DNA of 64,000 nucleotides. It comes from an uncultured Chitinophaga sp. (GTDB taxonomy: Bacteria; Bacteroidota; Bacteroidia; Chitinophagales; Chitinophagaceae). How positions within the stretch are numbered: the first letter of the stretch is position 1; each line of letters opens with the position of its first letter. Shown one piece after another: positions 1 to 64,000 of the stretch. The translations under genes were made by a program, and so were the position numbers. Below the pieces are notes generated by a model, which made no database searches, was not told where the DNA came from, and saw nothing but the letters and a program-made list of their open reading frames with translations. The stretch is taken from positions 3,532 through 67,531 of the forward strand of contig CAZNUR010000003.1 in assembly GCA_964576375.1 (NCBI GenBank), read 5' to 3'.

Positions 1-243
1 TCTGGACATACCTCTGAAGCCTTTTCATTGGCAACCACCTTAAGTTTACTCCATCCTAAATGGTATGTAATTGTACCCAGCTATACGTTTGCAAGTTTAG
101 TGGGCTATTCAAGAATATACCTGGGGGCACATTACCCCAGCGATGTAATTGCTGGTGCAATAGTTGGAGCGGGAGCAGCCTTGTTGAATTATCATCTGAT
201 CAAACATTGGCATACACACAAACGCAGACTAGCGACTCATTAA
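1..243 (+). CDS. PAP2-family phosphatase, C-terminal part (5' truncated by window edge)
   Basis: Frame is open from base 1: SGHTSEAF...SRIYLGAHYPSDV, matching the PAP2 C2 (SGH) and C3 (SRxxxxxHxxxD) motifs. Confidence 0.9.
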   Translation, partial: SGHTSEAFSLATTLSLLHPKWYVIVPSYTFASLVGYSRIYLGAHYPSDVIAGAIVGAGAALLNYHLIKHWHTHKRRLATH

Positions 244-3021
244 ACTTACTGGCCAAATAAATTCCATAAACCACCCCTTGAATCCATCAAACTGATCACG
301 GTCCAACACTCTTGATACTCGAAATCCAAAATTGACAGGATGCTGATTCCACCACTTGGTATCAAAATAAATTTCAGCACCGGCGCTTCGCTGGGGAACA
401 CTTAACCGCTTGTTGGTAGAGTAGACCCGGGTGTAGTCGTAGAATAAAGCGGCACGAATTCTTGACAAATAAGCCAGGTTGGCAAATCCCCAATCAGGAT
501 GCCAAATGGGAAAATGATAATCAATGCTAGTTCGCCACATTCTAGAAAAATAACGACCGACAAATCCACGACTGTAGGGAAAGCGATTCCCAAAAGCCAG
601 TCTTGCCAATGTATCACGTTCCTGCCAGTAAAACCCAGCCACTAAATGATGGTGCTGAAGTAACCCCGGTAAATAAGCTTTGATTTGTCCATTGAACTGT
701 ACACCCGGAATTGCAGCAATGCTATGCCTAAAAGCAGTGGCATACGTTAAACCTAGTCTTGGAAATATATGTTGCAAAGCGGTATTGGTTTGGAAAGAAC
801 CGCTGAGTCCATGTACAAAATGTTGAATAGAACGAACGCCAAAAGTATCCCGATCAAATCCCTTAAAAAAATCAGAACGCAAAACATAATGACTAGACAG
901 ATACAGCTGACGAAAATACCTACCTTTTATATCAGTAAGTGGCAATATCCACCCTATCCTTGCGTCCAGTTGATCCCAGGTTCTGGTTACACCGCGATTG
1001 GTAAACTGCCTGCTAAAAGTATAATCAAGACCTCCATTGGCTTGCAAAAACCAGTTTCCATAACTGGCTGAGGTCCCCAACCCATGTGTTCTTTCAGACT
1101 CATTATATTGATAACGAACCTCAGTTTGCATGGTGTTCAACGCATTTTCTCCAAAAAGAGTAATCGAGAAAAATGGATCCTCATATGCAGGACGCCAACT
1201 ATGAAAATTGATTAACTGTGTAGATTTTGGATAAGGCTGTGTTGGGTATAGCCCTGATTTATTAGAAAAATTTGTCCACTTGTCTGTAGTTTGCTGGAAG
1301 GCCACTTTCGGTACATCCAAAGGCTTTATCAATGATAAATCAAACTCTTTCGGCTTTAATGAATCAATCAATATCGATCGTAATTGATACCCCTCTGCCT
1401 GCTGCTCAGACCAATATATTCTATTATTAGCCACATGTACCTGGTACTTGCCAAGCCCTTTATCAATAAGACAATAAAGTTTCTTATTCAAAAGATCATA
1501 CTGATATAAGTTGTCATTGGCAGAGAATCCTGCGGAAAAAAATATTGAGCCGAAGTGATACTGGAGAAATCCAATGCTAAATGGTAAAAAAGGAGTGAGT
1601 TCCTCCTCCTTGTCTTTTGAAACTAGCAACAAAGCCATGGTGCCATTCGATTGACGTGCAGCCGTAATAACACTATCCTCTCCAATGAATTTTGGATCGG
1701 TAAGAAAATAGCCCTGAGGGGATTGGTACGTACGAATAAGCTTCCCAGTGGGGGTCTCCAACCAGTGAAGTGATGTAGAGCCCTCCTCTTGTACTTGTAC
1801 TGCCACCACCACTCCAGCTTCAGAAATATCAGGAGAGAAATAACGAGTCTTATTCGTGAGATCAACTTGAGAACGGGTTTGCACATCCAGTAATCGCAAA
1901 GCACTGTAGGTAATCCAGCCTCTGCGCGGATCCCGCTCAAAAGCCGCATAAACAATTTTGCCAGCACGGTAACTGAATTGAGGATCCAGTGCAATATCCT
2001 GCGTACGTAAACGATGTTCTTTCTCACCATCAAACAAATAAAATCCAGGCCGATGACGATTTGTCGAACGAATATAAAGCAGCGAGTCCAGGCCAACTGC
2101 ATAGGGAAATTGACGATGATCTACATAACGTTTGTTGACTCGAAACAGTGGCTCTCCAGCAGCTATCGCTTCTGTAGTTGCAGATTGTTGATAACTACTT
2201 AGAGAATTTTTGATAAATTTTTGATAAGCTAACCCAGTTTGTCTTTTTACAGCTCCTTGAAATGGATACAACAAGGATCGATAAGAAACAGCATCCCGTA
2301 TTACCTTTCCCCAAAACTGATTGCCAAATTGCTGATAGCCGTAATTCACTATCAAATAACCTAGTTCATAGTGATTGGGGACCCAATCCTTATAAGAACC
2401 GTTTCGAATTTTCATCCAGGAATAGTTTTTACCCGCAGACCAAAGTACTGGGAAACTATTCATAAAGCGGGGTAGTTTTCCTCTGCCCTGTTTACTTAAA
2501 GCCGATTCTTGCCAAACCGCATCTCCCTCAAAAAACCAATTTGGTACCGCTGCATTGATAGCTAAATCAAATGCTTGTTCACCAAAAAGCTGCAGCGCAA
2601 ACTTGCTAAGGCCCTGCTTCATACTCTCAAACTGCTCCACATGTCTGTACTCATGTAAGGCTAATTGATCAGACCAACCAATAGCCCCATTAGAAAAATT
2701 ATCGAGATCAGGTTGGAGAAACCACTCACTTCTGGTAGGCCCTACCTGCACATATCCATTAGGGATAACAGTGCGATGTTGTAGTATAATAGGTATTGGA
2801 CGAACACGAGCCCCCAACGTAATAGGACGTTCACGCGCCAGTAAATGAATCAATTTTGCTGCTCGTTGGGCTTGACTATCTAAGCCTGGTGCAAAAATGA
2901 GTTGTACCGTATCAGTTTTGATTTGCAACCAACGCTGACGGCTACGATGACCTCCAAACTGTTGAGAAAAAATAATCAACGAAAGGCCCTGAAAGAAAGC
3001 GAGTAACAGCAGTTTTCTCAT
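229..3021 (-). CDS. Exported 930-aa protein: zincin-like domain, TolB/WD40-like propeller, C-terminal Omp85-like beta-barrel
   Basis: Signal peptide ending SQQ; HEYRH plus PNWFFEGDA; propeller-like repeats (YFSPDISE, LTDPKF); barrel motifs SRGF, LFYDY, RSAGAEI. Confidence 0.65.
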   Translation of the reverse strand: MRKLLLLAFFQGLSLIIFSQQFGGHRSRQRWLQIKTDTVQLIFAPGLDSQAQRAAKLIHLLARERPITLGARVRPIPIILQHRTVIPNGYVQVGPTRSEWFLQPDLDNFSNGAIGWSDQLALHEYRHVEQFESMKQGLSKFALQLFGEQAFDLAINAAVPNWFFEGDAVWQESALSKQGRGKLPRFMNSFPVLWSAGKNYSWMKIRNGSYKDWVPNHYELGYLIVNYGYQQFGNQFWGKVIRDAVSYRSLLYPFQGAVKRQTGLAYQKFIKNSLSSYQQSATTEAIAAGEPLFRVNKRYVDHRQFPYAVGLDSLLYIRSTNRHRPGFYLFDGEKEHRLRTQDIALDPQFSYRAGKIVYAAFERDPRRGWITYSALRLLDVQTRSQVDLTNKTRYFSPDISEAGVVVAVQVQEEGSTSLHWLETPTGKLIRTYQSPQGYFLTDPKFIGEDSVITAARQSNGTMALLLVSKDKEEELTPFLPFSIGFLQYHFGSIFFSAGFSANDNLYQYDLLNKKLYCLIDKGLGKYQVHVANNRIYWSEQQAEGYQLRSILIDSLKPKEFDLSLIKPLDVPKVAFQQTTDKWTNFSNKSGLYPTQPYPKSTQLINFHSWRPAYEDPFFSITLFGENALNTMQTEVRYQYNESERTHGLGTSASYGNWFLQANGGLDYTFSRQFTNRGVTRTWDQLDARIGWILPLTDIKGRYFRQLYLSSHYVLRSDFFKGFDRDTFGVRSIQHFVHGLSGSFQTNTALQHIFPRLGLTYATAFRHSIAAIPGVQFNGQIKAYLPGLLQHHHLVAGFYWQERDTLARLAFGNRFPYSRGFVGRYFSRMWRTSIDYHFPIWHPDWGFANLAYLSRIRAALFYDYTRVYSTNKRLSVPQRSAGAEIYFDTKWWNQHPVNFGFRVSRVLDRDQFDGFKGWFMEFIWPVSLMSR

Positions 3022-3025
3022 GATC

Positions 3026-3970
3026 TCATCGAGGTAGATTCTTCAACATATCTTCTGTCATAGATGCCAAATTGAATTCTTCCTTCCATCCCCAGTCCGC
3101 TCGGGCCGGTGAATCATCTATACTTTGGGGCCAACTGTCTGCAATTTGTTGTCTGTAATCTGGAGCAATTCTCATTTCAAATTCTGGTATATGACGCTGT
3201 ATAGCTGCACATACTTCGCTAGGCGAAAAACTCATACCAGAGAGATTATACGAAGTTCTAATTTTTATTGAATCAGTGGGCGCTTCCATCAATTCGAGGG
3301 TAGCTCTAATGGCATCAGGCATATACATCATGGGCAAATAGGTATCCTCTTTTAGAAAACAGGTGTATTTTTTTTTCGATAACGCTTCACGATAAATCTC
3401 TACTGCATAATCCGTAGTGCCTCCACCAGGTTCAGACTTGTAGGAAATTAATCCTGGATACCGAATACTACGCACATCCACTCCATAACGATGCCAATAA
3501 TAATTGCACCAAAACTCTCCCGCATACTTACTGATACCATACACCGTAGTTGGCTCAATAACCGTATGCTGTGGACAGTTAACACGAGGAGAGGTAGGAC
3601 CGAACACAGCAATGGAGGAAGGCCAAAAAATCTTGCTCAATTTTTCTTCACGGGCTATGTCTAACAAATTCAATAGCCCTTGCATATTTAAGTTCCAGGC
3701 TAAGGATGGATTTTTTTCTCCGGTGGCGGATAAAATAGCAGCCAACAAATATACCTGCGTAATATTTTGACGAATAATTTGAACATGTAGCATCTCTTTA
3801 TTCATCACATCCAATGAAACATAGGGACCCGTGCCTTGTAGTAACGGGTTTTGTTCGCGCAAGTCAGCAGCCACTACTTGATTTTCTCCATATATCTTTC
3901 GTAGTGCCAGAGTTAACTCCACTCCTATTTGCCCAGAAGCGCCAATTACTAGGATTTTCTCTTTTCGCAT
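3026..3970 (-). CDS. SDR-type L-threonine 3-dehydrogenase / NAD-dependent epimerase
   Basis: GASGQIG NAD motif, YGISK catalytic motif, PGGGTTDY and LPMMYMPD typical of SDR-type ThrDH. Confidence 0.85.
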   Translation of the reverse strand: MRKEKILVIGASGQIGVELTLALRKIYGENQVVAADLREQNPLLQGTGPYVSLDVMNKEMLHVQIIRQNITQVYLLAAILSATGEKNPSLAWNLNMQGLLNLLDIAREEKLSKIFWPSSIAVFGPTSPRVNCPQHTVIEPTTVYGISKYAGEFWCNYYWHRYGVDVRSIRYPGLISYKSEPGGGTTDYAVEIYREALSKKKYTCFLKEDTYLPMMYMPDAIRATLELMEAPTDSIKIRTSYNLSGMSFSPSEVCAAIQRHIPEFEMRIAPDYRQQIADSWPQSIDDSPARADWGWKEEFNLASMTEDMLKNLPR

Positions 3971-3998
3971 GGCAAGGTTTTATAGACAAACTTAGCAT

Positions 3999-4006
3999 TA
4001 CTTTTG
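3999..4006 (+). promoter_or_regulatory. Bacteroidota sigma-A -7 box (TACTTTTG) for kdsA
   Basis: Exact TAnnTTTG, 4 nt before the ATG at 4011. Confidence 0.7.
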
Positions 4007-4010
4007 CAAG

Positions 4011-4850
4011 ATGAAACCCTTTCTAAAAACCCTTTTCCAGGATCAATCGTATAACCAAGATTTCTTTTTCCTAATGGCCGGGCCCTGTGTGGTTGAATCC
4101 GAGAAAGGGGCCATGGAGATTGCCTCCGTCATTAGCGAAATTTGTCAACGCCTTCAAATCCCCTACGTTTTCAAGGCCTCTTATCGCAAAGCAAACAGGA
4201 CAAGCGCCTCCTCATTTACAGGCATAGGAGACCTCAACGCATTAGAGATTTTGCAAAAGATCCGTACAAGCTACAAGGTTCCAGTTGTTACCGACATCCA
4301 TACAGCCGAAGAAGCCAAACTAGCAGCCCCTTATGTAGATATATTACAAATCCCCGCATTCCTATGCAGGCAAACAGATCTTTTACTGGCAGCTGCGGAA
4401 ACTGGTAAAATAGTCAACATAAAAAAGGGACAGTTTTTAAGTGGCCCTGCTATGCGTTTTGCCGCAGAGAAAATAAAAGCTGCTGGCAATGAAAAAGTGT
4501 TACTAACTGAAAGAGGTACCACATTTGGTTACCAGGACCTAGTAGTTGATTTTAGAAATATTCCTTGGATGCAGGAAATCGGCGTCCCGGTTGTAATGGA
4601 TGTAACACATTCCTTGCAGCAACCGAACCAAACAACAGGGGTTACAGGTGGCAATCCTCAACTCATTGGGACCTTGGCAAAGGCCGCCATTGCCACAGGA
4701 GCAGAAGGCTTATTTATAGAAACACACCCAAACCCATCCCAAGCAAAAAGTGATGGAGCCAACATGCTCCCACTACATCAACTTGAACCGTTGTTGAAAC
4801 AATTGCTTAAAATCAAGAGAGCGATCAGTACTAACGAAGATCCTCAATAG
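4011..4850 (+). CDS. kdsA: KDO 8-phosphate synthase
   Basis: AGPCVVES, FKASYRKANRTS, QIPAFLCRQTDL, KKGQF, ERG motifs. Confidence 0.97.
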   Translation: MKPFLKTLFQDQSYNQDFFFLMAGPCVVESEKGAMEIASVISEICQRLQIPYVFKASYRKANRTSASSFTGIGDLNALEILQKIRTSYKVPVVTDIHTAEEAKLAAPYVDILQIPAFLCRQTDLLLAAAETGKIVNIKKGQFLSGPAMRFAAEKIKAAGNEKVLLTERGTTFGYQDLVVDFRNIPWMQEIGVPVVMDVTHSLQQPNQTTGVTGGNPQLIGTLAKAAIATGAEGLFIETHPNPSQAKSDGANMLPLHQLEPLLKQLLKIKRAISTNEDPQ

Positions 4851-5493
4851 TTACACCAGGAAATTTAGCCTTATCGAATACAAAAAGTGCATCTGCAGCT
4901 GGTAGATTTGTCTTTAGTGTATTGACAGTATAGGAATAACGATTACCAGCATTTTCCATTACTTTAGTTGAATACATCGTCTTGGCATTCTTGTCAATCA
5001 ACACGTAAACCGTGTGAAAATTTTTACTTTTATCAACCGGAGTTAATTGAATTTCTTGCACCAACCGCGTTCCCACTTTTTTCTCACCATTTAACAAGTA
5101 GAAAAAATCCTTGTCATAAAAATTTGAAAACAATTTTTGAGGAGTAATCATTCCACTAGACGCATCAAGGGTGTTAATTGTAACCTCATTCGCTGCTTTA
5201 TCATAATTCCACACTGTATTTCCGTTGCAGAAAATTTCTTGGCCGCCAAAGCTTAATTTGTAACGGGTACCCTTCATTGTAATGGTGCCAGATTTGGTAG
5301 AGAGGACTTTTCCTGCTGCATTTTCTACCTTGTAGGTAAAACTCGCCTGAACGGTAGAGAAGGATTTAAATCGTGTGCTAACAGCATCTAGCACCTTCTT
5401 TGCTTCCGGATCGTTTTTTGTAGACTTTGTTTGCGCCTGCGTTGACCCTACCAGAAGGGTAAACAGAATAAATAATACGGAGGGTGTTTTCAT
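4831..5493 (-). CDS. lolA: Outer-membrane lipoprotein carrier LolA family (likely start 5493, MKTPS)
   Basis: Signal peptide, CNGNTVWNYD LolA-like segment, directly downstream of ftsK; TATCTTTG box at 5524-5531 supports the shorter start. Confidence 0.85.
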   Translation of the reverse strand: MKTPSVLFILFTLLVGSTQAQTKSTKNDPEAKKVLDAVSTRFKSFSTVQASFTYKVENAAGKVLSTKSGTITMKGTRYKLSFGGQEIFCNGNTVWNYDKAANEVTINTLDASSGMITPQKLFSNFYDKDFFYLLNGEKKVGTRLVQEIQLTPVDKSKNFHTVYVLIDKNAKTMYSTKVMENAGNRYSYTVNTLKTNLPAADALFVFDKAKFPGVTIEDLR

Positions 5494-5538
5494 GAGGTTG
5501 ATCCTGCCTTGAGATTGGCGATGCAAAGATAGTTCAAA

Positions 5539-8139
5539 TCAACCCATGTTTTCGAGGTGCCGAATAAGGTCAGCCTCAGTTTTGATGAGCACATCCCGGG
5601 GTTTACTACCCTGACTTGGGCCCACAATACCTGCAATTTCCAGTTGGTCCATCAGGCGACCTGCTCTATTGTACCCAAGTTTCATACGTCGTTGTAAGAG
5701 AGAGGTCGAGCCGATTTGATTTTGTACAATTAGCTTGGCGGCATCCTCAAATAAGGAATCCCGGTCTGACATATCCAACTCCCCACGGGCTTCGGCCTCT
5801 TTTTCGTCAATATATTCAGGCAATAAAAAGGCCTGCGGATATCCCTGTTGCTCCCCAATGAAGTCTACAACTTGTTCTACCTCAGGTGTATCAACAAAGG
5901 CGCATTGCAAACGTGTTAACTCCCCGTTATGAGAGATAAGCATATCGCCCTTTCCAATCAACTGCTCAGCCCCTCCTGTATCCAAAATGGTTCTCGAATC
6001 AATTTTGGAAGAGACCTTAAAGGCAATACGGGCAGGGAAGTTTGCTTTAATAGTACCCGTAATGATATTTACGGAGGGGCGCTGGGTGGCAATAATCAAG
6101 TGAATCCCAATAGCCCGGGCCAGCTGCGCTAAACGAGCGATGGGCATTTCCACCTCTTTGCCAGCCGTCATTATCAAATCAGCAAATTCATCGACCACCA
6201 ACACAATAAAGGGTAAATAAGAATGCCCTTTCTGAGGATTTAGCTTTCTGTTAATAAACTTTTCGTTGTACTCTTTTATGTTTCGAGCCCCTGCCTCTTT
6301 GAGTAAATCATACCGATTATCCATTTCAATACATAGCGCATTGAGTGTATGGATTACTTTTTTAGTATCAGTAATAATTGCATCCTCCTCTCCAGGTAGT
6401 TTAGCCAAGAAATGGCGCTCGATATGCCGGTAAATACTAAGCTCCACTTTTTTGGGGTCGATCAAAACAAATTTTAGCTGGGAAGGATGTTTTTTATATA
6501 GTAATGAAACCAAGATAGCATTGAGACCAACAGATTTACCTTGACCAGTAGCCCCCGCCATCAGCAAGTGAGGCATCGAGGCTAAGTCAACGATATAGTT
6601 ATCGTTATCAATTTTCTTTCCAATAGCAATTGGTAGACTATAATTATTGTGCTGGAATTTTTCAGAAGACAATAAAGTCTTCATGCTCACAATGGTCTTC
6701 TTGAGGTTTGGAACTTCGATACCAATAGTTCCTTTTCCAGGTATAGGCGCTATAATACGAATACCCAACGCCGCTAAACTCAAGGCAATATCATCTTCTA
6801 AGTTCTTGATCCGAGAAATACGAACTCCAGGAGCAGGTACAATTTCATAAAGTGTTACGGTAGGACCCACCGTAGCACTGATTTTCTGAATTTCAATCGC
6901 ATAATTCCGGAGCGTGTTAATGATTTGGGTTTTATTACTTTCCAACTCACTGGGATCATGCACGATCTTTTCAGAACCGTGCTGCTCTAATAGTTGCAGC
7001 GTGGGATATTTATACTTGCTTAAATCAAGTGTTGGCTCATACGGTGGAAGATTTTCAGGAACGGCCTCGGCCTCCTCAATAACAGGATCAGGAACCGTTT
7101 TAATTTCTAATTCGAGGTCTCCCTCTTCAACTGGCGGCAAGATTTCAGAGGCAGACTCTACCTCTTCCACGGGTGTTTCTAAAAGGGGCGGCTCTTCTTG
7201 AGGAGTTGGCTCTGGAATTAAGGGAACAGAAATAGCTTCGGATTCTTGAACCGGAGCTTGGTCAGTAGTTAAAGGAAGTTCATGCTCGACTAAACTTAAT
7301 GGAATTGATTCAGCTTCTTCCACTGGTGGAACCAGCATGGCCGTTTCCTCTTTTAGTTGATTAGGACGAACCCCTGCTGCATATAAATCATTGAGGGTTT
7401 GCCCAGCGGCCAGTGGCACAAATTGATTTTGCTCCTCGTTGGAATTGGCCTCTTCAGGTAGCAACTCATTTTCCTCCTCAATCTCTTCTTGCTTCGGTTT
7501 ACGAACAGGCCATTTAAAGGTGGGGTTGAATTGCCAAATAATGTAAGCAAAAGCAGTTAAGAATAAAATAGCGCCAGTTCCCACCACACCAAAAATACCT
7601 TCCATCTCTACTTTTATTAATTCCCCCACCCCACCTCCATAAGAAAAATCACTAGACCGAAAAATATAAGATAGAGATACAGACAATACGGTAACACCAA
7701 TGGTTACATACTTCAAATTCCTCCAAATGGAAAACACACGTTGACGAAATAACAAATTAACCCCTACAACAAAAAAGAAAGTGCAAACCAAGAAGGAGGC
7801 GAGTCCAAAAGCTTTGAAAAAGAAAAAATGAGCAACAACGGCTCCTAAACGTCCCAGCCAGTTAAGTGCAGGCTTGTCATCCTCCAATAAGGCAGAGAAC
7901 CCTTGTTGTGCAATGGCCTGATCCTCTTGCCATGTGAAAAGGTATGAAGCAAAAGAAATAAATAAAAACAAAGAGAGAATAATAAAGGTGAACCCTACAA
8001 TTTTCCAAGTACGTTCGTCTTTTAATAAGGCGACCAAATCAAGCTGGGCTTCTGGTTCTTTTTTAAAATCACGAAGCGTGGGATCTTTGTCCGTTTCTTT
8101 TTCCTTTTTTGAATTACTTGATTTGATGCGATTGGCCAT
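5539..8139 (-). CDS. ftsK: DNA translocase FtsK (likely start 8139, MANRIK)
   Basis: N-terminal TM domain, acidic Pro-rich linker, GATGQGKS Walker A, VVDEFADL, gamma domain LQRRMKLGYNRAGR. Confidence 0.97.
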   Translation of the reverse strand: MANRIKSSNSKKEKETDKDPTLRDFKKEPEAQLDLVALLKDERTWKIVGFTFIILSLFLFISFASYLFTWQEDQAIAQQGFSALLEDDKPALNWLGRLGAVVAHFFFFKAFGLASFLVCTFFFVVGVNLLFRQRVFSIWRNLKYVTIGVTVLSVSLSYIFRSSDFSYGGGVGELIKVEMEGIFGVVGTGAILFLTAFAYIIWQFNPTFKWPVRKPKQEEIEEENELLPEEANSNEEQNQFVPLAAGQTLNDLYAAGVRPNQLKEETAMLVPPVEEAESIPLSLVEHELPLTTDQAPVQESEAISVPLIPEPTPQEEPPLLETPVEEVESASEILPPVEEGDLELEIKTVPDPVIEEAEAVPENLPPYEPTLDLSKYKYPTLQLLEQHGSEKIVHDPSELESNKTQIINTLRNYAIEIQKISATVGPTVTLYEIVPAPGVRISRIKNLEDDIALSLAALGIRIIAPIPGKGTIGIEVPNLKKTIVSMKTLLSSEKFQHNNYSLPIAIGKKIDNDNYIVDLASMPHLLMAGATGQGKSVGLNAILVSLLYKKHPSQLKFVLIDPKKVELSIYRHIERHFLAKLPGEEDAIITDTKKVIHTLNALCIEMDNRYDLLKEAGARNIKEYNEKFINRKLNPQKGHSYLPFIVLVVDEFADLIMTAGKEVEMPIARLAQLARAIGIHLIIATQRPSVNIITGTIKANFPARIAFKVSSKIDSRTILDTGGAEQLIGKGDMLISHNGELTRLQCAFVDTPEVEQVVDFIGEQQGYPQAFLLPEYIDEKEAEARGELDMSDRDSLFEDAAKLIVQNQIGSTSLLQRRMKLGYNRAGRLMDQLEIAGIVGPSQGSKPRDVLIKTEADLIRHLENMG

Positions 8140-8144
8140 CCAAA

Positions 8145-8152
8145 CAAAGATA
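8145..8152 (-). promoter_or_regulatory. -7 box (TATCTTTG) for ftsK
   Basis: Exact TAnnTTTG on the minus strand, 5 nt before the ATG at 8139. Confidence 0.65.
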
Positions 8153-8153
8153 A

Positions 8154-8555
8154 TTAGTTTGACTGTTTGAATGAAGCAAAAGAGAGCCCTAATAAAACCC
8201 AACCGGTGATCAATAAAAGTCCGCCGACTGGAGTGACAAAAACAATCCATTTGAGCGATTGAATCTCCTGAATACGCAAATAAGTAAGCAAATACAAAGA
8301 GCCACTAAAACAAACCAACCCTGCCAAAAAAGATTGCCTTGCCCAATAATTGAACTTTGCTTGGCCATAGGGAGCTAATAAGCCTGTCAACAATAACGCT
8401 ATAGCATGCCAAAAGTGATATTGCACAGCAGTTTGATAGGTCTGAATCACCGTGGCCTCCTGGGTAAGTTGCTGCAACCCATGTGCACCAAAAGCTCCTG
8501 CTGCAACAGCGATAGCTGCAAATACAGCTGCCAGGAAAAAATTTAATTTATCCAT
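8154..8555 (-). CDS. DUF423 (YgdD/TMEM256) membrane protein
   Basis: GAFGAHGL, YHFWHA, FSGSLY, TPVGG motifs. Confidence 0.92.
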   Translation of the reverse strand: MDKLNFFLAAVFAAIAVAAGAFGAHGLQQLTQEATVIQTYQTAVQYHFWHAIALLLTGLLAPYGQAKFNYWARQSFLAGLVCFSGSLYLLTYLRIQEIQSLKWIVFVTPVGGLLLITGWVLLGLSFASFKQSN

Positions 8556-9054
8556 GCTGGATTAGTTTAAGAAGATGCATTGGCTCAGCAATTGCCGCCT
8601 GTATCCTGTAGTGCGCCTGTTCGTAAAAAGGTGAGCGCATTGATAATTTCATTTGTACGTAACCTTCCAAATCAGAGGGAGAAACAGTGTTCAGCAATGG
8701 ACGAGTATGCAATTCAAGTTTTAATCGCTCAACCAACACTGCAACTGGGGGATCAAGCCAAATAACAGTACCATTTTTTTTCATGAAATCAATGTTATCA
8801 AAAAAGCAAGGAGTTCCTCCTCCACAACTCAGCACCAAGTTGGAATTAATGGTAGTCAGTTCCTGCAAACACTTTTGCTCTATTGACCTAAAATAATCTT
8901 CTCCCTTTTGCTCAAACAAAACAGAGATGGATTGCCCCTCCTGCTGTTCTATGTATGCATCCAGATCTAAAAAGGGAAAACCAGATACTAACCCAACCTG
9001 TTTTCCCATCCAGGTTTTCCCGGCTCCCATAAAACCAATCAAATAAACTCGCAA
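8548..9054 (-). CDS. aroK: Shikimate kinase (TTG start)
   Basis: GFMGAGKT P-loop, DLD, GEDYFRSIE, CGGG, RPLL. Confidence 0.95.
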   Translation of the reverse strand: MRVYLIGFMGAGKTWMGKQVGLVSGFPFLDLDAYIEQQEGQSISVLFEQKGEDYFRSIEQKCLQELTTINSNLVLSCGGGTPCFFDNIDFMKKNGTVIWLDPPVAVLVERLKLELHTRPLLNTVSPSDLEGYVQMKLSMRSPFYEQAHYRIQAAIAEPMHLLKLIQHG

Positions 9055-9061
9055 ATACTAC

Positions 9062-10246
9062 CTATTTAAAAGCATTGATTCCTGTAATGTCCATGCCTGT
9101 AATCAACAAGTGAATATCATGTGTTCCCTCGTACGTGATAACACTCTCCAAATTCATCATATGACGCATAATTGGATACTCACCTGTAATACCCATTCCT
9201 CCAAGTACCTGCCTAGCCTCTCTACAAATGGTAGTGGCCACCTCACATGCATTACGCTTTGCCATACTTACCTGTTGTGGCGTAACCTTTCCCTCATTCA
9301 TTAAAACACCCAATCGCCAGTTTAATAACTGCGCTTTGGTAATTTCCGTGAGCATCTCTGCTAACTTTTTTTGTTGCAACTGAAATGCCGCGATGGGCTT
9401 CCCAAATTGCTCTCGCTCTTTGGCATAACGTAGCGCCGTATCATAGCAATCCATCGCAGCACCAATGGCACCCCATGCAATTCCAAATCGGGCCTTGGTC
9501 AAACAACTCAATGGACCTTTTAAACCTTTTACGCCAGGTAAAATATTTTTCTTAGGCACTGATACATTATCGAACACAAGTTCTCCAGTTGCCGATGCCC
9601 TTAAACTCCACTTGCCATGCGTGGTAGGAGTAGAAAATCCCTTCATGCCTCGTTCAACAATCAAACCATGTACCTCTCCACTTTCATTCTTTGCCCAAAC
9701 AACTGCAACTTGTGCAAAAGGAGCATTGCTGATCCACATCTTTGCACCATTCAAGATCACATGGTCTCCTGCATCACGAAAATTCGTAAGCATACTGGAT
9801 GGATCACTTCCGTGGTTAGGCTCCGTCAAACCAAAACAACCCAGCCACTCACCACTCGCTAGCTTGGGTAAGAAGTGCTTTTTTTGTTCCTCACTTCCGT
9901 ATGCCTGAATAGGATACATCACTAAAGAACCTTGTACGGAAGCCGTTGACCGCACGCCGCTATCGCCGCGCTCCAGCTCCTGCATCATTAACCCGTAAGA
10001 AATGTAATCCAACCCTCCACCTCCATACTCTACAGGCACAGTAGGACCAAAACAACCCAGCTCACCAAGTTGTCTCACAATATGCTCGGGAAACTCCGCC
10101 CTTTGCGCATAATCCTCTATGATAGGAGAGATTTCTTTTTTCACATAGTTTCGAACAGAGTCCCTCACCATCTTATGCTCTTCAGTCAACAAAGCATCCA
10201 ACTCAAAATAATCGGGATGTTGAAATAGATCAGTTCTGGCAGCCAT
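9062..10246 (-). CDS. gcdH: Acyl-CoA dehydrogenase, glutaryl-CoA dehydrogenase-like
   Basis: ELERGDSGVRS, GCFGLTEPNHGSDP, NLESVITYEGTHDIH. Confidence 0.85.
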   Translation of the reverse strand: MAARTDLFQHPDYFELDALLTEEHKMVRDSVRNYVKKEISPIIEDYAQRAEFPEHIVRQLGELGCFGPTVPVEYGGGGLDYISYGLMMQELERGDSGVRSTASVQGSLVMYPIQAYGSEEQKKHFLPKLASGEWLGCFGLTEPNHGSDPSSMLTNFRDAGDHVILNGAKMWISNAPFAQVAVVWAKNESGEVHGLIVERGMKGFSTPTTHGKWSLRASATGELVFDNVSVPKKNILPGVKGLKGPLSCLTKARFGIAWGAIGAAMDCYDTALRYAKEREQFGKPIAAFQLQQKKLAEMLTEITKAQLLNWRLGVLMNEGKVTPQQVSMAKRNACEVATTICREARQVLGGMGITGEYPIMRHMMNLESVITYEGTHDIHLLITGMDITGINAFK

Positions 10247-10296
10247 CGCTTAATTAATTTAACATCAAAAGTAAAGAAGGAATAGGTAATCAGCCC

Positions 10297-11100
10297 TTAC
10301 AAATAAGTGGCCATCTCCGCTTGGTAACTTCCAGCCACTTGAGCAGCAGCCTCCGCAAAATCATTCCCAGATGATGCATACAATATTGCACGGCTGGCAT
10401 TTACCAGCAGACCAACATCTTTATTCATTGCTTTCTCTGAAATTTCACGAAGACTTCCTCCTTGGGCACCAACTCCGGGAACTAGAAAGAAATGATCTGG
10501 GCATATTTGGCGAATACGCATGAACGAGTCCGCCTGCGTTGCCCCTACTACAAACATAAGGTTAGTGGGTGTACCCCAGGAGGAAACCTTTCGCAACACG
10601 TGTTCGTAAAGAGGAGTGCCTTCGCAATTCAATAACTCAAAATCAGCCGCACCACTATTGGAAGTCAATCCCAGCACAATTGCCCACTTATCAGGGAATG
10701 TAAGAAAAGGCTTTACACTATCCTCTCCCATGTATGGAGAAACGGTAATAGAATCAAATGCCATCTGTGAAAAAAAGGCAGCAGCATATTGTCTTGATGT
10801 ATTTCCGATATCCCCCCGCTTGGCATCTGCAATGATGAAATGCTTGTCTCCAATGTATCGTACAGTTTGATCCATGATCAACCACCCCTTCGCTCCCATG
10901 CATTCATAAAATGCAGTATTGATCTTATAGGCAACACAAGTGGAGCGGGTTGCATCAATAACGGCTTTATTAAAAAGTAAAACCCCATCAGGATTTCCTC
11001 TCAAGGAGGAGGGCAATAAATTTAAATCAGTATCTAACCCTACACAGAGATAGGATTTTTTATCCCGAATAGTTTGTATGAGTTGAGTGCGATTCATCAA
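10297..11100 (-). CDS. pyrF: Orotidine-5'-phosphate decarboxylase
   Basis: LCVGLD, DAKRGDIGNT, LVPGVGAQGG. Confidence 0.96.
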   Translation of the reverse strand: MMNRTQLIQTIRDKKSYLCVGLDTDLNLLPSSLRGNPDGVLLFNKAVIDATRSTCVAYKINTAFYECMGAKGWLIMDQTVRYIGDKHFIIADAKRGDIGNTSRQYAAAFFSQMAFDSITVSPYMGEDSVKPFLTFPDKWAIVLGLTSNSGAADFELLNCEGTPLYEHVLRKVSSWGTPTNLMFVVGATQADSFMRIRQICPDHFFLVPGVGAQGGSLREISEKAMNKDVGLLVNASRAILYASSGNDFAEAAAQVAGSYQAEMATYL

Positions 11101-11111
11101 AATTTGTTGCC

Positions 11112-12206
11112 TTAAACCGTTGCGGCAATTTTCTCAGCAGAAAGATTAGCATTCCGCATAGCGATACTTCGTACAACCAGGGATGCAAATTGAGAAAAAG
11201 CTTGTTTAGTGATAGACTCATCACCCATCATTGCTGGGACACCCTGGTCTCCCCCTTCACGGATCGATTGCACCAATGGGATTTCACCTAAAAAAGGAAT
11301 ATCATACTCATCTGCCAAACGTCTTCCGCCTTGCTTGCCAAAGATATAATATCTGTTGTTGGGCAATTCTGCAGGAGTGAAGTAGCTCATGTTTTCTACC
11401 AACCCAATCAACGGAACATTCAATTGTGCTTGCCCAAACATGGCAATTCCCTTTTTTGCATCTGCCAGCGCTACGTCTTGTGGAGTAGTAACAATCACAG
11501 CCCCTGTTACAGGAACAGTTTGTAGTAAAGTAAGATGTATATCCCCTGTACCGGGAGGCATATCAATTACCAAATAATCCAAGGCTCCCCACTTCACATC
11601 CGAAACAAATTGCTTTACGGCGCTACTTGCCATAGGACCTCTCCATACTACTGCATTTTTTTCATCTACCAAAAGGCCTATGCTCATCAGTTTTATACCA
11701 AACCTTTCAAGAGGCAGAATCATCCCCTTGCCGTTCACGTCTTCCATCAAAGGGCGTTCGCCTCGAACACCAAACATAATTGGAACGCTGGGGCCGTAAA
11801 TGTCAGCATCCATCAGACCAACTGAAGCACCTCCTTGTGAAAGCGCCAAAGCCAAATTAGCAGCTACTGTCGATTTTCCCACCCCACCTTTTCCACTAAA
11901 TACGGCAATAATGTTCTTGACTTGAGGTAAAATTGCTCCCGCATCTACTCTTTTGGAGGTGGTTTGTGCTGTAAAATTCACTGTGACAATCGCCTCTTTA
12001 CTCACCAGTAAACGTATGGCATTCTCACAGGCTGTACGCATCATGTCCTTCATGGGACAAGCTGGAGTTGTTAAAACAACGGTAAAACTTACATGAGCCC
12101 CTTTAATCTCTATGTCCTGAACCATGTTCAGTGTGACCAAATCCTTCCCCAGGTCTGGCTCTTGTACGTTTTGCAATGCAGCCAGTATTTTTTCGGTAGT
12201 AATCAT
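11112..12206 (-). CDS. Mrp/NBP35 (ApbC) Fe-S cluster carrier ATPase
   Basis: N-terminal FeS_assembly_P domain (LTTPACP), SGKGGVGKS, DADIYGPS, WRGP, DMPPGTGD. Confidence 0.95.
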   Translation of the reverse strand: MITTEKILAALQNVQEPDLGKDLVTLNMVQDIEIKGAHVSFTVVLTTPACPMKDMMRTACENAIRLLVSKEAIVTVNFTAQTTSKRVDAGAILPQVKNIIAVFSGKGGVGKSTVAANLALALSQGGASVGLMDADIYGPSVPIMFGVRGERPLMEDVNGKGMILPLERFGIKLMSIGLLVDEKNAVVWRGPMASSAVKQFVSDVKWGALDYLVIDMPPGTGDIHLTLLQTVPVTGAVIVTTPQDVALADAKKGIAMFGQAQLNVPLIGLVENMSYFTPAELPNNRYYIFGKQGGRRLADEYDIPFLGEIPLVQSIREGGDQGVPAMMGDESITKQAFSQFASLVVRSIAMRNANLSAEKIAATV

Positions 12207-12287
12207 AGCGTTCAGTTGCTTGCAAAGTTAACCAATCAACAGTCATTTTGTTGAGCAGATGGCTAGAACTGGCTAATTTTGCATCAA

Positions 12288-12929
12288 TTGAAAAATTGGA
12301 TACGATACAGCTGCTTGCTATTGCTTTTCTTACCTCAGGTTGTAAAAGCACAATTTGAGACTACCCGAGATTCCGTAGTACAATTATACGGCGTGGTAAT
12401 GACTGCGGATAGTTTAATTGGAATACCCGCTGTTAGCATTATTGTAAAAGGACAAAATCGAGGAACACTTTCTAATAATCAAGGAGTTTTTTCTATTGTG
12501 GTGTTAAAGGGGGACGAAGTAGAATTTTCGCACGTAAGTTATCAGTCAAAAAAAGTAATTATCCCAAAAGACTTAGTAGGGAATCAATATGGAATTGTTC
12601 AACTGATGGTTGCAGACACCGTCTACCTTCCTGCCACAGTTCTGAAGCCAAGACCTACCCCTGAACAATTTGCAAGAGATTTTGCCAATGTAGCTATACC
12701 TGATGACGCCTATGAAATTGCACGAAAAAACACAAATGCCACTACTCGCCGGTTATTACTTCAAAGTACTCCCGGTGATGGCGGGGAGGCTACAAGAATG
12801 CAAATGAATAAGATTGCGAACAGAGCAGTATATCAGGGGCAAGCCCCTCCTATGAACATCTTTAACCCCGTCGCTTGGGCCGATTTTATCCAAGCCTGGA
12901 AGCGAGGAGATTTTAAAAGAAAAAAATAA
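12288..12929 (+). CDS. Exported protein with carboxypeptidase-regulatory-like domain (likely TTG start at 12288)
   Basis: Signal peptide ending VKA-Q; GTLSNNQGVFSI...FSHVSY CarboxypepD_reg-like pattern; TAATTTTG box at 12274-12281. Confidence 0.75.
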   Translation: MKNWIRYSCLLLLFLPQVVKAQFETTRDSVVQLYGVVMTADSLIGIPAVSIIVKGQNRGTLSNNQGVFSIVVLKGDEVEFSHVSYQSKKVIIPKDLVGNQYGIVQLMVADTVYLPATVLKPRPTPEQFARDFANVAIPDDAYEIARKNTNATTRRLLLQSTPGDGGEATRMQMNKIANRAVYQGQAPPMNIFNPVAWADFIQAWKRGDFKRKK

Positions 12930-12934
12930 GTAGC

Positions 12935-13825
12935 ATGAGTAAGATGGCCGTAATCGGTGCAGGAACCATGGGTAATGGAATTGCACAAGTGTTTGCCCAA
13001 ACCGGGTGGCAAGTAACGCTGATTGATGTACAAACTGCGCAACTTCAAAAAGCGTTGCAAACAATCGAGAAGAATTTAGACAGAATGATTGCAAAAGGAA
13101 CAATTCCGGCTTCACTCAAACAGGAAACACTCGATAGATTAAAAACGGATACTACAATAGCAAGCGGAGTTCTTGACGCGGAAATTGTCGTGGAGGCAGC
13201 TACAGAAAATAAAAAGATCAAACTCAATATTTTCAAGGAGATTGACCAACATGCACCCGCTTCTTGTATTCTTGCTTCAAACACCTCCTCAATCCCCATT
13301 CAGGAAATTGCAGATGCAACGCAGCGCCCTCAACAAGTAATTGGAATGCATTTTATGAATCCCGTTCCCGTCATGAAATTGGTAGAGGTAATTAAAAGTC
13401 CTTCGACTTTACAAGACGTTACTGAAAAAACGGTAGCGCTTAGTAAAGCACTTGGGAAAGTACCTTGTGTTGTCAATGATTTCCCAGGGTTCATCTCAAA
13501 CCGTATCCTGATGCCAATGATTAACGAAGCTATCTGCAGCTTAGAAGAGGGCGTGGCTGGAGTTGAAGAAATTGACACTATTATGAAATTGGGGATGGCC
13601 CATCCAATGGGCCCTTTGCAATTAGCTGATTTAATTGGCCTGGATGTTTGCTTGTCGATTATGCAGGTATTGGAATCCGGTTTTAACAATCCGAAATATA
13701 AAGCAGCAAAACTCTTGGAATCACTGGTAAATGAAGGAAAGCTTGGCGCAAAATCAGGCGAGGGATTTTACCAATATAAATCTGGTAGTAAAGAATTGGT
13801 AGTAAGCCCTCGTTTCAATGCATGA
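12935..13825 (+). CDS. hbd: 3-hydroxybutyryl-CoA dehydrogenase
   Basis: GAGTMGNG, EAATE, ASNTSS, GMHFMNP, HPMGPL. Confidence 0.92.
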   Translation: MSKMAVIGAGTMGNGIAQVFAQTGWQVTLIDVQTAQLQKALQTIEKNLDRMIAKGTIPASLKQETLDRLKTDTTIASGVLDAEIVVEAATENKKIKLNIFKEIDQHAPASCILASNTSSIPIQEIADATQRPQQVIGMHFMNPVPVMKLVEVIKSPSTLQDVTEKTVALSKALGKVPCVVNDFPGFISNRILMPMINEAICSLEEGVAGVEEIDTIMKLGMAHPMGPLQLADLIGLDVCLSIMQVLESGFNNPKYKAAKLLESLVNEGKLGAKSGEGFYQYKSGSKELVVSPRFNA

Positions 13826-14676
13826 GTGTAGCAGAAACAGTACGTTTGATTCAAGCAAAGCTCAGCTGCCTTTATGATGCGGAGGAATGCACCGCTATTA
13901 GCAGAGAGCTAATACTACACCTGCTTCAAGTTGAGAAAAAAGAATGGAGCCGAATTCAGCAGGTTCCACTCACGCAGCAAACGGGTGAGAAGCTAAATAA
14001 CATGGTAAGCAGGCTACTCAACAAAGAACCCCTGCAATATGTATTAGAAGAAGCATGGTTTTGTGGCTTTCGTTTTCGAGTAGAACAAGGCGTACTCATA
14101 CCAAGACCGGAAACTGAGGAGCTTGTAGAATGGGTAATTAGCAACTGTAGATTTCCAGTAGAAAGCTTAAACATCCTGGATGTAGGGACGGGTAGTGGCT
14201 GCATTGCTATTTCATTGAAACGTAGAATCAGAAGTGCTACGGTTTGGGCGATGGAAAAAAGTACAGCGGCTTTGCAGATCGCCGAGCAGAATGCCTTATC
14301 GCTAGGTACTGCGATTAATTTTGTGCATCAGGATTTATTCAATCAGGCAGCTTGGGAGAACCTGCCTGCTTTTGATTTTATTGTAAGCAACCCTCCTTAC
14401 GTTACACCAATAGAAAAGAATGAGATGGCCCCGCAGGTACTAGCGTTTGAACCCGCAGAGGCATTATTTGCCCCAGCAGAGGATCCGCTGGTCTATTATC
14501 ATGCACTCGCTTCACTTTTTTTGTTTAAACGCGAAAGCCATAGCCAATTATTTTGTGAACTTAATCCACTATACGCCCACCAACTTTCCAACATGTGGCA
14601 AGAAATGGGGCTTCAATGCGAAGTCAAACGTGACATGCAAGGTAAAGAGCGAATGATCCGTGGATGGATTTCTTAA
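13822..14676 (+). CDS. prmC: Release factor glutamine methyltransferase
   Basis: EPLQY, VLIPRPETEELV, DVGTGSGCIA, SNPPY. Confidence 0.96.
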   Translation: MSVAETVRLIQAKLSCLYDAEECTAISRELILHLLQVEKKEWSRIQQVPLTQQTGEKLNNMVSRLLNKEPLQYVLEEAWFCGFRFRVEQGVLIPRPETEELVEWVISNCRFPVESLNILDVGTGSGCIAISLKRRIRSATVWAMEKSTAALQIAEQNALSLGTAINFVHQDLFNQAAWENLPAFDFIVSNPPYVTPIEKNEMAPQVLAFEPAEALFAPAEDPLVYYHALASLFLFKRESHSQLFCELNPLYAHQLSNMWQEMGLQCEVKRDMQGKERMIRGWIS

Positions 14677-15077
14677 TCAATCCTGGCAACCACTTTAGCG
14701 CGTTCTTTTTTTGCCAGCAACATAATTCGATACACCTCTCCGTAATAGGCGGTGGTGTCTGCATTAATTACAACAGTTGGCGTATCAGTTTGTGTCCGAT
14801 ATCGAGCAATTTCCTTTGACAGGGAAGTATCAAAAGCTGCGGCAGGAACAGCTGTTGTACCAATATAGAATTGCTGGTTCTTGTCTATAGAAACCATGAT
14901 ATGCTGTTTAGCTTTTGTATCCTTAGTACCCTTAGGTAGCCCCACTTTAACAACATTAGGGTTAGCGAGTGTAGCTACAATCAAAAAAAACATAAGCAAA
15001 ATGAAAAGAATATCATTTAGTGAGTCAGTAAAAACCTCTGATTCTTGCAGCTTCTTCTTTCTAAATCGCATGGGCAA
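14673..15077 (-). CDS. exbD: Biopolymer transporter ExbD/TolR
   Basis: SLNDILFILLMFF TM segment with the conserved Asp; follows exbB. Confidence 0.92.
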   Translation of the reverse strand: MPMRFRKKKLQESEVFTDSLNDILFILLMFFLIVATLANPNVVKVGLPKGTKDTKAKQHIMVSIDKNQQFYIGTTAVPAAAFDTSLSKEIARYRTQTDTPTVVINADTTAYYGEVYRIMLLAKKERAKVVARID

Positions 15078-15078
15078 A

Positions 15079-15771
15079 TTAAGATTGGCTGGGTTCTTGT
15101 AATAGATCTAAAAAATCGGCAGAAGCTGCCTCCATTTTATGGCTGGTTTTCTCAATTAAAGTTTGTAAAAAACTGTAGCCCAAATAGGATAACAAGCCAA
15201 TGATAAGACCGGAAATAGACGTGATCAACTTAGTATAAATACCCCCAGCAATAGTAGCCACCTCAAATTCGTTGGTAGTGTTGATAGCAGAGAATAACTG
15301 CATCAATCCCACCAGGGTACCCACAAATCCAAAAATTGGAGCTGCTTTTGAGACCACTGACAAAACAGCCAAATTCTTTTCGAGTTTATACATTTCTAAC
15401 ACCCCTACATTATCCATGCTTTTTTCAATCAACTCAATTGGTTTGCCTATACGTTGTATTCCCTTATCAATTATTCTAGCTACGGGATTATTTGTATTTC
15501 TGGTAAAACTTTTCGCAGCCGCAATATTTCCAGTCACTAGATGGTCTCTGATAATATTCATAAAATTATCATCGATACGCCCAGCAGCTCGAATAGCAAG
15601 ATATCGTTCTGTGAAAATATAAATTGCAAACAACAGCATTATTCCAAGTGGTATCATGATCCATCCACCTGTAGCTAATAGCTCCCATAAGGTTAAAAAA
15701 CCGTCATGGTTCGTGTCCCCAGCAACAGCGGGCGTTGCAGCCACTCCATTCACCTGCAAAAGATCAATCAT
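15079..15771 (-). CDS. exbB: MotA/TolQ/ExbB proton channel
   Basis: GGWIMIPL, APIFGFVGTLVG, AGGIYTKLITS. Confidence 0.92.
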   Translation of the reverse strand: MIDLLQVNGVAATPAVAGDTNHDGFLTLWELLATGGWIMIPLGIMLLFAIYIFTERYLAIRAAGRIDDNFMNIIRDHLVTGNIAAAKSFTRNTNNPVARIIDKGIQRIGKPIELIEKSMDNVGVLEMYKLEKNLAVLSVVSKAAPIFGFVGTLVGLMQLFSAINTTNEFEVATIAGGIYTKLITSISGLIIGLLSYLGYSFLQTLIEKTSHKMEAASADFLDLLQEPSQS

Positions 15772-15917
15772 AGCAAGATTTATTTAAAGCTAAAATAGGT
15801 TTGAATGTGATAGTGAACTTGTATTTTTTTTAAACAGGGGTGTATAACCAATCTTTAAACGATCTACTACCCCACTTTGGTGTAACCTTACTTGTTTTCA
15901 CGGATCATTAACAATGA

Positions 15918-16865
15918 CTAAGCAGGATTACTGGTACCAGCCTGCTTCACCATAAACGCCTGTATCTGCTTCATGGTTCGCTCCATCCCGTCCGGACTTC
16001 CATCCAAGAAAATAACATTGCCCTTTCCGTATTCAGCAAAATTCTTTACGGCTTCAGTCCACATACTAAACAGGATTACATTGGTGTCTAGGTTGGCTTG
16101 CTTTAATTGCTCAGCTGCTTCCGTCATACCTGTTGCTACTTCCATTCTAAATAAAGCTACCCCCTGGCCACGTAACCGAGCTGCTTCTTTTTCGGCTTCC
16201 GCAGAGATTTTGATAGCATTACCATCAGCCTCCGCAGCCTTTGTTTTAGTAATCAACAAGGCTTGCCCCTCATTTTCAGCTGCTGCTTTTAAGTTATTAG
16301 AAGCAACCACTTTACTCATTGAATCCAAGATCAATTTATCAAAAGTGATATCATTAATTTGAAGATCCAATAGGTGGTATCCCCACTCCTCTAATGAATG
16401 ATCAACTTCCACCTTTACATATTGCACAATCTCTCGACGAAGACCCAACACTTCTGCCTGTTTTTTGGTGGCAACAAAAGACCGAATATTTCCTTCGATG
16501 GTACGAATTAACGCTTGCATCAGATCTTTCTCCGCAATAAACTTGAAGGCAACCTTTTTGATGGTCTCCTCCTCAGCATTTTGCACGGCATACAGCAACA
16601 TACTTTTGAAGTAAACATTGGCCTGATCCTGCGTCACTGCCTGAAACTCCAGCTCAACAGAACGGTTTTGAACAGATACCTTTTTATAAATTACTTCCAA
16701 AACAGGAATTTTTATATTAAGGCCGGGACGAACAATGCGGCGGTATTTACCAAACATAGTAATGACCCCTACATAACCCTGATTAACTGTAAAAAGTCCG
16801 GAGAAGAACACGACCAATAAAACCAGAACGTACCAATTCTCCCATAACCAACTTAAAAATTGCAT
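15918..16865 (-). CDS. SPFH (band 7) domain membrane protein
   Basis: N-terminal TM, FGKYRRIVRPGL, AEA-rich coiled coil. Confidence 0.92.
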   Translation of the reverse strand: MQFLSWLWENWYVLVLLVVFFSGLFTVNQGYVGVITMFGKYRRIVRPGLNIKIPVLEVIYKKVSVQNRSVELEFQAVTQDQANVYFKSMLLYAVQNAEEETIKKVAFKFIAEKDLMQALIRTIEGNIRSFVATKKQAEVLGLRREIVQYVKVEVDHSLEEWGYHLLDLQINDITFDKLILDSMSKVVASNNLKAAAENEGQALLITKTKAAEADGNAIKISAEAEKEAARLRGQGVALFRMEVATGMTEAAEQLKQANLDTNVILFSMWTEAVKNFAEYGKGNVIFLDGSPDGMERTMKQIQAFMVKQAGTSNPA

Positions 16866-16889
16866 AGTGTTGAAATTTTATACAACGCT

Positions 16890-18134
16890 TTATTGCGCTG
16901 CAGCAAGTCTAACCAAATGTACTAAGGTCTCTACAGATTTCTGCATATCCTGTACACAAACAAATTCATGACGTGAGTGTACCGCTTGCTCACCTGCAAA
17001 AATATTAGGACAAGGTAAGCCCATAAATGAGAGTCGAGACCCATCAGTGCCTCCGCGCACACACTCAGTTTTGACCTGAATACCTGCTGCTTCCATGGCT
17101 TTTCGAGCTAACTCAATAACATGAGGGTACGCATCGAGAACCTGCTTCATATTCCGGTACTGTTCCTTTACTTCGATTGAAAAACGGGACCCCGGGTTTG
17201 CATCACAAATCTTTTGAGCAAGATCTCTTAAAAACTGCTCCTTGGTTTCAAGTCCGGCAGTTTCAAAATCCCGAATTAAAAACTCAATTACGCATTGATC
17301 CGCTATTCCATTAATTTCTATAGGATGAACAAAACCCTCTCGCCCAGCTGTGGTCTCTGGAGAAAGTGCGTCCTTTGGCAACTGCTCCATAAACGAGCTT
17401 ACTAACTTCAGCGCATTTACCATTTTTCCTTTAGCCATACCCGGATGGGCTATGATTCCATAAAATGTAATTTTTACAGCATTGGCACTAAAAGTTTCGT
17501 CTTCCAAGGAACCAAGATCCCCACCATCAAGCGTGTAACCAAAATCGGCTCCGAGTTTTTTTATATCTAGTCTTTCTGTACCGCGGCCAACCTCTTCATC
17601 AGGTGTAAATAACAATCGGATAGGACCATGCTCAATAGAGGGGTTTGTAAGTAGATAATTTGCAAAATCCATGATTATCGCAACTCCAGCCTTGTCATCA
17701 GCTCCCAATAATGTAGTACCAGAAGCAGTAATAATATCCTGCCCTAGCTTTCCAGACAAATAGGGGTAATCAGAAAGGCGAATTACCTGTGAGGGATCAT
17801 CTGGCAAGACCAAATCCTGACCTTGATAATTGCGATGCAAGAGTGGCTTAACACCTGCACCAGGGCAATCGGGAGCTGTGTCAACATGTGCACAAAAGCA
17901 AATAACAGGCAGTGGTTTAGCGCTTGTTGCAGGAATCGTGGCCATCACATACCCCCACTGATCCAAGGATGCATCTTTAACACCCATATCCAACAACTCA
18001 TTCACCAACAATCTAGACAACTCTAGTTGTTTTAGTGAGCTGGGAAAACCAGTTGCATGGGGGTCGCTTTGTGTATCGATTTGTACATACCTCAAAAAGC
18101 GCTCGGCCACCGTATAAGAATACGCATTGAACAC
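16890..18134 (-). CDS. pepT: Peptidase T (M20B tripeptidase)
   Basis: AHVDT, LGADDKAG, TPDEEVG, RGGTDG. Confidence 0.96.
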   Translation of the reverse strand: MFNAYSYTVAERFLRYVQIDTQSDPHATGFPSSLKQLELSRLLVNELLDMGVKDASLDQWGYVMATIPATSAKPLPVICFCAHVDTAPDCPGAGVKPLLHRNYQGQDLVLPDDPSQVIRLSDYPYLSGKLGQDIITASGTTLLGADDKAGVAIIMDFANYLLTNPSIEHGPIRLLFTPDEEVGRGTERLDIKKLGADFGYTLDGGDLGSLEDETFSANAVKITFYGIIAHPGMAKGKMVNALKLVSSFMEQLPKDALSPETTAGREGFVHPIEINGIADQCVIEFLIRDFETAGLETKEQFLRDLAQKICDANPGSRFSIEVKEQYRNMKQVLDAYPHVIELARKAMEAAGIQVKTECVRGGTDGSRLSFMGLPCPNIFAGEQAVHSRHEFVCVQDMQKSVETLVHLVRLAAAQ

Positions 18135-18151
18135 AGGAAAGACTTATAAAA

Positions 18152-18607
18152 TTAAGGCATGATAATAAGAGGGCTCGCCCCTTCAATATCTACCAACTCT
18201 AAGTCAAATACAAGATCTTTTCCTGCCAAAGGATGATTTGCATCCAGTTTCACAGAGGCTTCTAAGATTTCAGTGACTGTAACTTGAAAATTACGTCCTT
18301 GCCCATCACTCATATGCAAAGGCATCCCAATAGAAATAGTCATATCAGCCGGGAATCGATCCTTAGGCATGTCGATGACCATTTCTGGACTATGAGGACC
18401 GTAGGCCTCCATAAAGGGAATTTGAATAGTTTTCTTTTCACCCACCTGCATCCCGGTCACTCCATCATCAAACCCTTTGATTACCGCACCGCTTCCTACT
18501 TCAAATTGTAGTGGCTCCCTTCCTTCAGAGGAATCAAAAGTTTCTCCGTTGGTCAATTTGCCGTGGTAATGCACTTTTACTTTATCCCCCGTTTTAACTG
18601 CTGCCAT
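18152..18607 (-). CDS. FKBP-type PPIase, SlyD/FkpB-like without His-rich tail (likely start 18607)
   Basis: VKVHYHGKL, FDSS, AYG, DANHPLAGKDL. Confidence 0.92.
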   Translation of the reverse strand: MAAVKTGDKVKVHYHGKLTNGETFDSSEGREPLQFEVGSGAVIKGFDDGVTGMQVGEKKTIQIPFMEAYGPHSPEMVIDMPKDRFPADMTISIGMPLHMSDGQGRNFQVTVTEILEASVKLDANHPLAGKDLVFDLELVDIEGASPLIIMP

Positions 18608-18705
18608 GTTTAGTATTTTACGATGCAAGGTAACGGAATTGGAGGAGTCAAAAGCCTTTTTCAAAACAGATTTATGTACTTTCAATATGTCCAAAATGTA
18701 ATGCC

Positions 18706-20046
18706 ATGCGAAATTTCTCCATTCTTGTATTGCTAATCAGCTTATCCTCGCTTGCTTTTTCACAGCCAAAAGCAGCTTCAAAAAATTCTATTGTAATCCC
18801 AGGTGCAGCACAGATAAAAAACTATCTGCCGCTACTCCAAGGAAAACGGATTGGATTATTTGCCAATCAAACATCAATGGTTGGGAAAAAACATCTCGTT
18901 GACACCTTGATTAGTTTGGGCATTGAGATAAAAGTGATTTTTGGACCAGAGCACGGTTTTAGGGGTGATGCTGACGCTGGCGAAAAGGTTGGCGACTATA
19001 TAGACAAAAAAACTGGCATCCCAGTCGTATCACTCTATGGTTCAAAGCGAGGACCCGATGAAAAAGATCTGAAAGAAGTTGACATAATGATATTTGACAT
19101 TCAAGATGTAGGCGTTCGTTTTTATACTTTTATTTCCTCTCTAGAAGCGTACATAGCATCAGCGATGCGATCTCAGAAGCCACTAATTATTTTAGATCGC
19201 CCAAACCCTAATGGACATTACGTTGATGGGCCAGTGCTCAATAGAACCTATCAGTCATTTGTGGGTATGCAACCCATTCCAATTGTCTATGGAATGACAA
19301 TTGGAGAGTATGCGTGGATGTTAGTTGGAGAAAGATGGGTAAAACCAAGCGAGAGTAAAAAGCCTGAAAGTGAGAGCAGCACTCTAATGATGGCAACTAC
19401 AGAGGTAGCCAACATGTTTGAGAAACCAACCTTACTATGCAAGACTGGAGATCTAGCCGAGCTGCCAAAAAATAAATTCCAGCTGATTATCGTATGCTGC
19501 AAAGACTACGATCACCAATCGCGCTATTCGCTACCGGTTCGCCCTTCCCCCAATCTACCCAATATGCAATCAATTTACCTCTACCCCACCACCTGCCTTT
19601 TCGAAGGTACTGCGCTGAGTGAAGGCAGGGGAACAGATAAACCCTTTCAGTTAATAGGTCACCCCTCTCTGCCCAATAATATGATTAAGTTCATCCCTAA
19701 TCCCAATGAAGGTGCCAAAAAATCAAAACATTATGGACAGATTTGCTACGGTTGGGATTTTGGAGGAACAGAAGAGCAGGTCATAAAAAAAATCAATAGT
19801 AAAATTCAAATCAGCTGGTTGTTGGATGCTTATCAGATTTTCCCACAAAAGGACAGCTTCTTTTTAATTCCAAAATCAGGAGATCCTGATCTCTCATTCT
19901 TCAATAAACTTGCCGGCAATAATTCATTGATGCAGCAAATCAAGGAGGGCAAATCTGAAAAAGAGATTCGTCAAAGTTGGGAGCCACAATTATCTCGATT
20001 CAAAGAAATCAGAAAACGATATTTACTTTACAAAGACTTTGAATAG
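18706..20046 (+). CDS. DUF1343 / exo-beta-N-acetylmuramidase NamZ family
   Basis: Signal peptide, PEHGFRG, FDIQDVGVRFYT, LDRPNP, PSPNLP, SEGRGT. Confidence 0.92.
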   Translation: MRNFSILVLLISLSSLAFSQPKAASKNSIVIPGAAQIKNYLPLLQGKRIGLFANQTSMVGKKHLVDTLISLGIEIKVIFGPEHGFRGDADAGEKVGDYIDKKTGIPVVSLYGSKRGPDEKDLKEVDIMIFDIQDVGVRFYTFISSLEAYIASAMRSQKPLIILDRPNPNGHYVDGPVLNRTYQSFVGMQPIPIVYGMTIGEYAWMLVGERWVKPSESKKPESESSTLMMATTEVANMFEKPTLLCKTGDLAELPKNKFQLIIVCCKDYDHQSRYSLPVRPSPNLPNMQSIYLYPTTCLFEGTALSEGRGTDKPFQLIGHPSLPNNMIKFIPNPNEGAKKSKHYGQICYGWDFGGTEEQVIKKINSKIQISWLLDAYQIFPQKDSFFLIPKSGDPDLSFFNKLAGNNSLMQQIKEGKSEKEIRQSWEPQLSRFKEIRKRYLLYKDFE

Positions 20047-20062
20047 GGCCTTTTACATTTAG

Positions 20063-20070
20063 TACTTTTG
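20063..20070 (+). promoter_or_regulatory. -7 box (TACTTTTG) for fmt
   Basis: Exact TAnnTTTG, 5 nt before the ATG at 20076. Confidence 0.7.
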
Positions 20071-20075
20071 CATTC

Positions 20076-21011
20076 ATGGCAAAAGACCCGCTTTCCATTC
20101 GCATTGTATTTATGGGTACCCCAGATTTTGCGGTAGCCAGCTTGCAGGCTATGTTAGATAAAGGATTTAACATAGTTGGGGTTATTACAGCGCCCGACAA
20201 ACCCGCTGGCAGAGGACTGGAATTACAACAGAGCCCTGTTAAACAACTTGCAATTGCTCATCACTTACCACTTCTTCAGCCCTTAAAACTTAAGGACCCG
20301 GCTTTTATACAAGAATTGGCAGCTTGGAAGCCAGATTTGCAAATTGTCGTAGCCTTTAGGATGTTACCAGAGGTAGTGTGGAACTTACCCCCCCTTGGGA
20401 CCATTAACCTACATGGCTCACTATTACCAAACTACAGAGGGGCAGCACCCATCAATTGGGCATTGATCAATGGAGAGAAAAGAACAGGGGTGACTACTTT
20501 TCTGCTTAAACATGAAATTGACACTGGAGACTTGTTGCTGCAAAAAGAATTAGAAATTGAAGATGCAGATAATTTTGGAACCTTGTACAATAAGCTAAAA
20601 GTGTTAGGCGCAAGCTTACTTACTGAAACAATAAATGGCTATGTGCAAAACAGTATTACTCCAATCCCACAAAACAGCGATGCACAACCGCTGAAAGCTG
20701 CTCCAAAATTGCAAAAAGAAACGGGTGCAATCAACTGGAACTTACCTGCCCAAGAAATAAATAATTTGATACGAGGATTATCTCCATTACCAGGAGCGTA
20801 TACCCAACTAGAAGGTAAGTTGCTTAAGATCTACCAAGCAGTTATCCTTCAGGATAAAACTACCGCCTTGCCTGGTACTATAGAGACTGATGGCAAAAAC
20901 TACTTACGTTTTGCCTGCAAAGACGGCTGGCTACAACTTGAAGAAGTTCAACTTGAGGGAAAAAAGAGGATGAAAACAATTTCCTTTTTACAAGGCTATC
21001 GCTTTTCATAA
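20076..21011 (+). CDS. fmt: Methionyl-tRNA formyltransferase
   Basis: FMGTPDFA, PDKPAGRG, NLHGSLLPNYRGAAP. Confidence 0.97.
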   Translation: MAKDPLSIRIVFMGTPDFAVASLQAMLDKGFNIVGVITAPDKPAGRGLELQQSPVKQLAIAHHLPLLQPLKLKDPAFIQELAAWKPDLQIVVAFRMLPEVVWNLPPLGTINLHGSLLPNYRGAAPINWALINGEKRTGVTTFLLKHEIDTGDLLLQKELEIEDADNFGTLYNKLKVLGASLLTETINGYVQNSITPIPQNSDAQPLKAAPKLQKETGAINWNLPAQEINNLIRGLSPLPGAYTQLEGKLLKIYQAVILQDKTTALPGTIETDGKNYLRFACKDGWLQLEEVQLEGKKRMKTISFLQGYRFS

Positions 21012-21031
21012 ATCCCGAGTAAAGAAACTTG

Positions 21032-22378
21032 TTACAAATGGTCTTTGAGTATTCGAAGTCCCTTTGGATAGTAATTATTGACACGGCCAGGCAACACGTT
21101 CAACCAACCTAATGGCAGTCCTTGATAAGTAGCTACCGCCCACCCCTTGTCTGCATTTTCAGCAGTAAATTCTTTACGCTGTAGAAAAGCAATTGCCTGT
21201 TGATTATTCAATGACAAACGATTTACGGCAGATGATAAACGAGTACATAATGCTAACGCATGATCGGGAACTAATTTATCTCGCATCCATCTTCCCACTC
21301 TTACTCCTGCATAAACAAGATATAAATGCTGTTGAATCAAGTGTAAATCTGCCTGTAAAGAGCTAGGAAAAACCATTAAATCTGCTCCGGCTTCAGCAAC
21401 ATCCATTCCTTCAAGGTCAAGCCACTCCGCAAGAGTGCGGAGTCCAATTGATTTGCTAACCGCTTTTACTTTAAATACTTTGTGATTTATAGAAGTAAGT
21501 TGTGCGTTGAGTGGCTTTCTAAAGCATGTAAAAAAGAAGCCCTCACCTTGAATAAGATGTGGCCAACAACGATAACCTTTATCAGTTTCAATAACACCCC
21601 AGGAAGGATCAATTTGAATCGGTAAAAATGCAGCGCCATATTCCTTAGAAAACCACTCCGCAACGGCCTCATTTTCCTCCGCGGAATAAGAACAAGTTGC
21701 ATAAAACAAGACGCCGCCGGGCTTAAGTGCTTTCCAAGCTGATTGTAAAATCCGTTGTTGTCTTAGCGCGCAATGATCAACTTGAGCAGGGGTCCAGGAT
21801 GTTATTGCCTCATGATCCTTTCTGAATAATCCGCTACCACTGCACGGAGCGTCCAATGTAATCCAATCAAAATAAGCTGGCAAACGCTCAAAATGATGTG
21901 GATCATTTTGAGTAACAATTACATTTTCAGCACCCCATTTAATTAGGTTATCACGAAGCAATCCCGTTCTGGATCGTATTACTTCATTAGCCACTAATAA
22001 ACTACCAGGAGCAAGTAGAGAATGAAGATGTGTAGCCTTGCCACCAGGAGCTGCACATAAATCTAAAGCACGAATTGGTTGATCCGCAAAGCCAGTCTGC
22101 AAAAACGCTTGCTCTAATAGCATACTACTAGCCTCTTGCACATAATAAGCCCCGGCATGAAAAAGTGGATCGAATGTAAAAGACGGCCTGGGATTTACAT
22201 AAAAGCCAGAAGTGGTCCAAGGGATTGGAGTTAGGGAAAAAGAAAGATCAGTTCGTTTCTCCGGATTAAGTCGAATGGAAGTGATAGGAGATTGATCAAT
22301 ATGCGCGGCCACAAAACGTGGAATATCATATCCCGGAAGACCCTCTAGGGAACTTAAAAAAGAAGAAGGTAATTGCAC
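21032..22378 (-). CDS. RsmB/RsmF (NOL1/NOP2) rRNA m5C methyltransferase
   Basis: YYVQEASS, DLCAAPGGK, DAPCSGSG, YATCS, C-terminal PUA-like NNYYP. Confidence 0.92.
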   Translation of the reverse strand: MQLPSSFLSSLEGLPGYDIPRFVAAHIDQSPITSIRLNPEKRTDLSFSLTPIPWTTSGFYVNPRPSFTFDPLFHAGAYYVQEASSMLLEQAFLQTGFADQPIRALDLCAAPGGKATHLHSLLAPGSLLVANEVIRSRTGLLRDNLIKWGAENVIVTQNDPHHFERLPAYFDWITLDAPCSGSGLFRKDHEAITSWTPAQVDHCALRQQRILQSAWKALKPGGVLFYATCSYSAEENEAVAEWFSKEYGAAFLPIQIDPSWGVIETDKGYRCWPHLIQGEGFFFTCFRKPLNAQLTSINHKVFKVKAVSKSIGLRTLAEWLDLEGMDVAEAGADLMVFPSSLQADLHLIQQHLYLVYAGVRVGRWMRDKLVPDHALALCTRLSSAVNRLSLNNQQAIAFLQRKEFTAENADKGWAVATYQGLPLGWLNVLPGRVNNYYPKGLRILKDHL

Positions 22379-22397
22379 AAGTTAAAACTAAGAATAA

Positions 22398-23837
22398 TCA
22401 AAGACTCTTAATCTCTGTCACCAGATCTTGTAGCACTTTTTTGGCATCACCAAATAACATAGAAGTCTTAGGACGGAAGAAAAGCTCATTCTCAATACCC
22501 GCGTACCCTGGCTTCATACTTCGCTTGTTAACTATTACATGTTTAGCAAGCTCTACATCAAGTATTGGCATACCGTAAATCGGGGAAGCTGGATCAGACT
22601 TAGCAGCAGGATTAACAACGTCATTAGCACCTAGTATCAAGACAACGTCTGTGGTAGAGAATTCCTCATTCGCTTGCTCCATTTCCAATAATTTTTCATA
22701 AGGAACGTCTGCCTCAGCCAGTAAGACATTCATGTGACCGGGCATGCGACCTGCAACGGGATGTATCGCATATTTTACATCCACCCCTTTTGACTCTAAC
22801 AACTTTTCTAACTCATGACAAGCATGCTGTGCCTGTGCAACTGCCAGGCCGTAACCAGGAACAATGTATACCTTAGTGGCATAGCTCATTAAAACAGCTG
22901 TGTCGCTAAGGCTAATTTCTTTATGCGTGCCACCAACGCCACTGGAGGAAGCGCCTACAGCACTAGCGCCACCAAAAGAACCAATTAATACATTGGTAAG
23001 TGAGCGATTCATTGCTTTACACATCAGAATGGTAAGCAAGGTCCCTGCAGCACCAACTAGAATACCGCCAGTAAGCATCACCTTATTGTCATAAAGAAAT
23101 CCTCCACAGGCAGCCGCAACACCAGTAAAAGAATTCAACAAAGAAATTACTACAGGCATATCGGCCCCACCGATTGGCAAGACAAAAAACACACCGTAGA
23201 GTAAAGAGAGAAAGAAAATTGAGTAAAAGATAAAGATGGCATTAGACGGTAAAAACACAATTAAATAAGCAGCCAATAAAACTATAATCGCTAAAAGTAA
23301 AATGTTAAAAATATGCTGCCCCTTAAACGAAAAGTCTTTAATAGATCCATTCAATTTACCCCAGGCAATTATACTTCCAGCAAAAGAAACAGATCCAATG
23401 AGTAGTCCTAGAACAATAATCAACAAGAACCCCTTTACTGCGGTTTCTGCACCAGCCATTAATAGTACACCAGCCATGATGGGATCCAAATGAGCAAGAT
23501 GATCAAACTCCACCAAACTGATCAAAGCAGCGCAAGCACCTCCCATTCCGTTAAACAGGCTCACCATCTCAGGCATTGCCGTCATCTTAACACGCTTTGC
23601 AGCGAATGTTCCTATGACTGTTCCAATTAATATTCCACCAAAAATCCAACCATAATTTCCCAACCGGGTGCCATCCTCCTCATATAAAAAAATTGTTCCT
23701 AAAATAGCTAGTGTCATTCCGAATGCAGCCACTCTGTTTCCGTTTCTTGCAGAAGCAGGATGAGATAACATCTTAAGACCCACTATAAAGGTGACGGATG
23801 CAATCAAGTATATAAAAGTCAGGAGGTTTAGTTCCAC
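22398..23837 (-). CDS. pntB: NAD(P) transhydrogenase beta subunit
   Basis: IGGADMPVVISLLNS, VPGYGLAVAQAQ, HPVAGRMPGHMN, GANDVVNP. Confidence 0.97.
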   Translation of the reverse strand: MELNLLTFIYLIASVTFIVGLKMLSHPASARNGNRVAAFGMTLAILGTIFLYEEDGTRLGNYGWIFGGILIGTVIGTFAAKRVKMTAMPEMVSLFNGMGGACAALISLVEFDHLAHLDPIMAGVLLMAGAETAVKGFLLIIVLGLLIGSVSFAGSIIAWGKLNGSIKDFSFKGQHIFNILLLAIIVLLAAYLIVFLPSNAIFIFYSIFFLSLLYGVFFVLPIGGADMPVVISLLNSFTGVAAACGGFLYDNKVMLTGGILVGAAGTLLTILMCKAMNRSLTNVLIGSFGGASAVGASSSGVGGTHKEISLSDTAVLMSYATKVYIVPGYGLAVAQAQHACHELEKLLESKGVDVKYAIHPVAGRMPGHMNVLLAEADVPYEKLLEMEQANEEFSTTDVVLILGANDVVNPAAKSDPASPIYGMPILDVELAKHVIVNKRSMKPGYAGIENELFFRPKTSMLFGDAKKVLQDLVTEIKSL

Positions 23838-23860
23838 GAGTTTCTATTTTTAATTCGGAA

Positions 23861-24172
23861 TTATTTTTTCTTTTTGGAAAACATCTCCAACATTCGATCG
23901 GTTACAACAAAACCCCCTACCACATTTAACGTTCCCACAATCACAGCAATAAATCCTAGTACCAGCGCCAGGTAATTAGTTGGAGCAGCTTTCCCCATGA
24001 CTATAATTGCACCGATAATTACCACCCCGTGAATGGCATTTGCTCCACTCATAAGAGGCGTATGCAATACACTGGGAACTCTCCCTATCACTTCAATTCC
24101 CACAAAAATCATCAGGATTACGATATACAGAATTTCCTGATGCAAGCTAATCCAAGACAATAGTTGTTCCAT
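23861..24172 (-). CDS. pntA: NAD(P) transhydrogenase alpha subunit, membrane part (alpha2)
   Basis: LHTPLMSGANAI, NVVGGFVVTDRML. Confidence 0.95.
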   Translation of the reverse strand: MEQLLSWISLHQEILYIVILMIFVGIEVIGRVPSVLHTPLMSGANAIHGVVIIGAIIVMGKAAPTNYLALVLGFIAVIVGTLNVVGGFVVTDRMLEMFSKKKK

Positions 24173-24174
24173 GT

Positions 24175-25293
24175 TTATAAGCTTGAAGTAATTTTTTCGT
24201 TTATAATTTTACCCTGATGAGTCACACAGGCTCCTTTGACCAAATCATCTTCCCAATTCAAATGCAAAGCCCCTGTCTTATCTATCAACAGCTGAAAGAA
24301 ATTGAGTATGTTCTTTCCGTATAACTTACTAGCGTCGGCAGGAAGTGAAGCTGGCAAGTTAGAAGCACCTACTATTCTCACTCCATTTTGCTCAACAGTT
24401 TCAGCATCTTTTGTATAAGGTGTGTTCCCCCCTGTAGCTGCTGCCAAATCAATAATTACGGATCCATTTCGCATGGAGGCAATCATATCACCAGTAATCA
24501 ATATTGGAGCCTTTTTCCCTGGAATTTGGGCCGTAGTGATAATTATATCAGCCTTTGCCGCTGATTGAGCAATACGCTCACGCTGCCGGCGCTGGTACTC
24601 CTCAGACTGTTCAACAGCATATCCGCCTGCTTTACTAGCATCTGCTGCACCTCCCACTTCAATAAATTTTGCACCCAAACTCATCACTTCCTCTTTTACA
24701 GCAGGACGAGTATCAAATACCTCTACCACAGCGCCAAGTCGCTTTGCAGTGGCAATAGCTTGCAATCCTGCAACACCAGCACCCAGTATCAACACTTTTG
24801 CAGGTGTAATACTTCCAGCAGCAGTCATAAACATAGGAAAATATCTCCCGTAAGTATTAGCAGCCACTAGTATTGCCTTATACCCTGCAATGTTTGCTTG
24901 TGAACTTAGTATATCCATTGATTGGGCCCTTGTTGTTCGGGGCAACATATCTAAAGAAAAAGAAGTGACACCTGCAAGTGCAACAGCCTGTACCCAATCT
25001 TTTTTATATAGTGGCTGAAAGGCACCAATTAATATTTTGCCGCCCATTGCAGCTAGCTGATCGGTAGGAATCGCATGCATCGATAAAACTACGTCTGATT
25101 TTGCTACTACAGTTGTTCTATCACTAATTGACGCACCCGCAGATTGGTAAGCAGAATCACTGCAAAAGGCATTGATGCCAGCTCCTTGCTCTACGCAAAC
25201 TGTAAATCCTTTTTTAACAAGAGCTGCAACAGCTTCGTCTGTTAACGACACCCTTGTTTCTGGGCTTGCCTCCCGAAGAACTCCAATGGTCAT
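24175..25293 (-). CDS. pntA: NAD(P) transhydrogenase alpha subunit, soluble domain I (alpha1)
   Basis: PRTTRAQSMDILSS, GAGVAGLQA, DLAAATGGN. Confidence 0.95.
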   Translation of the reverse strand: MTIGVLREASPETRVSLTDEAVAALVKKGFTVCVEQGAGINAFCSDSAYQSAGASISDRTTVVAKSDVVLSMHAIPTDQLAAMGGKILIGAFQPLYKKDWVQAVALAGVTSFSLDMLPRTTRAQSMDILSSQANIAGYKAILVAANTYGRYFPMFMTAAGSITPAKVLILGAGVAGLQAIATAKRLGAVVEVFDTRPAVKEEVMSLGAKFIEVGGAADASKAGGYAVEQSEEYQRRQRERIAQSAAKADIIITTAQIPGKKAPILITGDMIASMRNGSVIIDLAAATGGNTPYTKDAETVEQNGVRIVGASNLPASLPADASKLYGKNILNFFQLLIDKTGALHLNWEDDLVKGACVTHQGKIINEKITSSL

Positions 25294-25336
25294 AGTTGAA
25301 AACAGTATTAATAAAACTGCTTAACGAAGGTAGCGA

Positions 25337-26134
25337 TTAATAGCGGATACTAAAATGAGATTTACCTAAGAAGCTTGGATTAAAAAGTACTACCCCGAAT
25401 TGAAAAAAATCGATAGTAAGCCTCACTCGATCATGCGTCTTAATTACGGACCACGCCTTTTCCATTCCAGTACTCCAGTGAATATCATCCACAATGATCA
25501 TTGAGGTTGCTGACAGATATGGAAGGAGTTGCGTAAAATATCGCAGCGTAGCATCCTGCCTATGGTTACCATCCATAAACACAAGATCAGGGCTTGGTAT
25601 AGTGTTCAATAAGCCTTGTAAGCAAGTGTCTAAATTACCTTGCTCTACAACTACATTCTCACAATTCCATTCAGCAAAATGCCGCTTTGCCCTGTCAGCA
25701 ATTGCATCAACACCTTCGATTGTATAAATGGAAGAAGTAGGACAGGCCAATGAAAAAAAACCTGTTGAGAGTCCCAAGGAAGTCCCAAGCTCAAGTATAG
25801 TACTAGGATTATAATAACGTGCAATTCGAAAAAAAAATTTAGCCGTACGGGGCGTTTTCGCAGCTATTTTTGTCAGCGAGGAAACGGTACGGGTACTAAA
25901 TGACCCAGCACGTGATCCCGCTCCGATCTCATTGACCGTTAGTAGATCGTGATTGCTGAGCAGAGACTGTCTCCACCTGTTCCAAACCGCATATTCCCTA
26001 AATGAAGTGTTGTCTTGAAGCACCTTTGTCAAAAAATCAAAAACAAATGGAGAATGTATGCCATGCCCCTTGGGATTAGAGGCACGAAGCAGAAAATTGA
26101 AGTACCGAAAAAGTAATTGCGTATTGGTAAACAT
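25337..26134 (-). CDS. Class I SAM-dependent methyltransferase (Methyltransf_24-like)
   Basis: GHGIHSPFVF, LELGTSLG, FMDGNH, DDIHWS. Confidence 0.88.
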   Translation of the reverse strand: MFTNTQLLFRYFNFLLRASNPKGHGIHSPFVFDFLTKVLQDNTSFREYAVWNRWRQSLLSNHDLLTVNEIGAGSRAGSFSTRTVSSLTKIAAKTPRTAKFFFRIARYYNPSTILELGTSLGLSTGFFSLACPTSSIYTIEGVDAIADRAKRHFAEWNCENVVVEQGNLDTCLQGLLNTIPSPDLVFMDGNHRQDATLRYFTQLLPYLSATSMIIVDDIHWSTGMEKAWSVIKTHDRVRLTIDFFQFGVVLFNPSFLGKSHFSIRY

Positions 26135-26140
26135 ACTGGC

Positions 26141-26638
26141 TTAGGTTAGCCTTTCCCAAACCTGAAAAGAATAATTGAATGCATGCTTTTCATCGGCTTC
26201 CCGATCTAATTGGCTAACAAGCTTCCATTCACTGGGATGAAAAGATGTAAAATAAGTGTCTGCATCAGGATTTGCATCTACGCGCGTAAGATAGATTCGT
26301 GTTGCCAGATCAAAAAACAAATTGTAAATCTCACCGCCACCGATAATCACTACTTCATTTATAGCGCATTCCTTTGCTTTTGAGAGGGCTGTAATTGCAT
26401 CTGACACTACAATTACCTCACTCGAAGCGCTCCAATTGGCTTGACGCGTTATCACAATATTAGTACGACCCGGAAGTGGTTTTCCGAGCGAGTCATATGT
26501 TTTTCTACCCATAATAACAGGTAGTCCCCAGGTAATATTTTTAAAATGTTTTAAATCAGCAGGAAGATGCCAAGGCATATTCCCCTCTTTTCCAATGGCT
26601 CCATTATGGGCGGCAGCAACAATCAGGGAAACTTGCAT
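26141..26638 (-). CDS. folA: Dihydrofolate reductase (likely start 26638, MQVSL)
   Basis: IGKEGNMPWHLPADL, MGRKT, LPGRTN, IIGGGEIY; follows thyA. Confidence 0.96.
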   Translation of the reverse strand: MQVSLIVAAAHNGAIGKEGNMPWHLPADLKHFKNITWGLPVIMGRKTYDSLGKPLPGRTNIVITRQANWSASSEVIVVSDAITALSKAKECAINEVVIIGGGEIYNLFFDLATRIYLTRVDANPDADTYFTSFHPSEWKLVSQLDREADEKHAFNYSFQVWERLT

Positions 26639-26649
26639 TTGATTGTTAT

Positions 26650-27444
26650 TTATACTGCCACCGGCGCTTTGATAGCGGGATGGCATTGGTAATTTAAAAT
26701 TTCTATATCCTCAAAGCGAAACGAAAATAAATCAGTAACGGCAGGGTTTAGTTTCAAAGTTGGTAGCGGATAAGGTTGTCTGCTTAATTGAAGTTTTACC
26801 TGCTCAAAATGATTACTGTAAATATGAACATCTCCAAACGTATGAACAAAATCCCCAGGCTTTAATTGACACACCTGTGCAATCATATGGGTAAGAAGTG
26901 CATAAGAAGCAATATTGAATGGAACACCCAGAAATACATCCGCGCTACGCTGGTATAATTGACAACTCAACCGACCATCAGCTACGTAAAACTGGAAGAG
27001 TGAATGACAAGGCATCAATGCCATTTCCGAAAGTTCCGCAACGTTCCAAGCACTTACAATCAGTCGACGGCTATCTGGATTTTTTTTGATTTCTTGAATC
27101 AATGCAGTGATCTGATCCACTACCTGCCCATTCTTCCCCTCCCAACGTCTCCATTGCTTACCATAAACAGGTCCCAACTCCCCATTAGCGTCAGCCCATT
27201 CGTCCCATATACTCACTCCATTCTCTTTCAAATAAGCAATATTGGTTTCTCCTTTTAGAAACCATAATAGTTCATGGATGATACTTCTTAAGTGAACTTT
27301 TTTAGTAGTCACCAGTGGAAATCCTTCAGCAAGATCAAACCGCATTTGATATCCAAATACACTTCTGGTGCCCGTGCCAGTTCTATCAGTTTTATCAGAT
27401 CCTTTATCCAGGATATGCTGTAATAATTGGTGGTACTGCTGCAT
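26650..27444 (-). CDS. thyA: Thymidylate synthase
   Basis: [32 protein letters not shown]. Confidence 0.98.
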
Positions 27445-27453
27445 TTTGCAATA

Positions 27454-28689
27454 TTAAGCCGAATGAACCCGACGCGCCAACTCTTTTTGTATCAATCCTA
27501 ACTCCCTTCCAGTTTGTCCTTTAACAGATGTGTTTTCCTGTGCTCTTCGCATTAAGTAGGGAACTACATCTTCAATGGGACCAAAGGGCAAGTACTTACT
27601 TACGCTACAACCAGCAGCGGCTAGATTAAAAGTGATGTTATCACTCATTCCATAGAGTTGACTCCAGTGAATATGGGGATGGTTGGAAGGCAAGCCCTTT
27701 TCTATCAACAAGCGGTACGCCAATAAACAACTAGACTCATTATGAGAGGCTACAACTATTCCAAAATGGTCAATATTTTGAACACAGTAGCGCAGCGCGT
27801 TATTATAAAGCACATCCGTAGCCTCCTTGGTAGAATTTATTGGTGAAGCATACCCCATTGTAGCAGCACGCTTTCGCTCTTTCTCCATGTAAGCTCCTCT
27901 GACCAATTTTGCCCCAGAAATATACCCCCGACTAGTTGCCAATTGATGCATGAATTGTAAAAACTCTAATCGATCTGTACGATAAAGCTGATACGTATTA
28001 TAGACGAACGGTGAATTTTTATTACAGAGCTCCATCATGATGGCACATATTGCATCAAGCGGCTCCTGAATCCAAGTTTCTTCTGCATCTAGTGCTACAG
28101 CAATTTTTTTTGTGGTAGCATGAAAACAAATTTTTTCCATTCGGGAACAGACACGCCCCCACTCATTCAATAATTCAGCAGGAAGTTCATTCAGGGCCTG
28201 CTCATACCTCTCCAACAAAGGCTTATTGATTGCAACCATTCTTTTATGCAATTCCTCTAGCAATCCAAATCGAGCAAGGCCGGTTAACTTTATACTGATG
28301 AATGGGATATTTGACTGCGTAGCCGCAAAATCGATGACGCGAACAAACTCATCGCGTGCCTGATCATAAAAAGGCTCCCCTTGCTTACCCTCTACGCCAT
28401 AATCAAGAATTACTTTCACCTGGAAAGACCCCAGCTTAGCTGCAACAGGGATAGTCTGCTCCAGGGTTTCACCCCCGATAAATTGTGAAAAAAGGGTGGA
28501 TCGAATTAAACCTTTAACGGGAAGACCCATCTTCATGGACCAGGGCGTCAGACGTGTACCCATCTGCACAAGAAAAGGATTTGACATTACCTTAAAAAGG
28601 AAACGGGCCTTTTTAAGCTCGAAATCAGATTTATATTGAAAGGCAAGCGCAGTATTATCGAAAGAAGGAAGGGTTGCGTGGCTGGACAT
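27454..28689 (-). CDS. Monofunctional proline dehydrogenase (likely start 28689)
   Basis: LDAEE, KLVRGAYME, ASHN, QLYGMSD, YLMRRAQEN. Confidence 0.93.
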   Translation of the reverse strand: MSSHATLPSFDNTALAFQYKSDFELKKARFLFKVMSNPFLVQMGTRLTPWSMKMGLPVKGLIRSTLFSQFIGGETLEQTIPVAAKLGSFQVKVILDYGVEGKQGEPFYDQARDEFVRVIDFAATQSNIPFISIKLTGLARFGLLEELHKRMVAINKPLLERYEQALNELPAELLNEWGRVCSRMEKICFHATTKKIAVALDAEETWIQEPLDAICAIMMELCNKNSPFVYNTYQLYRTDRLEFLQFMHQLATSRGYISGAKLVRGAYMEKERKRAATMGYASPINSTKEATDVLYNNALRYCVQNIDHFGIVVASHNESSCLLAYRLLIEKGLPSNHPHIHWSQLYGMSDNITFNLAAAGCSVSKYLPFGPIEDVVPYLMRRAQENTSVKGQTGRELGLIQKELARRVHSA

Positions 28690-28760
28690 AGTGGAAAAGA
28701 CTGTGTGGTATGCTCGCAAAATTAACGGAACAAAAGGAGAACCAATACGGCCTCAATTGA

Positions 28761-29477
28761 TTATATAGCCTGATGGTTGAATGGTTGCAACACCATTTCG
28801 CTTACCACCCCACTCACGGGTTGCTGACAGAGAAACCAGATTGATCGAGCCGCTTCCTCAGGCTGTATCATTTTATCACGCTGAACCCGAAGATCTATAG
28901 TATCCCAAAATCCAGAATTTACTCCCCCCATAAACACATTGGTAATCCGAATATCAGTTCTTTTAATTTCCTCCCTCACACTTTGCATCATACCCACCAA
29001 TCCGTATTTGGAAGCGCTATAGGCAGCGGCACCGGCCATTGGAACTTTTCCAAGCACCCCGGGAATATTGATAATTAGCCCCTTTTTTGCAGCTTTCATT
29101 GCAGGTAAAAAAGCTTTTAGCAAACGGAATGGAGCCAAAAGATTGATCTGAAGCGTTTGGATCATTTCTTCTTCAGTGAGTGTATCCATGGGTTTTATGA
29201 TACCTATACCTGAGGCATTGATTAGAATATCCACCGTTGGGAAAAGGGAGAAATACTGTTGAGCCAATTGAGCTACAGCGGCAGGCTCCTGCAAATCCGC
29301 TGCAAAAAAATGGGTGGTGGGAAGCCCTAAAGAGTCAACTAATGCCCGCAGGGCAACAGCGTCTCTGCCTGATAAAAAAAGTGTTGCTCCACTGCCCTGT
29401 AATAATCGGGCGGTATGTGCTCCAATATCGCCGGTTGCACCCACAATTAATACATTTTTACCACGCAAGCTTTCCAT
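28761..29477 (-). CDS. SDR family oxidoreductase (likely start 29477, MESLR)
   Basis: GATGDIG, YSASKYG. Confidence 0.9.
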   Translation of the reverse strand: MESLRGKNVLIVGATGDIGAHTARLLQGSGATLFLSGRDAVALRALVDSLGLPTTHFFAADLQEPAAVAQLAQQYFSLFPTVDILINASGIGIIKPMDTLTEEEMIQTLQINLLAPFRLLKAFLPAMKAAKKGLIINIPGVLGKVPMAGAAAYSASKYGLVGMMQSVREEIKRTDIRITNVFMGGVNSGFWDTIDLRVQRDKMIQPEEAARSIWFLCQQPVSGVVSEMVLQPFNHQAI

Positions 29478-29538
29478 AAAATGATTTTTTAAAGAACAAA
29501 TACCCTTGATTTTTGTTTGAATCCTGCATCGATTTCTC

Positions 29539-31056
29539 ATGAAAGAACTAACCCTCTTATTCCCTCACCAACTGTACTTCCCCCACCCCGCTTTAGAAAA
29601 AAAGCGCCCCATTGTGCTGATAGAAGAGGCGCTTTTCTTTACTCAATACCAGTTTCACAAGCAAAAACTAATTCTCCATCGCGCCTCGTTACGTGCATTT
29701 CAGGAATTACTTGAGAAAAAGGGATTTTCAGTGAAATATATCGCTGCTACGGAGAGCACACATGAGCTAGCGGCCTGTTTGAAAAGTCTTGCAAAAAATG
29801 GGCTGAAAAGTTTGCACTATATAGACCCTGTGGATGATTGGCTTCAACGGAAATTGAATAAAAATGCTAAACAACTAAAGATTGAACTAACGCAATATCC
29901 AAGCCCTGGTTTTTTAAATCAAATTAAAGAGGTAGAACCCTTTTTTGAAAAACGAAAAACATATTTCCAAACCGATTTTTATTGCTGGCAACGAAAACAA
30001 CGGAATTGGCTCATGGATCAGCAAGGAAAACCTATGGGAGGGAAATGGACCTTTGATGATCAAAACCGGGAACGCTATCCCGCAAAAAATACACCCCCAG
30101 ACCTGCCAAAAGTAAAACCCAACAAACACGTGCTGGAAGCCACCCAATATGTAGAGGCTAACTTTTCAAAAAATCCCGGCGAAACAAAAGACTTTAATTA
30201 CCCCGTAACACATGAACAAGCCAACAACTGGTGGAAGAATTTTTTAGAAAATCGATTTAAAGACTTTGGCATCTATGAAGATGCAATGACGCTGCAACAT
30301 AGTTGGCTACACCACTCAGTAATCAGTCCACTTTTAAACATTGGCCTACTACAACCCTCCGTACTAATGGAAGAGGTACTAGAATTTGGGGTCAATAAAA
30401 AAATACCCATCAACTCGCTAGAGGGTTTTGTAAGACAAATAAGTGGGTGGCGGGAATTTATTCGTATTGTGTACGAAAAGGAGGGGCGCAAACAACGTAC
30501 TACCAATTACTGGAAGTTCACCCGAAAAATACCCTCTAGTTTTTGGTCAGGGAATACAGGAATTCATCCAATTGATCATCTGATTGATACATTGAAAAAA
30601 AATGCATACACGCATCATATTGAAAGACTAATGGTGCTTGGAAATTTTATGCTACTCTGTGAATTTGATCCTGACGAGGTATACAAATGGTTCATGGAGT
30701 GGTACATAGATAGTTATGATTGGGTGATGGTACCCAACGTATACGGCATGACCCAATTTGCGGATGGAGGCTTAATGACTACCAAACCCTACATCAGCGG
30801 TAGCAACTATTTGCTTAAGATGGGAGATTGGGATAAGAAGAAAATCACGCAACTTGATAATGGCGAGGTAGTCTCCTGGACCGAAATATGGGACGGTCTT
30901 TTTTGGCGCTTTATGGATAAACAAAGAAGCTTTTTCCTTAAAAATCCTCGTCTGGGCATGTTAGTTAAAACGTTGGATAAGATGAACCCAGAGCGGAAAA
31001 TGCGACTTTTTCAAGTGGCTAACTCATATTTATCACAATTGGACAGAACTAATTAG
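29539..31056 (+). CDS. Bacterial (6-4) photolyase / cryptochrome (PhrB/CryPro family), lacking the FeS cysteines
   Basis: LFPHQL, HKQKL, GGKWTFD, EGFVRQISGWREF, HHIERLM, TKPYISGSNY. Confidence 0.9.
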   Translation: MKELTLLFPHQLYFPHPALEKKRPIVLIEEALFFTQYQFHKQKLILHRASLRAFQELLEKKGFSVKYIAATESTHELAACLKSLAKNGLKSLHYIDPVDDWLQRKLNKNAKQLKIELTQYPSPGFLNQIKEVEPFFEKRKTYFQTDFYCWQRKQRNWLMDQQGKPMGGKWTFDDQNRERYPAKNTPPDLPKVKPNKHVLEATQYVEANFSKNPGETKDFNYPVTHEQANNWWKNFLENRFKDFGIYEDAMTLQHSWLHHSVISPLLNIGLLQPSVLMEEVLEFGVNKKIPINSLEGFVRQISGWREFIRIVYEKEGRKQRTTNYWKFTRKIPSSFWSGNTGIHPIDHLIDTLKKNAYTHHIERLMVLGNFMLLCEFDPDEVYKWFMEWYIDSYDWVMVPNVYGMTQFADGGLMTTKPYISGSNYLLKMGDWDKKKITQLDNGEVVSWTEIWDGLFWRFMDKQRSFFLKNPRLGMLVKTLDKMNPERKMRLFQVANSYLSQLDRTN

Positions 31057-31079
31057 GCGAATTATTGTTTAAGCTTTTT

Positions 31080-32246
31080 ATGAAACAATTCCCCACAGAC
31101 AAACAATCCATAAAAGAACGCGTCAAAAAAATTGATCCCGTTGGATATGGAATCACGCGTAACTACTTGGATGGCAAGGTAACTTACTTGTCCCCATACA
31201 TTTCAAGGGGGGTTCTTTCTACCCGTCAGCTTACTGACCATGTAATGCAATTAGACTATCAACCACATCAAATATTACGACTAGTTCAAGAGCTGGCTTG
31301 GAGAGATTATTTTCAACGCGTATGGCAGCAACTGGGAGATGATATTTTTGAAGATATACGGATGAACAGAACTGCCATAAGAAGTCACAAAATACCCAAA
31401 GCTATTCTGGAAGCATCAACCGGAATTCATGCCGTTGATGAGGGAATCCAAACCTTGCTTAGTACGGGATATATGCACAATCATCTTCGCATGTATGTTG
31501 CTTCAATAAGTTGCAATGTTGCAAAAATCGATTGGCGCATTCCATCACAGTGGATGTATTACCATTTATTAGATGGCGACTTAGCCAGTAACACACTGAG
31601 TTGGCAATGGGTAGCAGGCACATTCTCCTCCAAGAAATACTACTGTAATCAAGAAAATATTAACCAATATTGTGGGACTAAGCAAAAGGGAACCTTTCTG
31701 GATAAACCTTATTTGGATCTACCCACCATGGAGATTCCCTCCGTTTTGGAACCTGTTGAGAACTTTTCATTGGAAACCAGATTACCAAAAAAGGAGAATC
31801 CAGTTTTAGACCCAAGCTTGCCTGTATTATTGTATCACCCTTATCATATCGATCCAGACTGGAAAAGTGAGATTAAAGCCAATAGAATTCTTGTATTAGA
31901 GCCCTCACACTTTAGAGAACACCCCGTCAGCGAAACAGTCATCAACTTTATGATTGATCTTGCAAAAAATATCGAGGGTATTCAAATTTTTGCGGGTGAG
32001 GTCGGCGAAATTTCAGGTCTTCGAAACTGTAAATCAATCCATACCCGAGAACACCCTTCTTTCCAACATTTCCCTGGATACCATGAAGCAAGAGATTGGA
32101 TGGTTCCAGAATTAACAGGAAAATTCAATTCCTTCTTCGACTATTGGAAGAAAGCCGAAAAAGTACTTTTTCCCAAAGTATCAAAAACTGTAACCACTCC
32201 CTCTCTTTTCTCCACAGCCCCTGCACTATCTTTGCAGAAACGCTGA
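31080..32246 (+). CDS. Short photolyase with N-terminal FAD-binding domain (NewPHL-like; likely start 31080)
   Basis: LSPYISRG near the N-terminus, ELAWRDYF, GYMHNHLRMYVAS, LLDGDLASNTLSWQWVAG; reduced alpha/beta-like domain at the C-terminus. Confidence 0.85.
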   Translation: MKQFPTDKQSIKERVKKIDPVGYGITRNYLDGKVTYLSPYISRGVLSTRQLTDHVMQLDYQPHQILRLVQELAWRDYFQRVWQQLGDDIFEDIRMNRTAIRSHKIPKAILEASTGIHAVDEGIQTLLSTGYMHNHLRMYVASISCNVAKIDWRIPSQWMYYHLLDGDLASNTLSWQWVAGTFSSKKYYCNQENINQYCGTKQKGTFLDKPYLDLPTMEIPSVLEPVENFSLETRLPKKENPVLDPSLPVLLYHPYHIDPDWKSEIKANRILVLEPSHFREHPVSETVINFMIDLAKNIEGIQIFAGEVGEISGLRNCKSIHTREHPSFQHFPGYHEARDWMVPELTGKFNSFFDYWKKAEKVLFPKVSKTVTTPSLFSTAPALSLQKR

Positions 32247-32247
32247 T

Positions 32248-32766
32248 ATGCAAGCAAAATCCCCTGCAGATAGTCTAACCATTATGACGGAGCTAGTACT
32301 CCCAAACGACACCAATTTGTTTGGCAACTTGATGGGCGGACGCCTGATGTACTGGATGGATATCGCCGCAGCACTAGCTGCACAGAAACATTGCAGCGTT
32401 CCTTGTGTAACAGCATCAGTCGACAACATATCTTTTGAGAACCCCATTAAATTAGGGAACACGGTGCATATTGAAGCAAAAGTGACAAGGGCATTTAATT
32501 CGTCCATGGAAATTCACCTACGGGTTTGGGGTGAAGATCTCTCTCAACAATACAGATATAAAAGTAACGAGGCTTATTACACATTTGTAGCCTTGGATCC
32601 CAATCGCAAACCGAGACCTGTACCTGCACTTCAGCCCACAAATGAGGAAGAAAAAAGATTATTTGATGGAGCGCTTAGAAGAAGACAGCTTCGCTTAATC
32701 TTGGGTGGAAAAATGAAACCGGGTGAAGCTGCAGAATTAAAAGCGCTCTTTACTGACGCAAAATAA
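32248..32766 (+). CDS. Acyl-CoA thioesterase (hotdog fold, YciA-like)
   Basis: LPNDTNLFGNLMGG, TASVD, FVALD; TATCTTTG box at 32227-32234. Confidence 0.93.
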   Translation: MQAKSPADSLTIMTELVLPNDTNLFGNLMGGRLMYWMDIAAALAAQKHCSVPCVTASVDNISFENPIKLGNTVHIEAKVTRAFNSSMEIHLRVWGEDLSQQYRYKSNEAYYTFVALDPNRKPRPVPALQPTNEEEKRLFDGALRRRQLRLILGGKMKPGEAAELKALFTDAK

Positions 32767-32771
32767 GTAGC

Positions 32772-33539
32772 TTAATTTTCCAACGCGGTTCGATGGTGTT
32801 TCCCTTTCAACATGTAAGGGCGGCTTTGTTCGATTGCATCCATAATCTGATCCATAATTTGTTCTGGAGATGCATCATAATCAATTTTTAGGGGCGCTTT
32901 GAATTGAACAGACAGACGAGTGTTTCTCTTTTTTAATTTAAGACCCTTCTTGTTGAATGCGCGCCAAAAACCATTGATCACAATAGGAACCACAATGGGG
33001 CGAACCTCTTTAATAATCATGGCAGTTCCTTTTCGTCCAGGAGCAAAAGGCCTGGTAGTTCCCTGCGGAAATGTAATCACCCAATTTTTTTCTAACGCCC
33101 TTACAATTTTTCGGGTATCAGAGGGATCTAATCCCCTTCTTACATCTTTTCCCTCAGCACGCCATGTTCGTTTTACTGTTATACCCCCCGCAAGTAGAAA
33201 GAGACGTGTAAGTAAATTGTCTTTCATTGTTTCAACAGCTGCCACATAGTTTACACGAGTAAATGGATTCAACAGATAATAAGGAACACCCAATCTGTTT
33301 TTCTTACCCCATTTGATTGCGCAGAAAATCTGAAAGAAAGTAATTACATCTGCAAAATACGTTTGATGATTGCTAACAAATAGCACACGCTCCTTGGGCA
33401 ATCCTTTTAGATGCTCTGATCCGCTGATCCGAAGTCTGTTAAATAACGCAAGCCCCGGATAAGAGGCTACTCCCACGACCATGAAAACTGCTTTTCTGAT
33501 CAGATTGGCACGAAAAATACGTTGCACGATTTTAGACAT
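32772..33539 (-). CDS. Lysophospholipid acyltransferase (PlsC family)
   Basis: NHQTYFAD, FPQGT; TATATTTG box at 33561-33568. Confidence 0.9.
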   Translation of the reverse strand: MSKIVQRIFRANLIRKAVFMVVGVASYPGLALFNRLRISGSEHLKGLPKERVLFVSNHQTYFADVITFFQIFCAIKWGKKNRLGVPYYLLNPFTRVNYVAAVETMKDNLLTRLFLLAGGITVKRTWRAEGKDVRRGLDPSDTRKIVRALEKNWVITFPQGTTRPFAPGRKGTAMIIKEVRPIVVPIVINGFWRAFNKKGLKLKKRNTRLSVQFKAPLKIDYDASPEQIMDQIMDAIEQSRPYMLKGKHHRTALEN

Positions 33540-33590
33540 GCTTTAGGATTACAGGTATAACAAATATAACAAGCACTGCAGCAGCTGCAC

Positions 33591-33619
33591 AAAAAAAGGC
33601 TGCCGGTGAAGGCAGCCTT
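33591..33619 (-). terminator. Intrinsic terminator of rpsA
   Basis: Stem AAGGCTGCC/GGCAGCCTT with 6-nt loop, followed by a T run on the minus strand. Confidence 0.85.
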
Positions 33620-33644
33620 GTAGTATAAGTTAGACAAAACTGGA

Positions 33645-35543
33645 TTATTCAGCGCCTTTTTCCTCGGCACCACCCTCCATCTTCTTCTTAAGATCAGCTA
33701 AAACACCCAGATCGCCCAATGTTGCTTTCTCAACTTTGCTCTGGATATTCTTTACTGCTTTTTTAGTTTTGTCGGCATCAGCTTTTGCTTCCTTCTTCGC
33801 TACTTCTGCTTCTTCTACTTTCCCTTGCTCCCAAATACGGGTGTGAGAAAGTACAATCCGCTTTTCATTACGATCAAACTCAATAACCATGAAAGATGCA
33901 GTTTCATCCGCAGCAATAGTCTTGCCATCTTCTTTTGCCAAGTGACGGTTAGGAGCAAATCCTTCTAAGCCGTAAGGCAATTGTACAACGGCACCTTTAT
34001 CGTCACGACGCGTAACCAATCCCTCGTGTAAGCTTCCGATAGCAAAAGTGTCCTGTAGGGTATTCCATGGGTCTTCTTCTAGTTGCTTATGACCTAATTG
34101 CAGCTTACGATTTTCACGATCGATTCCTAAGATCATTACATCAATATGCTGTCCAACTTTTGTGTACTCAGTAGGATGATTGAAACGCTTCAACCAGCTT
34201 AGGTCACTGATGTGAATCATTCCACCAATACCAGGTGCCAATTCAACAAACACGCCATAATTAGTGATGTTTTTAACTAAACCAGCATGGCGGCTTCCCT
34301 CTGGGAATTTCGCATCAATTTCATTCCATGGATCAGCAGAGAGCTGCTTGATGGAAAGACTCATCTTACGACTTTCCTTATCCAGTGTAACGATTTTAGC
34401 TTCGTGCTCATCACCAAGTTTGAAGAACTCCTTAGCATTTACAGGTGTATTAGCCCATGTAATTTCAGATACGTGAACTAATCCCTCAACACCAGGTTGA
34501 ATTTCTAAGAAAGCACCATAGTCCTCAATGTTAACTACCTTTCCTTTAACTACATTACCTTCTGCAACAGAGTCTCCTAACACATCCCAAGGATGAGGAG
34601 TAAGCTGCTTCAAGCCAAGGCTGATTCGACGCTTTTCGTCATCGAAGTCAAGTACCACCACATTGATCTTTTGATCAAGTTTGAGCACTTCAGAAGGATG
34701 TGCAATACGACCCCAAGAAATATCAGTGATGTACAATAGACCATCCAATCCACCCAAGTCCATAAAGGCTCCGAAGTCTGTGATATTCTTAACAGTACCC
34801 TCTAACACCTGTCCTTTTTCCAACTTACTCATGATCTGAGCACGCTGCGCTTCAATATCACTCTCAATTAATGCTTTGTGCGATACTACGGCATTCTTGA
34901 TTGTCTCATTGATCTTAACAACCTTGAATTCCATTGTTTTACCAACAAACTGATCGTAGTCAGTAACAGGCTTAACGTCGATTTGTGAACCAGGAAGGAA
35001 TGTTTCCATACCAAATACATCTACGATCAAGCCACCTTTGGTTTTGGAGGTAACAGTACCTGTGATAATCTCACCAGTCTTGTGTACTTCCACAATACGC
35101 TCCCAAGCACGAGTAATCCGAGCTTGACGACGGCTCAAATTCAAATGACCATCGCGGTCCTCTTTTTCAACAATCATCACTTCCACTTCATCACCAACTT
35201 TTAGTCCGGGGATGTCACGGAATTCATTCAAAGAAATCAATCCATCGCTCTTAAAACCGATGTTTAATACTACATCTGTTTTGGTCATTCCCACTACTAA
35301 TCCTTTGATCAACTCACCATCGTTCAATTGAACGAATGTGCTTTCGTAAACTTTGTGATACTTTTCTTTCTCGTCATCGGAGTAAGAAGTAACATTACGC
35401 TTGTCTACGGTCCAGTCAAAATCATCATGTGCAGTTAGCACAGCCTCTACAGGTGCTTTTGTTGTCGCTGCAGGTGTGACGGTATCCGCCCCACTCTCCT
35501 GTACATCAGCGTTTAATTGTTTGGTTAAAAATTGATGAAACAT
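33645..35543 (-). CDS. rpsA: 30S ribosomal protein S1
   Basis: Six S1 repeats (FLPGSQID, ITDFGAF, IEDYGAF, ITNYGVF); Bacteroidota-type N-terminus DDFDW. Confidence 0.98.
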   Translation of the reverse strand: MFHQFLTKQLNADVQESGADTVTPAATTKAPVEAVLTAHDDFDWTVDKRNVTSYSDDEKEKYHKVYESTFVQLNDGELIKGLVVGMTKTDVVLNIGFKSDGLISLNEFRDIPGLKVGDEVEVMIVEKEDRDGHLNLSRRQARITRAWERIVEVHKTGEIITGTVTSKTKGGLIVDVFGMETFLPGSQIDVKPVTDYDQFVGKTMEFKVVKINETIKNAVVSHKALIESDIEAQRAQIMSKLEKGQVLEGTVKNITDFGAFMDLGGLDGLLYITDISWGRIAHPSEVLKLDQKINVVVLDFDDEKRRISLGLKQLTPHPWDVLGDSVAEGNVVKGKVVNIEDYGAFLEIQPGVEGLVHVSEITWANTPVNAKEFFKLGDEHEAKIVTLDKESRKMSLSIKQLSADPWNEIDAKFPEGSRHAGLVKNITNYGVFVELAPGIGGMIHISDLSWLKRFNHPTEYTKVGQHIDVMILGIDRENRKLQLGHKQLEEDPWNTLQDTFAIGSLHEGLVTRRDDKGAVVQLPYGLEGFAPNRHLAKEDGKTIAADETASFMVIEFDRNEKRIVLSHTRIWEQGKVEEAEVAKKEAKADADKTKKAVKNIQSKVEKATLGDLGVLADLKKKMEGGAEEKGAE

Positions 35544-35575
35544 TCTAATAACCCGAGGGTTTTATTTCGGGGTGG

Positions 35576-35583
35576 CAAAGATA
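35576..35583 (-). promoter_or_regulatory. -7 box (TATCTTTG) for rpsA
   Basis: Exact TAnnTTTG 32 nt upstream of the ATG; a small leader hairpin follows. Confidence 0.7.
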
Positions 35584-35618
35584 CAGGTATTATCATTATT
35601 TTCACTAAAAATCAGGGC

Positions 35619-36590
35619 TTGCTTTACGAAGGACTTAAACTGGTTTCTAGGCTGGCAATCAAGGTTTTATGCAGAGATATTCGCATAAATAATCCAGCAA
35701 TTCTTGAATTGAAAGGCCCTGTGTTACTTGCAGCAAATCATCCAAATTCTTTTCTTGATTCCATACTACTTGACACCCTGTTTAAAGAACCGGTATGGGC
35801 ACTGGCCCGCGGCGATGCTTTTCGAAAAAAATGGCACGCTCGTTTACTTCGCGCTTTGCGCATCTTTCCAGTTTACAGAACTAGTGAAGGTGTGGAGAAC
35901 CTACACGTGAACTATCAAACATTTGATACTTGTGTAGCGCTATTCAAACAAAACCAAATTGTTACTATCTATAGTGAGGCACTTTGTGTAAACGAATGGC
36001 ATTTACGTAATCTTAAGAAAGGAACTGCGCGATTAGCCATTCAAGCCTGGGAGGCGGGTGTTCCTCTAATGGTATTGCCAGTGGGCATCAACTACAGCTC
36101 TTTCAGAACATTTGGGAAAAATGTTCATATCAACTTTGGCGAACCCATCACTGCTGATCGAATTCCACTGATAAAAAGTGACGGCCACCGTCATCAACAT
36201 TTCAATCAATGCTTACAGGAAGAATTAAAGAAGCTTGTGTATGAGATTGGCCCTGAAGATAAGAATAGGCTTACACAGCTATTAGGATCACCGGTGAGCA
36301 GAACGGAAAAAATTATTCTTTTCCCCTTTGCGCGCATTGGCCAATTAATACATTGGCCACTCCATTATCCCTTACAAAAGTTTACGTTGCAAAAATTTGG
36401 TGAAACGGGTCATTATGACTCGGTCTTAAGTGCTCTCCTCTTACTCTCCTATCCAGTTTACTTGCTATTAATCTTACTCTTACTTTGGACACTGGGTATT
36501 TCACTTGTACCGGCTTTACTGATCGTAGCAACATTTCCAGTATTAGCATGGAGCCATGTTCGTACTAAAAAACAATTTGACTTTCAGTGA
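35619..36590 (+). CDS. Glycerolipid acyltransferase (PlsC-like; likely TTG start near 35619)
   Basis: ANHPNSFLD, LARGDAF, LKKGTAR, PVGINY; the longer ORF start overlaps the rpsA start and promoter. Confidence 0.85.
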   Translation: MLYEGLKLVSRLAIKVLCRDIRINNPAILELKGPVLLAANHPNSFLDSILLDTLFKEPVWALARGDAFRKKWHARLLRALRIFPVYRTSEGVENLHVNYQTFDTCVALFKQNQIVTIYSEALCVNEWHLRNLKKGTARLAIQAWEAGVPLMVLPVGINYSSFRTFGKNVHINFGEPITADRIPLIKSDGHRHQHFNQCLQEELKKLVYEIGPEDKNRLTQLLGSPVSRTEKIILFPFARIGQLIHWPLHYPLQKFTLQKFGETGHYDSVLSALLLLSYPVYLLLILLLLWTLGISLVPALLIVATFPVLAWSHVRTKKQFDFQ

Positions 36591-36592
36591 TT

Positions 36593-37834
36593 CTATGTAT
36601 TGGCCATAGCCATCGCTGCCAAATAACCGCTACTCCAAGCATGTTGAAAATTAAAGCCGCCCGTAATTCCGTCCACATCCAAGACTTCGCCTGCAAAAAA
36701 TAAATTGGGAACTAATTTACTCTCCATACGGCCGGGATCTACCTGGCTACAATCAATCCCACCGGCAGTAACAAACTCCTCTTTGAAAGTTGTTTTACCA
36801 GATACAATAATTTCATGATCAGTAAGCAACTTAATTAACTTGTTTTTCTGACGAGTTGATAAGGTTGAAAAGCGACAAGCCTCATCAATTTCAGCTTCCG
36901 AAAGCAAATAGGCCCACAATCGTTTAGGAAGTTGAAACAAACTACTAGTTGATAATTGCTTTGTTGGCTGGATCGATCGCTGTAAATCAAAATGAGCAGA
37001 TAGGTTTGCGCTATTCCATCCTTCCCCTTCTAACCAATTTAGATGAACAGTAAAATGATATTTTCTTTCCTCCAACCAACGAGCTCCCCAGGCACTCAAC
37101 CTCAAAACAGCAGGGCCACTCAGCCCCCAATGCGTGATCAACACAGGTCCTGTTTCCTCGAACTTTGAACCCTGTATACGTACACGAACTTGTGGCACAC
37201 TAACCCCCATGAGTTTTACAATTGGATTGGATGGGGCATTGAATGTAAATAGTGATGGGACAGGAGAAATCAGCCTGTGTCCCAAGGGTTTTAACCAGTG
37301 CATCATGCGTTCATTAATCATACCACCACAGGCCACACAGCAATGACTGGATGAAATACTAGTTCCGTTTTCTAAATGAATTAGAAATTGGTCATTCACT
37401 TTTTGTATTTCTCGAACGGTAGCATGTAATTTAAATTCAACTCGATAACGAGAAGCCTCTTGCAACAACACATCGATAATTGATTGCGAACTATCAGTAA
37501 CCGGAAACATCCTGCCATCAGGTTCCGTTTTTAGCGCTACCCCACGCTCTTGAAACCACTGAACAGTATCTGTAGTGAAAAAGTGATGCACTACCTTTTT
37601 TACGAGCGCTGTCCCTCGAGGATAATATGATGGAAAAATACTTTTGTCAAAGCAAGCATGTGTAACATTACACCTTCCTCCACCACTAACTTTTACTTTT
37701 GAAAGTAGTTTTCCTGTTTTTTCAATCACCACCACTTTCCAATTTGGCTGGAGACGCGCTACTGTAATGGCAGTAAATATCCCTGCAGCTCCTCCTCCAA
37801 TTACAGCCACCTGATATGGTGAGGGAGTACCCAT
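36593..37834 (-). CDS. HI0933/YhiN (BaiN-like) flavoprotein
   Basis: GGGAAG, KVKVSGGGRCNVT, GRMFP, VTAGG, GEVLDVDGITGGFN. Confidence 0.93.
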   Translation of the reverse strand: MGTPSPYQVAVIGGGAAGIFTAITVARLQPNWKVVVIEKTGKLLSKVKVSGGGRCNVTHACFDKSIFPSYYPRGTALVKKVVHHFFTTDTVQWFQERGVALKTEPDGRMFPVTDSSQSIIDVLLQEASRYRVEFKLHATVREIQKVNDQFLIHLENGTSISSSHCCVACGGMINERMMHWLKPLGHRLISPVPSLFTFNAPSNPIVKLMGVSVPQVRVRIQGSKFEETGPVLITHWGLSGPAVLRLSAWGARWLEERKYHFTVHLNWLEGEGWNSANLSAHFDLQRSIQPTKQLSTSSLFQLPKRLWAYLLSEAEIDEACRFSTLSTRQKNKLIKLLTDHEIIVSGKTTFKEEFVTAGGIDCSQVDPGRMESKLVPNLFFAGEVLDVDGITGGFNFQHAWSSGYLAAMAMANT

Positions 37835-37838
37835 TATT

Positions 37839-38654
37839 TTACGCAAATAGTTGAACTGGTGCCGATGGAAATAGCTGCTGATTCAAGCGTTCTGCAGCTT
37901 CAATGGGTGCATAATCAGATAAGATTTCAGCCCGATCCTTACGCACACAAACGTCATGTTCAAAATGGACGGACACTTTTGCATCTTTAGTACGAACCGT
38001 CCAGCCATCTTGATCTGTATACACTTCCTTTTTACCAAGATTAATCATGGGCTCGATAGCAAGCACTAAACCTTCCTTTAATTTGGGTCCAGAACCTCTC
38101 TTCCCATAATTGGGTACCTGCGGGTCCTCATGCAAATTCTTCCCCAACCCATGTCCTACGAGTTCTCTTACCACACCATATCCATGCTTCTTTTCAGTAT
38201 ATTCCTGGATCGCAAAAGATATATCTCCCACTCGATTTCCTGCAATTGCTTTTTCGATTCCCTTATACAACGACTCTTTTGTTACACTAATCAATTTTGA
38301 TACGGCAGCAGCAGGCTGTCCTAGGCAAAATGTATAGGCGTGATCACCATGCCAACCATTCAAGATTACCCCCACATCAATCGAAATCACATCGCCTTCC
38401 ACCAGTGGCTTTTCATTGGGAAAACCATGTACCACCACATCATTTACAGAAATACAAGAACTGAAAGGATATCCATGATAGTTCAAAAAAGAAGGAACAG
38501 CCTTATGATCGCAAATAAATTGATGAATTAGCTTATCGAGCAATAATGTGCTGATACCTGCGCGAAGCTCACCAGCTACCATAGCCAGCGTTTTACTCAC
38601 TAACAAGGCGCTAGCCCGCATGTGGGCAATCTCTTCCTCGGTCTTTAATATCAT
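37839..38654 (-). CDS. map: Methionine aminopeptidase type I
   Basis: SVNDVVVHG, DVG, GHGLG...HEDP, AIEPM, HFEH. Confidence 0.97.
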   Translation of the reverse strand: MILKTEEEIAHMRASALLVSKTLAMVAGELRAGISTLLLDKLIHQFICDHKAVPSFLNYHGYPFSSCISVNDVVVHGFPNEKPLVEGDVISIDVGVILNGWHGDHAYTFCLGQPAAAVSKLISVTKESLYKGIEKAIAGNRVGDISFAIQEYTEKKHGYGVVRELVGHGLGKNLHEDPQVPNYGKRGSGPKLKEGLVLAIEPMINLGKKEVYTDQDGWTVRTKDAKVSVHFEHDVCVRKDRAEILSDYAPIEAAERLNQQLFPSAPVQLFA

Positions 38655-38670
38655 GTGACAAATATCTATG

Positions 38671-38707
38671 AAAAAATAAAAAACCCGGCCGAAGATTCAG
38701 CCGGGTT
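38671..38707 (-). terminator. Intrinsic terminator between secY and map
   Basis: Minus strand AACCCGGCTGAATCTTCGGCCGGGTT hairpin followed by TTTTATTTTTT. Confidence 0.8.
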
Positions 38708-38728
38708 AAAAATTCACAAAACAAATTA

Positions 38729-40066
38729 TTACATATCAACTGGAGCAGCGGCTTGACGACCTTGTATTCTTCCGCTTTTCATTAATCCATCATATTGACG
38801 CATGAGCAACTGCGTTTCTATTTGTTGCAAGGTATCCAAGATAACCCCCACCATAATTAGCAAAGAAGTTCCCCCGAAGAAGGTTGAAAACTGTTGAGTA
38901 ACGCCTAACTTTTCGGCAATACCTGGCAAAATTCCCACCAATGCTAACAACAAGGCACCTGGCAGTGTGATACGATCCATAATTGCACCAATGTAATCTG
39001 CAGTGGGCTGACCGGGCTTTACTCCAGGAATAAAACCATTATTCTGTTTTAAGTTATCAGCGATCTGCTTGGGATTAAAAATTAGCGCAGTGTATAAAAA
39101 TGTAAACCCAATTACTACCACAGAATAGAGCACCATGTGCCAGATATTAGTCTGATCAGTGATGGCACGTAAAAAATCATTAGCCTGTGTGTTATAGTTG
39201 GCAAAAATGGTTGGGATAAATATAATGGCTTGCGCAAAAATGATCGGCATTACACCCGCGCTGTTGACTTTCAGTGGTAAAAACTGACGAGCACCACCAA
39301 ACTGACGATTCCCGACAATTTGCTTTGCGTAGTTAACGGGCACTTTACGAACTCCCTGCACCAAAAGGATACAACCCATGATAATGGCAATCAGAATAGC
39401 AATCTCAATAATGAACAACAAGATTTGGCCATTACGAACAGACTTAGCACTCAACTCTTGCAAGAATGATTGAGGAAGACGTGCCAAGATACCAATCATG
39501 ATAATCAAGGAAGTACCATTTCCTAGTCCTTTATCGGTAATCTTTTCTCCCATCCACATTACAAATAATGTACCAGCCGTCAAAACCACAATGGTAGAAA
39601 GCCAGAAGTAAGGAGCAAAAGCCGGGATGATTCCACCACTTTGAGAAGTAAGTCCCTGCAGATAAGTAACGTAAGCAGAAGCTTGCAATAATGTTACTAC
39701 CACTGTTAAATAACGAGTGTACTGGTTGATCTTTTTACGACCACTCTCCCCCTCTTTCTGCATTTTCTGAAACTGTGGTACTAATACAGTAAGCAACTGT
39801 ACAAAAATGGAAGCAGAGATATAAGGCATGATACCCAATGCAAAGATGGAGGCCTGGTTAAAGGCACCACCCGAGAAAGCATCGATTAGCCCTAATATAC
39901 CTGTACTGTTTTCAGCTGACGCTGCTAATTTAATAGGATCTATACCCGGCAATGCGATGTATGCACCAATCCGGTAAATCGTAATCATCAAGAGCGTAAA
40001 AAGAATCTTATCACGAAGCTCTTCGATACTCCAAATGTTGCGAAGCGTTTGAAAAAATTTCTTCAC
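38729..40066 (-). CDS. secY: Preprotein translocase SecY (likely GTG start at 40066)
   Basis: SIFALGIMPYISASI, GRKKINQYTRY, GVMPIIFA, FGGTSLLI. Confidence 0.98.
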   Translation of the reverse strand: MKKFFQTLRNIWSIEELRDKILFTLLMITIYRIGAYIALPGIDPIKLAASAENSTGILGLIDAFSGGAFNQASIFALGIMPYISASIFVQLLTVLVPQFQKMQKEGESGRKKINQYTRYLTVVVTLLQASAYVTYLQGLTSQSGGIIPAFAPYFWLSTIVVLTAGTLFVMWMGEKITDKGLGNGTSLIIMIGILARLPQSFLQELSAKSVRNGQILLFIIEIAILIAIIMGCILLVQGVRKVPVNYAKQIVGNRQFGGARQFLPLKVNSAGVMPIIFAQAIIFIPTIFANYNTQANDFLRAITDQTNIWHMVLYSVVVIGFTFLYTALIFNPKQIADNLKQNNGFIPGVKPGQPTADYIGAIMDRITLPGALLLALVGILPGIAEKLGVTQQFSTFFGGTSLLIMVGVILDTLQQIETQLLMRQYDGLMKSGRIQGRQAAAPVDM

Positions 40067-40094
40067 GGTTTGATTGAGGTTTTGGTCATCTAAT

Positions 40095-40544
40095 TTAAGC
40101 AACGATCTCGACAGTACCGCCTGCGGCCTCAATGGCAGCCTTTGCTTTGGCACTGATTGCATTTACACGGAAGCTATACTTCCCTTTTACCTCACCATTT
40201 CCGAGCACTTTCACACGATCAGTCTGGCTAATTAAGCCATTGATGTATAAATTCTCGAGTGAGAACTCGGTAATATTGTATTTGCTGGACAATTGCTCCA
40301 GCTGTCCTAGGTTTAAAACTTTGTAAGAAACGCGATGTGGATTCTTAAAGCCACGTTTAGGAACGCGACGTTGAATGGGCATTTGACCACCTTCGTGAGC
40401 CATTTTGCTCTTAAAACCAGTACGGCTTTGAGCACCTTTTGTACCCTTTGTGGAGGTTCCACCATGTCCAGAACCATCTCCACGTCCAATTCTCTTTGTT
40501 TTGTGTGTTGCCCCTTTTGCAGGCTTTAGTTGATGCAGTTTCAT
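40095..40544 (-). CDS. rplO: 50S ribosomal protein L15
   Basis: RIGRG, EGGQMP, KVLGNG; spc operon position. Confidence 0.98.
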   Translation of the reverse strand: MKLHQLKPAKGATHKTKRIGRGDGSGHGGTSTKGTKGAQSRTGFKSKMAHEGGQMPIQRRVPKRGFKNPHRVSYKVLNLGQLEQLSSKYNITEFSLENLYINGLISQTDRVKVLGNGEVKGKYSFRVNAISAKAKAAIEAAGGTVEIVA

Positions 40545-40626
40545 AGCTTTTATTGTTTACTCATCGCCCCGAAAGCAATTTTGAACGGGGCTCGCATTAA
40601 AAATTGAGCGAAAACGCTCGTTTTGA

Positions 40627-40809
40627 TTATTTAGTTTCCTCGATCTTCAAGAGGTGGTTAACTTTACGAACCATGCCCAGCACTTGTGGTGTAGCTTCTA
40701 CCTCACGAGTTGAGTTGGTTTTATTCAAACCAAGGGCCTGCAACGTTAACTTTTGACGCTCAGGTCTGTCAATCGGACTTTTTACAAGCGTTATTTTGAT
40801 TTTTTTCAT
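40627..40809 (-). CDS. rpmD: 50S ribosomal protein L30
   Basis: KITLVKSPI, LQALGL; position. Confidence 0.97.
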   Translation of the reverse strand: MKKIKITLVKSPIDRPERQKLTLQALGLNKTNSTREVEATPQVLGMVRKVNHLLKIEETK

Positions 40810-40819
40810 GGTCAGTCTT

Positions 40820-41338
40820 TTAACCGTTAAATACTTTTTTCAATCCCACTGTACGTGTTTTTGCCACTTGAACTGGTTCACGCAATAATGCAAGAGCTTT
40901 AAAAGTTGCTTTTACCACATTATGAGGATTAGCAGATCCTAAAGATTTTGCCAATACGTCTGTTACACCTGCACTTTCCAACACCGCACGCATGGAACCT
41001 CCGGCAATTACTCCAGTACCATGTGCAGCAGGCTTAATTAATACTTTAGCAGCGCCCTCTTTAGCCCATTGATCATGAGGTACTGTGCCCTTCATAATTG
41101 GAACTTTAATAAGGTTCTTTTTGGCATCTTCGATTCCCTTGGTAATGGCTTCCTGTACTTCTTTTGCTTTACCAAGACCATGTCCGACAACACCACTTCC
41201 ATTTCCTACTACCACCAGGGCAGAAAAACTGAAGGCACGACCACCTTTGGTAGTTTTCACCACACGGTTGATGGCCACGACTTTATCTTTCAACTCAAGG
41301 TCGCCGGCTTTTACTCTGTTCAAATTGAGCTTTGACAT
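40820..41338 (-). CDS. rpsE: 30S ribosomal protein S5
   Basis: [19 protein letters not shown]. Confidence 0.98.
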
Positions 41339-41366
41339 GTATAGTTTTTTTGTTGCGTTTAATTAA

Positions 41367-41726
41367 TTAGAACTGTAATCCTCCTTCACGTGCTCCATCA
41401 GCAACTGACTTAACACGGCCATGATAGAGGTAGCCACCACGATCGAAAGTAACTTCAGTAATACCTAGCGCAACAGCCTTACGGGCAATTGCAGCACCGA
41501 CCAACTTACTCTTTTCGGTTTTGGTTACTTTCTGCGCAGCAATATCCTTATCGCGTGAGGAAGCTGCCGCCAAAGTCTGTCCATTATTGTCGTCAATCAA
41601 CTGTGCGTAGATATCTGCATTACTTCTGTAGATAGACAAACGAGGCCTTGTTGCAATTCCACTGATCTTCCGACGAATACGGTAGCGGATATTTTGCCTT
41701 CTTTTGGTTTTAAATTGAGGAGTCAT
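41367..41726 (-). CDS. rplR: 50S ribosomal protein L18
   Basis: [22 protein letters not shown]. Confidence 0.98.
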
Positions 41727-41754
41727 CTCTTATACTGTTTTAAAAAACATTTAA

Positions 41755-42309
41755 TTATTTACCAGCCGCTTTACCAGCTTTCTTACGTACCACTTCACCC
41801 ACGTAACGAACTCCCTTACCCTTGTAAGGCTCTGGCTTACGAAGGCTGCGTAGTTTAGCAGCAACCTGACCAATCAACTGCTTGTCAATACCCTCCAATG
41901 TGATAATAGGATTTTGTCCTTTCTCCTGAGCGGTAGCAACTTTCAGCTCCTTAGGTACTTCAAAAATGATATTGTGAGAATAACCGAGGGATAAATCCAA
42001 TACGTTTCCAGCATTGGTAGCTTTGAAACCTACCCCGATCAATTCCAACTTACGCTCATAGCCATCCGTTACACCTTTGATTAAATTCGCAAGCAAAGCA
42101 CGGTACAAACCATGCAAAGCACGATGACGAATTTGATTAGTAGGACGACCTAGTACAATTTGATTATCCTTCACCTCAACTACAATGTCGCGATCAAGCG
42201 CTTGCTTCAATTCGCCTTTGGAACCTTTCACGGTTACTACATTGTCCTTCCCAACTGTAACGGTTACACCACTGGGAACTGAAATCGGTTTTCTTCCTAT
42301 ACGTGACAT
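41755..42309 (-). CDS. rplF: 50S ribosomal protein L6
   Basis: MSRIG, PEPYKGKG. Confidence 0.98.
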   Translation of the reverse strand: MSRIGRKPISVPSGVTVTVGKDNVVTVKGSKGELKQALDRDIVVEVKDNQIVLGRPTNQIRHRALHGLYRALLANLIKGVTDGYERKLELIGVGFKATNAGNVLDLSLGYSHNIIFEVPKELKVATAQEKGQNPIITLEGIDKQLIGQVAAKLRSLRKPEPYKGKGVRYVGEVVRKKAGKAAGK

Positions 42310-42377
42310 ATTTTTTGTTTTTATTGTTCTGGCCGGTCAGCCTAGTATAGTTTCGGCTTAATGTACCAGGTTAATTT

Positions 42378-42776
42378 TTAATAGATATAACACAATACCT
42401 CGCCACCAACGTTCTGCGCTTTGGCATCCTTGTCTGTCATTACTCCTTTAGAAGTAGAAAGAATTGCAACACCCAGACCGCTTTTTACACGTCGGAATTC
42501 AGCAGGCTTTGCATACTGACGAAGACCGGGACGGCTAATACGCTCCATGCTCTGTATGGCAGGTTGCTTGGTTGCCGGATCGTACTTCAAGGCAATTTTG
42601 ATTACACCTTGCTTGTTATCATCTTCAAATTTGTATTTCAGGATGTACCCCTGGTTGTAGAGGATCTCCGTCATACGCTTCTTAAGATTAGAAGCAGGAA
42701 TGTCGACTACACGGTGACCCGCCATCTGTGCATTGCGGATACGGGTCAAGAAGTCTGCTATAGGATCTGTTACCAT
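42378..42776 (-). CDS. rpsH: 30S ribosomal protein S8
   Basis: DPIADFLTRIRNA, STSKG. Confidence 0.98.
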   Translation of the reverse strand: MVTDPIADFLTRIRNAQMAGHRVVDIPASNLKKRMTEILYNQGYILKYKFEDDNKQGVIKIALKYDPATKQPAIQSMERISRPGLRQYAKPAEFRRVKSGLGVAILSTSKGVMTDKDAKAQNVGGEVLCYIY

Positions 42777-42794
42777 AATTCGTTTTTTTAAAGA

Positions 42795-43064
42795 TTACCA
42801 GCTTGCTTTTTTAAGTCCGGGAATTTTACCATTGAGGGCCATATCACGCAGGGCAACCCTGGAAATTCCAAAGTAGCGAACGTACCCCTTAGGACGACCA
42901 GTCAACTGACAGCGATTCTTAAGACGAACTTTAGAACCATTGCGGGGTAATTCATCCAATGCTTTCCAGTCACCGGCTTGTTTCAACGCCTCGCGCTTGG
43001 CAGCATAATGATCCACCATTCTTTCACGCTTACGTTGTCTGGCTTTTACGGAAGTTTTTGCCAT
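42795..43064 (-). CDS. rpsN: 30S ribosomal protein S14 (89-aa, zinc-independent form)
   Basis: [17 protein letters not shown]; a single Cys. Confidence 0.97.
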
Positions 43065-43082
43065 GAGTCTTTATTAAGGTTA

Positions 43083-43652
43083 TTAGTTATTTTTTGCGTT
43101 TTTGAAAGGCATTCCCATTTCCTTCAGTAACTCAAATGCTTCTTCATCACTATTAGCCGTAGTTACAAAAGTGATATCCATACCAGTGATTTTACTCACT
43201 TTGTCGATATCGATCTCAGGGAAAATGATTTGCTCGGTAACACCAAGCGTGTAGTTACCACGTCCGTCAAATGACTTGTCATTCACCCCTTTGAAGTCAC
43301 GAACACGAGGTAATGCAACAGAGATCAAACGATCCATGAACTCGTACATTTTCTCACCACGTAGGGTAACTTTTGCACCAATGGGCATACCCTTACGAAG
43401 CTTGAAGTTTGAGATGTCTTTTTTAGACATGGTAGGCACCGCCTTCTGACCGGTGATAGTGGTCAATTCTTCTACAGCAATATCTACAGTCTTTTTATCG
43501 GACACAGCACCGTTGATACCACGGTTCACACAAATTTTCTCCAGACGAGGAGCTTGCATCACCGTTTCGTAGTTAAACTTTTTGACCAGGTTCGGTACTA
43601 CCTCGCTCTTGTACTTGGTAGCTAATCTTGGCTTGTACGCTTTTGTACTCAT
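43083..43652 (-). CDS. rplE: 50S ribosomal protein L5
   Basis: [20 protein letters not shown]. Confidence 0.98.
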
Positions 43653-43984
43653 AACGTTTCTCCTGATTTTTTGGAAATTCTTACTGTTTTACCATTGGCA
43701 CGCTCACGCTTAACACGTGCAGGGGCCTTGGCCTTGGCATCCCACAACATCACATTACTGATGTGAATAGGTGCTTCCTTTTTTACAATACCACCCTTTG
43801 TATTTTGGGCTGTTGGCTTTGTATGCTTAGTGATAATATTCACTCCTTCCACAATAACCTTACCCTCTTCCACCAACACTTCACGTACAGTACGTGGCTT
43901 GGCAAGGTCTTTATCATCCCCTGCAATTACCACTACGGTATCACCTTTGCGGATGTTGTACTTGGCTTTGAATCTTGCTTTCAT
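43649..43984 (-). CDS. rplX: 50S ribosomal protein L24
   Basis: [19 protein letters not shown]. Confidence 0.98.
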
Positions 43985-44012
43985 AGTTTGCTTCTTATGA
44001 TTTACTCCCAGA

Positions 44013-44381
44013 TTAAAGAACCTCAGGAGCTAGTGAGATAATTTTCATGTAACCCTTGTCACGAAGTTCACGGGCAACGGGTCCAAAAATGCGGGTACCG
44101 CGTGGTTCGTCTGACTGGTTAAGAATTACAACGGCATTGTCATCAAAGCGGATATAAGAACCGTCTTTACGACGCAACTTATTAGTAGTACGCACTATTA
44201 CTGCCTTGGCAACAGTACCTTTTTTAATACCACCGGCCGGAAGAGCATCCTTTACCGTTACTACGATCTTGTCACCGATCCGAGCATAGCGTTGACCACT
44301 ATTACCGAGTACACGAATACAGAGTACCTCTTTGGCACCACTGTTATCGGCCACATTCAATCGGCTTTCTTGCTGTATCAT
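44013..44381 (-). CDS. rplN: 50S ribosomal protein L14
   Basis: [15 protein letters not shown]. Confidence 0.98.
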
Positions 44382-44416
44382 ACAAAAGTTATTTTACAAT
44401 TAATCCTAATCAGATT

Positions 44417-44674
44417 TTACTTCACTTTTTCTACCACTTCCACCAATCTCCAGCGCTTTGTCTTGCTGAGCGGACGAGTTTCCATGATCTTTACGATGTC
44501 TCCAATGCTGCATTCGTTCTTATCGTCATGCGCATGGAACTTAGTAGTTTTCTTTACGAACTTTCCGTAGATCGGGTGTTTTACTTTACGCTCCACAGCT
44601 ACTGTGATGGTCTTTTCCATCTTGTTGCTGGTCACCACACCGGTCCTGGTCTTTCTTAAATTTCTTGCTTCCAT
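44417..44674 (-). CDS. rpsQ: 30S ribosomal protein S17
   Basis: [17 protein letters not shown]. Confidence 0.98.
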
Positions 44675-44687
44675 GTTAGGTTATTTA

Positions 44688-44897
44688 TCAGGCTTGCTGT
44701 TGCTTTGATTCGAGAGCAGTTTTAAGTCGGGCGATATCGCGGCGAAGACTACGGATTGACATAGGATTCTCCAATGGAGAAATAGCATGTGCAAATTCCA
44801 TTTTTTTCAGTCGCTGCTGATCATCGGCCAAACGTGCACGCAGGTCTTGCTCGTTCATTCCCTGCAGGGTTTTTAAAAATTCAGTTTTCTTGGACAT
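44688..44897 (-). CDS. rpmC: 50S ribosomal protein L29
   Basis: LENP...RRDIARLKT; position. Confidence 0.96.
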   Translation of the reverse strand: MSKKTEFLKTLQGMNEQDLRARLADDQQRLKKMEFAHAISPLENPMSIRSLRRDIARLKTALESKQQQA

Positions 44898-44916
44898 CGT
44901 GCTATTGTTTTAAGTG

Positions 44917-45339
44917 TTAGGCAGTGACAAGGTCACGGCGCACAATGAATTTAGTTTTGATAGGAAGTTTTCCAGCTGCAAGTGCGAGGGAGGCGCGTGC
45001 CACAGACTCACTTACACCATCCACTTCAAAAAGAATACGACCAGGTTTGACAACGGCAGCCCAGAACTCCAGGTTACCTTTACCCTTACCCATCCTTACC
45101 TCGGCAGGCTTGCGTGTTATTGGCTTATCAGGGAAAATTCTAATCCACACATTTCCTTCCCTTTTCATCTCACGGGTTAGCGCTTGACGAGCCGCTTCGA
45201 TCTGACGATCTGTAATCCAATGCTGGTCCAACGCCTTTAATGCATAAGAACCAAATGAAATGGTCGTACCTCTTTTGGCATCGCCCTTCATTCTTCCTTT
45301 TTGCATTTTCCGGTGCTTGGTTCTTTTTGGTTGTAACAT
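44917..45339 (-). CDS. rplP: 50S ribosomal protein L16
   Basis: MLQPKR, RMGKGKG. Confidence 0.98.
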
Positions 45340-45376
45340 GACTAACTATTTCAAGTTTCGTAAATAATTAATTGAC

Positions 45377-46159
45377 TTAACTGCGACGCTCACGTCCGCC
45401 ACCACGACGATCTCCACCACCACGACGGTCATCACGGCGTTCACCGCCACGACCTTCTTCACGTCCGCCACCACGACGATCGCTTAGTTCACTCTTTCCA
45501 CCAACAAAATTTGGATTGAGGTCGCGCTTTGCTAATACTTCACCTTTACAGATCCAAACCTTGATACCAATTTTACCATAAACGGTTTGTGCAAAAACGT
45601 TAGCATAATCGATATCCATACGGAAAGTATGCAGTGGAACACGTCCTTGCTTGAATTCTTCGCTACGCGCAATCTCCGCTCCCGCTAAACGACCACTCAA
45701 TTTGATCTTGATTCCTTCAGCGCCCATACGAAGAGCAGAGGCGATTGCCATTTTGGTAGCACGCTTAAAATTGATACGGTTTTCAATCTGGCGAGCAATG
45801 GTGTCACCCACGATCATGGCATCCAATTCAGGACGACGGATTTCCAGAATGTTAATCTGAACATCTTCCTTGTTGGTAAGCTTTTTCAATTCTTCTTTGA
45901 TACGATCCACTTCACCACCGCCTTTACCAATGATGATACCAGGCTTAGAAGTGTGGATTGTAACAATCAGCTTTCCCAGTGTTCGCTCGATTACAATTTT
46001 GGAGATTCCTCCCTTGTTGATACGAGCGTTTAGATAGGTTCTGATTTTATGATCTTCAATCAGTTTGCCGGCAAAATCTTTTCTATTGCCATACCAGTTG
46101 GACTCCCATCCGCGGATGATGCCTAATCGGTTACCTATCGGATTTGCTTTCTGACCCAT
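45377..46159 (-). CDS. rpsC: 30S ribosomal protein S3
   Basis: [20 protein letters not shown]; Arg/Gly-rich tail. Confidence 0.98.
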
Positions 46160-46185
46160 GTTTGGTGTAGGTTATTCGTTTAATA

Positions 46186-46530
46186 TTATTTTTTCTCTTT
46201 TGTATCTACTATTACCGTAACGTGGTTGCTACGCTTACGCACTCTATATCCACGACCCTGAGGGGCTGGACGCATACGCTTGATTGTTCGAGCACCATCC
46301 ACGAAAATGGTTTTGATGATGAGTTGACTCTCGTCACCACCTTCGTTCTTCTGTTTCCAGTTGCTGATAGCACTTAACACCAGCTTTCGCAGAGGAACTG
46401 CAGGATGCTTGGGGTTGAACTCAAGTTGTGACAATACCTTCTCCACCTGCTGACCACGAATCATGTCTGCAAGCAAACGCATCTTGCGAGGGGATGTAGG
46501 ATAATTTCTCAGTTTAGCTACTGCTTCCAT
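46186..46530 (-). CDS. rplV: 50S ribosomal protein L22
   Basis: [20 protein letters not shown]. Confidence 0.98.
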
Positions 46531-46548
46531 GGTTGACTATTTCTTGGA

Positions 46549-46818
46549 TTAACCTTCTTTTTTAGAGTGTCCTTTGAACTGGCGGGTTGGTGCAAACTCA
46601 CCAAGCTTATGCCCTACCATAAATTCTGTTACATACACAGGAATGAACTTGTTTCCATTGTGTACAGCAAACGTGTGTCCTACAAAATCAGGAGAGATGG
46701 TAGAACGACGACTCCAAGTTTTGATTACTCCTTTCTTGGATTTTCCTTCGTTCATAGTCATCACCTTTTTTTCAAGGTGTGTGGCGATGTAAGGACCTTT
46801 TTTAATCGAACGAGCCAT
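46549..46818 (-). CDS. rpsS: 30S ribosomal protein S19
   Basis: [18 protein letters not shown]. Confidence 0.98.
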
Positions 46819-46841
46819 ATTTTAATTATTGTATAATTAGA

Positions 46842-47681
46842 TTATTTGTTACTGATTTTGCTACCATTCTTACGTTGGATAATCAACTTATCGCTAGACT
46901 TACCCACCGTACGTGTTTTCAGACCGCGAGAGTATTGACCATTTCTAGAACGAGGCTGACCTCCGGAGGCCTTACCCTCACCACCACCCATGGGGTGATC
47001 TACAGGGTTCATGGCTACGCCTCGGTTGCGTGGACGGATTCCTTTCCAACGGTTACGTCCAGCCTTACCCATACTTTGTAAGCTATGGTCACTGTTACTT
47101 ACTACACCTACAGTAGCATAGCAATCAATAAGGACCTTACGCAATTCACCACTTGGCATTTTCAAAACAGCATATCGATCTTCCTTATTGGCCAATTGTG
47201 CAGAGGACCCGGCACTACGTGCTAGCTTACCACCCTGTCCAGGCTGCATTTCAATATTGTGAATATTAGTACCCAATGGCATGTTACGCATCGGAAGGGC
47301 ATTACCAACCTCAGGTGCTACATTTAAACCACTTTCAACTTTTGCACCAACCTCCAAACCTTGAGGGGCAAGGATATATCGCTTTTCACCATCGGCATAA
47401 ACCAACAAGGCAATAAATGCAGTACGGTTGGGATCATACTGGATAGACTCTACAGTAGCAACACCAGCCTTGTTACGCTTAAAATCAATGATACGATACT
47501 TCTTCTTGTGACCACCTCCACGATAGCGCATGGTTAAGTGACCAGAAGTATTACGTCCGCCAGTGCGAGGCTTAGCCTCTAGCAAACTTTTCTCAGGAAC
47601 ATTAGTAGTTACTTCGGCATAAGCGTTGCCAATTCTCCAACGCGTTCCGGCAGTAATGGGTTTAAATTTTCTTAATGACAT
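46842..47681 (-). CDS. rplB: 50S ribosomal protein L2
   Basis: [22 protein letters not shown]. Confidence 0.98.
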
Positions 47682-47735
47682 ATCTTTTTCTTTTTACTCA
47701 ACATTTGCGGCTGTTGAAGCCATTCGCTTTAGTAA

Positions 47736-48035
47736 TTAAATGGTGGAATACAAATCAATTGTTTCACCTTCAGCAACTGTAACCATCGCCTTCTTATAAG
47801 CAGGCTTGCGTCCGGAAATAAAACCACTTTTTGTAAAGCGGGTTTTATTTTTCCCTGGAACAACAGAGGTATTTACATCAGTTACCGTTACACCATAAAA
47901 GCTTTCTACGGCTTTTTTAATTTCCAATTTGTTGGCCTTACGAGCCACTTTGAAAGCATAGCGACGAAGCTTCTCCTGTTGGGCATTAGCCTTTTCAGTC
48001 AGGATGGGCTTGATCAGTACTTCAGAAAGTTTCAT
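47736..48035 (-). CDS. rplW: 50S ribosomal protein L23
   Basis: PILTEK, ANKLEIK, YKKA. Confidence 0.97.
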   Translation of the reverse strand: MKLSEVLIKPILTEKANAQQEKLRRYAFKVARKANKLEIKKAVESFYGVTVTDVNTSVVPGKNKTRFTKSGFISGRKPAYKKAMVTVAEGETIDLYSTI

Positions 48036-48057
48036 TACGCTTGTTTTATGCTGTTAA

Positions 48058-48693
48058 TTAAGCTTCACTTTTTTCTTCGTCAGCGAAAATCTTGGCGGCG
48101 CTCTCCGTCAACACCAACACCTCTGAGTTCATGATATCATAGGTGTTGATATCGCTCAACAATACTCCCATTACCGAGGGTACATTACGGATAGACATCT
48201 CAACATTGTCATTGTAATCGGGCGTGACAAATAATGTTTTTTTATCAGCCACTTTCAAGTTGCCCAGAATCTCCATAAGTTGCTTGGTCTTTGGCTTCTC
48301 CATGCTGATATCCTCAACAACAAGAATAGCGTTATCCTTAGCCTTGTAGCTTAGCGCAGAGATTTTAGCAAGATCTTTTACCTTACGATTTACTTTGATG
48401 TCATAGCTGTGGGGCTTGGGACCAAAAATAGTACCACCCCCTTTGTATAAAGGGTTACGAATATTACCCTTACGGCTTCCACCCGTGCCTTTTTGCTTGT
48501 GCAATTTGCGGCTAGCTCCTTTCACTTCAGCACGTGTTTTAACCTTATGTGTACCTTGACGCTGTGCAGCCAAGTATTGCTTAACTGCCAGGTAGATCAC
48601 GTGATTATTAGGTTCAGCACCAAAGATCTCCTCCGGTAATTCCACGGAGCGACCTGTTGCAGTACCTTTTGTATTTAAGACGTCGAGTTTCAT
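48058..48693 (-). CDS. rplD: 50S ribosomal protein L4
   Basis: RQGTH, QKGTG, GGGTIFGP. Confidence 0.98.
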   Translation of the reverse strand: MKLDVLNTKGTATGRSVELPEEIFGAEPNNHVIYLAVKQYLAAQRQGTHKVKTRAEVKGASRKLHKQKGTGGSRKGNIRNPLYKGGGTIFGPKPHSYDIKVNRKVKDLAKISALSYKAKDNAILVVEDISMEKPKTKQLMEILGNLKVADKKTLFVTPDYNDNVEMSIRNVPSVMGVLLSDINTYDIMNSEVLVLTESAAKIFADEEKSEA

Positions 48694-48726
48694 GTTGCGT
48701 TCAGTTTATAATTGTGTTGTACGCGA

Positions 48727-49344
48727 TTATTTTTGAATAAGAACGATGGAACCATTGTGACCAGGTACAGAACCACTCACAAGGATGTAATTTTTCTCAG
48801 CGAAAACTTTCACCACTTTAAGACCTTTCATTTTCACACGATCATTACCCATACGTCCTGCCATACGCATACCCTTCATAACACGGCTTGCGTCAGAAGA
48901 GTTACCCAATGATCCGGGAGCACGCTGACGATCATGCTGACCATGCGACTGCTGACCCACACCACTGAAACCATGACGCTTTACAACCCCCTGAAAACCT
49001 TTACCCTTGGTTGTGCCAACAACTTCAACAGTTTCTCCTTCAGAGAAAATATCAACAGTTACTGTCTCACCCAGGTTCTTTTCAATAGAGAAATTGCGGA
49101 ACTCTTTAGAGAAACGCTTAGGTGTGGTTTGTGATTTGGAAAAATGATTGACTTCGGCTTTAGTAGCACGCTTTTCTTTTTTGTCTCCAAAAGATAACTG
49201 GAGAGCACTGTACCCGTCAGTCTCTTTGGACTTAACTTGGGTAACAACACAAGGACCCGCCTCAATGATCGTACAGGCGGTCTGCTTACCGGAGGGATCG
49301 AATACACTGGTCATTCCCAGTTTTTTCCCAATAATACCTTTCAT
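48727..49344 (-). CDS. rplC: 50S ribosomal protein L3 (likely start 49344, MKGII)
   Basis: [25 protein letters not shown]. Confidence 0.98.
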
Positions 49345-49604
49345 GTTCTTTCGGTTTTGTGCCTGCAAGGTTATTGGGACAGTCCAAACACGATCGTTTA
49401 GACTTCAATCCCCGTTTGCCACCGACCTTTTCCTTTATGGGGAAGTACCGGCAGTAAACAAACCCTGAATGGCTTGTTTTATGTTTAAAAGCCAGCGCTC
49501 TTTTATCGGAGTGTGAACTCCGGTTGAGAGATAGCAATTGTTTCTAAAAATCAATTATAAGAACTGTTGGGAGTTGCGAATTCCCTTACGCTTGACTAGA
49601 GCAA
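49345..49604 (-). other. Candidate structured cis-regulatory RNA in the rpsJ-rplC spacer
   Basis: 260 nt containing at least five hand-identified hairpins, with G.U wobbles favouring the mRNA strand. Confidence 0.5.
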
Positions 49605-49910
49605 TTAAGCTTTAATCTCTACTTCCACACCACTGGGCAAATCCAGCTTGCTCAGTGCATCAACTGTGCGACTTGTGGATGTATAAATATCCAGAAGACG
49701 CTTGTGCGTTGCTAATTGAAACTGCTCACGGCTTTTTTTGTTAACGTGAGGAGAACGCAATACTGTAAAAATTTTCGTGCGAGTTGGCAGAGGAATAGGC
49801 CCTGTTACAACTGCGCCAGTACTGCGGACAGTTTTAACGATTTTATCTGCAGATTTATCTACCAGATTATGATCGTAAGATTGCAATTTGATTCGTATGC
49901 GCTGCGACAT
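49605..49910 (-). CDS. rpsJ: 30S ribosomal protein S10 (likely start 49910, MSQRI)
   Basis: [25 protein letters not shown]. Confidence 0.98.
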
Positions 49911-49940
49911 GTGTACGTACCCCTTTTTCTTTAGGGGATG

Positions 49941-49972
49941 CAAAGGTAAGAGAGAAGTCCGTACCAACCAAA
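49941..49972 (-). promoter_or_regulatory. Complete Bacteroidota sigma-A promoter for the S10 operon
   Basis: TTTG (49972-49969), 20-nt spacer, TACCTTTG (49948-49941). Confidence 0.8.
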
Positions 49973-50110
49973 TAGTTATAGGCTATTTTTTAGGACAAGT
50001 TCTTATTTATTTCATTCCGCACCTTCATTTTTATATCTGCCTGAAATACAATTGATTACAATAAATAATACAAAGACGCCAAAAAGAGGTAGAATCAGCC
50101 CCAACAGCAC

Positions 50111-50142
50111 AAAAAAAGACCGCCTTTTTCAAAGCGGTCTTT
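50111..50142 (-). terminator. Intrinsic terminator of fusA
   Basis: Stem AAAGACCGC/GCGGTCTTT followed by a T run on the minus strand. Confidence 0.85.
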
Positions 50143-50163
50143 GGAATATCAGTGTTGAGGGGA

Positions 50164-52308
50164 TTAGGCCGTTGCCTTCCCTTTTACTTTAGCAATCACT
50201 TCCTCAGCAATATTGTTAGGTGCTGGGGAATAGTGAGAAAACTCCATGGTGGATGAAGCACGTCCGGAAGAAAGCGAACGAAGCTGTGTCACATAACCGA
50301 ACATTTCGCTCAATGGAACTTTTGCCTTGATCACCTGTGCACCGGCACGACTATCCATACCCTCCATCATACCACGACGGCGGTTCAAGTCCCCGGTAAC
50401 ATCTCCCATGTATTGATCAGGAGTAACTACCTCCACCTTCATTATTGGCTCAAGAAGTACGGGCTTAGCTTTTCTGGCTGCCTCGCGGAAACCTTGCTTA
50501 GCGCACAATTCAAAGGACATAGAGTCAGAATCCACCGCATGGAAACTTCCGTCGTACACACGGATTTTCATGTTCGCAACAGGGTAACTAGCAAGTACCC
50601 CAGTTGTCATAGACTGCTCAAAGCCTTTTTGAATGGCCGGTACAAATTCACGAGGGATAGAACCTCCAAAAATATCATTGACAAATTGGTAATTCTTATC
50701 AGGATTTTCAGCTTGCCATTCTGGATCAACAGGCCCGATACTGAAAATGATATCTGCGAACTTACCACGACCACCCGTTTGCTTTTTCAACGTTTCGCGA
50801 TGTTCAACAGTAGAAGTAAAGGCTTCCTTGTATGCAACCTGCGGAGCACCTTGGTTTACTTCAACCTTGAATTCACGACGCATACGATCGATGATGATCT
50901 CCAGGTGTAATTCACCCATTCCACGAAGGATGGTTTGCCCTGTTTCTTCGTCTGTGTTTACGCGAAGCGTTGGATCTTCTTCAACAAGTTTGGCGATAGC
51001 CATACCCATTTTATCAACGTCAGCCTGTGTTTTAGGTTCAACAGCAATTGCAATTACCGGCTCAGGGATAAACATGTTCTCCAATGTGATTGGATGATTT
51101 TCATCACAGAGTGTATCTCCGGTTTTGATCTCCTTGAAACCAACCGCTGCACCGATATCACCCGCCTCAATAAAATCAATTGGATTTTGCTTGTTGGCAA
51201 ACATCTTCATGATTCGGCTGATGCGCTCCTTTTTACCACTGCGCACATTGAGCACATAAGAACCGGCATCTAAACGTCCAGAGTATGCACGGAAAAACGC
51301 CAAACGACCTACAAATGGATCGGTCATGATCTTGAAAGCAAGTGCTGCAAATGGTTCTTTAGGATCAGCCTTACGAACTAATTCCTCACCCGTATCAGGA
51401 TGTGTTCCTTTTGTGTCAGGAATATCAATTGGTGAAGGCAGGTAACGACACACTGCATCTAATGCTGTCTGCACTCCTTTGTTTTTGAATGACGAACCGC
51501 ACATCATAGGAACAATGGAAAGGTCAATCGTTGCTTTGCGGATTGCTTCATGAATTTCCGCCTCAGAGATACTGTTAGGATCTTCGAAGAATTTTTCCAT
51601 CAGCGTATCATCATATTCAGCAACTGCTTCAACCAGGTTAGCTCTCCATTCTTTTGCTTCCTCGACCATATCAGCAGGTACATCAATCTCATCAAAAGTC
51701 ATTCCTTCTGTTTCTGCGTGCCAGATAATTCCTTTCATCTTGATAAGGTCAACCACACCCTTGAAATTATCTTCTGCACCGATGGGTAACTGAAGGGGAA
51801 CTGCCTTAGAGCCCAACATTTCACGAACCTGTTTAACCACATTCAGGAAGTCTGCTCCCGCGCGGTCCATTTTGTTTACAAACCCAATTCGAGGTACACC
51901 ATAACGGTTGGCCTGACGCCATACAGTCTCAGACTGAGGCTCCACGCCGTCAACTGCAGAAAAAAGGGCAATCAATCCATCCAGTACGCGCATGGAACGC
52001 TCTACCTCAACAGTAAAGTCCACGTGGCCAGGAGTATCGATAATATTGAAATAGTAAGGCTTGGTGTCAGCAGTATTCTTTCCCTTTTCAGTAGGGAAAT
52101 TCCATTTACAACTTACAGCCGCAGAGGTAATAGTAATTCCTCTTTCTTTTTCCTGCTCCATCCAGTCAGTGGTAGCGGCACCTTCGTGCACCTCCCCGAT
52201 TCTATGGATCATACCAGTGTAGCGGAGGATACGCTCCGTAGTAGTTGTTTTACCGGCATCGATGTGAGCAGCAATACCGAAATTTCTTTGAAACTTTAAA
52301 TCTGCCAT
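50164..52308 (-). CDS. fusA: Elongation factor G
   Basis: [34 protein letters not shown]. Confidence 0.99.
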
Positions 52309-52333
52309 GGCAAATAGGTTGAATTTGAGGCCG

Positions 52334-52341
52334 CAAAGGTA
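52334..52341 (-). promoter_or_regulatory. -7 box (TACCTTTG) for fusA
   Basis: Exact TAnnTTTG 25 nt upstream of the ATG. Confidence 0.7.
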
Positions 52342-52354
52342 GGGGAAAAAGCAT

Positions 52355-52385
52355 AAAAAAAGCCCCGTAATATTACGGGGCTTTT
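52355..52385 (-). terminator. Intrinsic terminator upstream of fusA
   Basis: Perfect palindrome AAAAGCCCCGTAATATTACGGGGCTTTT with a T run on the minus strand. Confidence 0.85.
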
Positions 52386-52417
52386 AAACTTATTGGAAGG
52401 TAATTCCTTGGGCTAAA

Positions 52418-53002
52418 TTACTTTTTGGTCAAAGGAGTAGCAATTCCGATTGCATGCTGGAAATGATAGTTAGCAGTCTCATTTGTGACAGGCACTCTGT
52501 ATGTGGATGTAACAAACAAGTTGGAATCGTCAAACAGATTGAGCTTCAGACCCAAACCAGCAGGAATGAAGGCCCCAAAATGTTGTTGAAACTTATGACC
52601 ACCCACACCTAAAACTAAGTAAGGCTGCACCTTATATTCATCAGTAGTCATCATCATATTCATAGTAGCGCTAAACTCAATTAACAATCCACGGTTAGCA
52701 ATATTTCTACCGGGCATTGGATAGCGAAGTCCAGAGAAACCAAGGGAAGCAGCCATGTTGAGCTTAGGTCCCATTGATTTGAAATAATTGACAGCAATAC
52801 CGGCATTCATTTCACCAATTTCTGCAAAAGACTTGTCATTCACAACCGTATTCAAAGAAGTAGTGCGAATACGCTGAGCTGTTGTAAAGTCATTGAGAAA
52901 AAAGCTAAATCCAATGGAGCGGGTAGCCTGTCCGTTATCCTGCGCACTTAAGGATCCGATCGATAAAAGGCAGATCAACGAAAAAAACAAAATCTTCTTC
53001 AT
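52418..53002 (-). CDS. Small outer-membrane beta-barrel protein (OmpA-N-like; likely start 53002, MKKIL)
   Basis: Signal peptide ending LSA-Q, alternating amphipathic strands, VQPYLVLGVG and IPAGLGLK; TAAATTTG box at 53028-53035. Confidence 0.7.
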   Translation of the reverse strand: MKKILFFSLICLLSIGSLSAQDNGQATRSIGFSFFLNDFTTAQRIRTTSLNTVVNDKSFAEIGEMNAGIAVNYFKSMGPKLNMAASLGFSGLRYPMPGRNIANRGLLIEFSATMNMMMTTDEYKVQPYLVLGVGGHKFQQHFGAFIPAGLGLKLNLFDDSNLFVTSTYRVPVTNETANYHFQHAIGIATPLTKK

Positions 53003-53110
53003 AAAAGATAGTTTGGTTTGCACCCGGCAAATTTAACGGGTATCTGTCAGATACTAAAATTAAAATATTTTTGAAAATCACCGATATCTTTTTGAATTTC
53101 AATACCTGTT

Positions 53111-53827
53111 ATGAATCTACAGGGTCATTTATGCCTGCTTGTGTTGCTGGTAGCGCCAAATCTTGCCAATATCCATGCGCAATCAACAGATCAGGGTGCC
53201 CTTATAGTGCAAAACAAGACTGCCTATAAAAGAGATGTAAAGGCAAACCCCTCTAAGCGGATGGTTGAATTGAACTCCTTGATCCCATCGCTGGTGGTAG
53301 ACTTGAAGTATGCAACACCGACCAATTTCACAGGTAAAAGGATGTATCCATCCAGGACCAAGGTTTGTTATCTACGTCAACAAGCGGCTTTAGCCCTTGT
53401 TGCTGTAAGCGATTCCCTCTCAAAACGAGGATTTCAATTAAAAGTTTTTGATGCCTACCGACCCTATTCCGTAACAGTCCGTTTCTGGAATTTGATTAAG
53501 GACGAACGCTATGTAGCAAACCCAAGCAAGGGCAGCGGACATAATCGTGGAATAGCCATTGATCTGACTTTAATTGAGAAGAGTACAGGAGCAGAGGTTG
53601 ACATGGGCACAGGTTTTGACGACTTCACCTTGGCAGCGCATCATGATTACCCAATGTTGAAAACATCAGCATTGGAGAATAGAAAAATACTAAGGGGAGT
53701 CATGGAGTACTTTGGGTTTAAATCCTTGGAAACCGAGTGGTGGCATTACAGCTTACCCAATCCGCAACATTACGGCGTACTCAACCTATCTTTTAAAGAA
53801 TTAGCTGCTACCGGAGTTAAATTTTAG
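53111..53827 (+). CDS. M15D D-Ala-D-Ala dipeptidase (DdpX/VanX family), exported
   Basis: DLKYAT, FDAYRP, SGHNRGIAIDL, DMGTGFDDF, EWWHY. Confidence 0.93.
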   Translation: MNLQGHLCLLVLLVAPNLANIHAQSTDQGALIVQNKTAYKRDVKANPSKRMVELNSLIPSLVVDLKYATPTNFTGKRMYPSRTKVCYLRQQAALALVAVSDSLSKRGFQLKVFDAYRPYSVTVRFWNLIKDERYVANPSKGSGHNRGIAIDLTLIEKSTGAEVDMGTGFDDFTLAAHHDYPMLKTSALENRKILRGVMEYFGFKSLETEWWHYSLPNPQHYGVLNLSFKELAATGVKF

Positions 53828-54812
53828 TACGACTAATCTTTTGCTCTAACATAAGAAAATCAGCAAGTACAATTGCCGTGACCGCTTCTACCACAACAGG
53901 AACACGAAGCGCAATACAAAGATCGTGACGTCCCTTAACAGCAAAAACTTCTTGTTCGCCCGTTGTGGTATTTAAACTCTTTTGCTGCTGCGGGGTAGAC
54001 GAAGTGGGTTTAATAGCTACCCGGAACTTAAGTTCGTTTCCATTGGTAAGCCCACCTACCACTCCACCTGCATGATTGGTTGCAGTGGTCCCATCAGTTG
54101 CCACAATACTATCATTGTGTTCGCTTCCATACATACGCGCTGCAGCAAAACCAGTTCCAAATTCAATACCCCGTACTGCTGGTATAGAAAAAACAGCATG
54201 AGCCAATGAGGACTCAACGGAATCAAAAAAGGGTTCGCCCAAACCAATGGGTAATCCATTTACAACACATTCGATTATTCCACCTACACTGTCTTGTTGA
54301 GCAATTGCTTTTTCAATTCCTTTTTCAATGGACGTCTCCCCTCCAACTTCTTGGATGGTGGCTGTAATTACAATGGATCCAACTAGTTGTTTTGCTACCA
54401 CACCCGCAGCCACTAAACATGCCGTTAATCTGCCACTAAAATGTCCCCCTCCCCTATAATCTTCATGCCCGCCAAATTTTTGATGTGCTACAAAATCCGC
54501 ATGCCCCGGACGTGGGATTTCTCTGATTTTTTCATAATCAGCGCTACGCGTGTTTTTATTTTCAAACTGAATAACAAGTGGAGCACCGGTTGTTTTGCCA
54601 GCAAATACGCCTGTTTTAAGCAAGGGTATATCATCTTCGGCCCGGGGAGTAGTTCCTTTTTGCATGCCTCCCCTTCTACGCATCAAATCCTCTTGAAAAA
54701 GTTCGGGACTCAATGGAACACCTGCAGGACATCCATCAATCAATATTCCTACAACCTCGCCGTGCGACTCACCAAAAATTTGAACACGAAATATTCTTCC
54801 AAATGAATTCAA
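53817..54812 (-). CDS. aroC: Chorismate synthase (likely TTG start at 54812, MNSFG)
   Basis: GESHG, RPGHAD, RGGGHFSGR, KPTSS, GRHD. Confidence 0.96.
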   Translation of the reverse strand: MNSFGRIFRVQIFGESHGEVVGILIDGCPAGVPLSPELFQEDLMRRRGGMQKGTTPRAEDDIPLLKTGVFAGKTTGAPLVIQFENKNTRSADYEKIREIPRPGHADFVAHQKFGGHEDYRGGGHFSGRLTACLVAAGVVAKQLVGSIVITATIQEVGGETSIEKGIEKAIAQQDSVGGIIECVVNGLPIGLGEPFFDSVESSLAHAVFSIPAVRGIEFGTGFAAARMYGSEHNDSIVATDGTTATNHAGGVVGGLTNGNELKFRVAIKPTSSTPQQQKSLNTTTGEQEVFAVKGRHDLCIALRVPVVVEAVTAIVLADFLMLEQKISRTKI

Positions 54813-54822
54813 AATCTCAGCT

Positions 54823-56109
54823 TTAGTGTGAGTATAAAGATACGGAGGCGCCGAGACTTTGCAGATGTAAGTAAAATGTAGGATAGGATTTACCGACCGC
54901 CTCGGCATTTTCAATCACTACCGGATTCATAGATCGCAACCCTGCCACAGCTAGTGCCATGGCTATACGATGATCATGATGAGATGATACATGTCCTCCT
55001 AAAAGTTGATCTTGCCCATTGATTACTAAATAATCATTTTCAATTTCTAGCGCGGCTCCCAGTTTAGAGAACTCTTGCACCAATGCTACTCCACGATTAC
55101 TCTCTTTATGTGTTAATCGATTCACTCCTTTTATCCGACTGGTACCCGCTGCAAAAACAGCCAGTGCGGTCAGCGGAGGAAACAGATCAGGACAATCTGT
55201 TGCATCAAACTCAAAAGCCTTTACGGCAGACTGCTTTATCAATAAAGAATTATCAAATAGAGTCATGTTAATCTCAGCAAGCCTGGCCAAGGATAGAATT
55301 TGTCGATCGGCTTGAAAAGAGGTTGGGTTAATTCCCTCGATAGTAACCTCGCCAGTTAATGCGGCGGCAACTAAAAGGAAAGCAGCCCCACTCCAGTCAC
55401 CCTCAATTTGATACGATCTTGCAGCAGGTTTGACCCTGGATTCATTCTTTTTAAATGTAAATGTTTGGTAGTTATAGTTATGAGGAACAGGTAATCCAAA
55501 CTGTTCCATAACAGATAAAGTCAGATCAATATAAGGTCGGCTCACCAACCCATTTACATGAATCGAAGCATTCGTTGAACCTGCACCGGCATAGGCCATT
55601 AATAAACCAGTCAAGAATTGCGAACTGAGTGAACCATCGACAGTAATTGTTTTGGGAACAAGCGGGCCTTTCAAGTTGATGGGAAGAAATCCATGATCGC
55701 TGCTGATCGCTACATCCAGTTGAGGAAGCACTTCCTCAAAAAAGTGCTGCGGCCTCTTCAACAGACTGCCTCGACCATTCACCTTTATAGAGGTAGAAGC
55801 CAAGGCTGCAATCGGTACAAACATTCGCAAACTCAATCCTGATTCACCACAATGAATACGAATGGGCGTATCGAACTTGATACCTTGGCTGGATACCAAA
55901 AGCGATCCATCCTCCATTTTTTTTATAGAAGCCCCCAATGACTCTATCACTGTAATTGCAGCCTGATCATCCTCAGCAGTACCGGGATCAAGCAAATAAC
56001 TATCCCCCTGCGCTAATAATGCTGCTGCACAAGCCCGCTGCATGACACTTTTGGAACGAGGTGCTTTAACCGACCCCCGAAGTACGGAAGAGGAGATAGT
56101 AGCAATCAA
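54823..56109 (-). CDS. aroA: EPSP synthase (TTG start)
   Basis: SKS..QR, CGESG, SSQF, KESNR, DHRIAM. Confidence 0.96.
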   Translation of the reverse strand: MIATISSSVLRGSVKAPRSKSVMQRACAAALLAQGDSYLLDPGTAEDDQAAITVIESLGASIKKMEDGSLLVSSQGIKFDTPIRIHCGESGLSLRMFVPIAALASTSIKVNGRGSLLKRPQHFFEEVLPQLDVAISSDHGFLPINLKGPLVPKTITVDGSLSSQFLTGLLMAYAGAGSTNASIHVNGLVSRPYIDLTLSVMEQFGLPVPHNYNYQTFTFKKNESRVKPAARSYQIEGDWSGAAFLLVAAALTGEVTIEGINPTSFQADRQILSLARLAEINMTLFDNSLLIKQSAVKAFEFDATDCPDLFPPLTALAVFAAGTSRIKGVNRLTHKESNRGVALVQEFSKLGAALEIENDYLVINGQDQLLGGHVSSHHDHRIAMALAVAGLRSMNPVVIENAEAVGKSYPTFYLHLQSLGASVSLYSH

Positions 56110-57128
56110 GACAATCGATTTAGCATGTTCTTCACAGTTGAAAAAGTCAACAATTGTGGACGCGCTTTACCAATCTGTTCCAATAAAATATAACGTACCT
56201 TTTTCCCTGTCTTTTTCTTGTCCATTTCCATCACGCGCATCAATTTGGAAAAGTCATAGTTAGCCGCTGTGGGCAAACCATATTGCGCCAATAAATGTTG
56301 TAATCGAGTGAAATCTGTAAACCCATTTATTTTAAATGAAAGTTTTGCTGCTGCAACCATGCCTAATGAAATAGCCTCACCATGAGAAACTTCATATACC
56401 ATTTCGATCGCATGACCAAGCGTATGCCCAAAATTCAACACACTACGTAGATCCTGCTCTGTTTCATCTTTTTGGACAACAGTTAATTTAAGCAAGACGT
56501 TTTTTTCAATCAGACTCTCTATTGCTCGTTTATTTTTTTGATAATAAGACAAACTGTTTTTCTCAAGTTCACGAAACAAGAATGGCTTGAAACAAACAGC
56601 ATGCTTAATAATCTCAGCAAAACCATTTTTCCATTCCTTCTCAGGAAGTGTTTTTAAAAATTGCGTGTCATATAATAGAAAAGAGGGCTGTCTGATGGTC
56701 CCCACTAAATTTTTATAGTTGCCATGATCAATTCCATTTTTTCCTCCTACTGCAGCATCCACCATGGCCAGTAACGTAGTGGGTACTAATCCCACCTTGA
56801 TCCCTCGCATGTAGATGGCGCCAATATAACCGGTAAGGTCTGTTATAACTCCTCCCCCCACACCGATCAACCAAGTTTGGCGATCAGCATTAAGATTAGT
56901 CAACTGTTCGATGACGGCGTCAACAGTTGGCTGGATTTTATAAGACTCACCTGCCTTTAATACAATCGTATTCCAACCTTTAAATAACGAAGCGTGAGAC
57001 TTATATACATGTTGGTCCGTTAGTAAAACAGCGCGATCAATCGGAACCAATTTCTTTAATAAGGAAAAGCGGGAAGAAAAATAACAAGTGGTTTCAGCAG
57101 CAGCAATTCGGAATTTCTTTTGTTTCAT
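56106..57128 (-). CDS. aroB: 3-dehydroquinate synthase (likely start 57128)
   Basis: GGGVITD, PTTLLAMVDAAVGGKNG, LNFGHT, HGEA. Confidence 0.96.
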   Translation of the reverse strand: MKQKKFRIAAAETTCYFSSRFSLLKKLVPIDRAVLLTDQHVYKSHASLFKGWNTIVLKAGESYKIQPTVDAVIEQLTNLNADRQTWLIGVGGGVITDLTGYIGAIYMRGIKVGLVPTTLLAMVDAAVGGKNGIDHGNYKNLVGTIRQPSFLLYDTQFLKTLPEKEWKNGFAEIIKHAVCFKPFLFRELEKNSLSYYQKNKRAIESLIEKNVLLKLTVVQKDETEQDLRSVLNFGHTLGHAIEMVYEVSHGEAISLGMVAAAKLSFKINGFTDFTRLQHLLAQYGLPTAANYDFSKLMRVMEMDKKKTGKKVRYILLEQIGKARPQLLTFSTVKNMLNRLS

Positions 57129-57132
57129 CAGC

Positions 57133-58215
57133 TTACTTTTTTGCAGCATCTAATATGCGCTTTTGATGAGCAATACTTTCCATATGAATTGCATCAAGAA
57201 ATTGTGTGAGAAATTCCTGACTCAAGCCCAACTCCTCAGATTTTAATAATACACGACGTGTAATTTCCTGCCAACGACCAGGCTGCAGGATTGTAATTTG
57301 ATTTTCCTTTTTATACTGTGCAATTTTCTCAGCCACCTTCATCCGACGAGATAAAAGCTGCAATAATTCTTCGTCATATTGGTTAATCTCCTGGCGCAAA
57401 GTATCGAGTGCTGCTTGGTAGTCAGGTGAATTAACATCTTCTTTTCGCCAGATGATCTGCTCGAGTATAGCTAACAACGCTGTTGGCGTTACCTGCTGAG
57501 CTGCATCACTCCAGGCATTGGCAGGATCACGATGACTTTCAATCATCAAACCATCACTATCTAAATCAATAGCTCGTTGAATTACCTCAGGTATAATATC
57601 ACGTCTTCCACAAATGTGTGAGGGATCGGTGATAAAGAGTAATGAAGGATGCCTGAGTTTCATCTCCACGGCCAAATGCCAAAGTGGTGCATTTCTATAT
57701 CCTGTTTCTCCAAAAGTGCTGAAACCGCGGTGTATCAAACCAATTGTAGAAATTCCTGCACGACTGATTCGTTCAACCGCTCCACTCCATAACTCCAAAT
57801 CAGGGTTAATTGGATTTTTTATTAGCACAGGGATATCCACTCCTCGTAAAGCATCCGCCACCTCTTGTACGCTAAAGGGGTTTACAGTGGTTCTAGCTCC
57901 TATCCAAAGAATAGAAACTTGAAAACGGAGCGCTTCCTCTACTTGCTTAGCAGTAGCTACCTCCACAGTGGTAGGCAATCCAGTAAGTGTAGAAGCCTCC
58001 TGTAACCAAGGAAGGCCTTTACTACCTACCCCTTCAAACATTCCTGGCTTAGTGCGTGGTTTCCAGATGCCTGCCCGTAAAATATCTACCCGACCGGTTC
58101 CCTTTAATTGGACGGCAGTATCCAATAACTGTTCTCTTGTTTCAGCACTGCATGGGCCACTAATTATAAGCGGCTTCTTCGAAAGAATATTTTCAAGATT
58201 GAAATTCGGATTCAT
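57133..58215 (-). CDS. Bifunctional DAHP synthase (type I-beta) / chorismate mutase
   Basis: GPCSAE, WKPRT, IGART, DPSH, C-terminal CM2 domain (LRQEINQYD...RMKVA). Confidence 0.93.
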   Translation of the reverse strand: MNPNFNLENILSKKPLIISGPCSAETREQLLDTAVQLKGTGRVDILRAGIWKPRTKPGMFEGVGSKGLPWLQEASTLTGLPTTVEVATAKQVEEALRFQVSILWIGARTTVNPFSVQEVADALRGVDIPVLIKNPINPDLELWSGAVERISRAGISTIGLIHRGFSTFGETGYRNAPLWHLAVEMKLRHPSLLFITDPSHICGRRDIIPEVIQRAIDLDSDGLMIESHRDPANAWSDAAQQVTPTALLAILEQIIWRKEDVNSPDYQAALDTLRQEINQYDEELLQLLSRRMKVAEKIAQYKKENQITILQPGRWQEITRRVLLKSEELGLSQEFLTQFLDAIHMESIAHQKRILDAAKK

Positions 58216-58266
58216 CTTTACAATAGACAGGTGGTAAAGATAGAATTATAAAATGAGTCAATATGG

Positions 58267-59934
58267 TTATTGCCCCTGTCGGGAATTTCCTCCGCGACCA
58301 CCAGAATTAGCATCATTCATTCTAATGCGGCGTCCCTTGAAATTTTTTCCATCAATAGCCTTAATAAACTTTCCAGCTACCCTGGAATCCACCTCAACCC
58401 AACTATTCATCTCGCGTAAATCAATTTTTCCCAAAACATCTTTTCTTTGTTCGCTCATATCCAAAAGAAACTGTAAAAAGCTGGCTTTATAAAAACCGTC
58501 TTTTGTTCCCAGGTTGATAAACAACCGTTGGTAAGAAGCGTCGCCTTGTGGCACCGAACCTTGTTCCTGCTTCCTTTTCTTTCCTACTCTAGCATCCGTA
58601 GATTGCTGTCTAAGGTTCAGATCAGCTGCATTCTCGTAATACCGTAAAAAGCGATCAAACTCCAAGGCAGCCACGCGCTGTAAAATTTCCTCTTTACTAA
58701 CCGCTGAAAATTTTTCAGCGAGCATAGGAATATAGGTTTCGTACTCCCCATGACTGATATCTGCTTTTAACAACCTGTCGGTGAAATGGAAAAACTGTTT
58801 TCTACAAACGTCTTTTCCACTAGGAATATCCATGCGATGAAAACGCGTCTGGATCAATTTTTCTATCTGCTTCAACCGGTAGGCTTCACGGGGTGTCACA
58901 ATGGAGACGCATAAACCACTCTTGCCAGCTCGTCCTGTTCTACCGCTACGATGCGTATAAACTTCTGTATCGTCAGGCAATTCGTAATTAATAACGTGCG
59001 TGATACCCTGCACATCAATACCTCTTGCAGCAACATCTGTGGCAACTAGCAATCGAATATTTCGCGTTCTAAATGCACCCATCACACGGTCACGCTGTGC
59101 TTGGGTTAGATCCCCATGGATAGCATCTATGTCATAGCCCTCGCGGGTGAGTTTTTCTGCAATTTCCTGTGCATCTGCTTTGGTGCGAGCAAAGACAATT
59201 CCAAAAATATCAGGGTTAAAATCAATGATCCGCTTCAAGACCTCATAGCGGTAAGGGTGCTGACACTGATAATACTGGTGATCAATATTTACGTTTGCGG
59301 CGTTCATTTTACCGATAGTTACTTCGGTAGGCTCATGCATGTAACGCTTGCTAACTTGTCTGATTTCAGTAGGCATAGTTGCACTGAATAACCAGGTGCT
59401 TTCCCTTTTTGGTGTATTCTGAAGGATAAACTCGATATCTTCCTGAAATCCCATGTTGAGCATTTCGTCAGCCTCATCCAATACCACATACTCTATTTGA
59501 TCGAGCCGAATAGCTTTTCTTTCTATCAAATCAATCAGCCGACCAGGGGTAGCCACGACCACGTGGGTACCTCGCTTAAGGTCCTTCACCTGTGCCCCAA
59601 TAGAGGCTCCTCCGTATACAGGGGTTACCAGCACCTGCCCGGTAATGCCTTGAAATTTTTTAATATCTGAGGTAATCTGAAGACATAGCTCACGAGTGGG
59701 GCAAATTACCAATGCCTGCGGATTTGTTCGTGACCTGTCCAACAAATCAAGTAATGGAAGTCCAAAGGCAGCCGTTTTACCGGTACCTGTTTGTGCTAAA
59801 CCAATAAAATCACGTGTTCCTTGTAAAAGAATGGGAATTGCCTTTTGCTGTATGGGCGTGGGTTCTGTAAACCCAAGTTTCTGAATAGACTGCAAAAGGG
59901 GGGCGCTCAGTCCTAGCGCTTGAAAAGTGTGCAT
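58267..59934 (-). CDS. DEAD-box RNA helicase, CsdA/DeaD-like with DbpA RNA-binding domain (likely start 59934)
   Basis: AQTGTGKT, PTREL, DEAD, SAT, HRSGRTGR, RLFINLG. Confidence 0.95.
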   Translation of the reverse strand: MHTFQALGLSAPLLQSIQKLGFTEPTPIQQKAIPILLQGTRDFIGLAQTGTGKTAAFGLPLLDLLDRSRTNPQALVICPTRELCLQITSDIKKFQGITGQVLVTPVYGGASIGAQVKDLKRGTHVVVATPGRLIDLIERKAIRLDQIEYVVLDEADEMLNMGFQEDIEFILQNTPKRESTWLFSATMPTEIRQVSKRYMHEPTEVTIGKMNAANVNIDHQYYQCQHPYRYEVLKRIIDFNPDIFGIVFARTKADAQEIAEKLTREGYDIDAIHGDLTQAQRDRVMGAFRTRNIRLLVATDVAARGIDVQGITHVINYELPDDTEVYTHRSGRTGRAGKSGLCVSIVTPREAYRLKQIEKLIQTRFHRMDIPSGKDVCRKQFFHFTDRLLKADISHGEYETYIPMLAEKFSAVSKEEILQRVAALEFDRFLRYYENAADLNLRQQSTDARVGKKRKQEQGSVPQGDASYQRLFINLGTKDGFYKASFLQFLLDMSEQRKDVLGKIDLREMNSWVEVDSRVAGKFIKAIDGKNFKGRRIRMNDANSGGRGGNSRQGQ

Positions 59935-59949
59935 GGATAAATTTGAATG

Positions 59950-59979
59950 AAAAAAGAAAGCCGTTCCCGGGGGAACGGC
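59950..59979 (-). terminator. Intrinsic terminator after the small lipoprotein gene
   Basis: Minus strand GCCGTTCC-CCCG-GGAACGGC followed by TTTCTTTTTT. Confidence 0.85.
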
Positions 59980-60003
59980 CTTCGGCAATTACTTGCACTT
60001 GAA

Positions 60004-60183
60004 TTACTTAGCTGTTGTGTCAGCAGCAGGAGCTGTTGTGTCAGCAGCAGCAGTTGTGTCAACTACAGCAGCAGTTGTGTCAACAGTTGCAGCAGTTGTG
60101 TCAGCAGCAGGAGTAGCTTCTCCACCACCATTACATGCTACCAAAGTAGCAGCGATGAAGGCAATTGCAAAAAACTTTTTCAT
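60004..60183 (-). CDS. Small Ala/Thr/Asp-repeat lipoprotein, 59 aa (absent from the ORF track)
   Basis: Translates as MKKFFAIAFIAATLVAC-NGGGEATPAADTTAATVDTTAAVVDTTAAADTTAPAADTTAK; lipobox LVAC, A-rich leader, own terminator. Confidence 0.9.
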   Translation of the reverse strand: MKKFFAIAFIAATLVACNGGGEATPAADTTAATVDTTAAVVDTTAAADTTAPAADTTAK

Positions 60184-60224
60184 TGCTTTTGTTTTTTTTG
60201 TTTTGTGAAATATTTCGCGAATTT

Positions 60225-60250
60225 ATACCCTTTTTTGCAAAAGGTAACCC
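60225..60250 (-). promoter_or_regulatory. Candidate ECF sigma promoter GGGTTAC-N15-GTAT facing the lipoprotein gene
   Basis: Minus strand GGGTTAC cttttgcaaaaaagg GTAT; same motif and spacing as the copy on the plus strand. Confidence 0.6.
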
Positions 60251-60282
60251 ATTGACTATGATTTTTTTTTAGAAACCAGTTC

Positions 60283-60308
60283 GGGTTACTATTTTTAAAA
60301 TTCCGTAT
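60283..60308 (+). promoter_or_regulatory. Candidate autoregulatory ECF promoter GGGTTAC-N15-GTAT facing the sigma gene
   Basis: GGGTTAC tatttttaaaattcc GTAT, ending 16 nt before the GTG start. Confidence 0.6.
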
Positions 60309-60324
60309 TAAACAATCGAGGATA

Positions 60325-60900
60325 GTGAATAGCGAACTTCAGGAGGTTGGACTTTTAAAGGGTTTGGCAGCAGGCGACCGAAAAATCATAGAAGGGATCT
60401 ACAAAGACCACTTTAATATGATACAGTCACTGATTGTCAATAACAATGGCTCTTCAGATGATGCCCGGGACATTTTTCAAGAAGCCATGGTTGTGCTTTA
60501 TGAAAAGGTCAGAACAGGTTCATTTGAACTGAATTGCCAGTTAAAAACCTACCTCTATTCTGTGAGTAAACGATTGTGGTTAAAGCGATTACAACAAAAT
60601 AATCGACTTTTTACTCAAGAGATAGATCTTGAAACCACCGTGCCGGTTGACGAGGAAATTGCTATTCACGAGAAAAGAGATGCGGAATTTGAATTAATGA
60701 GTCAGGCCATCCAACGTCTGGGAGAACCATGCAAAAGTCTTTTGGAAGCCTACTATTTAAGAAAAATGAACATGCAAGACATTGCGCTTCAATTTGGCTA
60801 CACCAATTCGGATAATGCAAAAAACCAGAAGTATAAATGTCTGATGCGGTTAAAAAAACTTTTTTTCTCTGAATATAAAAACAGCAATACCCATGGATGA
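60325..60900 (+). CDS. ECF-type RNA polymerase sigma factor (GTG start)
   Basis: Region 2 DARDIFQEA...LKTYLYSV; region 4 HTH MQDIALQFGY...AKNQKYKCL. Confidence 0.93.
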   Translation: MNSELQEVGLLKGLAAGDRKIIEGIYKDHFNMIQSLIVNNNGSSDDARDIFQEAMVVLYEKVRTGSFELNCQLKTYLYSVSKRLWLKRLQQNNRLFTQEIDLETTVPVDEEIAIHEKRDAEFELMSQAIQRLGEPCKSLLEAYYLRKMNMQDIALQFGYTNSDNAKNQKYKCLMRLKKLFFSEYKNSNTHG

Positions 60901-61996
60901 TTTGAGGCTATTGGATGCAGTTGAAAGATATATCAAGGGTGAAATGCACCCAGACGAACGCGTGCAGTTTGAACAGTTGCGCAAAACCAATGCAGAAGTA
61001 GACCAACTAGTTGTTGAACATACTTTTTTCCTTCAAAAAATGAATCGCTTTGGAGAATGGAAACGATTCAAATCACTTCTCAATGAAATACATGTTGACC
61101 TAGCCGAGCAAGGACAAATCAATTCAGCTCGCTTACAAGGGAAAGCAAAAGTTATCTACCTCTGGAATAGATATAAGAGAGTGAGTGCCATTGCTGCTTC
61201 GATTGCCGTAATCACCACCCTGGTAATTTCCTCATTGGTTTGGATTATTGCGCCAGCATCTCCACGCTCGCAATTCGAAGAGCTAAATAAAAAGTTTAGC
61301 CAGCTAGAGGACAAGACAAGAAAACAAGCCAAAGAAATTGATCGAATAAAAAATAAAGCCACTTCTGTACCACAGGATATCCCATTCACTACTGGAGGTA
61401 CCGGTTTTATTATTGATGCGCGCGGCTATCTGGTGACCAATGCACACGTGGTGGAAGACGCAAAACAAATTGCCATTCAAAATAATCGTGGAGAGTATCT
61501 TGTTAATGTAGTTTTTCAAGATGTAGAAAGGGATATAGCTATATTAAAAATTGAGGACGAAAACTTCAAACCATATACCAGCCTTCCCTATGGACTCAGC
61601 AAGCAAACTGCAAAAATAGCCGAGCCTATTTTTACGTTAGGTTATCCCAGAAACGAAGTAGTATATAGCCAAGGTTACTTGAGCGCAAGAACTGGATTCA
61701 ATGGTGATACACTCAGCTGCCAAATAGAAATTAATGCCAACCGTGGTAACAGCGGAAGTCCTATTCTAAATAGAAAAGGCGAAGTCATTGGAATTCTGAA
61801 TGGGCGTCAAACCAACACCCAAGGTTTTGCCTTTGCCGTACAAAGCAAATACATCTTTGATGTGATTGAAACATTGAGAAAAGAAAAAGATAGCCCTACC
61901 ATCCGCATACCATCCCGTTCGTTATTAAATGGACTTGACCGTACTGAGCAAGTTCGAAAAGTACAAGACTACGTTTACATGGTAAAGGTGAACTAA
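60893..61996 (+). CDS. Membrane-anchored trypsin-like (S1C) serine protease with anti-sigma-like N-terminus
   Basis: ERYIKGEMHPDERVQFE anti-sigma-like helix, one TM segment, coiled coil, GTGF / TNAHVV / DIAILK / GNSGSP triad, no PDZ domain; 8-nt overlap with the sigma gene. Confidence 0.85.
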   Translation: MDDLRLLDAVERYIKGEMHPDERVQFEQLRKTNAEVDQLVVEHTFFLQKMNRFGEWKRFKSLLNEIHVDLAEQGQINSARLQGKAKVIYLWNRYKRVSAIAASIAVITTLVISSLVWIIAPASPRSQFEELNKKFSQLEDKTRKQAKEIDRIKNKATSVPQDIPFTTGGTGFIIDARGYLVTNAHVVEDAKQIAIQNNRGEYLVNVVFQDVERDIAILKIEDENFKPYTSLPYGLSKQTAKIAEPIFTLGYPRNEVVYSQGYLSARTGFNGDTLSCQIEINANRGNSGSPILNRKGEVIGILNGRQTNTQGFAFAVQSKYIFDVIETLRKEKDSPTIRIPSRSLLNGLDRTEQVRKVQDYVYMVKVN

Positions 61997-62889
61997 TTCC
62001 AAAGTTTATTCGGATACTCTCCTGCAGTAATTAAACGCTCAAGACTTTCCTGAACAAATGGAGCATCCTCTTTGTAGGTAACCCCGAACCAAGAGGACTG
62101 TGTGGGTACAATTTTTACCTTACCTCCCTGCTGTATAAACTGATCGGCAACCAACGGAATAAAAAACTCCGATTTCAATTCCTGTCCAGCATGCTGTAAA
62201 AAGCTTGCAAACTGGGTTGCGGTTATATCAAAAAATGTAGTAGCAAAGCACCAAAAGTTCATGGATACTTTTGTGTCTTCCCCAAGCGTGTCTGGAATTA
62301 AACCGTCTTGACAGGTAATAACGCCATTTACACGAGCTATATTGATACGCTCCGTTATGCTGGCTAAATCACCTGCATTATTTAACTGACATACTCCTCG
62401 GTTGACCGTGCCATGCTCAGAAAGCGTAGCAGTAAGATCATACCCCACAATTCCATAAGTATGTTCATTACAATCAACCTGCAAAAAACGAACAGCTTGC
62501 TCAAAGGCATTGCGACCATAGAAATCATCAGCATTAATTACTGCAAATGGCTCTTTCACCACATCTCTGGCACAAAGAACTGCATGGGCTGTGCCCCAAG
62601 GCTTAGAGCGATCAGCAGGGAATATATAGCCTTGTGTAAACGAATCCAATTCTTGAAACACATATTCCGTTTTGATCAAGCCCTTTAACTTAGGCTCAAA
62701 TATGGATTGAAACTGCGAAGCATACTGGGCACGAATAATGAATACTACTTTTCCAAAACCAGCTCGGATAGCATCAAAGATTGAGTAATCCATAATGGTT
62801 TCACCAGCAGGACCAAAAGACTGGACCTGTTTCATACTTCCATAGCGGGAGGCCATGCCTGCAGCAAGGATTACCAAGGTTGGTTTCAT
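61993..62889 (-). CDS. Sugar-phosphate nucleotidyltransferase family protein
   Basis: LAAGMASRYG, KPWGTAHA, INADDFYG; TAATTTTG box at 62908-62915. Confidence 0.9.
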   Translation of the reverse strand: MKPTLVILAAGMASRYGSMKQVQSFGPAGETIMDYSIFDAIRAGFGKVVFIIRAQYASQFQSIFEPKLKGLIKTEYVFQELDSFTQGYIFPADRSKPWGTAHAVLCARDVVKEPFAVINADDFYGRNAFEQAVRFLQVDCNEHTYGIVGYDLTATLSEHGTVNRGVCQLNNAGDLASITERINIARVNGVITCQDGLIPDTLGEDTKVSMNFWCFATTFFDITATQFASFLQHAGQELKSEFFIPLVADQFIQQGGKVKIVPTQSSWFGVTYKEDAPFVQESLERLITAGEYPNKLWN

Positions 62890-62937
62890 AGGGTAGATTT
62901 AGCGCGGCAAAATTACACGTATTTTCGGCAATACCCC

Positions 62938-63837
62938 ATGCAGTTCTATAACGCTGATTTTATCACAATTGATCCAGTTATTCGCCCGATCTTCAAAGAG
63001 AAAGATATAATGGCGTACGTACTGAGGCTGGATAAATGCGATCCGGTAGTATCAGGAAACAAATGGTTTAAACTTCGCTTTTACCTCGATGAGGCTTTAA
63101 AAACAAATAAAAAGACGATAGTAACCTACGGAGGTCCTTGGTCTAACCATCTAGTTGCCGCTGCCGCGGCTTGCAAAAAAATGGGGTTAAAATCGGTGGG
63201 GTATGTGAGGGGGGAAAAACCTGCAGCGCTTTCTCATACATTGAAATCAGCTTTGACGTTTGGAATGGAATTACAATTTCTTTCCAGAGATGCATATGCA
63301 ACCCAAAGAAGGGAGGTAGAGACCCAAACCACAAACTATGTCATTCCAGAGGGAGGATACGGCATACTGGGAGCAAAAGGAGCTTCAACCATTACCAACT
63401 TATTTAACGAAGAGGACTTTACACATGTACTTGCAGCAGTAGGGACCGGCACGATGTTAGCCGGATTAGCGCATTCACTAAAAAATACTGCACTGCTCGG
63501 AATACCTGTAGTAAAAGGAAAGGAAGCGCTGGAAAAAGAAGTACGCAGTTTGTTAACGGAGGACTCATGCCCTTGGAGCATGTTAGAGGGCTTTGAGTGG
63601 GGCGGTTATGCAAAACACCCTACCCAATTATTGGAATATATGAACCAGCTTTTTGATTCCACAAAAATACCAACAGACATCGTTTACACTTCTAAACTGT
63701 TCTATGCCGTGGAGCAACTTGCAGCAAATAATTTTTTCAAAAAAGGAAGCCGGTTATTACTGATCCACAGCGGAGGCTTACAAGGAAATGAATCACTTGA
63801 AAAAGGAACCTTATGCTTTTCCAATGGAGTTGGGTGA
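62938..63837 (+). CDS. PLP enzyme of the D-cysteine desulfhydrase / ACC deaminase family
   Basis: SGNKWFKL, GGPWSNH, IPEGG, VGTG, VYTSK, IHSGGLQG. Confidence 0.88.
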   Translation: MQFYNADFITIDPVIRPIFKEKDIMAYVLRLDKCDPVVSGNKWFKLRFYLDEALKTNKKTIVTYGGPWSNHLVAAAAACKKMGLKSVGYVRGEKPAALSHTLKSALTFGMELQFLSRDAYATQRREVETQTTNYVIPEGGYGILGAKGASTITNLFNEEDFTHVLAAVGTGTMLAGLAHSLKNTALLGIPVVKGKEALEKEVRSLLTEDSCPWSMLEGFEWGGYAKHPTQLLEYMNQLFDSTKIPTDIVYTSKLFYAVEQLAANNFFKKGSRLLLIHSGGLQGNESLEKGTLCFSNGVG

Positions 63838-63863
63838 GCACTATCTTTGTAATTGTATCTATC

Positions 63864-64000
63864 ATGACTGCAATTCGCCAACTTATTGTTTTCTTATTAC
63901 CGGCATGGCTTCTACCTGGCTTATTCCTCAACATTAATGCACAGGACACACTTCCTCAATTCAGCGTAAAGGATATTGGGGGTAACCGCTATGTAATTAG
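63864..64000 (+). CDS. Exported hypothetical protein (3' truncated)
   Basis: MTAIRQLIVFLLPAWLLPGLFLNINA-QDTLPQFSV, open to the window end; TATCTTTG box at 63842-63849. Confidence 0.7.
   Translation, partial: MTAIRQLIVFLLPAWLLPGLFLNINAQDTLPQFSVKDIGGNRYVI

Follow-up and report, generated by a model that had tools for sequence, protein, structure and literature searches.

A conserved pair of outward-facing GGGTTAC/GTAT motifs, predicted to be divergent promoters of an adjacent ECF-type sigma factor in Chitinophaga and related Bacteroidota

Well-studied autoregulated ECF promoters include that of Escherichia coli σE, with the sequence GGAACTT-N16-TCAAA, and that of Bacillus subtilis σW, with the sequence TGAAAC-N16-CGTA. 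Most described ECF groups recognize AAC in the –35 element and CGT in the –10 element. In the σE–RseA–DegS–RseP system of E. coli, a membrane anti-sigma factor holds the sigma factor, and a serine protease of the DegS/HtrA type lies on the membrane's outer side. Housekeeping promoters in Bacteroidota are built differently, from a –33 TTTG and a –7 TAnnTTTG element. Within this phylum, ECF sigma factors of the EcfO/Das1 type (ECF21), together with Reo/Dma1 and NigD lipoproteins, have been described in Bacteroides and Phocaeicola (PMC10927553, PMC13114119).

The window, by which we mean the whole 64,000-nucleotide stretch of DNA that was analysed, contains a spacer between two divergent genes that runs from the ATG of a small lipoprotein gene (60183, minus strand) to the GTG of an ECF-type sigma factor gene (60325, plus strand). 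The sequence-only reading had placed in this spacer two outward-facing copies of GGGTTAC-N15-GTAT with equal spacing and had given the spacer length as 141 nt. Direct rereading of the coordinates returns the same length and the same two copies, at 60283–60308 on the plus strand and at 60250–60225 on the minus strand. The features of the locus are as follows.

59956–59983, minus strand: intrinsic terminator of the lipoprotein transcript, 12-bp stem and T-run (terminator prediction)
60004–60183, minus strand: gene for a 59-aa lipoprotein with lipobox LVAC and five D-T-T sequons, a predicted regulon member (translation)
60207–60216, no strand: perfect 10-nt palindrome GAAATATTTC where the lipoprotein transcript is predicted to start (genus alignment)
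60222–60228, minus strand: GTATAAA, –10 element of the predicted lipoprotein-facing promoter (reading, information profile, divergent-copy survey)
60244–60250, minus strand: GGGTTAC, –35 element of the predicted lipoprotein-facing promoter (direct reading and pattern scan)
60262–60270, no strand: T9/A9 run halfway from one –35 element to the other, conserved in the genus (alignment column block)
60283–60289, plus strand: GGGTTAC, –35 element of the predicted sigma-facing promoter (direct reading and pattern scan)
60305–60311, plus strand: GTATTAA, –10 element of the predicted sigma-facing promoter, separated from the –35 element by 15 nt (reading, alignment, information content)
60325–60900, plus strand: gene for an ECF-type sigma factor of 191 aa, GTG start (TIGR02937, Pfam Sigma70_r2)
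60893–61996, plus strand: partner gene, with its first 8 nt inside the sigma gene (ORF reading, domain search)

We consider it highly probable, from the comparative evidence presented below, that the sigma factor encoded at 60325–60900 recognizes the two motifs as a divergent pair of ECF-type promoters. Like the σE and σW promoters, the plus-strand motif is bipartite, with –35 and –10 parts at a constant distance from each other, and lies immediately upstream of the sigma gene; its –35 part ends in AC followed by Ts, its –10 part contains GTA, and the predicted system shares with those two a small envelope-related regulon and a co-transcribed partner gene. It differs from them in its sequence, GGGTTAC and GTAT[T/A]AA with TAC in place of AAC, in the second, back-to-back copy that is predicted to drive a divergent gene, and in a predicted sigma mRNA leader that covers only a few nucleotides before the GTG. 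Judged from sequence, the locus resembles σE–RseA–DegS–RseP in combining a sigma factor, a membrane partner and a protease domain of the HtrA type, but here it is the partner protein that contains the protease domain, and a PDZ domain is absent. EcfO–Reo–NigD is the nearest studied analogue in logic, in a comparison of anti-sigma architecture and targets. It has a Bacteroidota ECF sigma factor co-transcribed with a membrane anti-sigma factor and a regulon made up chiefly of phylum-restricted surface lipoproteins (PMC10927553, PMC13114119), and the system predicted here resembles it in these respects, with the partner protein as candidate anti-sigma factor. Reo/Dma1, however, ends in an outer-membrane β-barrel and the partner here in an HtrA-like protease domain, and the targets here are low-complexity lipoproteins of 53–80 aa instead of NigD proteins.

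The sigma factor scores 64.8 bits against TIGR02937 (cut-off 42.9) over residues 20–178 and 31.5 bits against Pfam Sigma70_r2. Its 191 aa and its restriction to regions 2 and 4 agree with the size and domain content of an ECF (group 4) sigma factor. The partner protein starts with a cytoplasmic part, which is followed by a hydrophobic stretch (residues 97–121) and an HtrA-like Trypsin_2 domain (residues 169–301). The domain search found no PDZ domain in it, profile searches gave no match to an anti-sigma domain model at E ≤ 0.01, and there is no OMP_b-brl match of the kind that would assign the pair to EcfO/Das1–Reo/Dma1 (ECF21).

GGGTTAC-N15-GTAT has two matches in the window, where 0.00 are expected from 100 shuffles. 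A genome-wide scan, which had been proposed as a check, finds just these two spacer sites in the whole 1.5-Mb assembly (85% complete), and the reversed control has no match. By the names given to its close protein relatives, this genome belongs to the Chitinophagaceae. With a weight matrix derived from 67 related sites the two score 37.6 and 36.6 bits, and the rest of the genome reaches at most 12 bits. The motif as first described is short, with 11 specified bases, and two short sequences in an AT-rich spacer might resemble each other by chance; with none expected in shuffles, two sites in 1.5 Mb and conservation in tens of genera, we regard such a coincidence as extremely unlikely. A match to an E. 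coli-type σ70 promoter in the form TTTGCA-17-TATGAT was rejected, because this consensus belongs to the wrong phylum and the match does not rise above shuffle level.

Within the genus we compared 30 orthologous loci, whose sigma factors are 59–96% identical; congeneric genomes, like the related genomes discussed further on, are not independent samples. The sigma-facing copy is exact in 29 of the 30 loci and reads AGGTTAC in the remaining one. The divergent copy is exact in 27 of the 30 (at ≤260 nt), and a 28th is situated further off. Apart from the single AGGTTAC, the GGGTTAC and GTAT[T/A]AA elements are constant throughout the alignment, and the 3' halves of the spacers vary freely. The T9/A9 run between the –35 elements is possibly a shared UP-like tract, its position fitting both promoters. 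From locus to locus the two copies lie between 32 and more than 200 nt apart, yet within each copy the –35/–10 distance is constant. This geometry points to two independent bipartite promoters and away from a single palindromic operator. It bears directly on the idea that the motifs are operators of a DNA-binding regulator, or promoters of another alternative sigma factor, and that the adjacent sigma factor is regulated by them instead of reading them, which we judge improbable. The two GGGTTAC boxes do form an inverted repeat, and the genome encodes three other sigma factors of ECF size, so that the assignment of the motif rests on adjacency and co-conservation and not on elimination. However, over the whole range of inter-box gaps each box has its own GTATWAA at 15–16 nt, its orientation is always towards the gene, and its position is fixed relative to the start codons.

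The congeneric information profile reads GGGTTAC-[C/T][T/A]TTT-N10-GTAT[T/A]AA. The –10 part therein extends beyond the GTAT originally described to GTAT[T/A]AA, with 1.2–2.0 bits at each of the seven positions. Most sites of the motif family have a T-tract after the –35 part, and the –35/–10 spacing in relatives is 15 or 16 nt, which gives GGGTTAC-[C/T][T/A]TTT-N10/11-GTAT[T/A]AA as the full consensus. The AAC and CGT of most ECF promoters are replaced here by TAC in the –35 element and by GTA after a variable base in the –10 element. The TAC counts against reading the motifs as an ECF promoter pair; nevertheless, it is a variant of the consensus and does not disqualify the motif from ECF-type recognition.

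The motif extends well beyond the genus. A scan with one genome per species yielded 80 loci, 47 of which, from Chitinophagaceae and Sphingobacteriaceae, encode both the sigma factor and the protease partner. Within 120 nt upstream of the sigma start, all 47 have a sigma-facing GGGTTAC-N15/16-GTATWAA (40 with no mismatch and 7 with one), placed 38–54 nt before the start codon. None of 1560 shuffled upstream regions has a site with at most one mismatch, the best having two. Conservation of motif and spacing in orthologous spacers, another check suggested at the outset, is therefore borne out for both, and the sigma gene is preceded by a conserved bipartite motif at fixed spacing, as for an ECF promoter. 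The carriers among the 47 belong to Puia, Ferruginibacter, Flavisolibacter, Hanamia, Phnomibacter, Chitinophaga, Sediminibacterium, Sphingobacterium, Daejeonella, Albibacterium and other genera. Sphingobacterium spp., Chitinophaga silvatica, Albibacterium bauzanense and Phnomibacter are among the carriers available in culture. The spacers of Sphingobacteriaceae are unrelated in sequence to those of the window's genus, which implies that selection acts on the two boxes only. When one genome per genus of the family is searched with a 14-position pattern, there are 111 matches, against 14 for the reversed control, and 23 genomes contain the exact back-to-back pair. In one genome (G377) both 29-nt sequences of the twin motif are found in identical form on two contigs (C2:993205–993292 and C3:28554–28641), either through duplication or through assembly redundancy.

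The genes that follow the motif outline a small predicted regulon. Divergent copies in other genera precede a lipoprotein of 53–80 aa in 36 of 38 cases, with the gene 22–46 nt downstream, and nearly all of these lipoproteins have two to seven O-glycosylation sequons of the form D-[S/T]-[A/L/I/V/M/T]. In some Sphingobacterium-like loci (L170, L174) three mini-lipoprotein paralogues stand in tandem next to the sigma gene; several of these paralogues have a motif copy of their own, and the sigma gene itself is faced by two copies in tandem. At least 10 larger congeneric genomes have a third copy, situated in front of a 96-aa AMPK1_CBM/CBM48-like gene (L063:1184–1474, minus strand; L064–L069, L072, L074 and L041), the product of which has no signal peptide. 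The leader of this gene contains the conserved block CGATTGCTGTTTG(C/T)CAATGA in most of its loci. Two related genomes have the motif ahead of a gene for a 291-aa SLT lytic transglycosylase protein (L070:1708–2583, plus strand; L071). The 96-aa gene was not found in the window's genome, which is a reduced one, and the detectable regulon there thus consists of two promoters only.

In the window's genus, too, such a lipoprotein follows the divergent copy, and it is conserved in 28 loci. The terminator directly after its gene makes this a one-gene transcription unit. The palindrome GAAATATTTC is invariant in all 28 congeneric loci, 7–8 nt past the lipoprotein-facing GTAT, and other genera preserve part of it. 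A role as a genome-wide operator was rejected, since five occurrences in the genome are the chance level. An Rfam search of 59900–60400 gave two far sub-threshold chance matches and nothing more, and a Pfam search gave no NigD match for the lipoprotein. Assignment of the lipoprotein to the PG1828 family (NF050142) was also rejected, at 32.6 bits against a curated cut-off of 50 bits. Of seven examined loci with PG1828-family proteins above this cut-off, six, from elsewhere in the phylum (L163–L168), have neither motif nor sigma factor and L170 has both. On the grounds of the sub-cut-off score and these six loci, a link to Porphyromonas gingivalis SigH (PG1827) through PG1828 was dropped; the literature searched on PG1828 contains no connection between PG1828 and SigH.

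What ties the motif to this particular sigma factor is their common distribution. Wherever the motif is kept, even in sigma factors with an overall identity as low as 44%, there is hardly any change in the region 4.2 helix, FGYTNADNAK[N/T]QKYKCLxRLKK; in related sigma factors whose upstream regions are without the motif, the helix diverges. The motif, or a close variant of it, persists in more distant relatives of the sigma factor (29–41% identical) that come from other families and orders, one such genome reading GGGTGAC in both copies; the partner proteins of these relatives lack a protease domain and match nothing in Pfam. This implies that the motif follows the sigma factor and not the protease. 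The only congeneric genome examined in which a sigma orthologue was not detected, G011, has the 96-aa gene without the motif upstream of it. In this region (L082:1250–1520) GGGT and GTATTAA are gone and TACCTTTG, an exact housekeeping –7 box, is kept, which may represent a natural promoter swap. The absence is suggestive at most, since the assembly is 88% complete and the missing sigma gene could fall in an assembly gap. Co-variation of the motif with the sigma clade and its region 4.2 helix, and the absence of the motif from a congeneric genome without a detected sigma factor, speak against a separate regulator or another sigma factor and support, at the level of comparative sequence, the original proposal that GGGTTAC/GTAT is the recognition sequence of the adjacent sigma factor.

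The T-rich part of the motif invites comparison with Bacteroidota housekeeping promoters. The sequence-only reading saw no exact TAnnTTTG box facing the sigma gene, and this holds for both strands of the spacer: we found no exact –7 box on either strand of 60150–60340, and hence no σA promoter by this measure. Boxes with one mismatch are present at 60290 (plus strand, TATTTTTA), 60246 (minus strand, TACCTTTT) and 60225 (minus strand, TAAATTCG), and the T-rich elements that overlap the motif match the –7 box at seven of eight positions. The T-rich stretch after GGGT (TACCTTTT, TATTTTTA) might accordingly be a degenerate σA –7 box, with transcription mainly σA-dependent and GTATWAA situated in the leader. 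One-mismatch boxes overlap both copies, an exact box, TACCTTTG, occurs at several of the sites ahead of the 96-aa gene, and in G011 this sequence is retained although the rest of the motif is lost. On the other hand, the lipoprotein-facing copies do not conserve the final G of the box, the sigma-facing copies of Sphingobacteriaceae keep GGGTTAC and GTATTAA yet have no T-tract at all, and an invariant GGG and a GTATWAA at fixed distance are foreign to the σA consensus, as are the full GGGTTAC and GTATWAA elements. We therefore think it very unlikely that the locus depends mainly on σA. A weak basal σA promoter nested in the ECF promoter is possible as an addition. The start of the sigma-facing spacer, TATTTTTAAAA (60290–60300), agrees with the housekeeping –7 box at seven of eight positions and is kept in the genus and in a few further genera of Chitinophagaceae, but not in Sphingobacteriaceae; it could be such a nested basal promoter or simple lineage inertia.

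Returning to the ECF promoter pair, conservation across two Bacteroidota orders indicates that the sigma factor switches on itself and the lipoprotein. The comparative evidence thereby supports what was first proposed from this locus alone, an autoregulated ECF promoter with the lipoprotein as the first member of the regulon; the lipoprotein gene behind 36 of 38 divergent copies, in two orders, speaks for the latter. We suggest that the sigma factor, once free of its membrane partner, would guide RNA polymerase to GGGTTAC as –35 and GTAT[T/A]AA as –10 element. On the plus strand this would transcribe its own operon, encoding the sigma factor and the protease-fused partner, and so amount to positive autoregulation. 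On the minus strand it would yield a monocistronic mRNA for the 59-aa lipoprotein, ending at the strong terminator. By analogy with other ECF promoters, transcription would start about 8 nt past GTAT, and the predicted start of the lipoprotein transcript would then be the first base of the palindrome GAAATATTTC. For the sigma mRNA the predicted leader before the start codon is about 8 nt here and 4–5 nt in most relatives (range about 4–10). The GTG start is kept in orthologues, and in Chitinophagaceae it lies 12–17 nt past GTAT, so that the ECF-driven sigma transcript would be nearly leaderless, with a GUG start. A predicted leader this short before GUG is unusual and counts against the promoter-pair reading. 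Binding of the sigma factor to the motif, the start positions and release of the sigma factor by the partner protein are all inferred. A bolder and improbable extension is that the mini-lipoprotein is not just a passive target but the input of the circuit, a short tether composed almost entirely of O-glycosylation sequons, whose state of glycosylation or trafficking the predicted anti-sigma factor could read through its periplasmic protease domain. In that case the twin promoters would complete a feedback loop by which Bacteroidota keep watch on their machinery for envelope glycosylation or lipoprotein export.

In kind, the feature is an ordinary, textbook autoregulated ECF promoter with a divergent target. 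Its consensus, which as far as the literature searched shows is new, belongs to an unstudied ECF group and differs from the described ones in having TAC for AAC. The papers found in this search report neither a GGGTTAC/GTAT consensus nor a protease-fused partner. The sigma factor and its promoter form a pair that could possibly serve as an orthogonal genetic switch. For the family, the motif provides a precise and testable recognition sequence for the ECF sigma group of most Chitinophagaceae genera and of Sphingobacteriaceae. The predicted regulon is minimal, comprising the sigma factor's own operon and a tiny sequon-rich lipoprotein, to which larger genomes add a CBM48-like protein and a lytic transglycosylase. 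Together they make up a compact envelope-signalling module that is now open to direct experiment.

Follow-up and report, generated by a model that had tools for sequence, protein, structure and literature searches.

The locus described here raises the question of whether the site-1 protease of an anti-sigma factor can be part of the same protein. It lies in a 64,000-nucleotide stretch of a contig from an uncultured Chitinophaga sp. (the whole of which we call the window), where a reading made from the DNA alone had noted an ECF sigma factor gene followed by a gene for an anti-sigma/serine protease fusion, and had proposed that the two form a self-contained proteolytic signaling module.

A conserved three-gene locus

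The coordinates of the open reading frames confirm the claimed 8-nt overlap between the end of the sigma gene and the beginning of the partner gene (Table 1), and the bases common to both are ATGGATGA (60893-60900). From the N to the C terminus, the partner consists of a Cys-free helical domain, one transmembrane (TM) helix, a helical stalk, and a PDZ-less S1C protease (AlphaFold2 model, mean pLDDT 82.6). The sigma factor belongs to the ECF (group 4) sigma factors, as it has sigma2 and sigma4 only within 191 residues and scores 64.8 bits with TIGR02937 (sigma70-ECF; cutoff 42.9). In Pfam, Sigma70_r2 is matched at E 1.6e-7 and region 4 weakly (E 0.14), and the sigma profile matched the solved structures of AlgU, SigW, and RpoE. 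Sigma orthologs show 43-72% identity and hardly differ in region 4.

Table 1. Features of the sigma/partner locus, with positions in the window.
Feature	Residues or codons	Position	Strand	Basis or details
Small lipoprotein gene	59 aa	60004..60183	-	signal peptide with lipobox Cys, five D-T-T sequons
Predicted divergent ECF-type promoter, facing the lipoprotein gene		60222..60250	-	GGGTTAC (60250-60244), N15, GTATAAA (60228-60222)
Predicted autoregulatory ECF-type promoter		60283..60311	+	GGGTTAC (60283-60289), N15, GTATTAA (60305-60311); ends 13 nt before the sigma GTG
ECF (group 4) sigma factor gene	191 aa	60325..60900	+	GTG start
Partner gene (anti-sigma/protease protein)	367 aa	60893..61996	+	ATG start
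Predicted cytoplasmic zinc-free anti-sigma domain	1-72 (cytoplasmic part to ~95)	60893..61108	+	complex prediction, fold ranking, no Cys
Single TM helix	97-120	61181..61252	+	A101 and A102 invariant
Predicted periplasmic helical stalk	125-156	61265..61360	+	AlphaFold2 helix, pLDDT 55-77; weak TolA_bind_tri match
PDZ-less HtrA-like S1C protease	167-329	61391..61879	+	Pfam, NCBIfam, Foldseek
Catalytic codons	His185; Asp214; Ser287	61445-61447; 61532-61534; 61751-61753	+	
Conserved C-terminal tail	330-367	61880..61993	+	helix 350-358, strand 361-366; pLDDT 85-95

A survey of gene neighborhoods across Bacteroidota, suggested as a check on the pairing, found a sigma ortholog directly upstream of the partner, in the same orientation, in 29/29 loci from three families, probably the Chitinophagaceae, Sphingobacteriaceae, and Hymenobacteraceae, so the linkage is kept throughout. 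The two genes are separated by -8 to +18 nt in 27 loci and by 44 or 84 nt in the other two. Given that the pair is present in every genome sampled from the three families, including this small 1.5-Mb assembly (~85% completeness), its distribution argues for a core function.

The strict promoter motif GGGTTAC-N15/16-GTAT[TA]AA has two matches in the 1.5-Mb assembly, and both are at this locus. GGGTTAC lies 5' of the sigma gene in 30/30 loci, with GTAT or a near match to it beyond a spacer of N15-16, and inverted copies of the promoter occur in most orthologous loci. Across 25 genomes of the family, strict matches number 0-3 per genome, nearly all of them at the sigma gene or the lipoprotein gene. 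Looser patterns gave 4-6 extra matches in the genome, about what chance would yield from its 142 GGGTTAC sites, and we do not count these as regulon members. The small lipoprotein, which has no Pfam family, has a counterpart in this divergent position at 29/30 loci; in 27 of the 30, at least two D-[ST]-[AILVMT] sequons are present. Judging from the promoter motif, it is predicted to be the only regulon target outside the operon. Because a second copy of the motif faces this conserved divergent gene, the locus is a module of three genes, namely sigma, partner, and lipoprotein, and the description of the sigma/partner pair as self-contained holds in part only, since the lipoprotein belongs to the module too.

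The N-terminal domain as a probable anti-sigma domain

The sequence-only reading had described the beginning of the partner as an anti-sigma-like domain without zinc ligands and had pointed to a complex prediction of the sigma factor with partner residues 1-95. That prediction agrees with it, with an ipSAE of 0.82 against 0.08 for the best of 3 controls. This passes a mark that 58/80 solved complexes and 2/110 mismatched pairs reach, although the pass may partly mirror known structures because sigma/anti-sigma complexes have been solved. At least 96% of the contacts are common to the prediction runs, with a partner pLDDT of at least 79, and they involve sigma residues 17-63 and 118-181, i.e., sigma2 and sigma4. 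Residues 1-95 of the partner are free of Cys and hence lack the HxxxCxxC zinc ligands, which places the domain outside the ZAS subclass. Its position is that of a class I anti-sigma domain (ASD), in that the gene adjoins the sigma gene in the arrangement conserved across the loci.

In the AlphaFold2 model of the partner, the N-domain is formed by helices 3-15, 20-32, and 34-72, and modeled alone it has a pLDDT of 90.6. When this model was compared with 48,161 chains using VIA-align, the first three ranks went to RsiW (Z 6.5), MucA (Z 6.4; rmsd 2.7 over 53 residues), and RslA (Z 5.8), with PupR, RseA, and RskA at ranks 7, 8, and 11, so that six of the eleven best-ranked folds are anti-sigma domains, at Z values (4.7-6.5) that are under the tool's safe level for helical models. 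Foldseek returned nothing at E<=0.001 and listed RslA at E 4, the N-domain of the window's protein had no Pfam match at E<=10, and the N-domain profile found no anti-sigma factor among PDB sequences. The sole Pfam family that recurs in the N-domains of the orthologs is zf-HC2, weakly and in 7/30 (best E 0.004). The same profile search of the PDB matched PPAR ligand-binding domains (E 4e-4), which we take to be a helical coincidence, and in an ESM Atlas feature search with residues 1-125 every score was below 0.9, so these matches are leads only. Short stand-alone N-domain proteins were found in a search of 1.84 billion proteins, but they look like truncated or frameshifted ORFs, and we do not regard them as a natural protease-less form.

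It could be argued that the N-domain is no anti-sigma domain and that the partner is a quality-control protease, anchored in the inner membrane and sharing an operon with the sigma factor as mucD does with algU. The lack of a significant family match for residues 1-95 of the window's protein would accord with this, as would the fact that databases label the homologues only as serine proteases. We nevertheless consider it very improbable, given the wide margin by which the complex prediction passes, the anti-sigma domains among the leading fold matches, the placement of the gene where an anti-sigma gene is expected, translationally coupled to sigma in 29/29 loci, and an ORF list in which the two-gene operon has no other anti-sigma candidate. 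That the N-domain is the cognate anti-sigma domain of this sigma factor, with a predicted mode of binding, is well supported in silico.

Membrane helix, stalk, and protease domain

The single TM helix that had been claimed appears as one hydrophobic core at residues 97-120, and the AlphaFold2 model places a helix within 84-119. An RYKR patch on the N-terminal side of the TM helix leads us to predict an N-in topology. Of the short coiled coil that had been described next to it, the helix stands, predicted at moderate confidence, whereas a coiled coil goes beyond the evidence of a TolA_bind_tri match at E 0.096 (Pfam). Strong conservation in the linker that joins the TM helix to the protease is confined to Leu131 (codon 61283-61285), which does not vary among 30 orthologs and shows 95% conservation across 150 homologues. 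It is located at the membrane-proximal end of a helix of ~32 residues, and only bending or unfolding of the stalk would bring it close to the protease domain. The C-termini favored by RseP are hydrophobic and newly exposed, and Leu131 would fit as such a C-terminus of a site-1 product.

The protease domain has a Trypsin_2 match over residues 169-301 (Pfam, E 2.3e-24), and Foldseek matches it to DegP, DegS, HtrA1, and MucD of the MucA operon (E~1e-12, 28-34% identity). It has the chymotrypsin fold, the His-Asp-Ser triad, and the GNSGG-type motif of HtrA proteases. The triad had been read as intact, with the His codon at 61445 and the Ser codon at 61751; both coordinates are right, and all three catalytic residues are unchanged in 100% of the 150 homologues as well as in the 30 orthologs. 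The protein scores far below the equivalog cutoffs for DegS (TIGR02038, 71.8 bits vs 422.95; NF008147, 67.1 vs 408). The NCBIfam MarP model (NF033740) matches residues 126-332 at E 1.4e-20, with 73.7 bits against a family cutoff of 250. Like the partner, members of the MarP (Rv3671c) family are PDZ-less periplasmic S1 proteases anchored in the inner membrane. MarP has four TM helices where the partner has one, and it is not known to carry an anti-sigma domain or to be coupled to a sigma gene.

The absence of a PDZ domain, also part of the earlier description, is borne out by a Pfam search in which no such family was found at E<=1. In the PDZ position there is instead a tail of 38 residues, of which R350 and Q353 are nearly invariant. 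The protease-plus-tail module is also found in secreted proteins without a sigma neighbor, indicating that the tail belongs to the protease subfamily and that the protease has a life outside signaling. A role in defense was considered and set aside, as PADLOC gave no match for the sigma factor and nothing beyond generic trypsin-domain matches otherwise (RT-Protease_XI, LmuA, HamA).

Proposed release of the sigma factor and comparison with known systems

The reading that we favor, tentatively, is that the partner is a cognate anti-sigma factor that carries its own site-1 protease and is subject to regulated intramembrane proteolysis. The zinc-free helical domain would clamp sigma2 and sigma4 at the cytoplasmic side, while a catalytically competent PDZ-less protease of the HtrA type would be held on the helical stalk in the periplasm and would make the site-1 cut in the stalk or linker of its own protein. 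HtrA proteases are trimers, so such a self-cut would most likely occur in trans within the oligomer. The membrane helix would next be cut by an RseP homologue; the genome encodes an RseP-like M50 protease (PF02163, 180.6 bits; a frame of 467 aa on contig C7). What is left of the protein would be cleared by cytoplasmic proteases, and the freed sigma factor would transcribe its own operon and the D-T-T repeat lipoprotein from the two back-to-back GGGTTAC-N15-GTAT promoters. Self-cleavage as the site-1 step is plausible; more generally, we infer the protease activity, the self-cleavage, the trigger, and the order of the cuts. A PDZ-less protease needs some other control if it is not to destroy itself constantly, and this need counts against a self-made site-1 cut. 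The lipoprotein might gate the protease, for example by occupying the active site and blocking self-cleavage in trans. The partner would then be the first anti-sigma factor with an enzymatic self-site-1 protease of the serine type, in a closed three-gene loop with a lipoprotein that is probably O-glycosylated, but we regard this version as rather unlikely. If it is true, the cell would measure and restore the amount or glycosylation state of a surface lipoprotein.

A somewhat less probable reading, which nonetheless has to be taken seriously, is that the protease domain of the anti-sigma factor is a sensor or effector. It would bind or degrade periplasmic substrates, for example unfolded proteins or the co-regulated, probably disordered lipoprotein, and their load would alter its conformation or occupancy. 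The site-1 cut would come from a separate protease (for example, the two-PDZ HtrA or one of the Prc/Ctp type), or the fusion would provide negative feedback, with the regulon's protease being the brake. A canonical HtrA with two PDZ domains is indeed present in the genome, and the protease-plus-tail subfamily functions in other proteins that have no sigma partner. Beyond the operon, the one regulon member that is conserved is small, A/V/T-rich, and probably disordered, which HtrA specificity makes a plausible substrate. Outputs of the sigmaE and AlgU regulons include degP and mucD (PMC8103513), which also speaks for a protease as effector. On the other hand, no candidate site-1 protease is linked within the ~0.5-1.5 kb flank at any of the 30 loci, and the predicted strict regulon holds no other protease. 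The invariance of the triad fits both readings and separates neither.

We consider it unlikely that the anti-sigma factor is released without its own proteolysis, the protease processing the lipoprotein or other targets while sigma activity is set by stoichiometry (translational coupling and a weak GTG) or by a conformational signal through the membrane helix. Some features of the locus suit this idea: the start of the sigma gene was picked as GTG at the homologous position in 24/29 orthologs as well as in the window, overlapping or abutting genes are the rule, and the regulon is very small and closed. However, RseP is present, and proteolysis is the usual means of inactivating the single-pass ECF anti-sigma factors examined to date. 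RseP is, moreover, classically kept from acting by a bulky stalked periplasmic domain until that domain is removed, as in DdvA of M. xanthus, on which RseP acts only after loss of the periplasmic domain (PMC11506125).

The systems of RpoE-RseA-DegS-RseP in E. coli and AlgU-MucA-AlgW-MucP in P. aeruginosa share with this module an RpoE/AlgU-like ECF sigma factor, a single-pass zinc-free anti-sigma factor (here predicted, with MucA and RseA among the leading fold matches of its modeled cytoplasmic domain), an HtrA-fold protease domain of the site-1 type that is most like DegS and DegP, and an RseP homologue in the genome. In contrast to those systems, protease and anti-sigma factor are here in one polypeptide, there is no RseB/MucB gene, and the predicted regulon has two promoters where theirs is a broad envelope-stress regulon. 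Given that the partner lacks a PDZ domain, the gate operated by OMP C-terminal peptides in those systems cannot exist here.

The nearest precedent is DdvA, the partner of DdvS, which is likewise a transmembrane anti-sigma factor with a protease-fold periplasmic domain on a linker (flexible in DdvA). The periplasmic CHAT protease-fold domain of DdvA has been proposed to cleave itself in trans as the site-1 step, a proposal that by its authors' own statement is still unvalidated (PMC11506125). DdvA has a TPR-CHAT region of ~900 residues (a caspase-like Cys protease) with an incomplete active site and a zinc-binding ASD, is dimeric, and controls a CBASS-CRISPR island (PMC11506125), whereas the protein described here has a serine protease of ~200 residues with a complete triad, a zinc-free ASD, and a small lipoprotein as its predicted output. 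The likeness is functional, not homologous; a Pfam search of the partner found only trypsin-type families and no TPR-CHAT. Anti-sigma factors of the RsgI (SEAL domain) and FecR/FoxR types also supply their own first periplasmic cut before RseP (PMC10328401, PMC8144685, PMC12036975). As summarized in PMC11506125, those cuts are non-enzymatic, constitutive rearrangements in a small domain, unlike the full enzymatic-type protease domain here, and no FecR or SEA-like family was found in the Pfam search.

The earlier reading knew of no characterized example of such a protein. We likewise found no description of a fusion of an anti-sigma factor to a trypsin or HtrA protease in the literature searched, but the concept itself has already been published, unvalidated, for DdvA (PMC11506125). 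Published surveys put the share of Bacteroidetes ECF sigma factors for which a class I anti-sigma partner is detectable at only about 6%, and describe the RpoE-like ECF03 group as being without one (PMC7406223). The present family, labeled as serine protease and predicted to bind the sigma factor, is one place where hidden anti-sigma partners of Bacteroidetes ECF sigma factors may be found. It is, in addition, a compact system in which to test the idea of an anti-sigma factor with its own site-1 protease, so far proposed for DdvA only, and the case is a clean one because it would involve a single catalytic serine, a very specific promoter, and a predicted regulon of one small lipoprotein.

The sigma factor and its linked protease

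The window's 191-aa protein is, by its sequence matches, an ECF sigma factor, with hits to Sigma70_r2 (E 1.6e-7) and to TIGR02937 (64.8 bits, cut-off 42.9); a profile of its orthologs also matched the solved structures of AlgU, SigW and RpoE. The adjacent gene encodes its partner, a 367-aa membrane-anchored serine protease, and in the raw sequence the two genes share the 8 nt ATGGATGA, so that both the sigma assignment and the overlap proposed in the sequence-only reading hold. A homologous GTG start was picked for sigma in 24/29 orthologs (L003-L031) as well as in the window (60325-60327). The GTG lies only ~3-16 nt downstream of a -10-like GTATTAA, therefore the leader is very short and holds a weak GGA purine patch at most. 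Together, these features may keep the ratio of sigma to anti-sigma low.

More than 120 homologues of the full-length partner (about 367 aa, 60-94% identity) came up in our initial protein search, and those with names are labelled only 'serine protease', 'S1C' or 'trypsin-like'. In a phylum sample of 400 genomes, matches reaching into the N-terminal region came from three families (names inferred from titled records): Chitinophagaceae (21/21 genomes), Sphingobacteriaceae or similar (7/7) and Hymenobacteraceae (2/2), with none from other sampled genomes among the matches listed. Named records include full-length orthologs in Mucilaginibacter, Pedobacter, Sphingobacterium and Chitinophagaceae/Chitinophagales MAGs, and a form with a diverged N-terminus in Hymenobacter. 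The suggested neighborhood survey found the linkage kept in all 29 fetched loci, with a sigma ortholog (43-72% identical) directly upstream on the same strand. At 27 of these loci the spacing is -8 to +18 nt, and at the other two it is 44 or 84 nt.

Sigma and partner genes, and segments of the partner protein
Feature	Position	Strand	Details	Basis
Sigma gene	60325..60900	+	191 aa, GTG start	
Partner gene	60893..61996	+	367 aa	
Partner N-terminal helices (three)	residues 3-15, 20-32, 34-72			AlphaFold2
Partner membrane helix	residues 97-120		hydrophobic core, RYKR just before	AlphaFold2
Partner stalk helix	residues 125-156		moderate confidence	AlphaFold2
Partner protease	residues 167-329			AlphaFold2
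Partner C-terminal tail	residues 350-358, 361-366		helix, then strand; confident	AlphaFold2

The partner was modeled with AlphaFold2 on an alignment of 30 orthologs (mean pLDDT 82.6). The model agrees with the expected single membrane helix, and the RYKR ahead of its hydrophobic core predicts a cytoplasmic N-terminus; the expected coiled coil appears as a stalk helix, predicted with moderate confidence. The protease is trypsin-like and PDZ-less as described, with a Trypsin_2 match on residues 169-301 (E 2.3e-24), no PDZ family at E<=1 in the Pfam search, and the codons of His185 (61445) and Ser287 (61751) exactly where they had been placed. The NCBIfam models Do, DegS, DegP and MarP matched this region, each far under its own cut-off, so the partner falls outside the DegS and MarP equivalogs, and it lacks the PDZ domain that defines the HtrA family. 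Its Foldseek neighbors are the protease domains of DegP, DegS, HtrA1 and MucD (E about 1e-12, 28-34% identity). The partner stop overlaps the 3' end of a convergent 298-aa ORF (61993-62889, minus strand) by 4 nt (61993-61996), and no terminator-like site was found between the two.

The C-terminal tail is not peculiar to proteins with a sigma link. Relatives of 375-600 aa that are secreted or lipoproteins end in it too, with different N-terminal regions and without a sigma neighbor. These proteins therefore make up a PDZ-less protease subfamily of Bacteroidota in which the anti-sigma fusion is one architecture among several. In the S1C members L065-L071, the tail ends in a (D/N)(F/Y)(V/T)xxIxV-like strand, the protease is joined to an unannotated N-terminal region of 150-390 aa that follows a signal peptide, and the trypsin domain is all that Pfam names. 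In a quick tree, all 30 sigma-linked protease domains fall on one side of a branch whose support is not strong (SH-aLRT 83), which fits a single fusion event without proving it.

The N-terminal domain

Evidence that partner residues 1-95 form an anti-sigma domain is thin at the sequence level and better at the level of predicted structure. The window's domain has no Pfam match and no cysteine, in keeping with the absence of Zn ligands read earlier. The anti-sigma family zf-HC2 was the only one to recur among ortholog domains (7/30, best E 0.004). A profile search of PDB sequences returned only PPAR matches, which we regard as spurious.

The isolated domain was modeled with a pLDDT of 90.6 and aligned without a prefilter to 48,161 representative chains. 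RsiW, MucA and RslA ranked 1-3, all of them cytoplasmic anti-sigma domains whose structures were solved together with the cognate ECF sigma factor, and PupR, RseA and RskA ranked 7, 8 and 11. For helical models, Z scores of 4.7-6.5 are low, so the argument rests on the ranking and not on the score. The predicted complex with sigma scored 0.82 against 0.08 for the best of three controls, at a pass mark that 58 of 80 solved complexes attained, as did 2 of 110 mismatched pairs; sigma/anti-sigma complexes have already been solved, so the pass may partly reflect likeness, although none of the solved anti-sigma factors detectably resembles the partner in sequence. Contact agreement between runs was at least 96% and partner pLDDT at least 79. 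On sigma2 the contacts span 17-63 and take in the conserved stretch near 48-59, on sigma4 they span 144-181, and the long partner helix (49-70) sits on sigma2, in the model a class I arrangement. The anti-sigma assignment of the sequence-only reading is thus well supported by prediction, and we consider it very probable.

Promoters and the small lipoprotein

GGGTTAC lies upstream of sigma in 30/30 loci, followed in almost all by N15-16 and GTAT or a close variant, and most loci also have an inverted GGGTTAC-type copy. The strict pattern GGGTTAC-N15/16-GTAT[TA]AA occurs exactly twice in the assembly that contains the window (1.5 Mb at 85% completeness), both times here, back to back, and 0-3 times in each of 25 further genomes of the family, with almost no matches to a reversed control. 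Nearly all matches, with few exceptions, precede a sigma ortholog or a small lipoprotein gene. The gene divergent from sigma encodes a lipoprotein of 51-93 aa in 29/30 loci, and at 27/30 this has at least two D-[ST]-[AILVMT] sequons, so that three genes make up the conserved unit. As predicted, the regulon comprises the sigma operon and the lipoprotein and is not a broad envelope-stress regulon.

Seven loci of the second family (L020-L024, L026, L030) have two or three tandem copies of a repeat lipoprotein gene, most with a GGGTTAC-type motif ahead of at least one copy. Among the exceptions, a strict match stands ahead of ORFs of 96 and 201 aa in two genomes (L046, G001:C2; L058, G413:C17); their N-termini look CBM48-like or glycogen-binding-like, and they may be extra regulon members. 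Just 3' of the window's lipoprotein gene, a strong terminator-like hairpin (59956-59983, minus strand; 12 pairs, 7 GC, T-run) divides it from a DEAD-box helicase gene (58267-59988).

Proposed site-1 cleavage and relation to known systems

His185, Asp214 and Ser287 are unchanged in 30/30 orthologs and 150/150 homologues, so the triad reported as intact is in fact invariant, which argues that catalysis matters. Leu131 is the only conserved residue between membrane helix and protease (invariant in the 30, 95% in the 150). It could serve as the scissile residue or in docking, but is far from the protease domain unless the stalk bends. The genome encodes an RseP-type M50 protease and, separately, a canonical HtrA with two PDZ domains. 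The assembly is small (1.5 Mb at 85% completeness, versus 2.0-4.0 Mb listed for genus mates), and four ECF-size sigma genes are kept despite this.

Bulky stalked periplasmic domains keep RseP off anti-sigma factors until the site-1 cut, as truncations of DdvA show experimentally (PMC11506125). From the triad, Leu131, and a stalked domain in a genome with an RseP-type protease, we favor a site-1 step in which the partner would cleave itself in trans within an oligomer, a plausible reading that we hold tentatively. Close behind, and slightly less probable, the protease would sense or degrade substrates, possibly the co-regulated lipoprotein, while another protease makes the site-1 cut. Since a PDZ gate is absent, we speculate that the lipoprotein is the obvious candidate for restraining the protease.

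Functionally, the system would resemble RseA fused to DegS. The statement that no characterized example is known stands for an anti-sigma/serine-protease fusion, of which we found no description in the literature searched, but the concept has a precedent: a self-cutting, protease-bearing anti-sigma factor was already proposed in the case of DdvA, a mechanism that its authors call unvalidated and say 'would be unprecedented' (PMC11506125). DdvA's own domain is of the CHAT fold, a cysteine-protease type, and its active site is incomplete, whereas the partner is a serine protease; RsgI and FecR-type anti-sigma factors cleave themselves without an enzyme domain (PMC11506125). The pair described here is real and widespread, a variation on the ECF/anti-sigma theme that has gone unannotated, in which the anti-sigma role of the partner is well supported in silico and its self-cleavage is proposed.
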